A stretch of DNA of 29,572 nt from a virus. Its lineage: Duplodnaviria > Caudoviricetes. The DNA lies in the IMG/VR virus record IMGVR_UViG_3300037560_000082, positions 1 to 29,572 of that record. One strand, given 5' to 3'. The notes beneath the pieces are model-generated. The model had not been told where the DNA came from. It made no database searches and worked only from the letters and a program-made list of their open reading frames with translations. Within the stretch, counting starts at the first letter, position 1. The number at the start of each line of letters is the position of its first letter. Shown here piece after piece: positions 1-29,572 of the stretch. The position numbers and the translations under genes were made by a program.

Positions 1-2
1 TC

Positions 3-1835
3 CAGTGGTGCATCCGTGTCTTCCGGCAGGATCTGATCGATGTCCGGTATCCGCATGGCCTCGAACATTCGTCGATGCGCGATCTTGCGCTGCTTCTTCG
101 GATACAGCTCCGGATCTGCGGTGATCAACTCCAGCACTGCCTGGTTCTGTGCAATGCGTTGAGTCGCTGACCAGATGTTCGGATCCGAGACCGGGATGAT
201 GTCTACGCGACCATCGAAGTCCGACTTCAGGATCGTGCGTTCCTCACCCTGGACCTCGTAGGGATACTCCTCCACGTCCATGAACTCGTAGTTCAACTGG
301 GACATCATCTTGAACTCTTGCCTGGCAGAGACGTGCATGCGCTTGTGGATGCCGCTGAATACCTTCGAGCCCTGCTCGATCAGCGCCAGGGTCGTGCCCA
401 CTGGTCCAGTGTTCTTGGCATCACCAACCATGTTCTCAGTGGTGGTGGCGAATCGCCTGCCCTCATCGACGAGCGTCTGTACCAGGTTAGCGAGTGCAGT
501 CGATGGCTCCTTGACCGGCAGGTTGAAGAATGCCTTCTCCAGCTCGTCGGCGGACATATCGACATCGATCCACTCGCCCGGTGTAAAACGTATCTCCCCA
601 GCAATCTTGGCTTCTTTGCTCTTGAAGCCACCTTGAAGGTTTGCCACTGCTGCACTGTCGAGTAGGGCACGGATGCCGCCACTGACAGCTTTCGCTAGTG
701 AGCCAATTATGTGTAGCAGGCCAAAGCCATAGAAACCAAGGCCAGGGAGATACTTGTAATGCGTGAACCAGATTCGCTTCTTCATCAGCGGATCGTCGTG
801 CTTCCAGTTCCGCCTGACTGCCATGACCTCGCGAGACTCGGCCTCGACCGTGACGACATACGGAGGCGCTATGTCTGAGTCTTCGTCCCAGGGCATGTGG
901 TAATCGATGTGGTACTCCAGCATCGTGTAGATCGTGTCGTCGTAATGCTGCTGAGGACTGCGATCGTCGGCCACGTCCTCCAGGTCGTACCTGGAGAAGC
1001 TGGTGTTCTTGTCTACCAGGATCTGCGGTGTCGGCAACAGCCTGGCATCTGCAATGAAAGATCCCGCCTCCTGGGCCCTGAATACATCATTCTCCGGCAT
1101 CTCATATTTGTGACAGTACCGAGGTGCGTTCGCCAAAGTTCGCGCATGATACGGAACGATGAAATCCTCAGCAGTAACAAATCTGCTCGTAGTCATGCCG
1201 GTAATGGGATCGATGTAGACCTTCTTGAATGCAGATCCTGAAAGGGGGAGATAAAACAGCATCTGATCCGTGGACCAGAAGTATTCCTCGTCGGCTTCAG
1301 TGAGCTGATAGTTCATGTAGTCTTCGAGACGTTTCCCCTGCGCCACCTTTTCGTCGGTCGCCTCACCCATGATGTAAGCCTTGACCGGGCCCTGGGGCGG
1401 GAAGAATTCCTCAATCGCTCGTGCCTGGAACTGCGTCACAGCTTCAGCGATGAGTGGATGCTGCACGGTGGCCGCACCCTTGAACGGTACATCTGAGGCT
1501 GGCTCGTCGGTCAAGCCCATCAGCCTGAGCCCATCGGTCAGCCGCTCGAAATGCTCCTCGCGAACCTGCTCATCGATCTCGTAGTATTCGATCAGCTCGT
1601 CCGCGATTGCGATTCGTTCCTGGGGAGACAGCTCCTCTGCCAGGTTGTCGTTCCAACCCTCCGGTGTCTCCTCATCGTGATCAACGTCAGCGTACTCAGC
1701 GATCTCACCCTTCGGAACAATCGAGATCGTGCCATCTTCGTTATGCGTGATGATGTTCTTCGCGGTGACCTGCTCAGTCTCCGTGAAGGTCGGCATCGGC
1801 TTCATGGTCGATAAAAGATCCGCTCTGGCTGCCAT
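3..1835 (-). CDS. Phage portal protein (partial, runs off the left edge; absent from the ORF track)
   Basis: Manual translation from ATG 1835 gives MAARADLLSTMKPMPTF...NDNLAEEL...PFKGAATVQHPLIAEAVTQFQARAIEEFFPPQGPVK. The frame is still open at position 3 (...AMRIPDIDQILPEDTDAPL). Motifs match podophage-type portals as I recall them, and the gene lies downstream of terL. Confidence 0.85.
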   Translation of the reverse strand, partial: MAARADLLSTMKPMPTFTETEQVTAKNIITHNEDGTISIVPKGEIAEYADVDHDEETPEGWNDNLAEELSPQERIAIADELIEYYEIDEQVREEHFERLTDGLRLMGLTDEPASDVPFKGAATVQHPLIAEAVTQFQARAIEEFFPPQGPVKAYIMGEATDEKVAQGKRLEDYMNYQLTEADEEYFWSTDQMLFYLPLSGSAFKKVYIDPITGMTTSRFVTAEDFIVPYHARTLANAPRYCHKYEMPENDVFRAQEAGSFIADARLLPTPQILVDKNTSFSRYDLEDVADDRSPQQHYDDTIYTMLEYHIDYHMPWDEDSDIAPPYVVTVEAESREVMAVRRNWKHDDPLMKKRIWFTHYKYLPGLGFYGFGLLHIIGSLAKAVSGGIRALLDSAAVANLQGGFKSKEAKIAGEIRFTPGEWIDVDMSADELEKAFFNLPVKEPSTALANLVQTLVDEGRRFATTTENMVGDAKNTGPVGTTLALIEQGSKVFSGIHKRMHVSARQEFKMMSQLNYEFMDVEEYPYEVQGEERTILKSDFDGRVDIIPVSDPNIWSATQRIAQNQAVLELITADPELYPKKQRKIAHRRMFEAMRIPDIDQILPEDTDAPL

Positions 1836-1862
1836 GGTTAATTACTCAAGTTGTGTATTGCT

Positions 1863-2837
1863 TTAGGGCGCTTCATACAGATCGAACTCCATAAAAGCAG
1901 AGTTGAAGTTATCAAGGTCGTGCCATGTGAGGTACAGCTTAAATCCGCCTACCGGGTTCTCCCATACGGCAAGCGAGAGATTCGATGATACCTGTGAGAA
2001 AAATGCTGGAGTGACCGTCAGTGATTTTCCGCTGTCAACAGCAGTCGTCACATCGTATGCGACACTCAAATCGAACTGGGCAATGCTCAGGGTGCCGAGA
2101 TTATCACCCAGAACAAACAGTTTACTTCCATCAGGTGTGTAGGCGATCCCGTACATGAAGGTCGCAAACTTGCTGGTCAAATCTAATACTGCACCTTGAG
2201 CCACGGCTGTACTGGCATCTCCCGCTACGCTCATCTGAAAATGGTAAATCCTCCGATCGGCAATGTCGTAAGACGCCACGTAGAGGTCCAGATCGTTAGC
2301 TGCCGCAACGAAATCACGAGGAGTGAGAGGACTCACGAGGCCGGTCCCAAGCACTGTATTTGTTAGTGCGTATGGATTTAGAGCAGGGTCACCGAGAGCC
2401 ACAGCAGAGAACGGATCAGCAGATACAAAAGAGTCGCCTGAACCACTAGCCCTCCGCATCTTGTAAGCCTTAGTACGAGCCGGATTTAATGCAATGCTCC
2501 GCATGTTTTGAGTGTTAATAGCCCAGTTCTGGGCTCCTTCAAAATTCCCTGTCAGCGTCGAGAGATCACCTGGCGTAGGCAGTTCATATTGGAATGACTG
2601 AAAGGATGATGCTCGTGCCCAATACACCCTGTCTCCAGAGAGACTGAAGGTCGGACTCAAGTGGTTGTTGGCAACAATCGTAAAAGGTACAGCGGCTGAT
2701 GTGAGACTGTAAGCGTCAATATCCGGGTCTCCGGCTGGCGCAGCCACAGCCCCCGCTGCTAATCCAGCGGCACCGAGACCGACACCAGCTTCAACCAGGC
2801 CGCTTTGCCCAAGTCCAAAAGGAAGTGCCAGGCCCAT
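1863..2837 (-). CDS. Putative virion or receptor-binding protein with beta-propeller-like repeats
   Basis: 324 aa with a Gly/Ala-rich N-terminus and blade-like repeats (GIAYTPDGSKLFVLG, IAQFDLSVAYDVTTA, YHFQMSVAGDASTA, FQYELPTPGDLSTL). Confidence 0.55.
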   Translation of the reverse strand: MGLALPFGLGQSGLVEAGVGLGAAGLAAGAVAAPAGDPDIDAYSLTSAAVPFTIVANNHLSPTFSLSGDRVYWARASSFQSFQYELPTPGDLSTLTGNFEGAQNWAINTQNMRSIALNPARTKAYKMRRASGSGDSFVSADPFSAVALGDPALNPYALTNTVLGTGLVSPLTPRDFVAAANDLDLYVASYDIADRRIYHFQMSVAGDASTAVAQGAVLDLTSKFATFMYGIAYTPDGSKLFVLGDNLGTLSIAQFDLSVAYDVTTAVDSGKSLTVTPAFFSQVSSNLSLAVWENPVGGFKLYLTWHDLDNFNSAFMEFDLYEAP

Positions 2838-3763
2838 TAGCTGAATCCAATCGTAAGTTGCAGCAATGCCCAGTCACCGAATTGGTTATTCCCGCCTGTT
2901 GGAGCAACACGAGTCAACTCAAATTGAGTAGTTTCCCCCGCTGTAATACCAAGACTCGCTAACGTAACTGACTCCGAATCCTTCACAAAGTTGGTGTTGT
3001 TCGGTAATGCAATATCCGTCAACTGATCCCCGGCAGACCACGATTGAACCGGCGAACCGTCCGGAATGCCACGATTATAGATATTTACCCCTACGTTATT
3101 TGGAGTCGGTTGCGGCGAAATAGCCCTCGACAAAAAACCAAAGACGATGTTCGTCGCGCCTGCCGGAACTTCCAGCATAAACCCAACACCTTCCTCGCTG
3201 GCGCTATCGAATCGTCGAACCGTGAGTGCGGCATTGATGACATCGCCAACCGCAGGAGCCACGGCATTAACAGCCCAGTCAGCATTATTCGGATCATCCA
3301 ACTGCAATGGCTCGAACTGGAACGATGGGAATGAAATTGATGGAGTCGGTGATGGATCACCAGTCGCGACGATACCAACTTCACTGTTCTGAGAAGGCTT
3401 GTCTCCCTGCTGCTCGACAATATCGATTCCGAAACTGCGATAGACACCGTTGTCAGTGTTCGAGGAGATCTGGACCAGGATGAAGTTCTCTGAGGCCGAT
3501 CGATCCTGGATGTACAGGAATGAACCGACACCCAACTGCTCCAGGAAGTTCGCCATGTCGGTGCCATCTGCATTGGTCTCATGCAGGAATAGCACGGTGG
3601 CTGATTCTATATCGGAGTTGTTAAACCTGAGCTGGCCGCTCGCTGGAGGTGCTGATGTCTCAGTTCTGAAGCGCCAGATGCCCAGACCACTGACTGCGGA
3701 GCCACCGGCACCACCACCAGATTGACTGGTTAGTCCTTCGAGACCTCCGCCACCTAATCCCAT
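2837..3763 (-). CDS. Putative tail fibre or receptor-binding protein, two domains
   Basis: 308 aa. Gly-rich start, then PASGQLRFNNSDIESATVLFLHET (a tail-fibre-type motif), a PSPTPS linker and a beta-rich C-terminal domain. Confidence 0.55.
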   Translation of the reverse strand: MGLGGGGLEGLTSQSGGGAGGSAVSGLGIWRFRTETSAPPASGQLRFNNSDIESATVLFLHETNADGTDMANFLEQLGVGSFLYIQDRSASENFILVQISSNTDNGVYRSFGIDIVEQQGDKPSQNSEVGIVATGDPSPTPSISFPSFQFEPLQLDDPNNADWAVNAVAPAVGDVINAALTVRRFDSASEEGVGFMLEVPAGATNIVFGFLSRAISPQPTPNNVGVNIYNRGIPDGSPVQSWSAGDQLTDIALPNNTNFVKDSESVTLASLGITAGETTQFELTRVAPTGGNNQFGDWALLQLTIGFS

Positions 3764-3826
3764 AGCTGTGCCCTATGCTTCGTTGGCGGCGAAGTTGCTG
3801 GATTCTATCCGGTCCCTATCGTGCTG

Positions 3827-3973
3827 TCACTTCTTCCTGTTCGCTCGACGTGATTGCTTCGCCACCTTGCCTCGACGACGACGCTGGCTCTTATTGTTCT
3901 CAAGCCACTTGGCATTGATGCTGCCACCAGATCTGAGCTGGTTGCGTGACTTGTTACTGCCCTGCTTAGCCAC
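3827..3973 (-). CDS. Small highly basic protein (48 aa)
   Basis: Manual translation: MAKQGSNKSRNQLRSGGSINAKWLENNKSQRRRRGKVAKQSRRANRKK. GTG start with GGAG upstream, overlapping the end of the previous ORF. Confidence 0.6.
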   Translation of the reverse strand: MAKQGSNKSRNQLRSGGSINAKWLENNKSQRRRRGKVAKQSRRANRKK

Positions 3974-4109
3974 TGCGCTTACTCCGGATCCAGGCAATAC
4001 CGGCCTTGCAAGATTTCACAACCGCTGCTCCGACCGTGGCCAACCCTGGGTAGAAATGCACCAGCACCAGGGCGAAGACAAAGCCCAGAATGAAAATAAG
4101 AATCTCCAT
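3966..4109 (-). CDS. Small membrane protein (47 aa)
   Basis: Manual translation: MEILIFILGFVFALVLVHFYPGLATVGAAVVKSCKAGIAWIRSKRSG. Strong SD AAGGAGG 4 nt before the ATG. Confidence 0.7.
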   Translation of the reverse strand: MEILIFILGFVFALVLVHFYPGLATVGAAVVKSCKAGIAWIRSKRSG

Positions 4110-4141
4110 GGTTCCTCCTTGGGCGGCGAGCGAAGTCTACC

Positions 4142-4414
4142 TCAATCGTCGTGATACTGCCCAAAGTAGCGGTGATTGATGAAGCTGCTCGACCACCGTT
4201 GCAACCACAAAACCTGCTGCCTCGTCATGTCTGACCAGGTTGCCCACAGATACTGACCATTCTGGGCATCGTCTTCGTCCATTGCATCAGCACAGACCAC
4301 GATCACATGCTTGATCTTGCCGCGCTCTGCATCTGCCAAGCAGTCCCGCAGTATTCGCACTGCATCGAACTTGCCAGCCTCCAGCTCGTGGACATTCTTG
4401 ACGCTACGCTCCAT
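4142..4414 (-). CDS. Hypothetical protein
   Basis: 90 aa, overlaps the end of terL and is co-oriented with it. Confidence 0.65.
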   Translation of the reverse strand: MERSVKNVHELEAGKFDAVRILRDCLADAERGKIKHVIVVCADAMDEDDAQNGQYLWATWSDMTRQQVLWLQRWSSSFINHRYFGQYHDD

Positions 4415-5996
4415 AGAACTTCCTCGGTTGGCTGAACAGTTTCATCTCGTCCATCTTCTCGTCGTCGTCGAGTTCCATCAGGCCCAGGCGACGGATGTAT
4501 CCAAGCAACATCACGATGCAATCCACCAAGTCATCATTCTCACCGACCGGGAAGGTCGCGCACTGATTGATCACCTCGTAGGCCCAGTTCCTGGGGATGT
4601 ACCACAGCCGACCTTCCTTCAGCACCTGGGCAACCATGTGCGCTCTGAATACTTTGTCCTTGGTGCCTGGATTCACTCCCCAGATAGAAACGCCAGCTCG
4701 ACGCAGCTCCTGGATCAGTGAGTGACCGCTGGCCTTCCTCTCGATCAGCGTTCGGTCAGGGCTCCACTGAACATTGTGGGCTATCGCCTCGGTCTTGAGA
4801 TCAGGGAACTCCACTCGATCGTTGAACCGCTCCAGCAGCAACGCATGAACCTCGGTATCGATCTCCCGGCCTGACGGTGAATACTCGAACAGCCCAGCAG
4901 TGATCCTGGCAGAGCAGTCGTTCTCCTCATCCTCCTCGAATGCCGTGTCATAGAACGAGATGACCTCGATAAACTCTGGGTGTGGCATCGGCTTGCCAGC
5001 TTCCGGATGATCCTCTGGGAAGCACCACTGCTGCCACCACTTCTTCTTCAGGATCAGGCCACCACCGGATGTCGGATCCTGGTTGAACTGGGCGCTGTAG
5101 TCCCTCACGGACATTGCCTTGGTCTCGGCCTTCCTCTCCTCCTCACCAAAGCGTTGCGGATTCAGCAGCTCGCCTTTCTTCTCCCTGGGATCCTCGAACA
5201 ACGGGCCCTTCTTGGTCTGATGGCCCCTGCCCTTGTTGAAGAACGTGATGCACTTCCTGGCTGGATCGAACTCCATCGGCAGCATCAGCACTTCCCATCG
5301 CTCGTCTTCGCTGGCCAGGATGTGACCGAACAGATCAGCGTCGTGCGACCGCTGGCCGATCAGCACCTTCTGGCCTGTGGTTGGGTCGTTAAGGCGTGAT
5401 CTCAGGCTATTGTCCCAGGTCGAAAGGGTGTTGTACCGGATCGTGTCCGAGTACACGTCTTTCATGTTGTGCGGGTCGTCGATGCAGATCTTGTCGCCAC
5501 CTTCACCTGTCGCCTTACCCAGGATCGAGCCGGAGATGCGATGACCACCATGGTTGTTGACGTAGCGATTCTTCCTGTTGTCCGCTGGATCCAGGTAGAA
5601 GGCACCTGAATACCGCTGCTTGAACCAGGCTGACTCGATCAGCCGACGAGACTTTACTGCATCTCGGATAGCAAGTTCCTGAGCATAGGAAGCAAACAAG
5701 AATTGCACCCCAGGATCCAGCAGCCACTCCCATACCGGCCACAGCACACTCGCAGTCAGGCTCTTGGTCTGCCTGGGCGGGATGTTGATCATGAGATTGC
5801 GAATGTCACCGAACGTGACATAGGCGAGGTGGTCGCAGATGGCGTCTAAGTGCCAGTTGGTCTTGAACGGTTTAGGTTCAACGATCGACCAAGCAGCCGC
5901 TACAAATTCTCTCAGATCTCTCCGATAGAACTCAGCTTGGGCTTGAGTTTTGTACTCGGCTACTGCTTCCTGGACTGATAAAGGGTCTGCGACCAC
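4404..5996 (-). CDS. terL: Terminase large subunit
   Basis: ATPase motifs NWHLDAI, INIPPRQTKS (Walker A), ICIDDPH (Walker B) and IGQRSHDADL. RNase H-like nuclease motifs FYDTAF, IERKASG and DDLVD. Confidence 0.95.
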   Translation of the reverse strand: MVADPLSVQEAVAEYKTQAQAEFYRRDLREFVAAAWSIVEPKPFKTNWHLDAICDHLAYVTFGDIRNLMINIPPRQTKSLTASVLWPVWEWLLDPGVQFLFASYAQELAIRDAVKSRRLIESAWFKQRYSGAFYLDPADNRKNRYVNNHGGHRISGSILGKATGEGGDKICIDDPHNMKDVYSDTIRYNTLSTWDNSLRSRLNDPTTGQKVLIGQRSHDADLFGHILASEDERWEVLMLPMEFDPARKCITFFNKGRGHQTKKGPLFEDPREKKGELLNPQRFGEEERKAETKAMSVRDYSAQFNQDPTSGGGLILKKKWWQQWCFPEDHPEAGKPMPHPEFIEVISFYDTAFEEDEENDCSARITAGLFEYSPSGREIDTEVHALLLERFNDRVEFPDLKTEAIAHNVQWSPDRTLIERKASGHSLIQELRRAGVSIWGVNPGTKDKVFRAHMVAQVLKEGRLWYIPRNWAYEVINQCATFPVGENDDLVDCIVMLLGYIRRLGLMELDDDEKMDEMKLFSQPRKFYGA

Positions 5997-5997
5997 C

Positions 5998-6378
5998 TCA
6001 TAGATTTCCGTCGCTGAGGCCCTTGTACTGCTTCAGCATTGCTCCCCAGGGCCAGCGCACCTGGAGAATCAGGCCAGTCTGACCATTGTCGAGCGGGGCG
6101 AGCCGCCCTGATGTCTTGAGTTCTTCGCCGGTATGGGTGTGGCTGGTGAACCTCACCATGTTGTATTTGTTCCTGGGCCATTCGTGGAACACGATACCCA
6201 GGCAAGTGACTGGATCATCAGCGATGCCTTGCTGTCGTAGGAACACCCAGGTATGCGGACGCATATGCGGACGCATAAGCCGATGTATGACTTTCGGATT
6301 CCCTCCAGCGATGATGCGGCGAAGCATGAGCTTCACCCTGGCATCGTTGGCAATCTTTCGGGCCTCGCCGCTCATCAC
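5998..6378 (-). CDS. Hypothetical protein
   Basis: 126 aa, tightly packed upstream of terL. Contains MRPHMRPH from a 12-bp tandem repeat. Confidence 0.6.
6253..6276. repeat. Tandem 12-bp repeat (ATGCGGACGCAT)x2
   Basis: Read directly. The unit is the exact reverse complement of 25168-25179 in the predicted origin. Confidence 0.85.
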
Positions 6379-6590
6379 ATATTGTGCTTGTTGCGATGAT
6401 GCGCTGGGCGCTCCTTCGACATATGAGGGTTTCCTGGCTTCTTGCCATGGGGATTGCCTGGCTTGTGCTTGGACCTGCCTGCCTTGCTCATCGCGATTGC
6501 GACAGCCTGTTTCTGCGGTCTGCCCGTTTGCACCAGCTCACTGATATTCGAGCTTACAGCCTTGTTACTGCTACCCTTTTTGAGTGGCAT
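6375..6590 (-). CDS. Small basic phage protein (MPLKKG...[11 protein letters not shown] type)
   Basis: N-terminal motif I recall as recurrent near phage packaging genes. KPGNPH is duplicated. SD GGAGG. Confidence 0.75.
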
Positions 6591-6619
6591 GCTTGCATCC
6601 TCCAGGCGGCGAAGGAAGT

Positions 6620-6889
6620 TTACGATTCGGTGTCGTCGATTACCGGGATAGTGCCTACGTCATCTTCGGTGATGTCCTGCTCCTCGGATTCAGCTTCTTC
6701 GGCTTCCGGATCCGGAGGATAGGCGACCGTAAGAGCCTCGTCCAGATGCTCCTCGCTACACGCATCAAGGACTTTCTCCGGACCATTATGAAACATCCAA
6801 TCCTCCGGACCAGTCCATCCATCAGGTGTTGGCCTGCCTGCTGCTTTCTTTACGCAGCCAGGTGCATCGCAGTAGTAAATCGTACTCAT
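6620..6889 (-). CDS. Small Cys-containing protein with acidic tail
   Basis: CDAPGC...ACSEEH. SD GGAGG. Confidence 0.7.
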
Positions 6890-6904
6890 CGTTCGCTCCT
6901 CCAG

Positions 6905-7006
6905 CTATCCGCTGGTCAGGAAGTATCCCACATAGAATAGCAGGCCAACAGCACCCAGGAAGCAAATGATCTCCAGGGCTTCAACCAGCTTCTTCTTCAA
7001 TTTCAT
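6905..7006 (-). CDS. Small membrane protein (33 aa)
   Basis: Manual translation: MKLKKKLVEALEIICFLGAVGLLFYVGYFLTSG. Fills the gap between neighbouring genes. Confidence 0.5.
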   Translation of the reverse strand: MKLKKKLVEALEIICFLGAVGLLFYVGYFLTSG

Positions 7007-7187
7007 CCTTCACCCATTGCACATCGTACCACTCGAACTTCGCCTCAGTGTAGGACCACTCCCAGCGTTGCAGGATGCGTAGCAGTCCCAGCTTGTCGTC
7101 CAATCGATTGACGAATCTCAGGTCTCCCTGGCTAGGCGCGAACTTGCCATGCACCGCACATTCTCGATCAGGATTCTCAGCCATCAT
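6981..7187 (-). CDS. Hypothetical protein
   Basis: 68 aa (LRFV...RILQRWEW...EWYDV), operon packing. Confidence 0.6.
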   Translation of the reverse strand: MMAENPDRECAVHGKFAPSQGDLRFVNRLDDKLGLLRILQRWEWSYTEAKFEWYDVQWVKDEIEEEAG

Positions 7188-7365
7188 CTCTCACCAGTTG
7201 TCGGGCGCTGTGCCACTGTTTCGGCGTCAGCTCGCCCCTTCGATTGAATTGAGCTACGAGGCTGTCTCGAAACTCAAGGTTGTAGGTCGTCGATGGCTTC
7301 AGCTCCGACAGCGCCAGGATGGTCTTCTGGTTTGCTGTCAGCATACGATCAACCTTCTCAGCCAT
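7177..7365 (-). CDS. Hypothetical protein
   Basis: 62 aa (FRDSLVAQFNRRGELTPKQW), operon packing. Confidence 0.65.
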   Translation of the reverse strand: MAEKVDRMLTANQKTILALSELKPSTTYNLEFRDSLVAQFNRRGELTPKQWHSARQLVRDDG

Positions 7366-7382
7366 AATGTTCTAACATCCTT

Positions 7383-7589
7383 CTAACTTGATTCGACCCA
7401 TTCCTTACAGTCACAGTCGCCTTCGAGACAGTCTGTTTCGCCATCTCCGTAAGAGTGCTGGGCACAACCATGACCGCAATTAACGCACATCTCCTCGCAC
7501 ATGCCAGGATCAGACCAGTGTCTGCAAAATGGACCAGAGTCCCACTCCTGTTCTAGCTCACCCACGTTGAAACGCATCCCAGTCATCAC
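7383..7589 (-). CDS. Small Cys/His-rich protein
   Basis: CRHW...CEEMCVNCGHGCAQH...CLEGDCDCKEW. Start codon uncertain. Confidence 0.6.
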   Translation of the reverse strand: MMTGMRFNVGELEQEWDSGPFCRHWSDPGMCEEMCVNCGHGCAQHSYGDGETDCLEGDCDCKEWVESS

Positions 7590-7815
7590 GTCGCACGATG
7601 ATCGAGTGCCTGCCTAGCTGGAAAACCTGCCCTCTCGCCTGGATCTCGACCCAGTGCTGGCCAAAGCGTTTGAGCCATTTCTTCTGTATGCGATGGTGGT
7701 AGCTGTGCTTGCCCTGGTTGGCATTCCTGCTGTGAACTCGTGTCGGACGCAATGATCCACCGTCAGTCAAAAAGACTGTCAAGCCCTGGTACATCAGCGG
7801 TGGTAATGGATTCAC
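7558..7815 (-). CDS. Hypothetical protein (RIQKKWLKRFG motif)
   Basis: Probable GTG start at 7815, overlapping the upstream TGA. Confidence 0.6.
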   Translation of the reverse strand: MNPLPPLMYQGLTVFLTDGGSLRPTRVHSRNANQGKHSYHHRIQKKWLKRFGQHWVEIQARGQVFQLGRHSIIVRRDDWDAFQRG

Positions 7816-7949
7816 TTCCTTCCCTTCCAGGTCACCCAGATCCAATACACGCTCAGGCACCTGGGGCACTGATCACGCTCTCGATACATCCCTGGCCGGT
7901 CGTACCATTTTTGATGACAACGACAGCACTCCATCAGCCCTGGTCTCAC
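7812..7949 (-). CDS. Small zinc-ribbon protein (45 aa)
   Basis: Manual translation: MRPGLMECCRCHQKWYDRPGMYRERDQCPRCLSVYWIWVTWKGRK. GTGA overlaps at both ends. Confidence 0.6.
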   Translation of the reverse strand: MRPGLMECCRCHQKWYDRPGMYRERDQCPRCLSVYWIWVTWKGRK

Positions 7950-8113
7950 TCTCTCCAGCCAAGCGGTTCAGATCCATCGTTCCATTCGTTCCGCAGCTCT
8001 GCCTCTCCACAGATGGTGCATCGAACTCCTCGTGTGACTGTCCCGCGAAATACTGTCTTCCAATCGTGCGGACAACAGAACATCGATCGTAGCCACTCCA
8101 GGAAACTAGCCAT
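7946..8113 (-). CDS. Small zinc-binding protein
   Basis: MASFLEWLRSMFCCPHDWK...RCTICG. ATG at 8113 with GGAG upstream. Confidence 0.6.
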   Translation of the reverse strand: MASFLEWLRSMFCCPHDWKTVFRGTVTRGVRCTICGEAELRNEWNDGSEPLGWRE

Positions 8114-8315
8114 CGGTACTCCGGGGCGCGACTCCCGAATCCTCACCTCCATGCGCTTCACAAGTTGGCTTCTCAGTCATCAGGTGCGACCACTTCAGGA
8201 AATCCATCAGCGTTGTATTTGAAATCAGTCGCTTGGTCTCCACGAAATAACAGGCCAGCAGCTCATCGAGGGCCTGGTGCAGCTCCTCGTGGCGCTTCTT
8301 CAGATCTACCGTCAC
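8106..8315 (-). CDS. Hypothetical protein
   Basis: GTG start overlapping the upstream TGA. KKRHEELHQALDELLACY. Confidence 0.6.
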   Translation of the reverse strand: MTVDLKKRHEELHQALDELLACYFVETKRLISNTTLMDFLKWSHLMTEKPTCEAHGGEDSGVAPRSTDG

Positions 8316-8572
8316 GCCACTCTCGTTGGCCAGGGAATCTTGACCCAGAGACTCTGGCTCTCCCATGCACCATCGTCAGTGCCATCCTCGATCTTGGCAT
8401 CGACGTTCAGCAGCAGCTCCACATGCTCAGGGTATTTGACCTTCACCATCGGTGGATCCACACCGGCAGGCGGCTCGACTATGGTGAGCTTCTTGTCCGC
8501 CACTCGATCAATGCCGATCTCAATATGCTCCATCACGTCTACAATGAAGTCCGGTATCTCTTTAGCAAACAT
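8312..8572 (-). CDS. Hypothetical protein
   Basis: ATG at 8572 after GAGGAG. MFAKEIPDF... Confidence 0.6.
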   Translation of the reverse strand: MFAKEIPDFIVDVMEHIEIGIDRVADKKLTIVEPPAGVDPPMVKVKYPEHVELLLNVDAKIEDGTDDGAWESQSLWVKIPWPTRVA

Positions 8573-8582
8573 CAGGATCTCC

Positions 8583-8810
8583 TCATGCGCGTCGTCGCTT
8601 CTTGACCTGGATGGTTCGCATGCTACCAAGACTGATCGACATTCTGGCCTGGAAGCTATCGAGGGCCCTGGCTCGCCTCATCTTCTGGGTCGTGGTCTTC
8701 TTATTCCAGTAGATCAAAGCTACATCACAGGTCGCACAAACTCCCTCGTTTGAGATCTTATGAGTTTTCTCTGTGCGGGGGCACAGGCTACATCTTTTCA
8801 ATCTTCTCAT
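8583..8810 (-). CDS. Basic zinc-finger-like protein
   Basis: CSLC...CATC. SD GGAG. Confidence 0.65.
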   Translation of the reverse strand: MRRLKRCSLCPRTEKTHKISNEGVCATCDVALIYWNKKTTTQKMRRARALDSFQARMSISLGSMRTIQVKKRRRA

Positions 8811-8820
8811 GGTCTTACTC

Positions 8821-9129
8821 CTATATCTTCATTGCATCCTTCACTGGCTTGAACGCCAGATCCATGGCCCACTGGATGTGTCGAGTACAGACCCAGACTT
8901 CCTGAATCTTTACTGGGGCCAGATCATCACACCGCTCGTACTTATCATCCCGCTCGAACTCGCAGTGATGACACGACAGCTTTTCAGGATCATTGCGTAC
9001 CCAGATCCCAGAAGTCGTATCGCTACCGCACCAACAGCACGACTCTGACTCGGCGTTGCCCTCGACCGCTTTTGTGACACGACGCTCGTTCCAGCAGGAC
9101 GCGCACATCAAGTGATTCCATCTACTCAC
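8821..9129 (-). CDS. Multi-Cys zinc-binding protein
   Basis: CASC, CCWC, CHHC and CTRH motifs. GTG start at 9129 overlaps the upstream TGA. Confidence 0.6.
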   Translation of the reverse strand: MSRWNHLMCASCWNERRVTKAVEGNAESESCCWCGSDTTSGIWVRNDPEKLSCHHCEFERDDKYERCDDLAPVKIQEVWVCTRHIQWAMDLAFKPVKDAMKI

Positions 9130-9500
9130 AGGACAATATCTCCTTCTCTGAGTGGCTGCGACCACTCCCATCCTTGCGTAGTAGTCACGACTTTATCCCA
9201 GCCGTTCGTCTTCATATTCTGGCAGAGGATGTCTGGGCCATGCGCGCATATCTCCTCCAATGTCTGCACCTTGCAGTTGACGTAGTGCATGACACTGGCA
9301 TCGATCTCCTTCGGTTCCCAGGCAAGCAAGCCTCGTCTCATGGTGAAGAAACGGAAGCCAAACGGGGTCGCACCGTGCCGTTCCTTTATCTCCTTCATCA
9401 TTTCAAGAGCAAGGTCGATGTTCCAGGATTTAATCTCCTTCCTGGTCTGCTCAGCGAGCATCGTCCCTGGGCTGTAGAACGTGACGAAATGCTTCTTCAT
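9126..9500 (-). CDS. Phage hypothetical protein
   Basis: KHFVTFYSPGT...ERHGATPFGFRF. ATG overlaps the upstream stop. Confidence 0.7.
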   Translation of the reverse strand: MKKHFVTFYSPGTMLAEQTRKEIKSWNIDLALEMMKEIKERHGATPFGFRFFTMRRGLLAWEPKEIDASVMHYVNCKVQTLEEICAHGPDILCQNMKTNGWDKVVTTTQGWEWSQPLREGDIVL

Positions 9501-9937
9501 TTAGGTGCCTCCAATAATTTGTCACTCTGGATGTGTTCCAAAACTGTCTTCCCACTGGGCAGCATGATCTGTCCCAGGAATGCGCCATCGAATGTCAGGA
9601 TGCCGGTCTCGATTGCTGTGACCTGGCCCTTGATCCAGTCTCTGGCTACTGAATAGATCGCGACCGATCCTATCTCCATGGCCTTGCGCTCCCATTCGAT
9701 TTCAGTTGATAGCCTACGAGACGACCAGGGATTTTCGTCCAACCAGGCAGCAGCATATCCACGAAAGGAACACTTGATGGTGACCATGCGTCCCTGCCAC
9801 TCAAACTGAATGATCAGCTCTCCATTCCCATCGTCAACCATCGAGCCGAATTTGTTGCAGCCAAAATGCCGCAGAATCCTCTGGATGTCAGCCAGGGCTT
9901 TGGTGCCACTCGTGGCGCTGCTGTATGGCAGCTTCAT
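9497..9937 (-). CDS. Conserved phage hypothetical protein
   Basis: LPYSSATSG...DWIKGQVTAIETGILTFDGAFLGQIMLPSGKTV, a family I recall from proteobacterial phages. Confidence 0.75.
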   Translation of the reverse strand: MKLPYSSATSGTKALADIQRILRHFGCNKFGSMVDDGNGELIIQFEWQGRMVTIKCSFRGYAAAWLDENPWSSRRLSTEIEWERKAMEIGSVAIYSVARDWIKGQVTAIETGILTFDGAFLGQIMLPSGKTVLEHIQSDKLLEAPK

Positions 9938-10221
9938 GGTGCTGGATTCCAGCAGGTGACACGCTCATCGCCTTCCTTCAGATTGTGGATAGCCCACTCG
10001 CCATCCTGATAAGACGAATCCAGCATTGGTGTGATGCCATACTTGAAGCCCAGGTGATCGATCTGAGTGCCGTACCTGGTGTAGTCATCGATGTTGTACG
10101 CGAGGATCCTGGGTACGGTGCCTTCAGCCTGGACAAGCTCACAGGCTTCTTCGATCGACACCTCAGCGATGTCTGACGGTGTGGAAAGCTCGACGATCTT
10201 GCCGATCTCTGGCCTACTCAT
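9934..10221 (-). CDS. Hypothetical protein
   Basis: 95 aa, ATGA overlap with the downstream gene. Confidence 0.6.
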   Translation of the reverse strand: MSRPEIGKIVELSTPSDIAEVSIEEACELVQAEGTVPRILAYNIDDYTRYGTQIDHLGFKYGITPMLDSSYQDGEWAIHNLKEGDERVTCWNPAP

Positions 10222-10227
10222 AGTGCT

Positions 10228-10422
10228 TCATGGCATATGCCTGTGGCAGTAGTGCGCGATCTGATGAATGATGTTCTGCTTCCCTTCCGCGCTCTCCGCT
10301 CTACCGGCTTCACTATCTTTGGTCAGCAAATAGATGTCATCGATGATTCGTCTGGTGGCTATCAACTCACGGCGAAGCTCATGCTCAGCCATCTTCTCCA
10401 CTTCTTTAACGAAGGTCTTCAT
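10228..10422 (-). CDS. Hypothetical protein
   Basis: 64 aa, SD AGGAGG. Confidence 0.65.
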   Translation of the reverse strand: MKTFVKEVEKMAEHELRRELIATRRIIDDIYLLTKDSEAGRAESAEGKQNIIHQIAHYCHRHMP

Positions 10423-10427
10423 GCCTC

Positions 10428-10694
10428 CTACTCCTCTCCGATGTACTCCCCGCAGTGCGGACAGTCGAATCCTGGCTGCTGAAATTCAGCGTACTCCAGG
10501 ATCCCTACCCTGCAAGTGGGGCAAAAAGCCACCGGCAAGATTCCTATATTGCCCTCGCTCCCACCTTCCCTTTCGAGATCGAATGGGCCTCCACAAATAC
10601 TACACTCTCGAAGGGATTCAATTTCATCAGATGATGATCTTTCTGACTTTGAATGTACGGTACGTGTATCCGTCTTCTGTCTCGTCTTCGTCAT
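10428..10694 (-). CDS. Zinc-ribbon protein
   Basis: CSIC, CPTC and CPHC motifs. Start codon uncertain. Confidence 0.6.
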   Translation of the reverse strand: MTKTRQKTDTRTVHSKSERSSSDEIESLRECSICGGPFDLEREGGSEGNIGILPVAFCPTCRVGILEYAEFQQPGFDCPHCGEYIGEE

Positions 10695-10950
10695 CGAACG
10701 CTCTCCCCAAAACATTCCTGGCGACAATCTCCCTGGTCTGCCTCATCGACACGGCAAGAGCCCTTGCATACCGCTGACCCACCTGATCGTAAGCAATGGA
10801 CGCGCCTTCCTGTTTGACTGTAGCAAGACCGAATCCACCGCTGAGTTCGTGATGCGCTGCATCGTGAAGCAGTGTTGCTTCTTTCTTCGCAGGCAGGGCT
10901 GCCATCGTTGCAGCACCCAGCGCACTGACTATGAAATCACGCCTGTTCAT
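10627..10950 (-). CDS. Tat-like signal peptide fused to an internally deleted major-capsid-like fragment
   Basis: MNRRDFIVSALGAATMAALPA followed by LSGGFGLATVKQEGASIAYD and VGQRYARALAVSMRQTREIVARNVLGRAF, resembling Mu gpT-like HK97-fold capsid motifs as I recall them. Confidence 0.7.
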   Translation of the reverse strand: MNRRDFIVSALGAATMAALPAKKEATLLHDAAHHELSGGFGLATVKQEGASIAYDQVGQRYARALAVSMRQTREIVARNVLGRAFDDEDETEDGYTYRTFKVRKIII

Positions 10951-11164
10951 AGACACCATCCAGCCCACTCGGCGTTCCGTACACCGCTCGCCAGTCATAG
11001 TTGTTCCAGCCAGAGACTCGCATGGTCGCCTTGTACTTGATCGCAATAGCTTCGACGTTTTCCTCATTAAAATCCAGGCGCGGCATCGGGCTGGCCATCC
11101 GCATGCCGATCGCTACCGTCGCAACCGCGCCAGCAAAAGCTCTGATAAACCTCCGTCTGTTCAT
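10937..11164 (-). CDS. Tat-like signal peptide fused to a major-capsid-like C-terminal fragment
   Basis: MNRRRFIRAFAGAVATVAIG followed by DFNEEN...KYKATMRVSGWNNYDWRAVYGTPSG. Confidence 0.65.
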   Translation of the reverse strand: MNRRRFIRAFAGAVATVAIGMRMASPMPRLDFNEENVEAIAIKYKATMRVSGWNNYDWRAVYGTPSGLDGVYEQA

Positions 11165-11475
11165 CAACTTAGATCGACGGTCAACCCTGTCGCTGGTTTC
11201 GGTGGACTATCATCGATTACAAAGGTCTGCTCCGCTGGTCCGGACTTCCTCCCTGCTTGATCGACAATTTCCACTTGCCAGGCGTAAGTCCCATCCGCCA
11301 GGTCTGGAAGCAGATGCGAATTACCTGGTGACGGAACTCGATCCATCTCGGTAAAATCCGGAGCGCCAGTGACCTTGAGCGATATGATACTTTCTTTAAT
11401 CGCAGTCTCTGGCAAAGGATTATTGCTTTCTCGCTCTGTGGGAAGTATCCATCCCAGCGTTGCGCTCATTGTCAT
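11164..11475 (-). CDS. Fibronectin type III-like protein
   Basis: SATLGWILP...PDLADGTYAWQVEIVDQAGRKS, ending in PPKPATGLTVDLS. SD GAGGAG. Confidence 0.7.
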   Translation of the reverse strand: MTMSATLGWILPTERESNNPLPETAIKESIISLKVTGAPDFTEMDRVPSPGNSHLLPDLADGTYAWQVEIVDQAGRKSGPAEQTFVIDDSPPKPATGLTVDLS

Positions 11476-11591
11476 TGTTCGCTCCTCGTTAATTCCACAG
11501 TCAGGCCAGTCGCTGGTTTCGGATTCTGCCTGGTATCAGGTGGCTTTTTTCTCCAGCGATTCCACCATTTCTTGATGCACTTCAGCCACAT
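11472..11591 (-). CDS. 39-aa peptide sharing PKPATGLTV(E/D)L with the neighbouring FN3 protein
   Basis: Manual translation: MWLKCIKKWWNRWRKKPPDTRQNPKPATGLTVELTRSEQ. Overlaps both flanking genes. Confidence 0.6.
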   Translation of the reverse strand: MWLKCIKKWWNRWRKKPPDTRQNPKPATGLTVELTRSEQ

Positions 11592-12178
11592 TTCGCTACG
11601 ACTGCTAATGGCTCAACATCGCCGTACCAGCTAACCGCTTCTCTCGGCACAACGAAATGATCCTTGACCATCTCGGTCTCCGTGCATGCTGTTCCGCCTG
11701 GCACTTCACCGACTGGCAGTAGCACAAATTTATTATTCTGAGCGATCACCTGGTAAGCCACCATCGCAACTGTCACCAGGTTATCTGGTGGCTGCGGCAC
11801 CATGATGATCATCTTGAATACTGGATTCGATGCGTCAGATGTTTGCGGATCAATGCTGTTGGCAGGATCACCTACGTTTATATGGTAACCAAGAAAGCAC
11901 CATCGACCAGGTGTCCAGATCGTGATGTCTGTCGTTTCACTCGCACCTGGCACTGTCGTCGGCACAAATTTTTCGAGCAACGGTTCCGCTGGTGTGTCAT
12001 CAGGATTGCAAGCGCCCCAGTTAATTTTCGTCGTCGCTAAAGATCCTGGACCTGCTGCCACGATCGGTGTCCCATCAACATTTTGCGTTGCGTTCGTCCA
12101 TTCCAGGTTGACGATAGCAGCCCCGCTAGTGGCTGATAATACTAGCAAAATCAGTGGTATAAATCGTTTCATATCCAT
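11582..12178 (-). CDS. Secreted FN3-like protein with Sec signal peptide
   Basis: MKRFIPLILLVLSATSGA signal, then VNLEWTNATQNVDGTP...PGRWCF...SDASN, then PQPPDNL and a small Cys-containing C-terminal domain. Confidence 0.7.
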   Translation of the reverse strand: MDMKRFIPLILLVLSATSGAAIVNLEWTNATQNVDGTPIVAAGPGSLATTKINWGACNPDDTPAEPLLEKFVPTTVPGASETTDITIWTPGRWCFLGYHINVGDPANSIDPQTSDASNPVFKMIIMVPQPPDNLVTVAMVAYQVIAQNNKFVLLPVGEVPGGTACTETEMVKDHFVVPREAVSWYGDVEPLAVVAKCG

Positions 12179-12345
12179 CTCCTTCGTTTCAATTTCATGT
12201 CGCCGCGCCCAAGGGCCTTCGTGTTCTTCATCTGAAGGGCACGGCTTGTCCGTTTGGCCCCATTGAATGTGTCGTAAACCTCAGCGTCTCCAGTTTCCAG
12301 ATCGAGGATGCGTCGTCCGTTACGCTCCCACCTCTGTTCAACCAT
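12169..12345 (-). CDS. Small basic hypothetical protein (58 aa)
   Basis: Manual translation: MVEQRWERNGRRILDLETGDAEVYDTFNGAKRTSRALQMK... Fills the gap with overlaps. Confidence 0.55.
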   Translation of the reverse strand: MVEQRWERNGRRILDLETGDAEVYDTFNGAKRTSRALQMKNTKALGRGDMKLKRRRWI

Positions 12346-13039
12346 GCCGGAACAATTCCTCCTTGGTCGAGTGAATCATCGGCACAGCAAAAACGTCCAC
12401 GTCCATCTCCTCAGTCTCAAAGATCGGATCGTAGGTACGTACACGATCATCGAGCCTGGCATCTTTTATCCCAAAGCCATAATCGCCATTGATGATGTGA
12501 GGGCCACCTTCGACTTGAAGTGCAGCGAAACCCTGGCTCATCGCAATAACTGAGCAAGCCTGCATCGCTTCATCGTTATCTTCAACGACGCCGACTTCAA
12601 CAATGGTCTGGTGCGAGACCTCCTTGGTATTATTCCAGGGCCATCGCTCGTCTTCGGCGCATACGAATAACCGCTCTGTGTTCTTCATCTGAGATAGGCG
12701 CGGACCAATGCGCGGACCAATGCGCGGACCAATGCGCGGACCAACCTGAATTTGTTTCTCGGTCTCGACCAGCTCACCGAATGCTCGCTGCATCAGCTCA
12801 CTGGGATCCATCAGCTTCCACGATTCAGGATCATGGAAATCAGTTTGTTCAAACAGTTGAACATCCCAGGGCTTGGCAGTATCGATGCCGTAGAAGTATT
12901 TTTCGGTGGCCTGTTCGTACCTCCAGGTGCCACCTCGAAGGGTATCTGGCAGGAACTTGGGAGCCAGGCGCGTAGCGATGGCGACTGTGGCCATGGCGCA
13001 TGCCAATCCCTCAAAAAACGCTCTCCTGGTGAGCTTCAT
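12338..13039 (-). CDS. Tat-like signal peptide protein with (GPRI) repeat
   Basis: MKLTRRAFFEGLACAMATVAIATRLAP. The N-terminus resembles that of 10937-11164. Confidence 0.7.
   Translation of the reverse strand: MKLTRRAFFEGLACAMATVAIATRLAPKFLPDTLRGGTWRYEQATEKYFYGIDTAKPWDVQLFEQTDFHDPESWKLMDPSELMQRAFGELVETEKQIQVGPRIGPRIGPRIGPRLSQMKNTERLFVCAEDERWPWNNTKEVSHQTIVEVGVVEDNDEAMQACSVIAMSQGFAALQVEGGPHIINGDYGFGIKDARLDDRVRTYDPIFETEEMDVDVFAVPMIHSTKEELFRHG
12698..12744. repeat. 12-bp tandem repeat (GCGCGGACCAAT) x3.9, in frame
   Basis: Read directly. Encodes GPRIGPRIGPRIGPR. Confidence 0.95.
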
Positions 13040-13042
13040 ATC

Positions 13043-13465
13043 TTACTGTCTTGGTTGGTCTCGTTCTCTCAGTGGACGACGCTTCACTGCTGGGGTTGCC
13101 ACCACCACTGGCTCCTCTGCCGGTTCAACACCTTCAGCTATATCGATCGCCCTGCCTACGTCTTCTGGACGCTCAGCTAAGATCTGAGTTGGAGACTTGC
13201 CTGTCGTTTCACCGACTCGCGTATATGGAGATGGCTTTGGATCTTCAGTGCGACGATTTTGTCGTTCTCGACGACGCCTCGCTGATTCCTCGATGCCACC
13301 TTCTTCTTGTTCTGCAATGCGCTTTGTCCGCTCTACATCGGTTGGCTTGGTCTCCAATTTCTTTTTGCGTTGCGCTTCACGATCTGGACTGGGAGTCGGC
13401 GGACCCAATGGTGCGCCATACGATAAAACCTCCCTTGCTTCTTTGTTCTGTCTGCTCGCCATCAT
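13043..13465 (-). CDS. Charged low-complexity protein
   Basis: 140 aa, R/E/P-rich. Confidence 0.6.
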   Translation of the reverse strand: MMASRQNKEAREVLSYGAPLGPPTPSPDREAQRKKKLETKPTDVERTKRIAEQEEGGIEESARRRRERQNRRTEDPKPSPYTRVGETTGKSPTQILAERPEDVGRAIDIAEGVEPAEEPVVVATPAVKRRPLRERDQPRQ

Positions 13466-13477
13466 TAACTCCCGGCT

Positions 13478-13660
13478 TCACGTTTGCGATGGAAAGTTGC
13501 GAACCTTTTGCGACGGTGCCGGATGTGCCCCGGTTTTCCTGGGCAGTTTACTCCGCAGCCTGTCCGGATCTTTCTCCGGTGGCTCGAAATCTGTGCATGG
13601 CTCGTAGGGAGGATTCTCAACCGCTGGCGTTTGGAAGCCCTTGCCCCTGTCGTCACTCAT
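13478..13660 (-). CDS. Hypothetical protein
   Basis: 60 aa, ATGA overlap and SD GAGGAG. Confidence 0.55.
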   Translation of the reverse strand: MSDDRGKGFQTPAVENPPYEPCTDFEPPEKDPDRLRSKLPRKTGAHPAPSQKVRNFPSQT

Positions 13661-13962
13661 GGCGCTATCTCCTCAGTCACTGGCGGCGACTCATCCTCAT
13701 CGGGATCGACGACAGTGTACTGGAAAGGCCCAACGAAAGGTATATCGACCTCGGGCCCATTAAACTTGATGTCAGGCCAGTCTGCTTCGTCGCTTTGCAC
13801 AACCAGGACCACTTGATGATTGGCCTGGTCATCAAAGCCTTGCAATACCTTCACGACCTTCAAGTCTTTCGGACAATCGGTATTCACAAAGTCATTATTC
13901 CTGGCAGTCATAATCGCTTCCAGGAGATCTGTTGCCAGCAAAACCTTAGCCAGCTTCGTCAT
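13657..13962 (-). CDS. Hypothetical protein
   Basis: 101 aa, operon packing. Confidence 0.65.
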   Translation of the reverse strand: MTKLAKVLLATDLLEAIMTARNNDFVNTDCPKDLKVVKVLQGFDDQANHQVVLVVQSDEADWPDIKFNGPEVDIPFVGPFQYTVVDPDEDESPPVTEEIAP

Positions 13963-14314
13963 CAGGTGGCACCCCCTCTAATCGTTCATTCCATGTAATG
14001 TGAAACAGCTCATGGAGTTTATCCATCTCATTGTTAGGCCCTGACATCAAAGCCTTACCAGTGTCCATGCCATAGACTTGCGGCATGATGGTAAGTACGG
14101 AAATGGTCGAGACTTCACCCTTCTGTACGTCGCTGATGATCTCTTTCAGTTGCTTCACAATTTCTGGAATCACATCATCAGGCATGTAACCGCTCATCTC
14201 AGAAGGCTTTGACTTCCCTGCGAGTTCTTTTTTTACGCGCCGAATATCCAGGCTGGCAACGCCATCCTGGTTAGGCAAAATAATTCGGTTGCTTCGATCC
14301 TTCTTGTCGTTCAT
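13946..14314 (-). CDS. Hypothetical protein
   Basis: 122 aa, ATGA overlap. Confidence 0.65.
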   Translation of the reverse strand: MNDKKDRSNRIILPNQDGVASLDIRRVKKELAGKSKPSEMSGYMPDDVIPEIVKQLKEIISDVQKGEVSTISVLTIMPQVYGMDTGKALMSGPNNEMDKLHELFHITWNERLEGVPPDDEAG

Positions 14315-14613
14315 CGACCAGTCCGACGACGCCTCATGTCTTCGCTACCCTGCTTCTCTGCTGCTTGCTCGCCAGCATTCTTCTCGTCCCTGGCATTGAT
14401 CTTCGCTTCGATCGTCTCCTCGTCGTAACCAATGTGATCAGCAAGCTGAATCAGCACTGACTTCTCCAGGTTAGACTTGATGTCCATCGCTTTGTCGATC
14501 ATGGCGGCTCGCTCAGCTTGCTCGTCTTCATCCTTCGCGGCCAGCTTGTATCTCACGCCGAACACGAGATTCAGCGTAAGCTCTACGTCACCGCAGTCAA
14601 TTTTGAGTGGCAT
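14311..14613 (-). CDS. Hypothetical protein
   Basis: 100 aa, SD GGAGG. Confidence 0.65.
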   Translation of the reverse strand: MPLKIDCGDVELTLNLVFGVRYKLAAKDEDEQAERAAMIDKAMDIKSNLEKSVLIQLADHIGYDEETIEAKINARDEKNAGEQAAEKQGSEDMRRRRTGR

Positions 14614-14848
14614 GTTTCCCCTCCAGGTCTTTCAACGCCAGGCACGATTTCTCGTGAGCTGGCCAGTATGTGACTTTAATTCGCTGCTTGCACCCAGGAC
14701 ACATTTCACAGTTTTTGCATGAGCCATAGACGAACGGCTTGCCAATGTAGCACGTACAAACATCGCGAAAATTCTCCTCGACTGTCTTCTTGCGCCAGGC
14801 CAACCACCGCTCATACTTTACCTTCGCGGAAGCCCTACGCCCAGCCAT
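14597..14848 (-). CDS. Cys-rich zinc-binding protein
   Basis: CTC...CKNCEMCPGC...HEKSC. Confidence 0.6.
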   Translation of the reverse strand: MAGRRASAKVKYERWLAWRKKTVEENFRDVCTCYIGKPFVYGSCKNCEMCPGCKQRIKVTYWPAHEKSCLALKDLEGKHATQN

Positions 14849-15180
14849 CCACTTGCCTTATCAACTTGAAATCGAATCAATGTTTCAGAGAATCCTCGAA
14901 CGAGAGCCAGGATCCAATGGCCTGTCACCACCAACAGGAAAACCTGGGCAACGATATTGATGTCTGCACCAGCCTTGATCCAATGAGTCTTGGCCGGAAG
15001 ATGCACCAGGAACTCATCGTCCATGCGAATAGAATTAAGCGAGATAGCAAACAAGCCCCAGGTGATCCAGGGAACCAGATCAGCCTGCGCCTCAGTTCCG
15101 GCAGGTGTATTCGACACGTAGATCAACCAGGTGTACCAGGTTGAAAATGCTATCGCTAACCATTGTGACATCCTGTTCAC
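14818..15180 (-). CDS. Multi-pass membrane protein
   Basis: About three hydrophobic segments. GTG start with SD AAGGAG. First gene after the 15241 promoter. Confidence 0.65.
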   Translation of the reverse strand: MNRMSQWLAIAFSTWYTWLIYVSNTPAGTEAQADLVPWITWGLFAISLNSIRMDDEFLVHLPAKTHWIKAGADINIVAQVFLLVVTGHWILALVRGFSETLIRFQVDKASGWLGVGLPRR

Positions 15181-15182
15181 GG

Positions 15183-15241
15183 CTGCTCCTTGATGACTAT
15201 ACCCTCAGCGAAAGACTACGATAAAAAGGCAGAAATCTCAA
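15183..15241 (-). promoter_or_regulatory. sigma70-like promoter plus leader motif for the accessory cassette
   Basis: TTGAGA-N17-TAGTCT-N8-GGGTATAGTC-ATCAA-GGAG on the minus strand. Confidence 0.6.
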
Positions 15242-15927
15242 TCGACTCGGTGCGATTCCCCTTCGATTGCTCTGGCCTTCGAGGCTTTCTGCTGAATACC
15301 TTCCAGGGTCTTGATGACAAGCTCCAATTCGTCTTGCGGCAAGGCGCTGAAGTCCAGGGATCTCGCCTGGCTCTGACGCATATTGAGATCCAGCATCAGC
15401 TTCTCTGAGAACATGCCCAGGTGCCGACCCAGGTTTACCAGGGCACTGGCCTTGTCATGCAGCACATATTTGAAATCGAAATCAGGGCCATCATCCGTCT
15501 GGATCAGATGGCTCTCCCAGGATGCAACAGCCAAAGCCTGGGAATCAGTCAGCTCGTTTACCGGCCTACCGATAAGATGCAGCACTTTATCCACCTTCAC
15601 GACTCGGATGTAATCCTTGATGTTCTGAAGACCGATCGCTGACATCTCATGCAGGATCCTGGTCGTCGTCGCATCGTAGTGGATCGCCGCCACCTCATTC
15701 TTTTTCTCCTGGAGAAATGCCATGAACGGTCGAAGATTGGCAGCCAGCTCGTGAGATCTAACCTTCGAGCTGTTCTTGGCGTAGCCAGCAGCGATCATTG
15801 CCGCATGTGGATTCATTGCCTCTTGAACTACGTTCAGAGCAAAGTCCAGTTGCAGTTTAGTTCGTGGCCAGCCTCTGGTGTTGCCTGGGATTACTTCGAT
15901 TGCTTCCGCTGGGGCGCTCACGCACAT
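15238..15927 (-). CDS. terS: Terminase small subunit
   Basis: HTH-like AAMIAAGYAKNSS, then ILHEMSAIGLQNIKDY and KYVLHDKASALVNLGRHLGMF, a typical TerS C-terminal motif. The true start may be GTG at 15921. Confidence 0.85.
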   Translation of the reverse strand: MCVSAPAEAIEVIPGNTRGWPRTKLQLDFALNVVQEAMNPHAAMIAAGYAKNSSKVRSHELAANLRPFMAFLQEKKNEVAAIHYDATTTRILHEMSAIGLQNIKDYIRVVKVDKVLHLIGRPVNELTDSQALAVASWESHLIQTDDGPDFDFKYVLHDKASALVNLGRHLGMFSEKLMLDLNMRQSQARSLDFSALPQDELELVIKTLEGIQQKASKARAIEGESHRVD

Positions 15928-16024
15928 ACTCCATTGTCTCCCGGCAGCCGCAATCGGCCCACCGAGGATGTGTCGGATGGCTCTTATGATACCTGCATGG
16001 TCGGTACACTTTCACCTGTCTCAT
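15857..16024 (-). CDS. Small hypothetical protein
   Basis: MRQVKVYRPCRYH...CGC. ATGA overlap upstream, but about 70 nt of overlap with terS. Confidence 0.35.
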   Translation of the reverse strand: MRQVKVYRPCRYHKSHPTHPRWADCGCRETMEYVRERPSGSNRSNPRQHQRLATN

Positions 16025-16209
16025 TCCGAACGCAATCGGACCTCGCACACATCACCCAATGGGATCACTTGCATGGTCGCCATGCCCTCCACTTTTAGAT
16101 GTAGATATTCATCGAGGAGCTTCCTGGCTGTGTCCAGCCTGGTCATTCCGAAGTCACGCTTCCTGAACTCCTCAGTTGCCACTCTGAATGACATCCTGTC
16201 TGCAATCAC
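16021..16209 (-). CDS. Hypothetical protein
   Basis: 62 aa, first gene of the leftward block, GAGG upstream. Confidence 0.45.
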   Translation of the reverse strand: MIADRMSFRVATEEFRKRDFGMTRLDTARKLLDEYLHLKVEGMATMQVIPLGDVCEVRLRSE

Positions 16210-16240
16210 AATTCCTCTAATTACTTTAATGACCCTGGTC

Positions 16241-16303
16241 CTTGCAATCCTGTAGTCAATGCTCTATTGTCTCACCTGGGTACATTCAGTCAAGGAGTAA
16301 GAC
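16241..16303 (+). promoter_or_regulatory. Early promoter plus leader motif 1
   Basis: TTGCAA-N17-TATTGT-N7-GGGTACATTC-AGTCAA-GGAG. Confidence 0.7.
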
Positions 16304-16474
16304 ATGGAAATCTTTTGTGCAATCGCTGTGATTTACGTCACGCTCGACCTCGCCGCCTCCGCGTATGTTGTTATAAAGCGCGGCGGCTTCAAAGCCACCA
16401 TCGCTGACATACGCCAGAACCTTGGCCTCGTAAGGGATACAGAGGAAGAAGACGATGTTCACGATCGATGGTGA
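16304..16474 (+). CDS. Small membrane protein (56 aa)
   Basis: Manual translation: MEIFCAIAVIYVTLDLAASAYVVIKRGGF...EEEDDVHDRW. SD AAGGAG. Confidence 0.65.
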   Translation: MEIFCAIAVIYVTLDLAASAYVVIKRGGFKATIADIRQNLGLVRDTEEEDDVHDRW

Positions 16475-16595
16475 GGGAGACCAATACCCAGATTTCTGGG
16501 TCATCCTGGGTGTTGCCAAGCAGTTAAGCGTTGATCTGGGCCGTAGCGTCACGATCTACAAAAACGGCAAACCCTTCAAATTTCTGCGCTACTAA
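16455..16595 (+). CDS. Small hypothetical protein (46 aa)
   Basis: Manual translation: MFTIDGEGDQYPDFWVILGVAKQLSVDLGRSVTIYKNGKPFKFLRY. Ends before the terminator. Confidence 0.55.
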   Translation: MFTIDGEGDQYPDFWVILGVAKQLSVDLGRSVTIYKNGKPFKFLRY

Positions 16596-16613
16596 ATAGC
16601 GCCATTTCTCTCC

Positions 16614-16636
16614 AGGGGCCTTCGGGCCCCTTTTTT
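16614..16636 (+). terminator. Rho-independent terminator
   Basis: GGGGCC-TTCG-GGCCCC-TTTTTT. Confidence 0.9.
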
Positions 16637-16650
16637 ATTGTCAAATTCCC

Positions 16651-16714
16651 CTTGCAATCCTGTGGTCACTGTGGCCTAATCGATCCTGGGTACAGTCAAT
16701 CAATGGAGTCAAAT
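16651..16714 (+). promoter_or_regulatory. Early promoter plus leader motif 2
   Basis: TTGCAA-N17-CCTAAT-N7-GGGTACAGTC-AATCAAT-GGAGTC. Near copy of 16241-16303. Confidence 0.65.
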
Positions 16715-17158
16715 ATGTTCCACAACATCGTAGAAGCACTCGCAGCAGCCAGCCCAGGTGGGCCAGTTCATGTCAGTCCCAGGATCGCGATCGGCCCGAA
16801 GGTTGGCCGCATCGTCGCCATCCGTCAAAATTCCGGACCACGGCACAAGCCTGGCACTTTCAATCTCTCGTTCTCTGACAGCAAGGTCGATCTTCGCACC
16901 ACCGAAGGCGACACGCTCTACAACGTGCCTCGCGAGAGGGTCGTCAACACGATCGCCGCTTTCTTCGATGGCAGCCGCACCGACGAATGCAGCAACGAGT
17001 TCGATCAGTTTATCAACCAGGCAGTGCGCGAGTGCATGGTCGTCAAGACCACACCAACCAGGTGCCGCATCGAGTACGAAATGCCGAACTCCGGCATCGT
17101 CGGTGCCTGGCGGCATCAGACCACCGTTGGTGGATTCACCTACGTCGCATCCTGGTAA
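16715..17158 (+). CDS. Hypothetical early protein
   Basis: ATG at 16715 after GGAG. C-terminal motif RCRIEYEMPNSG. Confidence 0.7.
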   Translation: MFHNIVEALAAASPGGPVHVSPRIAIGPKVGRIVAIRQNSGPRHKPGTFNLSFSDSKVDLRTTEGDTLYNVPRERVVNTIAAFFDGSRTDECSNEFDQFINQAVRECMVVKTTPTRCRIEYEMPNSGIVGAWRHQTTVGGFTYVASW

Positions 17159-17238
17159 ATGCAGCCAGTAGGGCACTCTCGCCAGTGCCCCTCTGAGTGC
17201 AATATCGCACTGCTCAATCCATATAGGAGGATTGAATT

Positions 17239-18366
17239 ATGAAAGCTGGAATGTCACTTGAAGCATTACTCTCGGAAGTCCAGCGGCAAAACTCTGTCAA
17301 GAGAGACTTCACGACTTCGACCGAAGACAATGTACGCATGGTCGAAGCTGAAGATCTCCCGAACAAAGTTGCCGTTGTGATGTTGAAGGATGGTGCTGCT
17401 GAGCTTGAGCGTTTCGCTGTATCGGAGCAAGCACACAAGCAGATCGCAGCTCGCCTGAACATCCCCAGTCGCTACTACTTGCGGCTGTTGGCTGATCACC
17501 GGGATCTCGTCGTCCACCAGGTAAACGCTCTGTTCGAGCGGGAACCGGCATCTCGCCTGTTCCGCACCCTGGATGGCACCCTTCGCGCCTTTTTGTCTGA
17601 TCGCTACCTGCGCCTGGACAACAACGATGTCCTGGAGCAAACGCTTCCGGCGATCGTCAAGGGCGAGTTGGAAACTCAACTGCTCAGCACCAATGTCGGT
17701 GAGAATAAGATGCACATGAAGGTCTTGTTCACTGGCGATGAGCTGGCCCACGAAGTTACTTCGCGCACCAAGGATGGATCCACCAGGATCATCCGCCCAG
17801 GATTCCGCATGTCCAATTCGGAAACTGGTCAGGGCACCTTGGCGATCGAAGGCTTCTTCTACGATGGTTACTGCTTGAACGGCTGCGTCTTCGGCCAGAT
17901 CGAAGCGTTCAGCTTCAAGCGCACCCATCTTGGTGGCCGACTGATCGAAGGCGTGGACTTCGAGGTACTGTCTGACCAGTCTCGTGAGCTGGAAGACAAG
18001 GCAATCATCAGCCAGGTATCCGATGTCATGACCGCGCTGGCCAATCCTGAGTTCGCTCAGAAGATGGTCACTCGCCTTCGTGCCACGACCGAGACTGGCG
18101 ATGTCCAAAGCCCGATCGGTGCAGTTGACTTGGCAGTGAAAGAGCTGGATCTGCGTGAGGATGAGAAAGAATCCATCCTCACTACGTTCATCGAAGATCG
18201 CGACTACTCGCAATGGGGCCTGGCATCTGCCATCACCCAGGTTGCGAACAAAGAAGCGACCACGTATGAGCGGTCCTGCGAGCTGGAAAATGTCGGTGCC
18301 AACGTCATCGACCTGAACCAGATTCAATGGAACAGGTTCGTACAGGCGGAGAAGATTGCCGCCTGA
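17239..18366 (+). CDS. DUF932-like phage protein
   Basis: MKAGMSLEALLSEVQRQNSVKRDF...RTLDGTLRAFLSDRYLRLDN...SNSETGQG...CLNG. SD AGGAGG. Confidence 0.75.
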   Translation: MKAGMSLEALLSEVQRQNSVKRDFTTSTEDNVRMVEAEDLPNKVAVVMLKDGAAELERFAVSEQAHKQIAARLNIPSRYYLRLLADHRDLVVHQVNALFEREPASRLFRTLDGTLRAFLSDRYLRLDNNDVLEQTLPAIVKGELETQLLSTNVGENKMHMKVLFTGDELAHEVTSRTKDGSTRIIRPGFRMSNSETGQGTLAIEGFFYDGYCLNGCVFGQIEAFSFKRTHLGGRLIEGVDFEVLSDQSRELEDKAIISQVSDVMTALANPEFAQKMVTRLRATTETGDVQSPIGAVDLAVKELDLREDEKESILTTFIEDRDYSQWGLASAITQVANKEATTYERSCELENVGANVIDLNQIQWNRFVQAEKIAA

Positions 18367-18387
18367 CTCCAGGTGTACCCGCACCGG

Positions 18388-18411
18388 AAGGGGCCTTCGG
18401 GCCCCTTTTTT
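18388..18411 (+). terminator. Rho-independent terminator (identical to 16614-16636)
   Basis: AGGGGCC-TTCG-GGCCCC-TTTTTT. Confidence 0.9.
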
Positions 18412-18435
18412 ATTAGCAGATCTGAATGCAAATTT

Positions 18436-18472
18436 CACCGCAACTGCGGTGGCAACGACCGCAACTGCGGTC
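18436..18472. repeat. Two palindromes with 21-bp period (operator or iteron-like)
   Basis: CACCGCA-AC-TGCGGTG (18436-18451) and GACCGCA-AC-TGCGGTC (18457-18472). Confidence 0.8.
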
Positions 18473-18579
18473 AATCAGCATCGCTGCCAAAATCATCTCG
18501 AAAAAAAAGTTTCAGGCCAATCCGGCTACGCCACCAAAGGGCTCCAGCACCAGTTTTGCCGTTTTGTGATCTTGTCGAG

Positions 18580-18638
18580 ATGTCATGTGGTTGTCTTTCC
18601 TGTATAATGATCATTCGGGTACAGTAATTGGAGTCATT
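18580..18638 (+). promoter_or_regulatory. Early promoter plus leader motif 3
   Basis: ATGTCA-N17-TATAAT-N8-GGGTACAGTA-ATT-GGAGTC. Confidence 0.7.
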
Positions 18639-18905
18639 ATGGAACCGGGAATTTACTACTACCACACCATCGATCAGGACGTGAAGACCTGCCTGGTCGT
18701 TCCGACTGCTCGCAGTCTCCACGTCATCATGATCACTTCTCGTGGCCTGGTAGAGCGGACAAGACCGCTCATCGAGGAGCAATTCATGAAGCCTGCGATG
18801 GACCTGAAGAAAGGGCTGTCGAAGTTCGGCGGCATCGCCAGGCGGACTGGATCCACCAAGGCTGCCAGGACATGGCTGGCCAAAGCCAGGGAGGCAATCT
18901 CATGA
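18639..18905 (+). CDS. Hypothetical early protein
   Basis: MEPGIYYYHT..., SD GGAG. Confidence 0.7.
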   Translation: MEPGIYYYHTIDQDVKTCLVVPTARSLHVIMITSRGLVERTRPLIEEQFMKPAMDLKKGLSKFGGIARRTGSTKAARTWLAKAREAIS

Positions 18906-19150
18906 GCATGAATAAGCCAGCAATCAACAGTGAATGGACCGGATGGGATGGGCTCTACAAAGTCGTAGGTTTCAAAGTGATCCACACTGGGCAGACCGGC
19001 GTTGAACTGGTTCGCTTCATCAAGACCAGGAAAACGTGGGCAAAGACTCCGGTCTGCTTCAGCTACTTGGATGAGGTCACAGACACAAAAGAATACGGCA
19101 CGAGTCCGCAGTTCTTCACCATTTTCACAGCTTCCGGAGAACACTCATGA
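18902..19150 (+). CDS. Hypothetical protein
   Basis: ATGA overlap, SD GGAGG. Confidence 0.6.
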   Translation: MSMNKPAINSEWTGWDGLYKVVGFKVIHTGQTGVELVRFIKTRKTWAKTPVCFSYLDEVTDTKEYGTSPQFFTIFTASGEHS

Positions 19151-19356
19151 GTGAACGTAAGCAAGAAATTACCAAGCGCATCAATCGCGCCTGGAGAGCT
19201 TCCGATCAGAAGATCGATTGGCTTGGTCTGGAGACCACGTTAAGGCTGATCGTGAGAGACGCGAGCCCACCGACACCGGAGCTGCGACAAATAGATGAAG
19301 CCATCGCAGCATTCACCAGGCGCGGCAATGAGTATTCAGATACGGAGGTGTTATGA
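19147..19356 (+). CDS. Hypothetical protein
   Basis: ATGA overlap, SD GGAG. Confidence 0.6.
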   Translation: MSERKQEITKRINRAWRASDQKIDWLGLETTLRLIVRDASPPTPELRQIDEAIAAFTRRGNEYSDTEVL

Positions 19357-19619
19357 GACCGAAGATGAGTGGAGTCTGGACCGAACACAACCTCACCGAG
19401 AGCATGCTGAAGCAACTGGCCGCAGCAGCCAATCGCGAGGATGGAAGTTTATATCCTGGCATCGGCTATGGTGCGCCATCCAGTCGTGCAGCACTTTTCC
19501 TCAGAGGGCTTGCGGTCAATGCCGCAGGTGACTGTAAGGAATATCCCGGATGCAGGGATGACCGCATCAACGACGCTGGCCGGAAGGCCCTCGAAGACGC
19601 CCGCAAGGAGGGCTGGTAA
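19353..19619 (+). CDS. Hypothetical protein (possible winged-helix-like)
   Basis: LTESMLKQL...ALFLRGLA...RINDAGRKAL. SD GGAGG. Confidence 0.6.
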   Translation: MRPKMSGVWTEHNLTESMLKQLAAAANREDGSLYPGIGYGAPSSRAALFLRGLAVNAAGDCKEYPGCRDDRINDAGRKALEDARKEGW

Positions 19620-20506
19620 TGAAACAACTTTTCGTAGAGAAAAACTTCAAGCAGGCATCGATAGACATCATCTACGATGCCAATCTGATCATCGAGGAGT
19701 ATCGCACCCAGGGATTCATCCTGACGTTGCGCCAGCTCTACTATCAGTTCGTCGCCAGGGACTTGCTACCGAACACACAGCGGTCCTACAAGCGCCTGGG
19801 CTCGATCATCAACGACGCCCGGCTGGCTGGCCTGGTGGACTGGCAGTCGATCGAGGATCGCACCAGGAACCTCAAGTCGAACTACCACTACGAGAATCCA
19901 CGGCAAGCTATCCAGGATGCACTCGACACCTACGAGATTGATATGTGGGAGAACCAGGCTCAGCGTGTCGAGGTGTGGATCGAGAAGAACGCATTGGTCG
20001 GCATCATTGATGGTGTCTGCCGTGAGATGGATGTGCCGTACTTTGCCTGCATCGGTTACGTCTCTCAGTCGGAGCAGTGGCGAGCCTATCAACGTGCCAG
20101 GCACTACGAGCTTGGTCGGAACCAGACCACAGTGATCCTGCACTTCGGAGACCATGACCCATCCGGCATTGACATGACCAGGGACAACCAGGACAGGCTC
20201 AATATCTTCATGGGCTGGGAAGCAGTGAAGGTCAAGCGCCTGGCATTGAACTGGGATCAGATCGAGGAGTTCAATCCTCCGCCCAACCCGGCCAAGATAA
20301 GAGATAGCCGGTTCGCCAAATACGCTGAGCAGTACGGAGATAAGAGCTGGGAGTTGGATGCTCTGGAGCCCAGCGTCATGACCGACCTGATCCGCAAGCA
20401 TGTAGAAGAACACCGTGACCCAGATCTCTGGGAAGCGAAAGTCCAGGAGCGGGCTGAGCATACGGACCAGCTCCAGGAAATAATCGACGATATACCACAG
20501 GAGTAA
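19619..20506 (+). CDS. TopoVI subunit A / JetD-like winged-helix plus TOPRIM protein
   Basis: TLRQLYYQ (winged-helix Tyr motif), EVWIEKNAL (TOPRIM Glu), FGDHDPSG (DxD) and WELDAL. Confidence 0.8.
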   Translation: MKQLFVEKNFKQASIDIIYDANLIIEEYRTQGFILTLRQLYYQFVARDLLPNTQRSYKRLGSIINDARLAGLVDWQSIEDRTRNLKSNYHYENPRQAIQDALDTYEIDMWENQAQRVEVWIEKNALVGIIDGVCREMDVPYFACIGYVSQSEQWRAYQRARHYELGRNQTTVILHFGDHDPSGIDMTRDNQDRLNIFMGWEAVKVKRLALNWDQIEEFNPPPNPAKIRDSRFAKYAEQYGDKSWELDALEPSVMTDLIRKHVEEHRDPDLWEAKVQERAEHTDQLQEIIDDIPQE

Positions 20507-20512
20507 GACGAC

Positions 20513-20854
20513 ATGATGTCACTAGAAACGATTGACTTTGTACAACGCAAGGCTGCGAAGGAGGCAGCAGAACAGAAACGAATCCCGTACCTGGTACGAC
20601 GCCGGGATCTCAGCGCCTGGGAGAATGGTCGTGGATTCCCGATCCCGTTCCCGATGCTGGGCGACTACCAGCCGCCAGGATGGACTCCGTATGGCGAGGC
20701 TCTGTTCGTGGATACCTCCGGTTTCGGCGGATCCGATGAGCCCTCCCTGACGATGCCACAGCTCCTGGAGAAGATCGAGCCAGGTGTCGGCTATGCCTTC
20801 ACCCAGCAGGGTCAGTTCCAAGCGTACATCCAGCCCTTCAAGCGGGTGTCGTGA
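20513..20854 (+). CDS. Phage hypothetical protein
   Basis: FPMLGDYQPPGW...FVDTSGFG...GQFQAYI. Confidence 0.7.
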   Translation: MMSLETIDFVQRKAAKEAAEQKRIPYLVRRRDLSAWENGRGFPIPFPMLGDYQPPGWTPYGEALFVDTSGFGGSDEPSLTMPQLLEKIEPGVGYAFTQQGQFQAYIQPFKRVS

Positions 20855-21186
20855 TGCCAGTCATCAACGGCACCCACTACCACGAGAAGACTCCCCAGGA
20901 TGTCATCGATGTCCTGGAGGAGGCTCGTGCCAAGCAGTGGCGCATCCGTGTCCACTACGGCAATACGCTCGTCGGTCAAGACTGGAATGATGAGTACGAT
21001 GTGACCGGCAGAATCGGTCGCTCAATGGGCCCGGTCAAGGTTCCTCTGCTCATCCATAACGCTCGATCCCTGGGAGGTCCAGCAATGCTCGATCACTGCA
21101 TTGTCAGGATCCGGTTTTCTAACTGGCAACGTGATGGCAGGAGCAATCTGTACTGCCATCCGAAGTATCACGGAGAAGCAGCATGA
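20851..21186 (+). CDS. Conserved phage hypothetical protein
   Basis: GTHYHEKTP...RIRVHYG...GRIGRSMG...GGPAMLDHCIVRI. Confidence 0.75.
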   Translation: MMPVINGTHYHEKTPQDVIDVLEEARAKQWRIRVHYGNTLVGQDWNDEYDVTGRIGRSMGPVKVPLLIHNARSLGGPAMLDHCIVRIRFSNWQRDGRSNLYCHPKYHGEAA

Positions 21187-21416
21187 AGCACTTAACCAAA
21201 GATCAGCGCACAGCACTCAAAGCCGTGTTTGATCGCAAGCCCCTGTATCGTGGTGGGAGTGGCGCTGCTCTCATCTGGCACCAGGGAGACAGGCCCATGA
21301 CCTATCGCGAATTTCGCAGGACCGTGATACCTGAGCTTGGCGGATACGGTGCCGCACTGGTTCCATGGTGTGGCATGTGGCTGGGCATCGAGAAAGACGG
21401 TCACACGCATAGCTGA
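21183..21416 (+). CDS. Conserved phage hypothetical protein
   Basis: LTKDQRTALK...YREFRRTV...WCGMWLGIEKDGHTHS. Confidence 0.75.
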   Translation: MKHLTKDQRTALKAVFDRKPLYRGGSGAALIWHQGDRPMTYREFRRTVIPELGGYGAALVPWCGMWLGIEKDGHTHS

Positions 21417-21433
21417 GTGACAGGAGAAATAGC

Positions 21434-21751
21434 ATGAGCAGATCCAGAGCAGAAGTAGACAAGCTGCGAGCTGAGATGAAGCGAGCAGTCCGCTATCGTG
21501 ACGGTCCTGGTCAGATGAACACCATCTACTTGGGAGGCATGGCGACCGCAGCCATGTACTCCTGCCTTGGCAGTTCGATGACACAGGCGATGCGAGACAA
21601 GAAAAGTTTCCAAGTCCTGATCGACGAAGCATCAGATGGGCAGATCGAGGATGCCTGGGAGTACCAGGGATTCCAGTGGATCCTGGAACACTACCGAAGG
21701 GCTGGCTCCAAGCTGTACAGGTTCGATACCACAGCCACCGAGATCGACTAA
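21434..21751 (+). CDS. Hypothetical protein
   Basis: 105 aa, SD AGGAG. Confidence 0.65.
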   Translation: MSRSRAEVDKLRAEMKRAVRYRDGPGQMNTIYLGGMATAAMYSCLGSSMTQAMRDKKSFQVLIDEASDGQIEDAWEYQGFQWILEHYRRAGSKLYRFDTTATEID

Positions 21752-21780
21752 AGAAAAGGGCCCTCGATTGAGGGCCCTTC
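21750..21780 (-). terminator. Terminator between convergent operons (U-tract on the minus strand; possibly bidirectional)
   Basis: AAGGGCCCTC-GATT-GAGGGCCCTT, followed by TTCTTT on the minus strand. Confidence 0.8.
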
Positions 21781-21895
21781 TCGAATAAAGGCGACCGGAG
21801 CATCTTTGCCAGAATTGGCTATCGTGAAAGTGGGTACAGTCGCGGAGCCAGAAAGCGTAGGTTACGCCGGGTCGCCAGGGGTCGGTGCTACTTTA
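21752..21895 (-). ncRNA. Candidate structured antisense RNA (3' UTR or independent)
   Basis: ORF-free gap. Outer stem 21790-21798/21867-21876, inner stem 21816-21820/21846-21850, and an apical loop carrying CUGUACCC complementary to the leader motif. Confidence 0.45.
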
Positions 21896-21937
21896 TTTCA
21901 TCATCAGTGGTCCAGCGGGGCTTGCAATTCGGTGAGG

Positions 21938-22393
21938 TCACAATAGCACAGTCGGTTCCAGTTCAACAACCACCATTCCACCATCTACGATATTGCTCGT
22001 GCGATAGGCATGATGCTCTACGATCTGGTAGTCATCCATAAAAACTCCAGATTTTTGAAGGGCATCCTCCAGCATCTTGAATAGATTAGAGGTATCCCGT
22101 TTCCTCCGATCAGGCGGATAAGTCCAGAACGACATCTTCAATGGACAGCTCCAGTTCCTGGCTGCCCGGTCGCGCATCACAATGGACTGCACGTTGCGAT
22201 GGAACTCCTTCGCCTGGAATGTCGGATACACCTGAACAAATTGCTTGCCCTTGATGAACGGACCAGCAACACGGTGACCGTTATAATGATTGGCGCTTGG
22301 TGGCCAGGGTAACTCCAGTCTCAGCCCAGGTGGCTTTGCACTGGTGTCGCTGACTTCCAGTTCTCGTTGCTCCATAGCTTTGCTTGCTCCCAT
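21938..22393 (-). CDS. rusA: RusA-like Holliday junction resolvase
   Basis: LPWPPSANHY...PPDRRKRDTSNLFKMLEDAL...DDYQI. Confidence 0.9.
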   Translation of the reverse strand: MGASKAMEQRELEVSDTSAKPPGLRLELPWPPSANHYNGHRVAGPFIKGKQFVQVYPTFQAKEFHRNVQSIVMRDRAARNWSCPLKMSFWTYPPDRRKRDTSNLFKMLEDALQKSGVFMDDYQIVEHHAYRTSNIVDGGMVVVELEPTVLL

Positions 22394-22737
22394 ATGTCGT
22401 ATTCGAGCTGTTCATTTACTTCATGCAGGAAGCCGACCTGGCTTCCGAATGTCCTTTCCCACTCAACCACTCCAGAAGATCCATCGATGCCCATAGGTCC
22501 AACGTGATACTTCAGAATGATCGGGATCTGGAAGAACGGATTGTTGCGTTCACCCATGCCTGGATTCTGAAACGCAGGGCCGAGACTCAACATGGATCCA
22601 CCATGGCAGTGATGCAGCGTCACCGGATACAACATGCTCACCATGCAACGCAACTGACGCAGGTTCTTCTCGTGGCGACTGACGCTAATCTTCTTCGGTG
22701 GATCGCCACTCGCTATAAGGTCTCCTGATTCGGTCAT
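22321..22737 (-). CDS. Ref/DUF968-like HNH-type protein (some Cys residues lost)
   Basis: LRCMVS...TLHHCHG...GMG...IPIILKYH...WERTFGSQ. Confidence 0.55.
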   Translation of the reverse strand: MTESGDLIASGDPPKKISVSRHEKNLRQLRCMVSMLYPVTLHHCHGGSMLSLGPAFQNPGMGERNNPFFQIPIILKYHVGPMGIDGSSGVVEWERTFGSQVGFLHEVNEQLEYDIWEQAKLWSNENWKSATPVQSHLG

Positions 22738-23452
22738 GGCACACCTCGCATGCTCTCTGGTCGTGCTTGAAATCGGCCCTGGATCCTATGTTGCACACCC
22801 ATCGAATCCACCTGGCCACGTAATCCCTACCTGGAGTGCGCCACCACTCCGGACTTCTGTATTCATTGTCTGGAAACTTTGCGGTCTCCGACAGCCACTG
22901 ATGAAACAGTCGATCGTTGTCTCTGGTGGCTGTCCATTTTGTCAGCGGATGCGTCTGCGTGACTGACCGCTCAATTCGCGCTCGCTTCTCCTGGTTGATC
23001 GGAAAGTCGTCGTCGTCCAGCTCGACGAATGCAGCCTCGAACAGATCGCCTGGTTCGTTGCCATGCCTTCCAGCACACCCGGAGAACGGATGGCTGTCGG
23101 CCTCATCATCCATCCAGAACCGCACCCACATTCCCTGGCCCAGTGGATTGCCGCCACCTGCCAGCATCACCTCTCCCTGGAAGAACACCTCCTCATCACC
23201 GACCCTGGTAATGGCTACCATGAACCTGGTGCCGACACGATTGCCTCGCCGCCTGACGAACTGCATGAATGGATGGATCAGGATCGGCCCGTTGTCATTC
23301 ACCAGGCGGAACTTCACCGTCCTGCCTGAGTTCAGCTTCCACTCTGCGTCGATCAATTCCAAGCCGCCCTTGTGGGCAATGATCGGTAGCGTTTTAGAAG
23401 CTATCGTCGAAGCTGTCTCGACTTCTTGACCTGCGACCTGAGTGTCGGTCAT
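22685..23452 (-). CDS. Phage hypothetical protein with internal duplication
   Basis: ATG at 23452 after AGGAG. Two units of V.F.(L/M)...HPF...G..F..A followed by FHQWL...ICNIGSRADF-like C-terminus. Confidence 0.7.
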   Translation of the reverse strand: MTDTQVAGQEVETASTIASKTLPIIAHKGGLELIDAEWKLNSGRTVKFRLVNDNGPILIHPFMQFVRRRGNRVGTRFMVAITRVGDEEVFFQGEVMLAGGGNPLGQGMWVRFWMDDEADSHPFSGCAGRHGNEPGDLFEAAFVELDDDDFPINQEKRARIERSVTQTHPLTKWTATRDNDRLFHQWLSETAKFPDNEYRSPEWWRTPGRDYVARWIRWVCNIGSRADFKHDQRACEVCHDRIRRPYSEWRSTEED

Positions 23453-24788
23453 GCCAGAACTCCTGTTGTGCGTCACCTTCCATCTGGCCGAACAGGGTGT
23501 ACTCACCGAAGTAGTACATCAGCACGGTGCCAGTGGGCCCGTTGCGTTGCTTGCCGACGATGATCTCAGCGACCTTCTTCCACTTGGTCTGCTCGTCGTA
23601 CACCACATCGCGATAGATGAACAGGATCACGTCTGCGTCCTGCTCGATTGATCCTGACTCTCTGAGATCCGAGAGCCTGGGATGCTTGTTGTCTCGTTTG
23701 TCCACGTCTCGGTTGAGCTGGCTGAGTGCTACCACCGGGATGTCCAGCTCCTTGGCCAGCGACTTCAGGCCCCTGGTAATGTCCGAGATCTGCTGGGCCC
23801 GGTGGATCTGGTTGTCGCCACTCATGAGCTGGAGGTAATCCACGATGATCACCGCGAGATCCGGCTGCTGCTGTTTGACGCGCCGGGCCCTGGCCCTGAT
23901 CTGCTGCATCAGCATGGCCGGAGACTCATCCAGGATCATCTTCGAGTAGTTGATCTGGCCCACACCTTTTCCCACACTCTCCCACTGCTCATCGGTAATG
24001 TTGCCAGAGAGTAATCGATCGAGCGGCACCTTCGAGTGCTGAGCCACCGACCTGGTGACAATCTCCATCGACGACATCTCCATCGAGAACACCAGCACAG
24101 GGCTGGTCTGTCCTACGTGGTTGGCGATGTTGATTGCCAGGGCTGTCTTACCCATCGATGGCCTGCCAGCAATGATCACCAGGTTCTGTCGCTGGAGTCC
24201 GTTGATCTTCTTATCCAGGTCACGGTAGCCAGTCGATAATCCAGGGATCGATTGTTCCATGTGGAACATCGTATCCAGATTCTCCATCCAGCCAGGCATC
24301 AGCGCCTTGATCTCGACCGGGCCTGACTGCGAATGGTCGCGTCCTATATCCATGACCTTGGCCTGAGCCTCTGACAGTACCTCGTCTATCTCCCTGCTGT
24401 CGTCGGCTAACTCGCGCACCTGGTTGGAAGCAGCGATCATGTCACGCCTCACCGATCGCTCCTTCACGATCTTGGCGTAAGCACGGACGTTCGCAGAGCC
24501 TGGTGTCTCCTGGTACAAGGTCGCCAGGTAGCCAATACCTCCGGCATCAGCCATGAGATCCATTTTATTGAGATGGTCCTGCACCGTCACGATGTCCATC
24601 GGTGCGTCCAGCTCGTCGAGCTTCACCATGGCATCCCAGATAATGCGATGATCGGCTCGATAGAAATCGTTGCGCCCGATAATGTCCTGCACATCCATCA
24701 GCGCCTTGCCGCCTGAGTGGATGATGCCCCCCAGGACAGCCTGCTCTGAATCAATCGACATTGGTGGTGGTTTCATTACCTGGTTCAT
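23394..24788 (-). CDS. dnaB: Replicative DNA helicase DnaB-like
   Basis: SEQAVLGG, Walker A AGRPSMGKT, IIVDYLQLM, LSQLNR, SDLRESGSIEQDAD and KQRNGPTG. Confidence 0.97.
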   Translation of the reverse strand: MNQVMKPPPMSIDSEQAVLGGIIHSGGKALMDVQDIIGRNDFYRADHRIIWDAMVKLDELDAPMDIVTVQDHLNKMDLMADAGGIGYLATLYQETPGSANVRAYAKIVKERSVRRDMIAASNQVRELADDSREIDEVLSEAQAKVMDIGRDHSQSGPVEIKALMPGWMENLDTMFHMEQSIPGLSTGYRDLDKKINGLQRQNLVIIAGRPSMGKTALAINIANHVGQTSPVLVFSMEMSSMEIVTRSVAQHSKVPLDRLLSGNITDEQWESVGKGVGQINYSKMILDESPAMLMQQIRARARRVKQQQPDLAVIIVDYLQLMSGDNQIHRAQQISDITRGLKSLAKELDIPVVALSQLNRDVDKRDNKHPRLSDLRESGSIEQDADVILFIYRDVVYDEQTKWKKVAEIIVGKQRNGPTGTVLMYYFGEYTLFGQMEGDAQQEFWHDRHSGRRSRSRDSFDDSF

Positions 24789-25561
24789 TTCCTCTCCACG
24801 TATTTGTTCTCGAAGACTCCGACCATAGCAGTCTCTCTGATACAGAAATCGAAGTTGGCTACCCAGCTTCTGTCGTTCTGGCCGAGGAGGAACGGGCAGT
24901 TGTTGGTGATGAATTTGAAGTAGCGTTCCCAGGTTTCGAGATCGTTGAAATACCTCTCCTTACCCTGCACCTCGACACTGAATGTCTTCCACCTAGCTCG
25001 CATGGCTGCCTGTCTTTTGTTGTTGATGACTTTGACCCTGGGTAGGGCAGGGCAGTGTTCGTGATAGAGATCGACGATCGCCTGGTGGGGCACCCTCTCC
25101 GTAGGAGAGGTAGTAGGTTTGTTCTTGGTTCTTGGTTCTTGGTTCTTGGTTTGCATTGCGGATGCACATGCGTCCGCATCTGCGTCAGCATCTAACGTCT
25201 GGTTTTTCCAGCGTTTTTCCGCAGCCTTTTTCGCCTGGGCACCCTTCTTCTCGATGCGAACATACTCTCGATACAGTCTTCTGTTGATCAGGGTGTGGGA
25301 GTTGAGCTGCTCGAACTTATCATCCAGGTAGGTTTTCCAGATGTCCTTCCACTGCTCTGCATTCTGAAAGCCAGCTATCCTGGCGGCATGCCTCTGATCA
25401 TACGGAATGCCTCCGTTGTGCCACTGGTAGTTCATCAACCTGATCAGCGCACCGACAGCCTCTGGAGGCCAGGATGCGGTATCTGCGGTGAAGTCTCGCT
25501 CGAATAACGGATACCATGGCATCCTGGGCTTCCCAGCTCCAGCCAATGGTTTCTCGCTCAT
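24785..25561 (-). CDS. Replication initiator (DUF1376/YdaU-like N-terminus)
   Basis: PWYPLFERDFTADT...GALIRLMNYQW, a central repeat linker, and C-terminal SWVANFDF. Lies directly upstream of dnaB. Confidence 0.85.
   Translation of the reverse strand: MSEKPLAGAGKPRMPWYPLFERDFTADTASWPPEAVGALIRLMNYQWHNGGIPYDQRHAARIAGFQNAEQWKDIWKTYLDDKFEQLNSHTLINRRLYREYVRIEKKGAQAKKAAEKRWKNQTLDADADADACASAMQTKNQEPRTKNKPTTSPTERVPHQAIVDLYHEHCPALPRVKVINNKRQAAMRARWKTFSVEVQGKERYFNDLETWERYFKFITNNCPFLLGQNDRSWVANFDFCIRETAMVGVFENKYVERK
25121..25192. repeat. Putative replication origin inside the initiator gene
   Basis: (GTTCTTG)x4 at 25121-25148 plus three 12-bp units TTGCGGATGCAC, ATGCGTCCGCAT and CTGCGTCAGCAT at 25156-25191. 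Intragenic position as in lambda O. Confidence 0.6.
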
Positions 25562-25628
25562 GCGCCCCCTTCTCCGATTTAACTGTACCCTGGAGACACA
25601 TGGTATATGGCCTTGATTATGTGGTCAA
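25562..25628 (-). promoter_or_regulatory. Promoter plus leader motif for the replication operon
   Basis: TTGACC-N17-TACCAT-N9-GGGTACAGTT-AAATC-GGAG. Confidence 0.75.
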
Positions 25629-25632
25629 ATAC

Positions 25633-25696
25633 CTTGCAATCTGGTAGTCAAGCAGTCAGAATGTGGGCCTGGGTACGGTCGAAATTGGAGCCACAT
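25633..25696 (+). promoter_or_regulatory. Promoter plus leader motif for the recombination operon
   Basis: TTGCAA-N17-CAGAAT-N8-GGGTACGGTC-GAAATT-GGAGCC. Confidence 0.7.
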
Positions 25697-26752
25697 ATGT
25701 CAAACGACAAGCCTCGTCTACCAGCAGTTGTGCAGACTGCTCTCACTGGCGCTCGTCGTCCGTTCGAGAAGATCTCTGGGCAAGGTGGCCACCTGGTTAC
25801 CTGGGAGAAAGAGTCTATGTTCGCCATGCAAATACTGGCGAGGAATACGTTGCTCCAGAAATGCGAACCGCACACCATCCGTGATGCCGTGATCAACATC
25901 GCATCGATCGGACTCTCTCTCAATCCGGCGCTCAAGCATTGCGCCCTGATTCCCCGTTACAACAACTCGCTCAAGCTCTACGAGTGCCACTGTGATCCGA
26001 TGTACCAGGGCCTGATCGCTATCGCGACCGATGGCGGAGCTGTGATTAGCATTCGAGCTGATATTGTTCGCGAGATGGATCGAGAAGACCGACGCTTCTG
26101 GTATCGATCAGGAAGCGATCCGCACCTTCATCACGAACCAGATCCATTCATGAAAGAGAAGGATCGAGGCGAAGTGATCGGCGCGTATGCCATCGCTGAA
26201 ATTGCAGGATCCAAACATCCGCACATCACGTTCATGTCGATCGAGGAGATCGAGAACGTCCGTGACAAATCGGAGATGTGGAAGAAACACAAGAAGGGCC
26301 CATGGGCTGACTGGTTCCAGGAGATGGCGAAGAAGACCGTCATCAAGCGAGCGCAGAAGACCTGGCCGAAGGGCACTGGTCGCCTGGAGAAAGCCGTGCA
26401 GATGGCGAACATCGCTGAAGGTTATGCCGGTATGGATGAACCGATCGAAGCTGAATCGATCGAGCTGATCAGCGAGGATGAAGCCAAGGAGCTGCGAACC
26501 GCAGCCAGGAAAGCTCATCTCCGTGTCGAGAGAATCTACAAGGCATTCAACATCGACAAGATGGAGGAGCTGCCGAAGAAGGATCTTGACCTGTGCCGTA
26601 AGCGCATCAACCAGGCTGGACTGAAGTACATCCTGAAGTCCGCAGAAGACGAGCCCAAGGTTACCGTGTCAGCGAAAGACTGGGGCATGACCTATTCTGA
26701 TATGGAAGCCCTGGGTGCGGAATTTGAAACAAAGGCGACGATCAGTGAGTAA
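25697..26752 (+). CDS. recT: RecT-family single-strand annealing protein
   Basis: AVINIASIGLSLNPALKHCALIPR, MYQGLI, IGAYAIA and GPWADWFQEMAKKTVIKRAQKTWP. ATG at 25697 after GGAG. Confidence 0.92.
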   Translation: MSNDKPRLPAVVQTALTGARRPFEKISGQGGHLVTWEKESMFAMQILARNTLLQKCEPHTIRDAVINIASIGLSLNPALKHCALIPRYNNSLKLYECHCDPMYQGLIAIATDGGAVISIRADIVREMDREDRRFWYRSGSDPHLHHEPDPFMKEKDRGEVIGAYAIAEIAGSKHPHITFMSIEEIENVRDKSEMWKKHKKGPWADWFQEMAKKTVIKRAQKTWPKGTGRLEKAVQMANIAEGYAGMDEPIEAESIELISEDEAKELRTAARKAHLRVERIYKAFNIDKMEELPKKDLDLCRKRINQAGLKYILKSAEDEPKVTVSAKDWGMTYSDMEALGAEFETKATISE

Positions 26753-27047
26753 AGAATTCGAGGAATGGGATTTAATCGGAGAGCTGGGTGAGAAATTCCT
26801 GGCCGCTGGAACGAAGTACCAGGAGCTGAAGCTGGCCCTGGTCCATAGGGAGATCCAACGCATGGCCAATGACAAAAGCACGACAGTAAGCTGGACCGTT
26901 GAGAAGCGGGATGAGTTCAAGAAAGACTGGGAGAAAGCCGATGAGGCCGGAATACTGGACTTCACCTTCGAGGGCAACACGTACCTGGTGACCTACGGTC
27001 GCTACCTCATCGAATACCTGGACTACGTGTTGGGTGAGGCTGCTTGA
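26745..27047 (+). CDS. Phage hypothetical protein
   Basis: GTG start. C-terminal FTFEGNTYLVTYGRYLIEYL. Confidence 0.65.
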   Translation: MSKEFEEWDLIGELGEKFLAAGTKYQELKLALVHREIQRMANDKSTTVSWTVEKRDEFKKDWEKADEAGILDFTFEGNTYLVTYGRYLIEYLDYVLGEAA

Positions 27048-27241
27048 GGCTGGTAATTTACAACAGGTTCCGGCCAAAGGTAGCTCACTTGATTGACGAG
27101 ATGCCGAGACGAACGCTGTGCGGTCGCCGGTATCCAAGCATGCGCGGGCCGCAAACGATTTACACGGACGACCTGCACCTGTGCGGCGTCTGCCAGATAG
27201 TGCTGGAATGCAAGAGACGAGACGCTGGAGAAGCAGTATGA
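27044..27241 (+). CDS. Small zinc-binding protein
   Basis: AHL...TLCG...LCGVC. TTG start overlapping the upstream stop. Confidence 0.55.
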   Translation: MRLVIYNRFRPKVAHLIDEMPRRTLCGRRYPSMRGPQTIYTDDLHLCGVCQIVLECKRRDAGEAV

Positions 27242-27429
27242 ATATCAACCCCAAAGACATTGAAGTCCGTTCAATGGTGATCGTTTATCTAAATATAGCA
27301 ATCATCCATGGCTTCTACGATGAAGATTGCGCTGGCTCGACAGATGAAGGTTATTTGTATCTTCACACAGAAGGCAAAACTGTAAAAATCCGCTTAGACG
27401 CAATACAGGCAATAGAATACGATGGCTGA
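27238..27429 (+). CDS. Hypothetical protein
   Basis: ATGA overlap, SD GGAG, AT-richer than neighbours. Confidence 0.55.
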   Translation: MNINPKDIEVRSMVIVYLNIAIIHGFYDEDCAGSTDEGYLYLHTEGKTVKIRLDAIQAIEYDG

Positions 27430-28117
27430 GCAACGAACATTAGGATGGTTCACTGATCGCTGGGGCAAGATCACCATGTCCAGGCGCATCGATACTCTCC
27501 TGGGCAACCACGTCCACGATCTGAACAATCTGCTGAAGACCCTGAAGTGGGAGCAGTTCGATGCCGTGCCGGATCAGATCCGTGAAGCCTTCGAGGCTGA
27601 GACCAGGATCGGTGACGCGAGCCCGGCCATGTCCCACGGCAAGCGCCTGGAAGAACCTGGGATCTGTCACTACGAGATGACCAGGAATATCGAGGTTATC
27701 CGTGCTGAGTTCATGGTCCATCCAATGTGGCCTGACCTGGTAGGAGATTCAACCGACTTCATCGAGACGGATGATGGCACCCTGGAGGGTGTCCCGAAGT
27801 TCGCCTGCGAGGTGAAGTGCCCGTACAAGCCAGAGAACCACAAGAAGTCCCTGCGATTCGGAATGCAGGGCTGGCATCACAACCAGACTCAGGGGCACAT
27901 GGAAGTACACGACTTGGACCTTGGCAAGTTCGTGAGCTACGATCCGCGACACCCTATTGCAGAGCAGCAGATCTACGTCCAGGTAATCGAACGTGATCTT
28001 GCCTGGCAGAAGTTGTTCCGCGAGAAGATGGAGATATTCGATGACCACTTCAGACATGGGACTTTTTACGAGCATGCCGTTGCCAAGGCCACGGATGGAA
28101 TCCCCTCTATGTTCTAA
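27422..28117 (+). CDS. YqaJ/lambda exonuclease-like recombination nuclease
   Basis: EQRTLGWFTDRWGKIT, AMSHGKRLE, DSTD, EVKCP, QTQGHM and FVSYDPR. Confidence 0.9.
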   Translation: MAEQRTLGWFTDRWGKITMSRRIDTLLGNHVHDLNNLLKTLKWEQFDAVPDQIREAFEAETRIGDASPAMSHGKRLEEPGICHYEMTRNIEVIRAEFMVHPMWPDLVGDSTDFIETDDGTLEGVPKFACEVKCPYKPENHKKSLRFGMQGWHHNQTQGHMEVHDLDLGKFVSYDPRHPIAEQQIYVQVIERDLAWQKLFREKMEIFDDHFRHGTFYEHAVAKATDGIPSMF

Positions 28118-28118
28118 G

Positions 28119-28283
28119 ATGAAGCCGATGACAGTCGAGCAAGAACAGGCTATGGCGAAATACAAAATTGATCACGGTTTCAGGAATGAATGCAATCTCA
28201 AAACATGGCGAAAACTCTGGACAACGCACCAAGAATTGATAGGAGCATTATCAGATGGATCTACAACTACAGGTAAACAGTGA
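28119..28283 (+). CDS. Small hypothetical protein
   Basis: 54 aa, fills the gap. Confidence 0.45.
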   Translation: MKPMTVEQEQAMAKYKIDHGFRNECNLKTWRKLWTTHQELIGALSDGSTTTGKQ

Positions 28284-28611
28284 CGACATCCAAGATCCTG
28301 GACTGTTCCAGGTCGGGGAAACAAACGTAATGATCACGCCACCAGTTGGCGACGAAGACTACTGGCTGTTCAAGGTCATGGTCTCCGACAACCAGGCGAT
28401 CGTCGGCTTTCCAAAATTCATGCAGGTCGGTATCGGCTTCCAACAGGAAGAAGACTGGAACAGCAACCTGCCAAGCACCAGCGATGCCGAGAAAATTTTT
28501 AACCACATCAGCCATAACAAAGGCGACGACTCGATCCCTGACGACCGCTGCATTGAAGCGATCGAGATGATTCGTACTGCCGCCTCCGCATACCAGGAGC
28601 AACAAACATGA
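28255..28611 (+). CDS. Phage hypothetical protein
   Basis: MITPP...YWLF...GFPKF...GIGF..EEDWNSNLP. SD AGGAG. Confidence 0.7.
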   Translation: MDLQLQVNSDDIQDPGLFQVGETNVMITPPVGDEDYWLFKVMVSDNQAIVGFPKFMQVGIGFQQEEDWNSNLPSTSDAEKIFNHISHNKGDDSIPDDRCIEAIEMIRTAASAYQEQQT

Positions 28612-29336
28612 GACCACAGATCCAGACTCCAGCTACGCTGCTCACGCAGTCACAGCCGCTCATCGACAACGCCAACAACCTGACTGACCAGGCTGAAAAA
28701 GCGGTGGTCTCGACCACTGAGGAGTTCGCCATAGCAACTGACTTCGTGCGAATCTGCCAGGGACAATTCAACATGGCGGAAGACGCCAGGAAGGCGATCG
28801 TCCAGCCACTGAACGATCACGTAGGCTGGATCAATGATCAGTTCCGACCGATTACCACTGCTCTGAAATCTGCCAAAGACAAAGTGTCAGCGAAGGCTGC
28901 CACCTGGCAGCGAGCCGAGGATAAGCGTGTACGCGAGAAAGCAGCAGAGGAGCAGCGCCTGGCAGATGAGCAAGCCATCAAAGACGCTGAGGCCGCAGCA
29001 GAAGCCGGTGACGATGAGCGAGCTGATGCCATCCTGGAGGTCGCCGCAGAAACGCCAGCTCCAGTGGCAAGGGCTCCTGTCGGCAGAGGTACGCTGACAG
29101 GCGCTACCGGAAGCACCAGGACCAACTGGAAAGGCGAAGTCAAGTACGACGACATCTTGGATGTCTGTCAGGGCATCCTCGATGGGAAGTTACCGACCAA
29201 CATCATCAAGGAATGGAACAAGACCGTGATGAACGGCATCGCTAAACAGATCGGCGCTGACTGGCCGGAAGACCAGGACGAAGGCAAGCATCACGGCATG
29301 ACCGTGAAGCGAGATGTCGGGCTGTCAGTGAGATGA
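28608..29336 (+). CDS. Coiled-coil phage protein of recombination modules
   Basis: EDARKAIVQPLND...INDQFRP, an Ala/Glu-rich helix, and RTNWKGEV. Confidence 0.7.
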   Translation: MRPQIQTPATLLTQSQPLIDNANNLTDQAEKAVVSTTEEFAIATDFVRICQGQFNMAEDARKAIVQPLNDHVGWINDQFRPITTALKSAKDKVSAKAATWQRAEDKRVREKAAEEQRLADEQAIKDAEAAAEAGDDERADAILEVAAETPAPVARAPVGRGTLTGATGSTRTNWKGEVKYDDILDVCQGILDGKLPTNIIKEWNKTVMNGIAKQIGADWPEDQDEGKHHGMTVKRDVGLSVR

Positions 29337-29402
29337 ATTATTCAGAATGGGCATGGCACCTGCGACTGCCACCACCACCACCATTATGATAAAGGATAGC
29401 AG

Positions 29403-29572
29403 ATGAACAAAGTAATCATCATGGGAAATCTGGGCCAGGATCCGGACACCCGCTACATGCCATCCGGCTCTGCGGTGACGCAGATCAGTGTGGCCACCAA
29501 CCGTAGCTGGAAGGATAAAGACTCAGGCGAGCAGAAAGACGAGACCTCCTGGCATCGATGCGTAGCCTACGG
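29403..29572 (+). CDS. ssb: Single-stranded DNA-binding protein (partial)
   Basis: Manual translation: [56 protein letters not shown]. Confidence 0.95.

Follow-up and report, generated by a model that had tools for sequence, protein, structure and literature searches.

The window analysed here, a 29,572-nt stretch of viral DNA, is a phage contig in which the portal and both the large and the small terminase are matched (Table 1), and the sequence of its phage is present in marine-sediment runs, the four best of which may be its source. Between the terminase genes, rather than in a head module after portal and scaffold, lies a short gene, mini-gene 1, that reads from an ATG at 10950 to a stop codon ending at 10627. 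The first-pass annotation had described this gene as a Tat-like signal fused to an internally deleted segment of a major capsid protein (MCP). All three peptides that it quoted are present in the ORF; a linker of 14–15 residues between the leader and the first capsid piece had been skipped. The DNA encoding the C-terminal tail overlaps a candidate start of the following ORF, which is read in a different frame. A second gene of the same kind, mini-gene 2, lies immediately upstream and overlaps mini-gene 1 by 14 nt, and its ATG is in turn overlapped by the stop codon of the Ig-like ORF. The labels N-arm, E-loop, spine helix and P-domain are our assignments, taken from a model of the MCP of relatives and from HK97 topology.

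Table 1 Features of the window and of the two mini-genes.
Feature	Position	Strand	Description
Portal	3..1835	−	Cut by window end; phrog_1216, E 6e-30
Large terminase	4404..5996	−	Downstream of cassette; phrog_38, E 2.3e-72
ORF with MCP-like start	9934..10221	−	N-terminal stretch resembles MCP 159–175, not significant; piece known from some minis
Zinc-ribbon-like ORF	10428..10727	−	Usual downstream flank of cassette; cysteine-rich; weak zinc-ribbon matches only; synteny
Mini-gene 1	10627..10950	−	107 aa; Tat-like leader and reshuffled capsid pieces
C-terminal tail, residues 93–106	10633..10674	−	Likely relocated copy of MCP strand 77–90
Capsid piece 2, residues 54–85	10696..10791	−	MCP 100–131, long spine helix
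YD join	10786..10791	−	6-nt overlap of both capsid pieces (protein overlap)
Capsid piece 1, residues 38–55	10786..10839	−	MCP 52–70, E-loop region
Linker, residues 23–37	10840..10884	−	Contains LHDAxHH motif
Twin-arginine leader, residues 1–22	10885..10950	−	N-R-R-D-F-I, 16 uncharged residues, then basic
Mini-gene 2	10937..11164	−	75 aa; second Tat-like leader type and MCP C-terminal piece
Capsid piece of mini-gene 2, residues 34–65	10970..11065	−	MCP 270–300, last strand and DWRxxYG motif
Ig-like ORF	11164..11475	−	Constant upstream flank of cassette; Big_13, E 2e-5, below cut-off; synteny
39-aa ORF	11472..11591	−	Basic, Trp-rich start
198-aa ORF	11582..12178	−	Signal-peptide-like start; no Pfam or PHROG match
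Third twin-arginine-leader ORF	12338..13039	−	233-aa product without capsid match; conserved across relatives
Small terminase	15238..15927	−	PF03592, phrog_51; starts the same-strand small-gene block that holds the cassette

Several further ORFs surround this locus. The end of the 39-aa ORF repeats the last residues of the adjoining Ig-like ORF, and relatives carry short ORFs resembling it; homologues of the 198-aa ORF (35–42%) precede the cassette in relatives. When compared with 7010 ORF segments, the third leader-bearing ORF gave no non-family match under E 0.5. A short PW-containing stretch within it resembles a motif in portal-sized ORFs of other phages (E 0.6–4.5, not significant), and a four-fold RIGP repeat is found in its window copy only. 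Another twin-arginine ORF, of 113 aa, lies near the cassette at two loci (L003:11825-12166 (+) and L113:299-640 (−)), with no capsid match and no match among the compared ORFs. At the left end of the window phage's longer record, a 2814-aa ORF (G001:29-8473, L018) adjoins a lysis-like block, and a 5.8-kb viral contig has two MCP-like ORFs (L039:75-1013 and 4929-5768), perhaps through duplication or as a chimera. A scan for promoters and terminators stayed near chance (10 vs 6.0±2.0 and 6 vs 6.5±2.8). No RNA run was among the 24 runs listed as containing the sequence, which counts neither for nor against expression. As for the host, the join pattern had 0 matches in genome contigs, and a search by MCP led to 11 loci, whose MAG bins span mixed taxa and give no usable host.

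The capsid origin of the pieces is borne out by profile comparison. Aligned by hhalign with an MCP identified independently via Pfam PF10124, the 23-member mini family matches at a probability of 95.8% and E 7.2e-9, with a single gap at the join; alignment of the family to the 303-aa MCP of relatives shows two matching blocks. This PF10124-positive MCP, which also matches phrog_371, is found in 2/5 related mini-carrying phage records as well. When the window's 836 six-frame segments were compared with a profile built from 68 unique full-length MCPs, the mini-gene 1 frame matched best, at E 4.7e-17, a value that is inflated because 66 of the 68 were fetched with motifs of the mini family (at least 600 stretches, at least 439 of them related, best 80 kept). 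Next came the upstream ORF, mini-gene 2, with its capsid piece (E 0.0026, its homologues reaching 6e-7), and then the ORF with an MCP-like start (E 0.55). Both the hhalign test and the upstream-ORF match are free of the motif circularity, and independence thus comes mainly from hhalign. The capsid pieces of mini-gene 1 were undetected in sequence searches of Pfam, PHROGs, NCBIfam and the PDB, so that of the capsid-profile check proposed at first pass the direct match to PF10124 and PHROG profiles is negative, whereas the hhalign comparison with the PF10124-found MCP is significant. Nothing usable was found in the ESM Atlas, and a search for longer relatives of the mini scored 0 of 550 candidates, which is uninformative since full MCPs are in fact related. 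On sequence comparison, mini-gene 1 is confirmed as a homologue of the HK97-fold MCP family. The MCP of relatives is modelled at a pLDDT of 80.6 with a long helix (H99–127) and matches HK97-fold shells. In place of a complete, ordered P- and A-domain fold of ~300 aa, mini-gene 1 encodes MCP pieces 52–70, 100–141 and likely 77–90 within 107 aa, and its AlphaFold model, from a 23-row alignment, has a pLDDT of 50 and two helices with no confident fold; the predicted helix 57–84 in this low-confidence model covers capsid piece 2.

At the join, residues 38–56 align to MCP 52–70 and residues 54–95 to MCP 100–141, and the overlap of the two on YD upholds the proposed microhomology join. About 31 codons are absent between the pieces at the shared YD, a dipeptide that stands at both ends of this stretch in 32/68 MCPs, and DNA matches to foreign MCP genes stop and start at the six bases of the join. 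Contigs from runs of three other studies span it gap-free, with 6, 8 and 17 differences, and the join is therefore not an assembly error. The description as an internally deleted segment stands in part: the codons are missing, but one strand of the lost portion apparently turns up again at the C terminus. For the tail, the best ungapped placement falls at MCP strand 77–90 in 506 of 1360 tail–MCP pairs, which are non-independent, compared with 24 of 3000 shuffled tails, and the tail is likely a copy of that strand, relocated.

The leader of mini-gene 1, NRRDFI followed by 16 uncharged residues, conforms to the Tat motif, and its R3, R4 and F6 are nearly invariant in the mini family. Its match to PF10518 (TAT_signal) has E 0.00081 and 19.7 bits, below the cut-off of 22.7; TIGR01409 leaves mini-gene 1 unmatched, passes the homologue P0025 (23.9 vs 16.7) and gives the leader of mini-gene 2 16.6 bits against a cut-off of 16.7. 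A TatFind-like rule is passed by 19 of 23 family members, the rest being two without an N-terminus and two with 11 residues. The claim of a Tat-like signal thus stands for the conserved twin-arginine motif and uncharged stretch and falls short of the curated PF10518 cut-off. Derivation of the leader from the MCP N-terminus (MNRSDF vs MNRRDF, as aligned by hhalign) found no support in an ungapped comparison with 68 MCPs and was set aside. An AxA motif occurs within residues 15–35 in 46 of 93 clusters and a lipobox in 0/93. Given the Tat pattern, the AxA motifs and the secreted-looking ORFs that flank the cassette, the product might be an exported signal or surface bait whose capsid peptides act on periplasmic or neighbouring-cell receptors. 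We give this a very slim chance: no receptor gene is evident, AxA is missing from half of the clusters and a lipobox from all, and the pieces are too variable for one signal.

The locus is variable among close phages. In phages with portals 91–92% and terminases 86–95% identical to those of the window phage, one to three differently composed minis occupy the same place between the Ig-like and zinc-ribbon-like genes; their make-ups include the leader with an intact 77–132, the leader with E-loop and N-arm, and the leader with the C-terminus. Mini-gene 1 could have arisen by deletion at YD or by recombination between two neighbouring minis. It is one unit in a variable cassette of tandem, shuffled minis and not a single deletion of the phage's own gene, so that the first-pass interpretation is supported in part. 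At the cassette locus of one relative (L123:1369-1593 (−), G006) there is a leaderless mosaic whose N-arm piece is identical at 33/36 nt to that relative's own MCP gene; it also holds a WSDWR piece and, in place of the leader, a hydrophobic C-terminal stretch (KD19 2.11). No leaderless mosaic of this type was seen at the other loci compared. The mosaic indicates that capture is ongoing, that membrane attachment recurs and that an own-type piece is tolerated. We infer from the differing contents at one locus in close phages the pattern of an arms-race cassette.

Whose capsid the pieces resemble was assessed with a stand-in, as neither the window nor the matching 43.7-kb record extends past the portal, beyond which the phage's own MCP lies; we used the MCP of three close relatives, which is 96–97% conserved. 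In relatives the true MCP lies 13–16 kb from the mini cassette. The spine piece is identical at 23–24/32 positions to the best foreign MCPs and at 12/32 to the stand-in, and the E-loop piece at 14–15/18 and 10/18, respectively. For the spine piece the own-lineage MCPs rank 86, 92 and 94 of 105; the MCP pool was partly chosen by mini motifs, which biases these ranks and leaves the existence of much closer foreign capsids unaffected. At the 25 positions where pool and own type differ, the mini sides with the MCP pool in 15 cases and with the own type in 4, and a foreign MCP gene matches at the DNA level (76% over 72 nt, E 2e-6). The gap between foreign and own is smaller in some relatives' minis (17/28 vs 12/28, 14/24 vs 12/24 and 11/22 vs 10/22). 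Such closer foreign capsids argue against copying from the current own MCP gene and for an older or borrowed module. A single deletion of the phage's own capsid gene is contradicted by the near-bottom rank of the own-lineage MCP and by the shuffling of the cassette.

The likeness to foreign MCPs in protein and DNA also bears on function. In the main alternative to our favoured reading, the minis may poison co-infecting phages of the same capsid family: their pieces, which comprise the N-arm, E-loop, spine helix and P-domain strands, would swap into the folding or assembling MCP, and the leader would drag subunits to the membrane or out of the cytoplasm. Interference through capsid homologues, full-length in that case, is known from satellites, according to the accessible part of PMC8569155. 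We nevertheless hold this to be unlikely, if worth serious weight, since the recent own-type piece of one relative could harm its own carrier, a single assembly interface would hardly accommodate so many piece orders, and the foreign likeness may merely record the donor in an MCP pool that is partly motif-chosen. A crude motif scan, which found a recombinase in 0/4 incomplete contigs, adds a faint argument, as prophage-style standing protection is not indicated. The position of the mini, on the same strand as the terminase genes on either side, would suit a helper in the phage's own head assembly, either a membrane tether or a chaperone-like partner of the procapsid. An own-procapsid tether, which the first-pass annotation had put forward together with decoy and poison, is disfavoured because the pieces are foreign-like and variable, with contents that differ between phages whose MCPs are 96–97% alike, and because minis are optional: 5/5 near-complete phages of the capsid family had an MCP match only. 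Such a helper is very improbable.

The mini family is real, selected and widespread. A first search scored 23 of 32 candidates, including the query, and 19 of these align near full length at 59–88% identity. An exhaustive search returned 248 clusters at E <= 0.001, and the best 150 of them include 92 short ones with a Tat-like leader, 89 of which carry an MCP piece; genes joining a Tat leader to a capsid fragment, for which the first-pass annotation had suggested looking, thus occur repeatedly. The leader stands at the start of 90/100 short matches and 0/31 long ones. Because the search profile held the leader, E-loop and spine, the shares of these are inflated; the N-arm, strand 77–90, 159–180 and C-terminal pieces lie outside its capsid part. 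MCP 181–230 was never found in minis among the best 150 of 248 clusters. PF10518 had no match in 5 phage records with foreign capsids, the model being insensitive to mini leaders. At least 14 piece orders are present in the 89 leader-plus-capsid clusters, so no single folded product appears to be conserved, which fits linear motifs. Several non-capsid elements recur as well: the LHDAxHH motif in 23/124 leader-bearing minis and 0/68 MCPs, and an SGEGARR tail in 7/124 minis (P0025, P0038, P0043, P0055, P0075, P0083 and P0095) and 0/68 MCPs, perhaps a conserved DNA element or overlap. A DGVxL..HP linker, found in 17/124 minis (P0013, P0022, P0023 and others), resembles MCP 138–148, which suggests that some 'linkers' are also capsid pieces.

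Mini-gene 1 is under purifying selection and is no remnant, its capsid part being constrained as much as the leader. Over seven DNA copies (21 non-independent pairs, two of them saturated), pooled dN/dS is 0.23 for residues 38–85 and 0.25 for the leader, compared with 0.12–0.45 for neighbouring genes, and the 95% codon bootstrap interval of the uncorrected pN/pS (0.38; 0.26–0.52) excludes 1. Of 21 positions at which MCPs are >=80% conserved, the family keeps 19, and rho is 0.56 when 48 positions are compared. With these values, a frame open in 7/7 copies and 19 near-full-length homologues, the view that the gene is repurposed rather than decayed is supported, and the neutral remnant held out as the alternative does not fit a dN/dS of 0.23. 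Neutral debris from recombination in a high-turnover region could account for joins at short homologies and for the loss of the mini-gene 1 tail in one relative; it has next to no probability, as the other two forward frames hold 1–8 stops each, about 89 clusters share the design (best 150 of 248) and selection has already largely refuted it.

RRxF is the sole constant of the minis, with F after RRx in 91/93 clusters, and the third and fourth leader-bearing ORFs of the lineage have no capsid match. The leader itself might therefore be the effector, occupying or jamming the TatBC receptor or disturbing the membrane, with the capsid pieces as a stable carrier; that Tat quality control rejects unfolded passengers, as stated in the accessible text of PMC9251779, would suit this. 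It is nonetheless improbable. The capsid pieces are equally selected and retain capsid-invariant residues, capsid motifs would not have to be captured time and again just to supply a carrier, and one mosaic has no leader.

Capsid proteins are hard to mutate and are a main trigger of bacterial immunity, and the escapes from capsid sensing that are known to us are point mutations or unrelated inhibitors. Our favoured reading, with a probability of roughly 40%, is that the mini serves as a membrane-held, non-activating decoy for capsid-sensing defences. Presumably made late, alongside the surrounding packaging genes, it would bind capsid-sensing immune proteins without activating them; through its leader, the complex would be retained at the inner membrane or passed out via Tat. 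Several sensors require the complete fold or two separated sites, neither of which isolated motifs could offer, and binding would therefore be non-productive. Family-consensus motifs may be bound by the sensor in preference to the more diverged MCP of the phage itself, and the leader would have the further effect of keeping the pieces out of that phage's shell assembly. New minis would arise by short-homology recombination with MCP genes and neighbouring minis, yielding a changing repertoire. The selection, the 14 or more piece orders, the lack of a confident fold, the variable cassette and the ongoing capture all fit a decoy.

The accessible parts of the literature describe sensors of both kinds. 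The MCP is sensed by Avs7/8/10 via the whole fold and by Lit and CapRel via short motifs (PMC13581612; PMC9712102), and a Thoeris sensor binds the E-loop first and requires a distant P-loop, ~60 Å away, for activation (PMC12578639). Tat, for its part, rejects unfolded passengers and can co-export partners (PMC9251779, in the sections available). Other considerations weigh against a decoy. In the accessible text of PMC13581612, Avs7 engages mainly the A-domain together with the whole fold, and this counts against the decoy since minis almost never carry MCP 181–230. A mini fully exported to the periplasm would miss cytoplasmic sensors, and a sensor that reads motifs could be activated, not blocked, by a short stretch of MCP. 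The residues conserved in the minis are ones that capsids keep because of their own packing, a pattern also in line with binding to MCP, and foreign-like pieces are predicted directly by a poison of competitors. It is possible, though on balance doubtful, that the phages maintain a combinatorial library of capsid epitopes that renews itself: copies of conserved motifs, taken from capsid genes of their own and of other phages, would be shuffled and given a Tat leader, and Tat would pin to the membrane or export the caught sensors or rival subunits.

If the minis are decoys, they would represent a counter-strategy unlike known escapes and would reveal the capsid surfaces that sensors read; if they poison rival capsids, they are a new phage-versus-phage weapon. 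Being invisible to Pfam and PHROGs, minis receive wrong names or none in annotation, and each is small enough for direct trial against published MCP-sensing systems. No description of Tat-leader capsid-fragment genes was found in the literature searched, mostly the main texts of open-access papers, and the accessible part of a 2026 anti-defence overview (PMC13728456) contains no such design.

Several known systems are close to the minis. With Tat signal peptides (PF10518, TIGR01409) and small Tat substrates the leader shares RRxF, the 16 uncharged residues and the basic residues that follow; unlike known Tat substrates, the minis lie below curated cut-offs, are phage-encoded and have a passenger without a predicted fold, and export is putative. 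The capsid pieces belong with the donor group PF10124/PF25209/phrog_371, that of Pelagibacter phage HTVC023P, Roseobacter phage CRP-901, phage DSL-LC04 and Caulobacter phage RW; the MCP of relatives is 55–56% identical to the HTVC023P and CRP-901 capsids and folds like HK97. Compared with these MCPs, a mini has ~60–75 of 300 residues, in changed order, without an A-domain or predicted fold; being fragmentary, out of order and without an A-domain, it cannot be a shell protein. The MCP-sensing defences CapRel, Lit, Avs7/8/10, Dsr1 and Thoeris ThsB1/B2 define the pressure that a decoy would answer, and are themselves host sensors, one Thoeris system having the E-loop as its first binding site (PMC12578639); the accessible text on these defences (PMC9712102, PMC13581612, PMC12578639) describes no capsid-fragment decoy. 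A further counterpart is Ccm of the satellite SaPIbov5, which redirects helper assembly and, as proposed for the mini, is a capsid-derived gene reused for conflict. In the accessible part of its description (PMC8569155), Ccm is a full homologue built into pentamers, whereas the mini is fragmentary, shuffled and leader-tagged rather than a full-length, shell-incorporated satellite homologue of MCP. Unlike the Ccm satellite, phages with minis have genes for terminase and portal, and for an intact MCP wherever that region is sequenced. What the window newly contributes is a cassette of shuffled minis in tandem at one fixed locus, together with the probably relocated strand and the foreign-like pieces; a relative adds an own-type piece that was captured recently and has another kind of membrane tag.

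Follow-up and report, generated by a model that had tools for sequence, protein, structure and literature searches.

A conserved 3′-UTR hairpin and its likely role as the lesser of two antisense hairpins in a proposed phage leader-control system

Downstream of the DUF932-like gene of a tailed phage lies a short hairpin, H1. It is a real, conserved element whose sequence context is most readily understood if it is one of two antisense hairpins, the smaller one, in an undescribed phage leader-control system. H1 and the larger hairpin, H2, would act together in trans, braking by antisense pairing the translation of each first gene in seven predicted operons, a reading to which we assign a probability of roughly 0.58. 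The features that can be seen in the sequence itself are the complementarity to the leaders, the hairpins, their location directly ahead of terminators and on the same strand as the upstream genes, their conservation, and the pattern of substitutions in the leaders.

RESULTS

The phage and its relatives

The window (the whole stretch of DNA analysed, 29 572 nt) is a 29.6-kb tailed-phage fragment encoding terminase subunits, a DnaB-like helicase, an O-like initiator, a RusA-like resolvase, a RecT-like protein and exonucleases. A longer record, G003, matches it at 100% in each protein compared and has identical letters at the motif sites, and a relative rated complete (G001, 72.8 kb) shares its layout. 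With two proteins as queries, the best matches among those listed from cultured phages were less than 38% identical, and no host was assigned because the genome-contig search gave two distant loci. No tyrosine integrase was found in any of the five records examined, one of which is complete, and no antirepressor among the 81 ORFs scanned, a subset of the ORFs present. A CsrA homologue is encoded in three of the five records (G003:10156-10305, minus strand, L350; also G001 and G005), and it may act on the leaders because all Shine-Dalgarno (SD) sequences of the phage are GGAG. In several distant DUF932 phages (e.g. L139, L141, L145), an ORF downstream of the DUF932 gene has a start that looks CsrA-like. 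Small ORFs with a weak HTH_3-like match occur on the minus strand at G001:27071-27187, between both terminase genes, and at G002:39761-39880. A perfect 12-nt tandem repeat of about four copies (12698-12744) lies within the ORF at 12338-13039.

Pfam and NCBIfam searches with the DUF932-like protein of the window itself returned no match. The 5′ UTR of its gene (17165-17236, plus strand) forms three conserved hairpins whose stems have varied yet stayed paired (z −4.1), the third concealing the SD (AGGAGG), and in L003 a similar three-hairpin unit lies on both sides of the gene. This 5′ UTR has no Rfam match and could be a processing or translation-control element.

Table 1. Positions of the hairpins, terminators, leaders and associated gene (window coordinates unless another record is named)
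Feature	Position	Strand	Description
DUF932-like gene (phrog_1362)	17239..18366	+	3′ UTR contains H1; several homologues with PF06067
H1	18364..18388	+	starts at TGA 18364-18366, the stop of ORF 17239-18366; CUCC 18367-18370; 5-bp stem 18372-18376/18381-18385; apical loop ACCC 18377-18380; seed UGUACCC 18374-18380
Intrinsic terminator-like stem-loop	18390..18411	+	stem-loop 18390-18405, T-run 18406-18411; closes leader-2 operon
H2	21790..21876	-	87-nt imperfect rod after RusA-like gene; CUCC in 5′ arm; apical CUGUACCC
Terminator-like stem-loop and U-run	21750..21779	-	behind H2, closes replication operon
Leader 1	16242..16306	+	-35 TTGCAA, -10 TATTGT, GGGTACAT at 16278, GGAG, ATG 16304 (56-aa ORF)
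Leader 2	16652..16717	+	-35 TTGCAA, -10 CCTAAT, GGGTACAG at 16688, GGAG, ATG 16715; H1's own predicted operon
Leader 3	18580..18641	+	-35 ATGTCA, -10 TATAAT, GGGTACAG at 18617, GGAG, ATG 18639; H1's best predicted partner
Leader 4 (RecT-like operon)	25634..25699	+	GGGTACGG at 25671, wobble variant
Leader 5 (O-like initiator, DnaB, RusA operon)	25559..25628	-	-35 TTGACC, -10 TACCAT, GGGTACAG at 25590
Leader 6	G003 position 12033, outside window	-	
Leader 7, behind small terminase gene	15178..15241	-	GGGTATAG at 15204, wobble variant

Structure of H1 and its complementarity to leaders

A previous, sequence-only reading of this DNA had claimed that the reverse complement of H1 matches leader 3 in two 8-nt blocks, and its coordinates and letters are correct: CGGGTACA (18616-18623) and TGGAGTCA (18629-18636) are each an exact complement of H1. 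The further match that it saw with leader 2 is also present, with one G-U pair. RNAfold reproduces the proposed fold (−24.8 kcal/mol for H1 plus its terminator, z −3.3); the proposed outer UCC/GGA pairs are not conserved, being absent in L002, L005 and L331. Within a 250-nt context, the ACCC loop is predicted to be unpaired with a probability of at least 0.99, and the CUCC block is mostly paired in predictions of the full mRNA and of the same context. In first-order Markov sequences of window size (200 samples), the pattern CTCC-N1-9-TGTACCC, chosen post hoc, is expected 0.05 times per sequence. The terminator stem of the leader-2 operon shows paired changes among relatives.

Other identities for H1 were tried and rejected. 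It had been conceded in advance that H1 might prove to be the leader of a minus-strand transcript, and in all 13 copies the opposite strand lacks both a -10-like hexamer (TAnnnT) and a start codon after GGAG at the leader spacing. An anti-terminator formed by the 3′ arm of H1 and the terminator loop is not conserved (L125, L331), and CsrA binding to H1 was dropped as the GGA behind the stem is absent in L002, L005 and L331. Rfam gave no match at gathering score in the window and, in a scan of 16000-22500 at E ≤ 10, nothing beyond weak terminator-like matches; none was found in L132 and L347. ARAGORN made no tRNA-like call. A search for RNA runs gave one run, X1, with 0.06 of the words; it consists of contigs and may be DNA, so contig ends near H1 in it were given no weight.

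Conservation of H1

Lack of conservation was the other outcome that would have counted against the antisense idea, and H1 is carried by 13 of the 17 distinct UTRs from the clade of leader-bearing relatives; the survey of DUF932 loci excluded 12 in which the 3′ end of the gene is not covered. It is absent from L128, L132, L133 and L134, which retain leaders; missing from four of 17, it is a secondary element and not an equal partner of the RNA at 21832. The H1 seed occurs in none of 42 other DUF932 loci. L005 and L331 carry H1 behind a replacement DUF932 gene whose product is 30-32% identical to that of the window, compared with up to 56% identity for the DUF932 proteins of non-carriers, so H1 tracks the leader system and not the protein.

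Among 10 close carriers the 18 core bases of H1 are unchanged, versus 310 of 402 fourfold-degenerate gene sites that are identical (77%), a comparison that leaves out L128 (a non-carrier with 88% protein identity). The terminator stem adjoining H1 varies among relatives, and the matching spacer upstream of the near-identical terminator of operon 1 varies freely and is not conserved. The H1 stem is invariant in 10 of 11 distinct rows. The exception, L331, breaks four of the five pairs in register and has a stem of different letters with the seed still at the hairpin tip; its register is shifted by one, so we regard it as a rebuilt hairpin and not as classical covariation. No column-wise compensatory change was seen in the stem across the 11 distinct rows, nor any cognate-pair covariation between H1 and leaders.

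The CUCC block is invariant in 13 of 13 H1 copies. By an eye count, 11 of 15 relatives have it ahead of terminator 1 as well, and two UTRs carry it although the loop is missing, so that the anti-SD block by itself is weak evidence. The pyrimidine-rich spacer that bears the CTCC before terminator 1 (16598-16614, plus strand) is otherwise variable.

Leaders and their promoters

Seven promoters are predicted (six in the window, one in G003), each followed by GGGU(A/G)(C/U)(A/G)G (Table 1). The -35 hexamer is mostly TTGCAA, the motif GGGTACAG or a variant begins 7-10 nt behind the -10 hexamer, and GGAG and a start codon mostly follow; in leader 6 and some copies of leader 7 the motif stands directly before the start codon. 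Two of these leaders lead into small early ORFs and three into operons, namely the one that follows H1, the RecT operon and the initiator-DnaB-RusA operon; of the others, one precedes a gene behind the small terminase gene and one a gene for a 160-aa protein with a signal-peptide-like start. Where GGAG follows closely, it lies 4-12 nt from the motif, a variable spacing that suits two RNA helices better than a single protein footprint. Leaders fold no better than shuffles. The -10 spacing suggests that transcription starts at GGG or beside it, so that the target would be an unstructured 5′ end.

Some other features of the promoter regions were noted. The promoters at 16242-16259, 16652-16668 and 25634-25651 share TTGCAA-N7-GTCA, which spans the -35 box as an imperfect inverted repeat, is kept in relatives and is possibly a DNA operator distinct from the leader motif. 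Upstream of promoter 3 (18440-18530, plus strand) lies a short near-palindromic direct repeat (CCGCAACTGCGGT) with an A/T-tract block, the A/T tract being retained in most close relatives. At L132:9014, L133:4476 and L134:4712, all without H1, the leader motif stands right behind the DUF932 terminator and before a start codon; no promoter was seen there, and the motif forms part of a 12-nt match to the H2 of this sub-clade.

Predicted pairing energies

With −16.7 kcal/mol, leader 3 is the best predicted partner of H1 against 14 736 sampled 28-nt windows from both strands, and leader 2 (−13.9 kcal/mol) is bettered only by windows overlapping leader 3. Leaders 1 and 5 fall near the top 1% of windows, and leader 4 is unremarkable, being equalled by 6%. 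The predicted H1-leader duplexes cover GGAG, and the CUCC match lengthens to 7-8 nt across the SDs of leaders 2 and 3. The distance from H1 is 236 nt to leader 3, which follows it on the same strand, and 1.7 kb to leader 2, which precedes it. Across six genomes it showed no preference for leaders of its own genome over those of relatives. All five leaders tested with H2 are within the top 0.3% of 5883 windows; leaders 4 and 5 are the best, at −22.4 and −22.6 kcal/mol, at the top of the set.

The sister hairpin H2

A reverse copy at 21832 had been noted before, and H1 was called a second copy in the same context. Both copies stand before terminators. The 21832 copy, though, is no small hairpin of this kind but the tip of the 87-nt rod H2, between the RusA-like stop codon and the terminator. 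In the window and in the complete G001, H1 and H2 are the only reverse GGGTACA copies followed by GGAG without a promoter and start codon. H2 was present in all 17 loci that cover the spot, including L132-L134, which are without H1; of the two antisense elements it is probably the main one.

With the three most diverged of the 17 H2 sequences excluded, the alignment of the other 14 folds with 22 pairs on the antisense strand (−15.9 kcal/mol) versus 14 pairs on the other strand (−11.2 kcal/mol). One pair is U-A in seven sequences and U-G in seven, and is formable on the antisense strand only. A covariance model of H2 run over 69 sources retrieved the window and G001 only, both in the training set, and missed the diverged L132-L134 copies. 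A tRNA-like cloverleaf was rejected for H2 as a fold of the window sequence alone, the consensus being a rod, and so was a promoter of its own (TTGCAA 21922-21927), which is not conserved in relatives.

Substitutions in the leader motif

Collecting leaders by promoter anchors in 28 contigs gave 85 rows, of which 84 were kept after one mis-anchored row was dropped; the anchors were written after the sites had been seen, so that a leader without the motif could have escaped them. All 84 rows read GGGT at positions 1-4, with no G-to-A or T-to-C change. At position 5, 82 rows have A and 2 have G; position 6 is C in 74 and T in 10, position 7 is A in 78 and G in 6, and position 8 is G in 81 of the 84. 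All 18 changes in the 7-nt core keep pairing with UGUACCC via G-U, and A5G, C6U and A7G are the sole types seen; we estimate, without a tree, that they represent about 12 independent events, the relatives sharing ancestry. In promoter spacers of the same loci, wobble-type changes account for 15 of 97 minor alleles (8 of 31 from A, 7 of 20 from C), and the chance of a wobble-only pattern is about 0.02, counting one allele type per position. The wobble-only core changes therefore favour RNA pairing over a DNA operator.

Outside the core, the three changes at position 8 are mismatches and not wobble-compatible. The G at this position pairs with H2 and faces a G in H1, so H2 is probably the source of most selection on the leaders. 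At position 9, the H2 base has changed in L132-L134, and the matching base is found in leader 1 (L132, L134) and in an internal leader, a match that an operator model would predict equally. Leader 7 has degenerate non-wobble forms in L130, L131 and L179, where its promoter also seems gone. Relatives with a different seed were sought with RusA and phrog_6247 alignments in viral contigs, and none appeared among the matches listed, which comprised known clade members and distant proteins; the matches listed from two loose pattern scans were mostly due to chance and were discarded.

With the wobble spectrum of the 84 leaders and the strand-specific folding of H2 added to its own arguments, the antisense reading of H1 is partly supported.

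DISCUSSION

Proposed mechanism and alternatives

In the mechanism that we propose, the open ACCC loop of H1 would seed on the free GGGU 5′ end of a leader, the short stem would open, and the helix would grow to UGUACCC/GGGUACA. CUCC would then pair with the GGAG Shine-Dalgarno 4-12 nt downstream and block entry of the 30S subunit. The hairpin with its terminator may persist as a stable 3′ fragment, or the whole mRNA may act. Five of the seven operons are without a reverse copy of their own and so would be reachable only in trans. As H1 and H2 both end operons driven by this promoter class, early and replication genes would come under negative feedback as the hairpins accumulate, and the first genes damped would include the replication initiator and RecT. 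H2 looks like the primary regulator and H1 like a dispensable helper tuned to leaders 2 and 3, an optional booster whose weight would fall on those two.

A different account takes GGGTRYRG to be an asymmetric DNA site, operator-like or promoter-proximal, for a phage protein, with the pre-terminator copies serving as extra sites or roadblocks and the hairpins incidental. The nearly fixed distance of the motif behind the -10 hexamer fits such a site, and the weak HTH_3 matches in G001 and G002 could point to a binding protein. Protein-DNA motifs commonly tolerate transitions, which we counted in its favour; against this, no G-to-A or T-to-C change occurs at positions 1-4, and position 8 is better kept than positions 6 and 7, as pairing predicts. 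A DNA site also leaves unexplained why both 3′ copies run opposite to the direction of transcription, are placed at the tips of hairpins and retain GGAG where the strand offers no start codon, and why the H2 rod is conserved with strand-specific G-U pairs. The HTH segment of G001 has no tblastn match in the window, and G003, an incomplete record, no HTH_3 match. We consider this account unlikely. We also judge it improbable that control is confined to cis, the 3′ end of the leader-2 mRNA folding onto its own 5′ end through H1 as in icaR, limiting translation or triggering decay, and H2 doing likewise for leader 5. That H1 and H2 end the leader-2 and leader-5 operons and each bind their own leader well is what it would predict; CUCC before terminator 1 and the icaR precedent (PMC3868564) lend it further weight. 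Yet leaders 1, 3, 4, 6 and 7 retain the motif and the wobble pattern without a reverse copy in their own operon, and the best partner of H1, leader 3, sits on another transcript.

The pairing could also be real and its effect something other than repression, with H1 shielding 5′ ends from end-dependent decay or competing with H2 and so relieving repression. The position-8 mismatch and the mostly paired anti-SD block would let H1 hold a 5′ end with the SD uncovered, and H1 is dispensable; nevertheless, the invariance of CUCC in 13 of 13 copies, its extension to 7-8 nt of pairing across the SDs of leaders 2 and 3, and predicted complexes that cover the SD make this quite improbable. Lastly, H1 might be a relic without function, derived from an inverted leader or a piece of H2 and travelling with the terminator. 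Its loss in L128 in spite of 88% protein identity, its absence from L132-L134 and the close relationship of the sampled clade are compatible with a relic. Such a sequence would hardly stay unchanged in 10 close carriers at 77% silent-site identity, be retained through gene replacement, and be rebuilt as a hairpin in L331 beside a terminator stem that varies, and we rate this explanation as very improbable.

Comparison with known systems

The antisense reading has partial counterparts among described RNAs. RNA-OUT of IS10 is transcribed opposite a single target and is fully complementary to it over the overlap. Pairing starts between its hairpin loop and the 5′ tail of RNA-IN, which is unstructured, and the ribosome site becomes blocked (PMC4737173). 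H1 would act in a like manner; its loop is predicted to be open and is complementary to a leader motif 7-10 nt behind the -10 hexamer. H1 is not a cis-antisense RNA, which would lie on the opposite strand and overlap its target. In contrast to RNA-OUT, H1 and H2 are encoded away from their targets and lie at the ends of protein-coding operons; they would pair through two short blocks and have seven leaders as possible partners.

Among phages, the c4 RNA of P1 and P7 and the CI RNA of P4 are described as structured antisense RNAs with looped complementary sequences and two pairing blocks that act on transcripts of their own phage, the CI RNA being cut from a longer transcript (PMC12197685, PMC4825925). 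H1 and H2 are similarly phage RNAs with looped complementary blocks. The c4 and CI RNAs are cut out of their precursor by RNase P. Unlike them, H1 and H2 have no Rfam match of the C4 type at the covariance-model level. The c4 and CI RNAs control a single immunity operon close to the gene that encodes them; in the present phage, two unrelated 3′-UTR hairpins face a genome-wide leader motif. A replication operon is among the predicted targets, since leader 5 heads the O-like/DnaB operon, in a phage with no tyrosine integrase in five of five records and no antirepressor among 81 ORFs. The phage antisense RNAs described in the literature covered (sar, OOP, c4 and CI; PMC12197685, PMC4825925) each control one gene or operon.

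The icaR mRNA of Staphylococcus aureus has a C-rich 3′-UTR motif complementary to the SD region at its own 5′ end, and this pairing is predicted to hinder initiation (PMC3868564). In a mechanism of this type the duplex of 5′ and 3′ UTR would be an RNase III substrate and would block initiation. The anti-SD block of H1 pairs comparably with leader 2 (−13.9 kcal/mol), on what the gene layout suggests is one shared transcript. The icaR case differs in involving a single mRNA with a long UTR, whereas H1 is 22 nt, has a separate 5′-end seed in a loop and finds its best partner on another transcript. Bacterial small RNAs derived from 3′ UTRs (a review is PMC9438474) are akin to H1 in that its seed lies between a stop codon and an intrinsic terminator; the targets of H1 are 5′ ends of the phage's own transcripts and not host mRNAs. 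The literature covered, with subscription papers and supplements outside its scope, yielded no description of the H1 element or of a shared 5′ tag read by 3′-UTR hairpins.

Implications

A check for wobble-only substitutions can be carried over to other cases as a computational means of telling an RNA-pairing motif from a DNA operator. For the phage itself, a broader and more tentative idea is that feedback runs on RNA only: every sigma-70-type operon would carry a shared 5′ tag, and two 3′-end hairpins would read this tag in trans, shutting translation of the initiator, RecT and host-takeover genes as transcripts and genome copies accumulate. If true, such feedback could serve as a timer, control copy number or confer superinfection immunity, with neither a protein repressor nor an integrase involved. 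With one 5′ tag shared across the genome and recognised by the 3′ ends of mRNAs, an entire early regulon could be silenced compactly and without protein, and such tag-reading hairpins suggest why some phages start all their early transcripts with one short motif.

What the first reader, a model, noticed from the sequence alone, without database searches (positions are those of the whole stretch)
21752..21930. Candidate ~140-nt antisense RNA complementary to the six leaders
On the minus strand, between rusA and the terminator, the sequence reads GGCGACCCGG...UGGCU-CCGCGA-CUGUACCCACUU-UCACGAU-AGCCA...CCGGUCGCC. Nested stems present CUGUACCC in an apical loop. GGCUCC-GC-GACUGUACCC is complementary to both the consensus 10-mer and the GGAG(C/U)C SD. 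Read on the plus strand, this copy leads to no gene. A possible own promoter is TTGCAA (21922-21927)-N16-GATGAT. It is analogous in concept to P1 C4 and P4 CI antisense RNAs, but I cannot assign it to those families. Inference: an RNA-based feedback or immunity switch in place of a repressor.
Basis: partly seen in the sequence, partly recalled or inferred. Interest (0 to 1): 0.8.

Follow-up and report, generated by a model that had tools for sequence, protein, structure and literature searches.

The report
Phage anti-leader RNA brakes early operons
A family of uncultured phages carries, right after its resolvase gene, a conserved folded element that is the mirror image of the start regions of six of the phage's own operons and changes in step with them between phage groups, so it is likely a small RNA that turns those operons down together, in phages where no repressor gene was found.

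Summary
Confirmed and extended. The seed has 7 matches within one mismatch in the window (1.1 expected): six leaders, each 7-9 nt behind a -10 box and 3-7 nt before GGAG, and this element. The element is kept after rusA in 17 of 17 close relatives. In a distant clade it carries a different seed, and the leaders of three orthologous genes (O-like initiator, recT, a 160-aa gene) switched to match. In the close clade 18 of 19 changes in the target core keep G-U pairing, which points to RNA-RNA pairing. No Rfam family matches, C4 and c4-2 included. Three near-complete relatives show no integrase, CI-type repressor or ParA. Best reading: a trans-acting antisense RNA that likely binds mRNA 5' ends and blocks their ribosome sites (0.78); timer versus immunity is open, and expression is unshown. 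The scan noted this family before on other DNA (e1-9706781). More distant relatives carry a shorter anti-start RNA at the same place.

The parts
21940..21948 (-). extended -10 promoter candidate (TGcTATTGT) inside the last codons of rusA; predicted start near 21933
   Evidence: TGnTAnnnT in this register in 24 of 24 clade A and B loci, built from xTG and rare xTA codons while amino acids vary; clade B stem starts 5-7 nt behind it
21877..21933 (-). variable 5' leader of the predicted RNA (17-67 nt in relatives, absent in clade B), with a mini-ORF ATG-ATG-AAA-TAA at 21904-21893
   Evidence: mini-ORF in 13 of 17 against 2.2 expected from shuffles
21790..21876 (-). 87-nt structured core of the predicted RNA, closed by stem P1 (21876-21867 with 21798-21790)
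21844..21850 (-). anti-Shine-Dalgarno segment UGGCUCC (GCUCC invariant in 17 of 17 clade A and 8 of 8 clade B RNAs)
21832..21841 (-). seed GACUGUACCC, invariant in 17 of 17; ACCC in the predicted apical loop
21753..21782 (-). intrinsic terminator hairpin (also faces the convergent plus-strand operon)
21938..22393 (-). rusA-like Holliday junction resolvase, last gene of the O-dnaB operon
15186..15204 (-). target leader 1: GGGTATAGTC, GGAG, start 15180 (120-aa ORF, head of the long leftward run toward terL)
16278..16297 (+). target leader 2: GGGTACATTC, GGAG, start 16304
16688..16708 (+). target leader 3: GGGTACAGTC, GGAG, start 16715
18617..18633 (+). target leader 4: GGGTACAGTA, GGAG, start 18639
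25572..25590 (-). target leader 5: O-like replication initiator (start 25561), first gene of the O-dnaB-rusA operon
25671..25690 (+). target leader 6: recT (start 25697), first gene of the recT-exonuclease operon

Best explanation
The element is likely the gene of a trans-acting antisense RNA, predicted to start at an extended -10 in the last codons of rusA and to end at the terminator, that would pair with the first bases and the ribosome-binding site of six or more of the phage's own transcripts and so likely block their translation. Shown: the seed and anti-SD are conserved, complementary to the leaders, and co-vary with them between clades. Inferred: the target GGG lies at about +1 to +3 of each transcript, so the free mRNA 5' end would enter the ACCC loop, zip through the weak 2-bp helices (10 bp) and then open the stem to let GCUCC cover GGAG, as RNA-IN enters the RNA-OUT loop. 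Inferred role: the RNA is made from a host-type promoter that bears no target site, builds up after entry, and damps the replication (O, DnaB), recombination (RecT, exonuclease) and other early operons together; a lytic-cycle brake or timer is my first choice for the role (about 55%), a carrier-state or superinfection lock second (about 35%).
For: 7 seed matches against 1.14 expected, all at leaders or in the element. Element after rusA in 17 of 17 distinct close relatives with downstream DNA; 95.9% of cells paired, 7 pairs with double changes, 0 of 500 shuffles as high; 24 G-U cells against 3 A-C cells in the non-terminator helices favour the minus strand. Clade B (8 distinct RNAs) has seed UUGUUACCCUC, and its O and recT leaders read GAGGGTAACA(A/G) at the same distance from the -10 (7 of 8 O and 8 of 8 recT leaders; the eighth O site is seen); the leader of a third orthologous gene (28% identical) carries seed A in 4 of 4 clade A and seed B in 4 of 4 clade B loci. 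The clade B seed has 0 matches in the window. In 46 of 49 orthologous clade A sites positions 1-4 never vary and 18 of 19 changes at positions 1-8 are A>G or C>T, which keep G-U pairing (12 distinct events; transition share in the promoters 21 of 68). GCUCC is kept in both clades though no gene follows the plus-strand copy. The six leaders rank 1, 4, 6, 7, 8 and 15 of 861 start regions by duplex energy. Extended -10 in 24 of 24. No tyrosine or serine recombinase, S24 repressor or ParA in 3 of 3 near-complete relatives.
Against: No expression or repression data. Only 3 of the 7 doubly changed pairs lie outside the terminator, and the sequences are related, so counts overstate events. Folding energy does not favour the minus strand (more stable in 7 of 17). 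The anti-SD is mostly paired in the predicted fold. Duplex energy barely separates the cognate from the clade B RNA for two window leaders (-28.5 against -28.2, -27.4 against -26.4 kcal/mol), and 9 rows (6 places) that are not target leaders rank among the best 16. Seed and leaders would also co-vary if all were sites of one protein. Window leader 2 has a mismatch at position 8. The clade A model does not detect the clade B RNA, so their homology rests on position, promoter, stem P1 and short motifs. One clade B target (x21606) lies outside the early region.
Confidence: 0.78

Rival explanations
1. Same RNA and same pairing, but the outcome is transcriptional: pairing with the nascent 5' end would cause early termination or decay (as P4 CI RNA does), or the RNA would act on the open promoter, with or without a protein partner.
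For: Every target sits 6-10 nt behind a -10 box, at the start of the transcript; in some leaders the seed lies far from the start codon (clade B O leader, G006 49418). CI RNA causes termination by pairing (PMC4825925, passage).
Against: The anti-SD is invariant in both clades; in the 160-aa gene the seed itself covers the ribosome site 1-2 nt before ATG; the most distant relatives pair with SD, spacer and start codon, also at internal genes. G-U tolerance and the gapped pairing do not fit guide-DNA binding.
Confidence: 0.1
2. GGGTACAG is the operator of a DNA-binding protein over the transcription start, and the copy after rusA is a seventh site or a decoy that happens to lie in a structured 3' UTR.
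For: Fixed distance from the -10 box; all copies would co-vary with the protein. One small HTH protein, after the portal gene, is shared by both clades at 51% identity.
Against: It does not explain the conserved GCUCC without a gene, the loop position of the seed in both clades, the dedicated promoter 5-7 nt before the clade B stem, or 18 of 19 wobble-type changes. The site is not palindromic. No HTH, ribbon-helix-helix or other regulator was found in the early region of G003 or G006.
Confidence: 0.07
3. The element is only a conserved 3' UTR or stabilising structure of the O-dnaB-rusA mRNA, and the leader motif is an initial-transcribed-sequence or translation enhancer.
For: It lies at the end of an operon before a terminator; anti-SD matches arise easily.
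Against: A 10-11-nt seed that switches together with three orthologous leaders between clades and a promoter kept against codon usage are not expected.
Confidence: 0.05

Closest known systems
C4 antisense RNA of phages P1/P7 (Rfam RF01695)
   Same: Structured phage RNA of about 80 nt with two pairing segments, anti-SD 5' of a specificity segment (P1 record: b' at 37, a' at 51 of 77 nt); the specificity segment differs between phage groups while the anti-SD stays (PMC5320573, passages); blocks translation (PMC12197685, passages).
   Different: No match to the model even at E 10. C4's targets a1b1 and a2b2 flank the RNA in its own operon and control icd-ant, with a protein repressor C1 in the system; here the targets are six or more leaders 3-7 kb away, at transcript 5' ends, and no antirepressor or CI was found. 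In clade A the two segments are contiguous in one hairpin. No 3' CCA after the stem in 16 of 17.
CI RNA of satellite phage P4
   Same: RNA that represses the phage's own replication operon by pairing (PMC4825925, passage).
   Different: CI is cut from the transcript it controls and pairs with seqA and seqC on either side of it to cause termination; here the RNA lies at the far end of the operon, likely has its own promoter, and has many distant targets.
RNA-OUT of IS10
   Same: Hairpin loop of the antisense RNA meets the free 5' tail of the mRNA, and the duplex blocks the ribosome site (PMC4737173, passages); predicted here.
   Different: RNA-OUT is encoded opposite its single target and is fully complementary; this RNA is encoded elsewhere, pairs in two short blocks and has many targets.
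Start Associated Sequences (SAS) of Cluster K mycobacteriophages
   Same: Asymmetric repeat at many start regions, partner unknown, with one reverse copy tied to no gene in four genomes (PMC3203893, passages).
   Different: Unrelated sequence and phages; SAS lie at start codons, not at transcript 5' ends; no RNA partner has been shown. In CrimD the reverse copy folds into an apical loop, a lead only.
Hfq-type trans-acting phage sRNAs (VpdS, PreS) and cis antisense RNAs (sar, OOP, aQ)
   Same: Phage RNAs that tune phage development (PMC12197685, section 2).
   Different: Those act on host mRNAs, through Hfq competition, or on one overlapping gene; none is described there as having a dedicated repeated target in many of the phage's own leaders.

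Membership tests
C4 antisense RNA (RF01695) | match to the covariance model (gathering 45 bits) | tested here: not met
   0 of 4 records over the cut-off, best 12.7 bits elsewhere in G007; absent from E<=10 lists for the clade A and clade B elements
C4 antisense RNA (RF01695) | two pairing segments, anti-SD (b') 5' of specificity segment (a') | tested here: met
   same order in P1 C4 and in both clades
C4 antisense RNA (RF01695) | a' and b' in separate single-stranded parts of a three-stem fold | tested here: inconclusive
   clade A: contiguous in one irregular hairpin; clade B: three-stem junction with the seed in a loop but GCUCC predicted paired
C4 antisense RNA (RF01695) | targets flank the RNA in the same transcript, upstream of icd/antirepressor | tested here: not met
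   targets lie 3-7 kb away in six leaders; no antirepressor family among 104 ORFs of G003 or 53 window ORFs; P1 layout
C4 antisense RNA (RF01695) | 5' end made by RNase P at the base of P1 | not testable with these tools
   U-G junction before the stem in most clade A RNAs, no 3' CCA in 16 of 17; clade B needs no processing
c4-2 (RF02944) | match to the covariance model | tested here: not met
   0 of 5 records at E<=10
P4 CI RNA | seqA and seqC targets on both sides of the RNA in its own leader | tested here: not met
   no seed match within 3 kb of the element
P4 CI RNA | acts by premature transcription termination | not testable with these tools
   needs transcript mapping
IS10 RNA-OUT type | encoded opposite its target | tested here: not met
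   no gene start on the plus strand at the copy in 16 of 17
IS10 RNA-OUT type | loop pairs with the free 5' end of the mRNA | tested here: inconclusive
   ACCC predicted unpaired; target GGG 7-9 nt behind the -10; no start sites mapped

The most novel reading that the evidence does not exclude
A whole family of phages related remotely to Lessievirus has dropped the cI/cro pair from the recT/replication junction and runs its early regulon with one RNA repressor, made from a promoter hidden in the end of the resolvase gene; the RNA's seed and the 5' ends of all target transcripts evolve together as a lock and key, at least three times over (clades A, B and the anti-start RNAs of the distant group), so that seed type defines immunity groups with no protein, and the unexplained SAS repeats of Cluster K mycobacteriophages work the same way.
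Probability: 0.3. Interest if true: 0.87.

Novelty: new variant of a known kind. Interest (0 to 1): 0.72.

Why it matters
Known phage antisense RNAs mostly control one neighbouring gene or operon. Here one RNA appears to have purpose-built target sites at the head of every early operon, which is the logic of a repressor and its operators carried out in RNA. The natural seed pairs (A and B) give ready orthogonal RNA-leader pairs and a clean swap test. The pattern 'repeat at many gene starts plus one reverse copy in a hairpin loop' can be searched in any phage, and offers a testable answer to the open question of what binds the Cluster K SAS repeats.

Tried and rejected
Rfam: whole window, element alone (58), clade B element (59), 9 and 7 related loci (45, 103): only terminator-type or tRNA hits. 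No match of the element in 50,697 phage records. Seventh sense leader rejected. No RNA holder listed by the run search. No prophage of clades A or B in the genome collection (none; 2 loci, one a distant-group phage contig in a MAG titled Desulfuromonadales, one a short fragment), so the host is not known; a CsrA gene in G001 and G003 is only a hint. CsrA as partner: absent from 2 of 2 near-complete clade B records and from G002. Dropped rows: L015, L020, L021 matched the clade A pattern (3 of 11) but share no protein with the window; L164 matched the clade B pattern (1 of 10) but lacks the stem; duplicate loci (L025, L026, L030-L032, L035, L037, L039, L108) counted once; L041, L042, L045, L100, L102, L109, L111 end before the RNA site; 3 of 49 leader rows dropped because other genes lie before that orthologue. 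Strand test by folding energy neutral. Clade A model does not reach clade B or the distant group. Literature: eight searches showed no paper on this RNA or on a phage RNA with a repeated target in many own leaders; the library lacks most subscription papers. In PMC10690425 the seeds were not found in 6 supplement files, but files 1, 2 and 4 were not searched, so the RNA may be listed there as an unnamed candidate.

Full report
Setting. The window is a 29.6-kb virus record of a tailed phage with terminase subunits, RecT, exonuclease, an O-like initiator, DnaB and RusA. It is identical over 17.6 kb to locus L001. The nearest cultured phages share only single domains at about 30% (Burkholderia and Ralstonia phages). 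The host is not known.

Observation. The element lies on the minus strand between the rusA stop (21940-21938) and a terminator (21782-21753). Its stem arms are at 21876-21867 and 21798-21790, the anti-SD at 21850-21844 and the seed at 21841-21832. The seed's complement occurs 7 times within one mismatch against 1.14 expected: six leaders and the element. By my reading of the sequence each leader site lies 7-9 nt behind a -10 box, so at about +1 to +3 of the transcript, and 3-7 nt before GGAG. The leaders head the O-dnaB-rusA operon, the recT-exonuclease operon, three rightward early units and the long leftward run. The predicted loop exposes only ACCC; the rest of the seed lies in 2-bp helices.

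Conservation. Scans with RusA and with patterns gave 17 distinct close relatives with DNA downstream of rusA; all 17 keep the element, with GCUCC and the seed invariant. On my structure 95.9% of cells pair and 7 pairs show double changes (0 of 500 shuffles as high), but 4 of the 7 are in the terminator. In the other helices 24 cells are G-U and 3 are A-C, which favours the minus strand; folding energy alone is neutral (7 of 17). On the plus strand neither a -10 box nor a start codon is conserved (1 of 17 each).

Promoter. Instead, 24 of 24 clade A and B loci end rusA with xTG-xTA-nnn-stop, which spells TGnTAnnnT; the amino acids vary, and the xTA codons used are rare in these genes (CTA 3%, TTA 5% of Leu, GTA 15% of Val). 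In clade B the stem starts 5-7 nt behind it, the spacing of a start site. So the RNA likely has its own promoter, with read-through from the O operon as a possible second source.

Co-variation with the targets. A profile of the 273-aa gene reached a second clade (about 50% identity there; major capsid 82%). Its 8 distinct RNAs have a three-stem fold, the same GCUCC, a related closing stem, and the seed UUGUUACCCUC in a loop. Anchored on the genes, not on the motif, clade A O and recT leaders carry seed A (8 of 8, 12 of 12) and clade B ones carry GAGGGTAACA(A/G) at the same distance from the -10 (7 of 8, 8 of 8; the eighth O site was outside the stretch cut and is seen). A third orthologous gene follows suit in 4 of 4 and 4 of 4. 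Seed B has no match in the window; seed A has 27 weaker matches in two clade B genomes, none at the O or recT leader. Within clade A, 46 of 49 orthologous sites were kept; positions 1-4 never vary and 18 of 19 changes at positions 1-8 keep G-U pairing (12 distinct events; p 7.5e-7 at the promoters' transition share of 0.31, about 0.002 if that share were 0.6; relatedness not corrected). Duplex energies are -25.6 to -35.1 kcal/mol for the six leaders, ranks 1, 4, 6, 7, 8 and 15 of 861 start regions; the clade B RNA comes close for two of them, and some non-targets rank as high. The clade A model does not find the clade B RNA.

Genome context. Three near-complete relatives (G003, G006, G007) have no tyrosine or serine recombinase, S24 repressor or ParA, with controls ringing. 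Scans of 104 ORFs of G003 and 81 ORFs mostly of G006 found one small HTH in the late region of G003, one HTH after the portal shared by both clades, and CsrA in two clade A records; ORFs under 45-65 aa were mostly not scanned. The recT/O junction has no gene, where the remote relative JC1 has a repressor and a regulator beside recT.

Mechanism. Shown: complementarity, conservation, co-variation, wobble bias, promoter-like conservation. Inferred: an RNA is made; the free 5' GGG of each mRNA enters the ACCC loop, as the RNA-IN tail enters the RNA-OUT loop (PMC4737173, passages); pairing spreads to GGAG and blocks ribosome loading; early and replication genes are damped together (0.78). Rivals: termination or decay as outcome (0.10), protein operator (0.07), mere 3' UTR (0.05). 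With no lysogeny genes found I favour a lytic brake over immunity, but a carrier state is not excluded.

Wider family. A scan with the gene before rusA gave more distant relatives. Fifteen of 27 examined were taken further; most have, after the resolvase-like gene, a short hairpin and terminator with a segment complementary to their own SD-spacer-ATG regions, and 11 of 15 have an extended -10 over the stop codon. The cognate signal on one orthologous leader is modest (p 0.001 by permutation; 4 of 15 beat all shuffles). I count this as a lead that the arrangement is family-wide.

Comparison. It works like C4 (two segments, anti-SD first, variable specificity segment; P1 record; PMC5320573 passages; PMC12197685 passages and section 2) but fails the C4 and c4-2 models and lacks the flanking targets and antirepressor. 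It differs from P4 CI in layout (PMC4825925 passage). PMC2864571 (passages) only lists the c4 motifs. The Cluster K SAS repeats have the same pattern of many forward copies and one reverse copy (PMC3203893 passages); in CrimD the reverse copy folds into a loop. Eight searches found no description of this RNA; three supplement files of PMC10690425 could not be searched. The scan reported this family before on another genome (e1-9706781) and similar ideas in other phages (e1-9750104, e1-5796891); these are unchecked notes seen after my own reading was set, and I do not count them as support.

Verdict. A real, conserved element, most likely a multi-operon antisense repressor RNA of a new family: new variant of a known kind, interest 0.72. 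Expression and effect remain to be shown.

Noticed in passing
L191:10678-10760, L200:10260-10340, L193, L197, L202, L203, L212, L214, L185, L112 (after the resolvase-like gene); L211, L213, L194: Distant relatives (about 50% in the gene before rusA, shared 375-aa gene and terS) carry at the same place a shorter hairpin-plus-terminator RNA candidate complementary to their own SD-spacer-ATG regions (18 bp in L191, 14-16 bp in L200), with an extended -10 over the stop codon in 11 of 15. Cognate pairing with one orthologous leader beats non-cognate (mean 8.3 against 6.6 pairs, permutation p 0.001), but only 4 of 15 cognate pairs beat all shuffles and 2 leaders were mis-anchored.
   Followed up: partly
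window 21893-21904 (-): A mini-ORF of 1-6 codons precedes the stem in 13 of 17 clade A leaders (2.2 expected), in some cases with ATG at the predicted start; absent from clade B. Perhaps stabilises or gates the RNA.
   Followed up: partly
L216:28836-28848 (CrimD, HM152767): The single reverse SAS copy of mycobacteriophage CrimD lies in a 422-nt intergenic gap and folds with the anti-SAS in a 10-nt apical loop on the gene strand; 13 forward copies lie at gene starts or intergenic starts. One genome, high GC.
   Followed up: partly
L101:11555-11580 and clade B equivalents: The second hairpin of the clade B RNA keeps UCC(G/U)UGUCGG in 8 of 8 and in some members resembles the clade A anti-SD and seed; it may be a second anti-SD loop or a relic of a duplicated module.
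   Followed up: no
G001:C1:12026-12033 (-), beyond the window: A seventh target, directly before the ATG of a gene outside the window; its orthologue carries the clade's seed in both clades.
   Followed up: yes
window 25591-25670: The divergent recT and O promoters overlap in a gene-free junction; in the remote relative JC1 the junction next to recT holds a repressor and a regulator, and the phage has a serine recombinase.
   Followed up: partly
G001:C1:10156-10305, G003:C1:52071-52223: CsrA homologue in two clade A records; it could act on the same GGA ribosome sites.
   Followed up: no
L086:1583-1849 (-), L168:5294-5515 (+): Small HTH protein after the portal gene, 51% identical between clades.
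   Followed up: no
L100:5560-5640: A relative between the clades has a third recT leader type (neither seed); its contig ends before the RNA site.
   Followed up: no
window 12698-12744: Exact tandem 12-nt repeat inside the 233-aa ORF.
   Followed up: no
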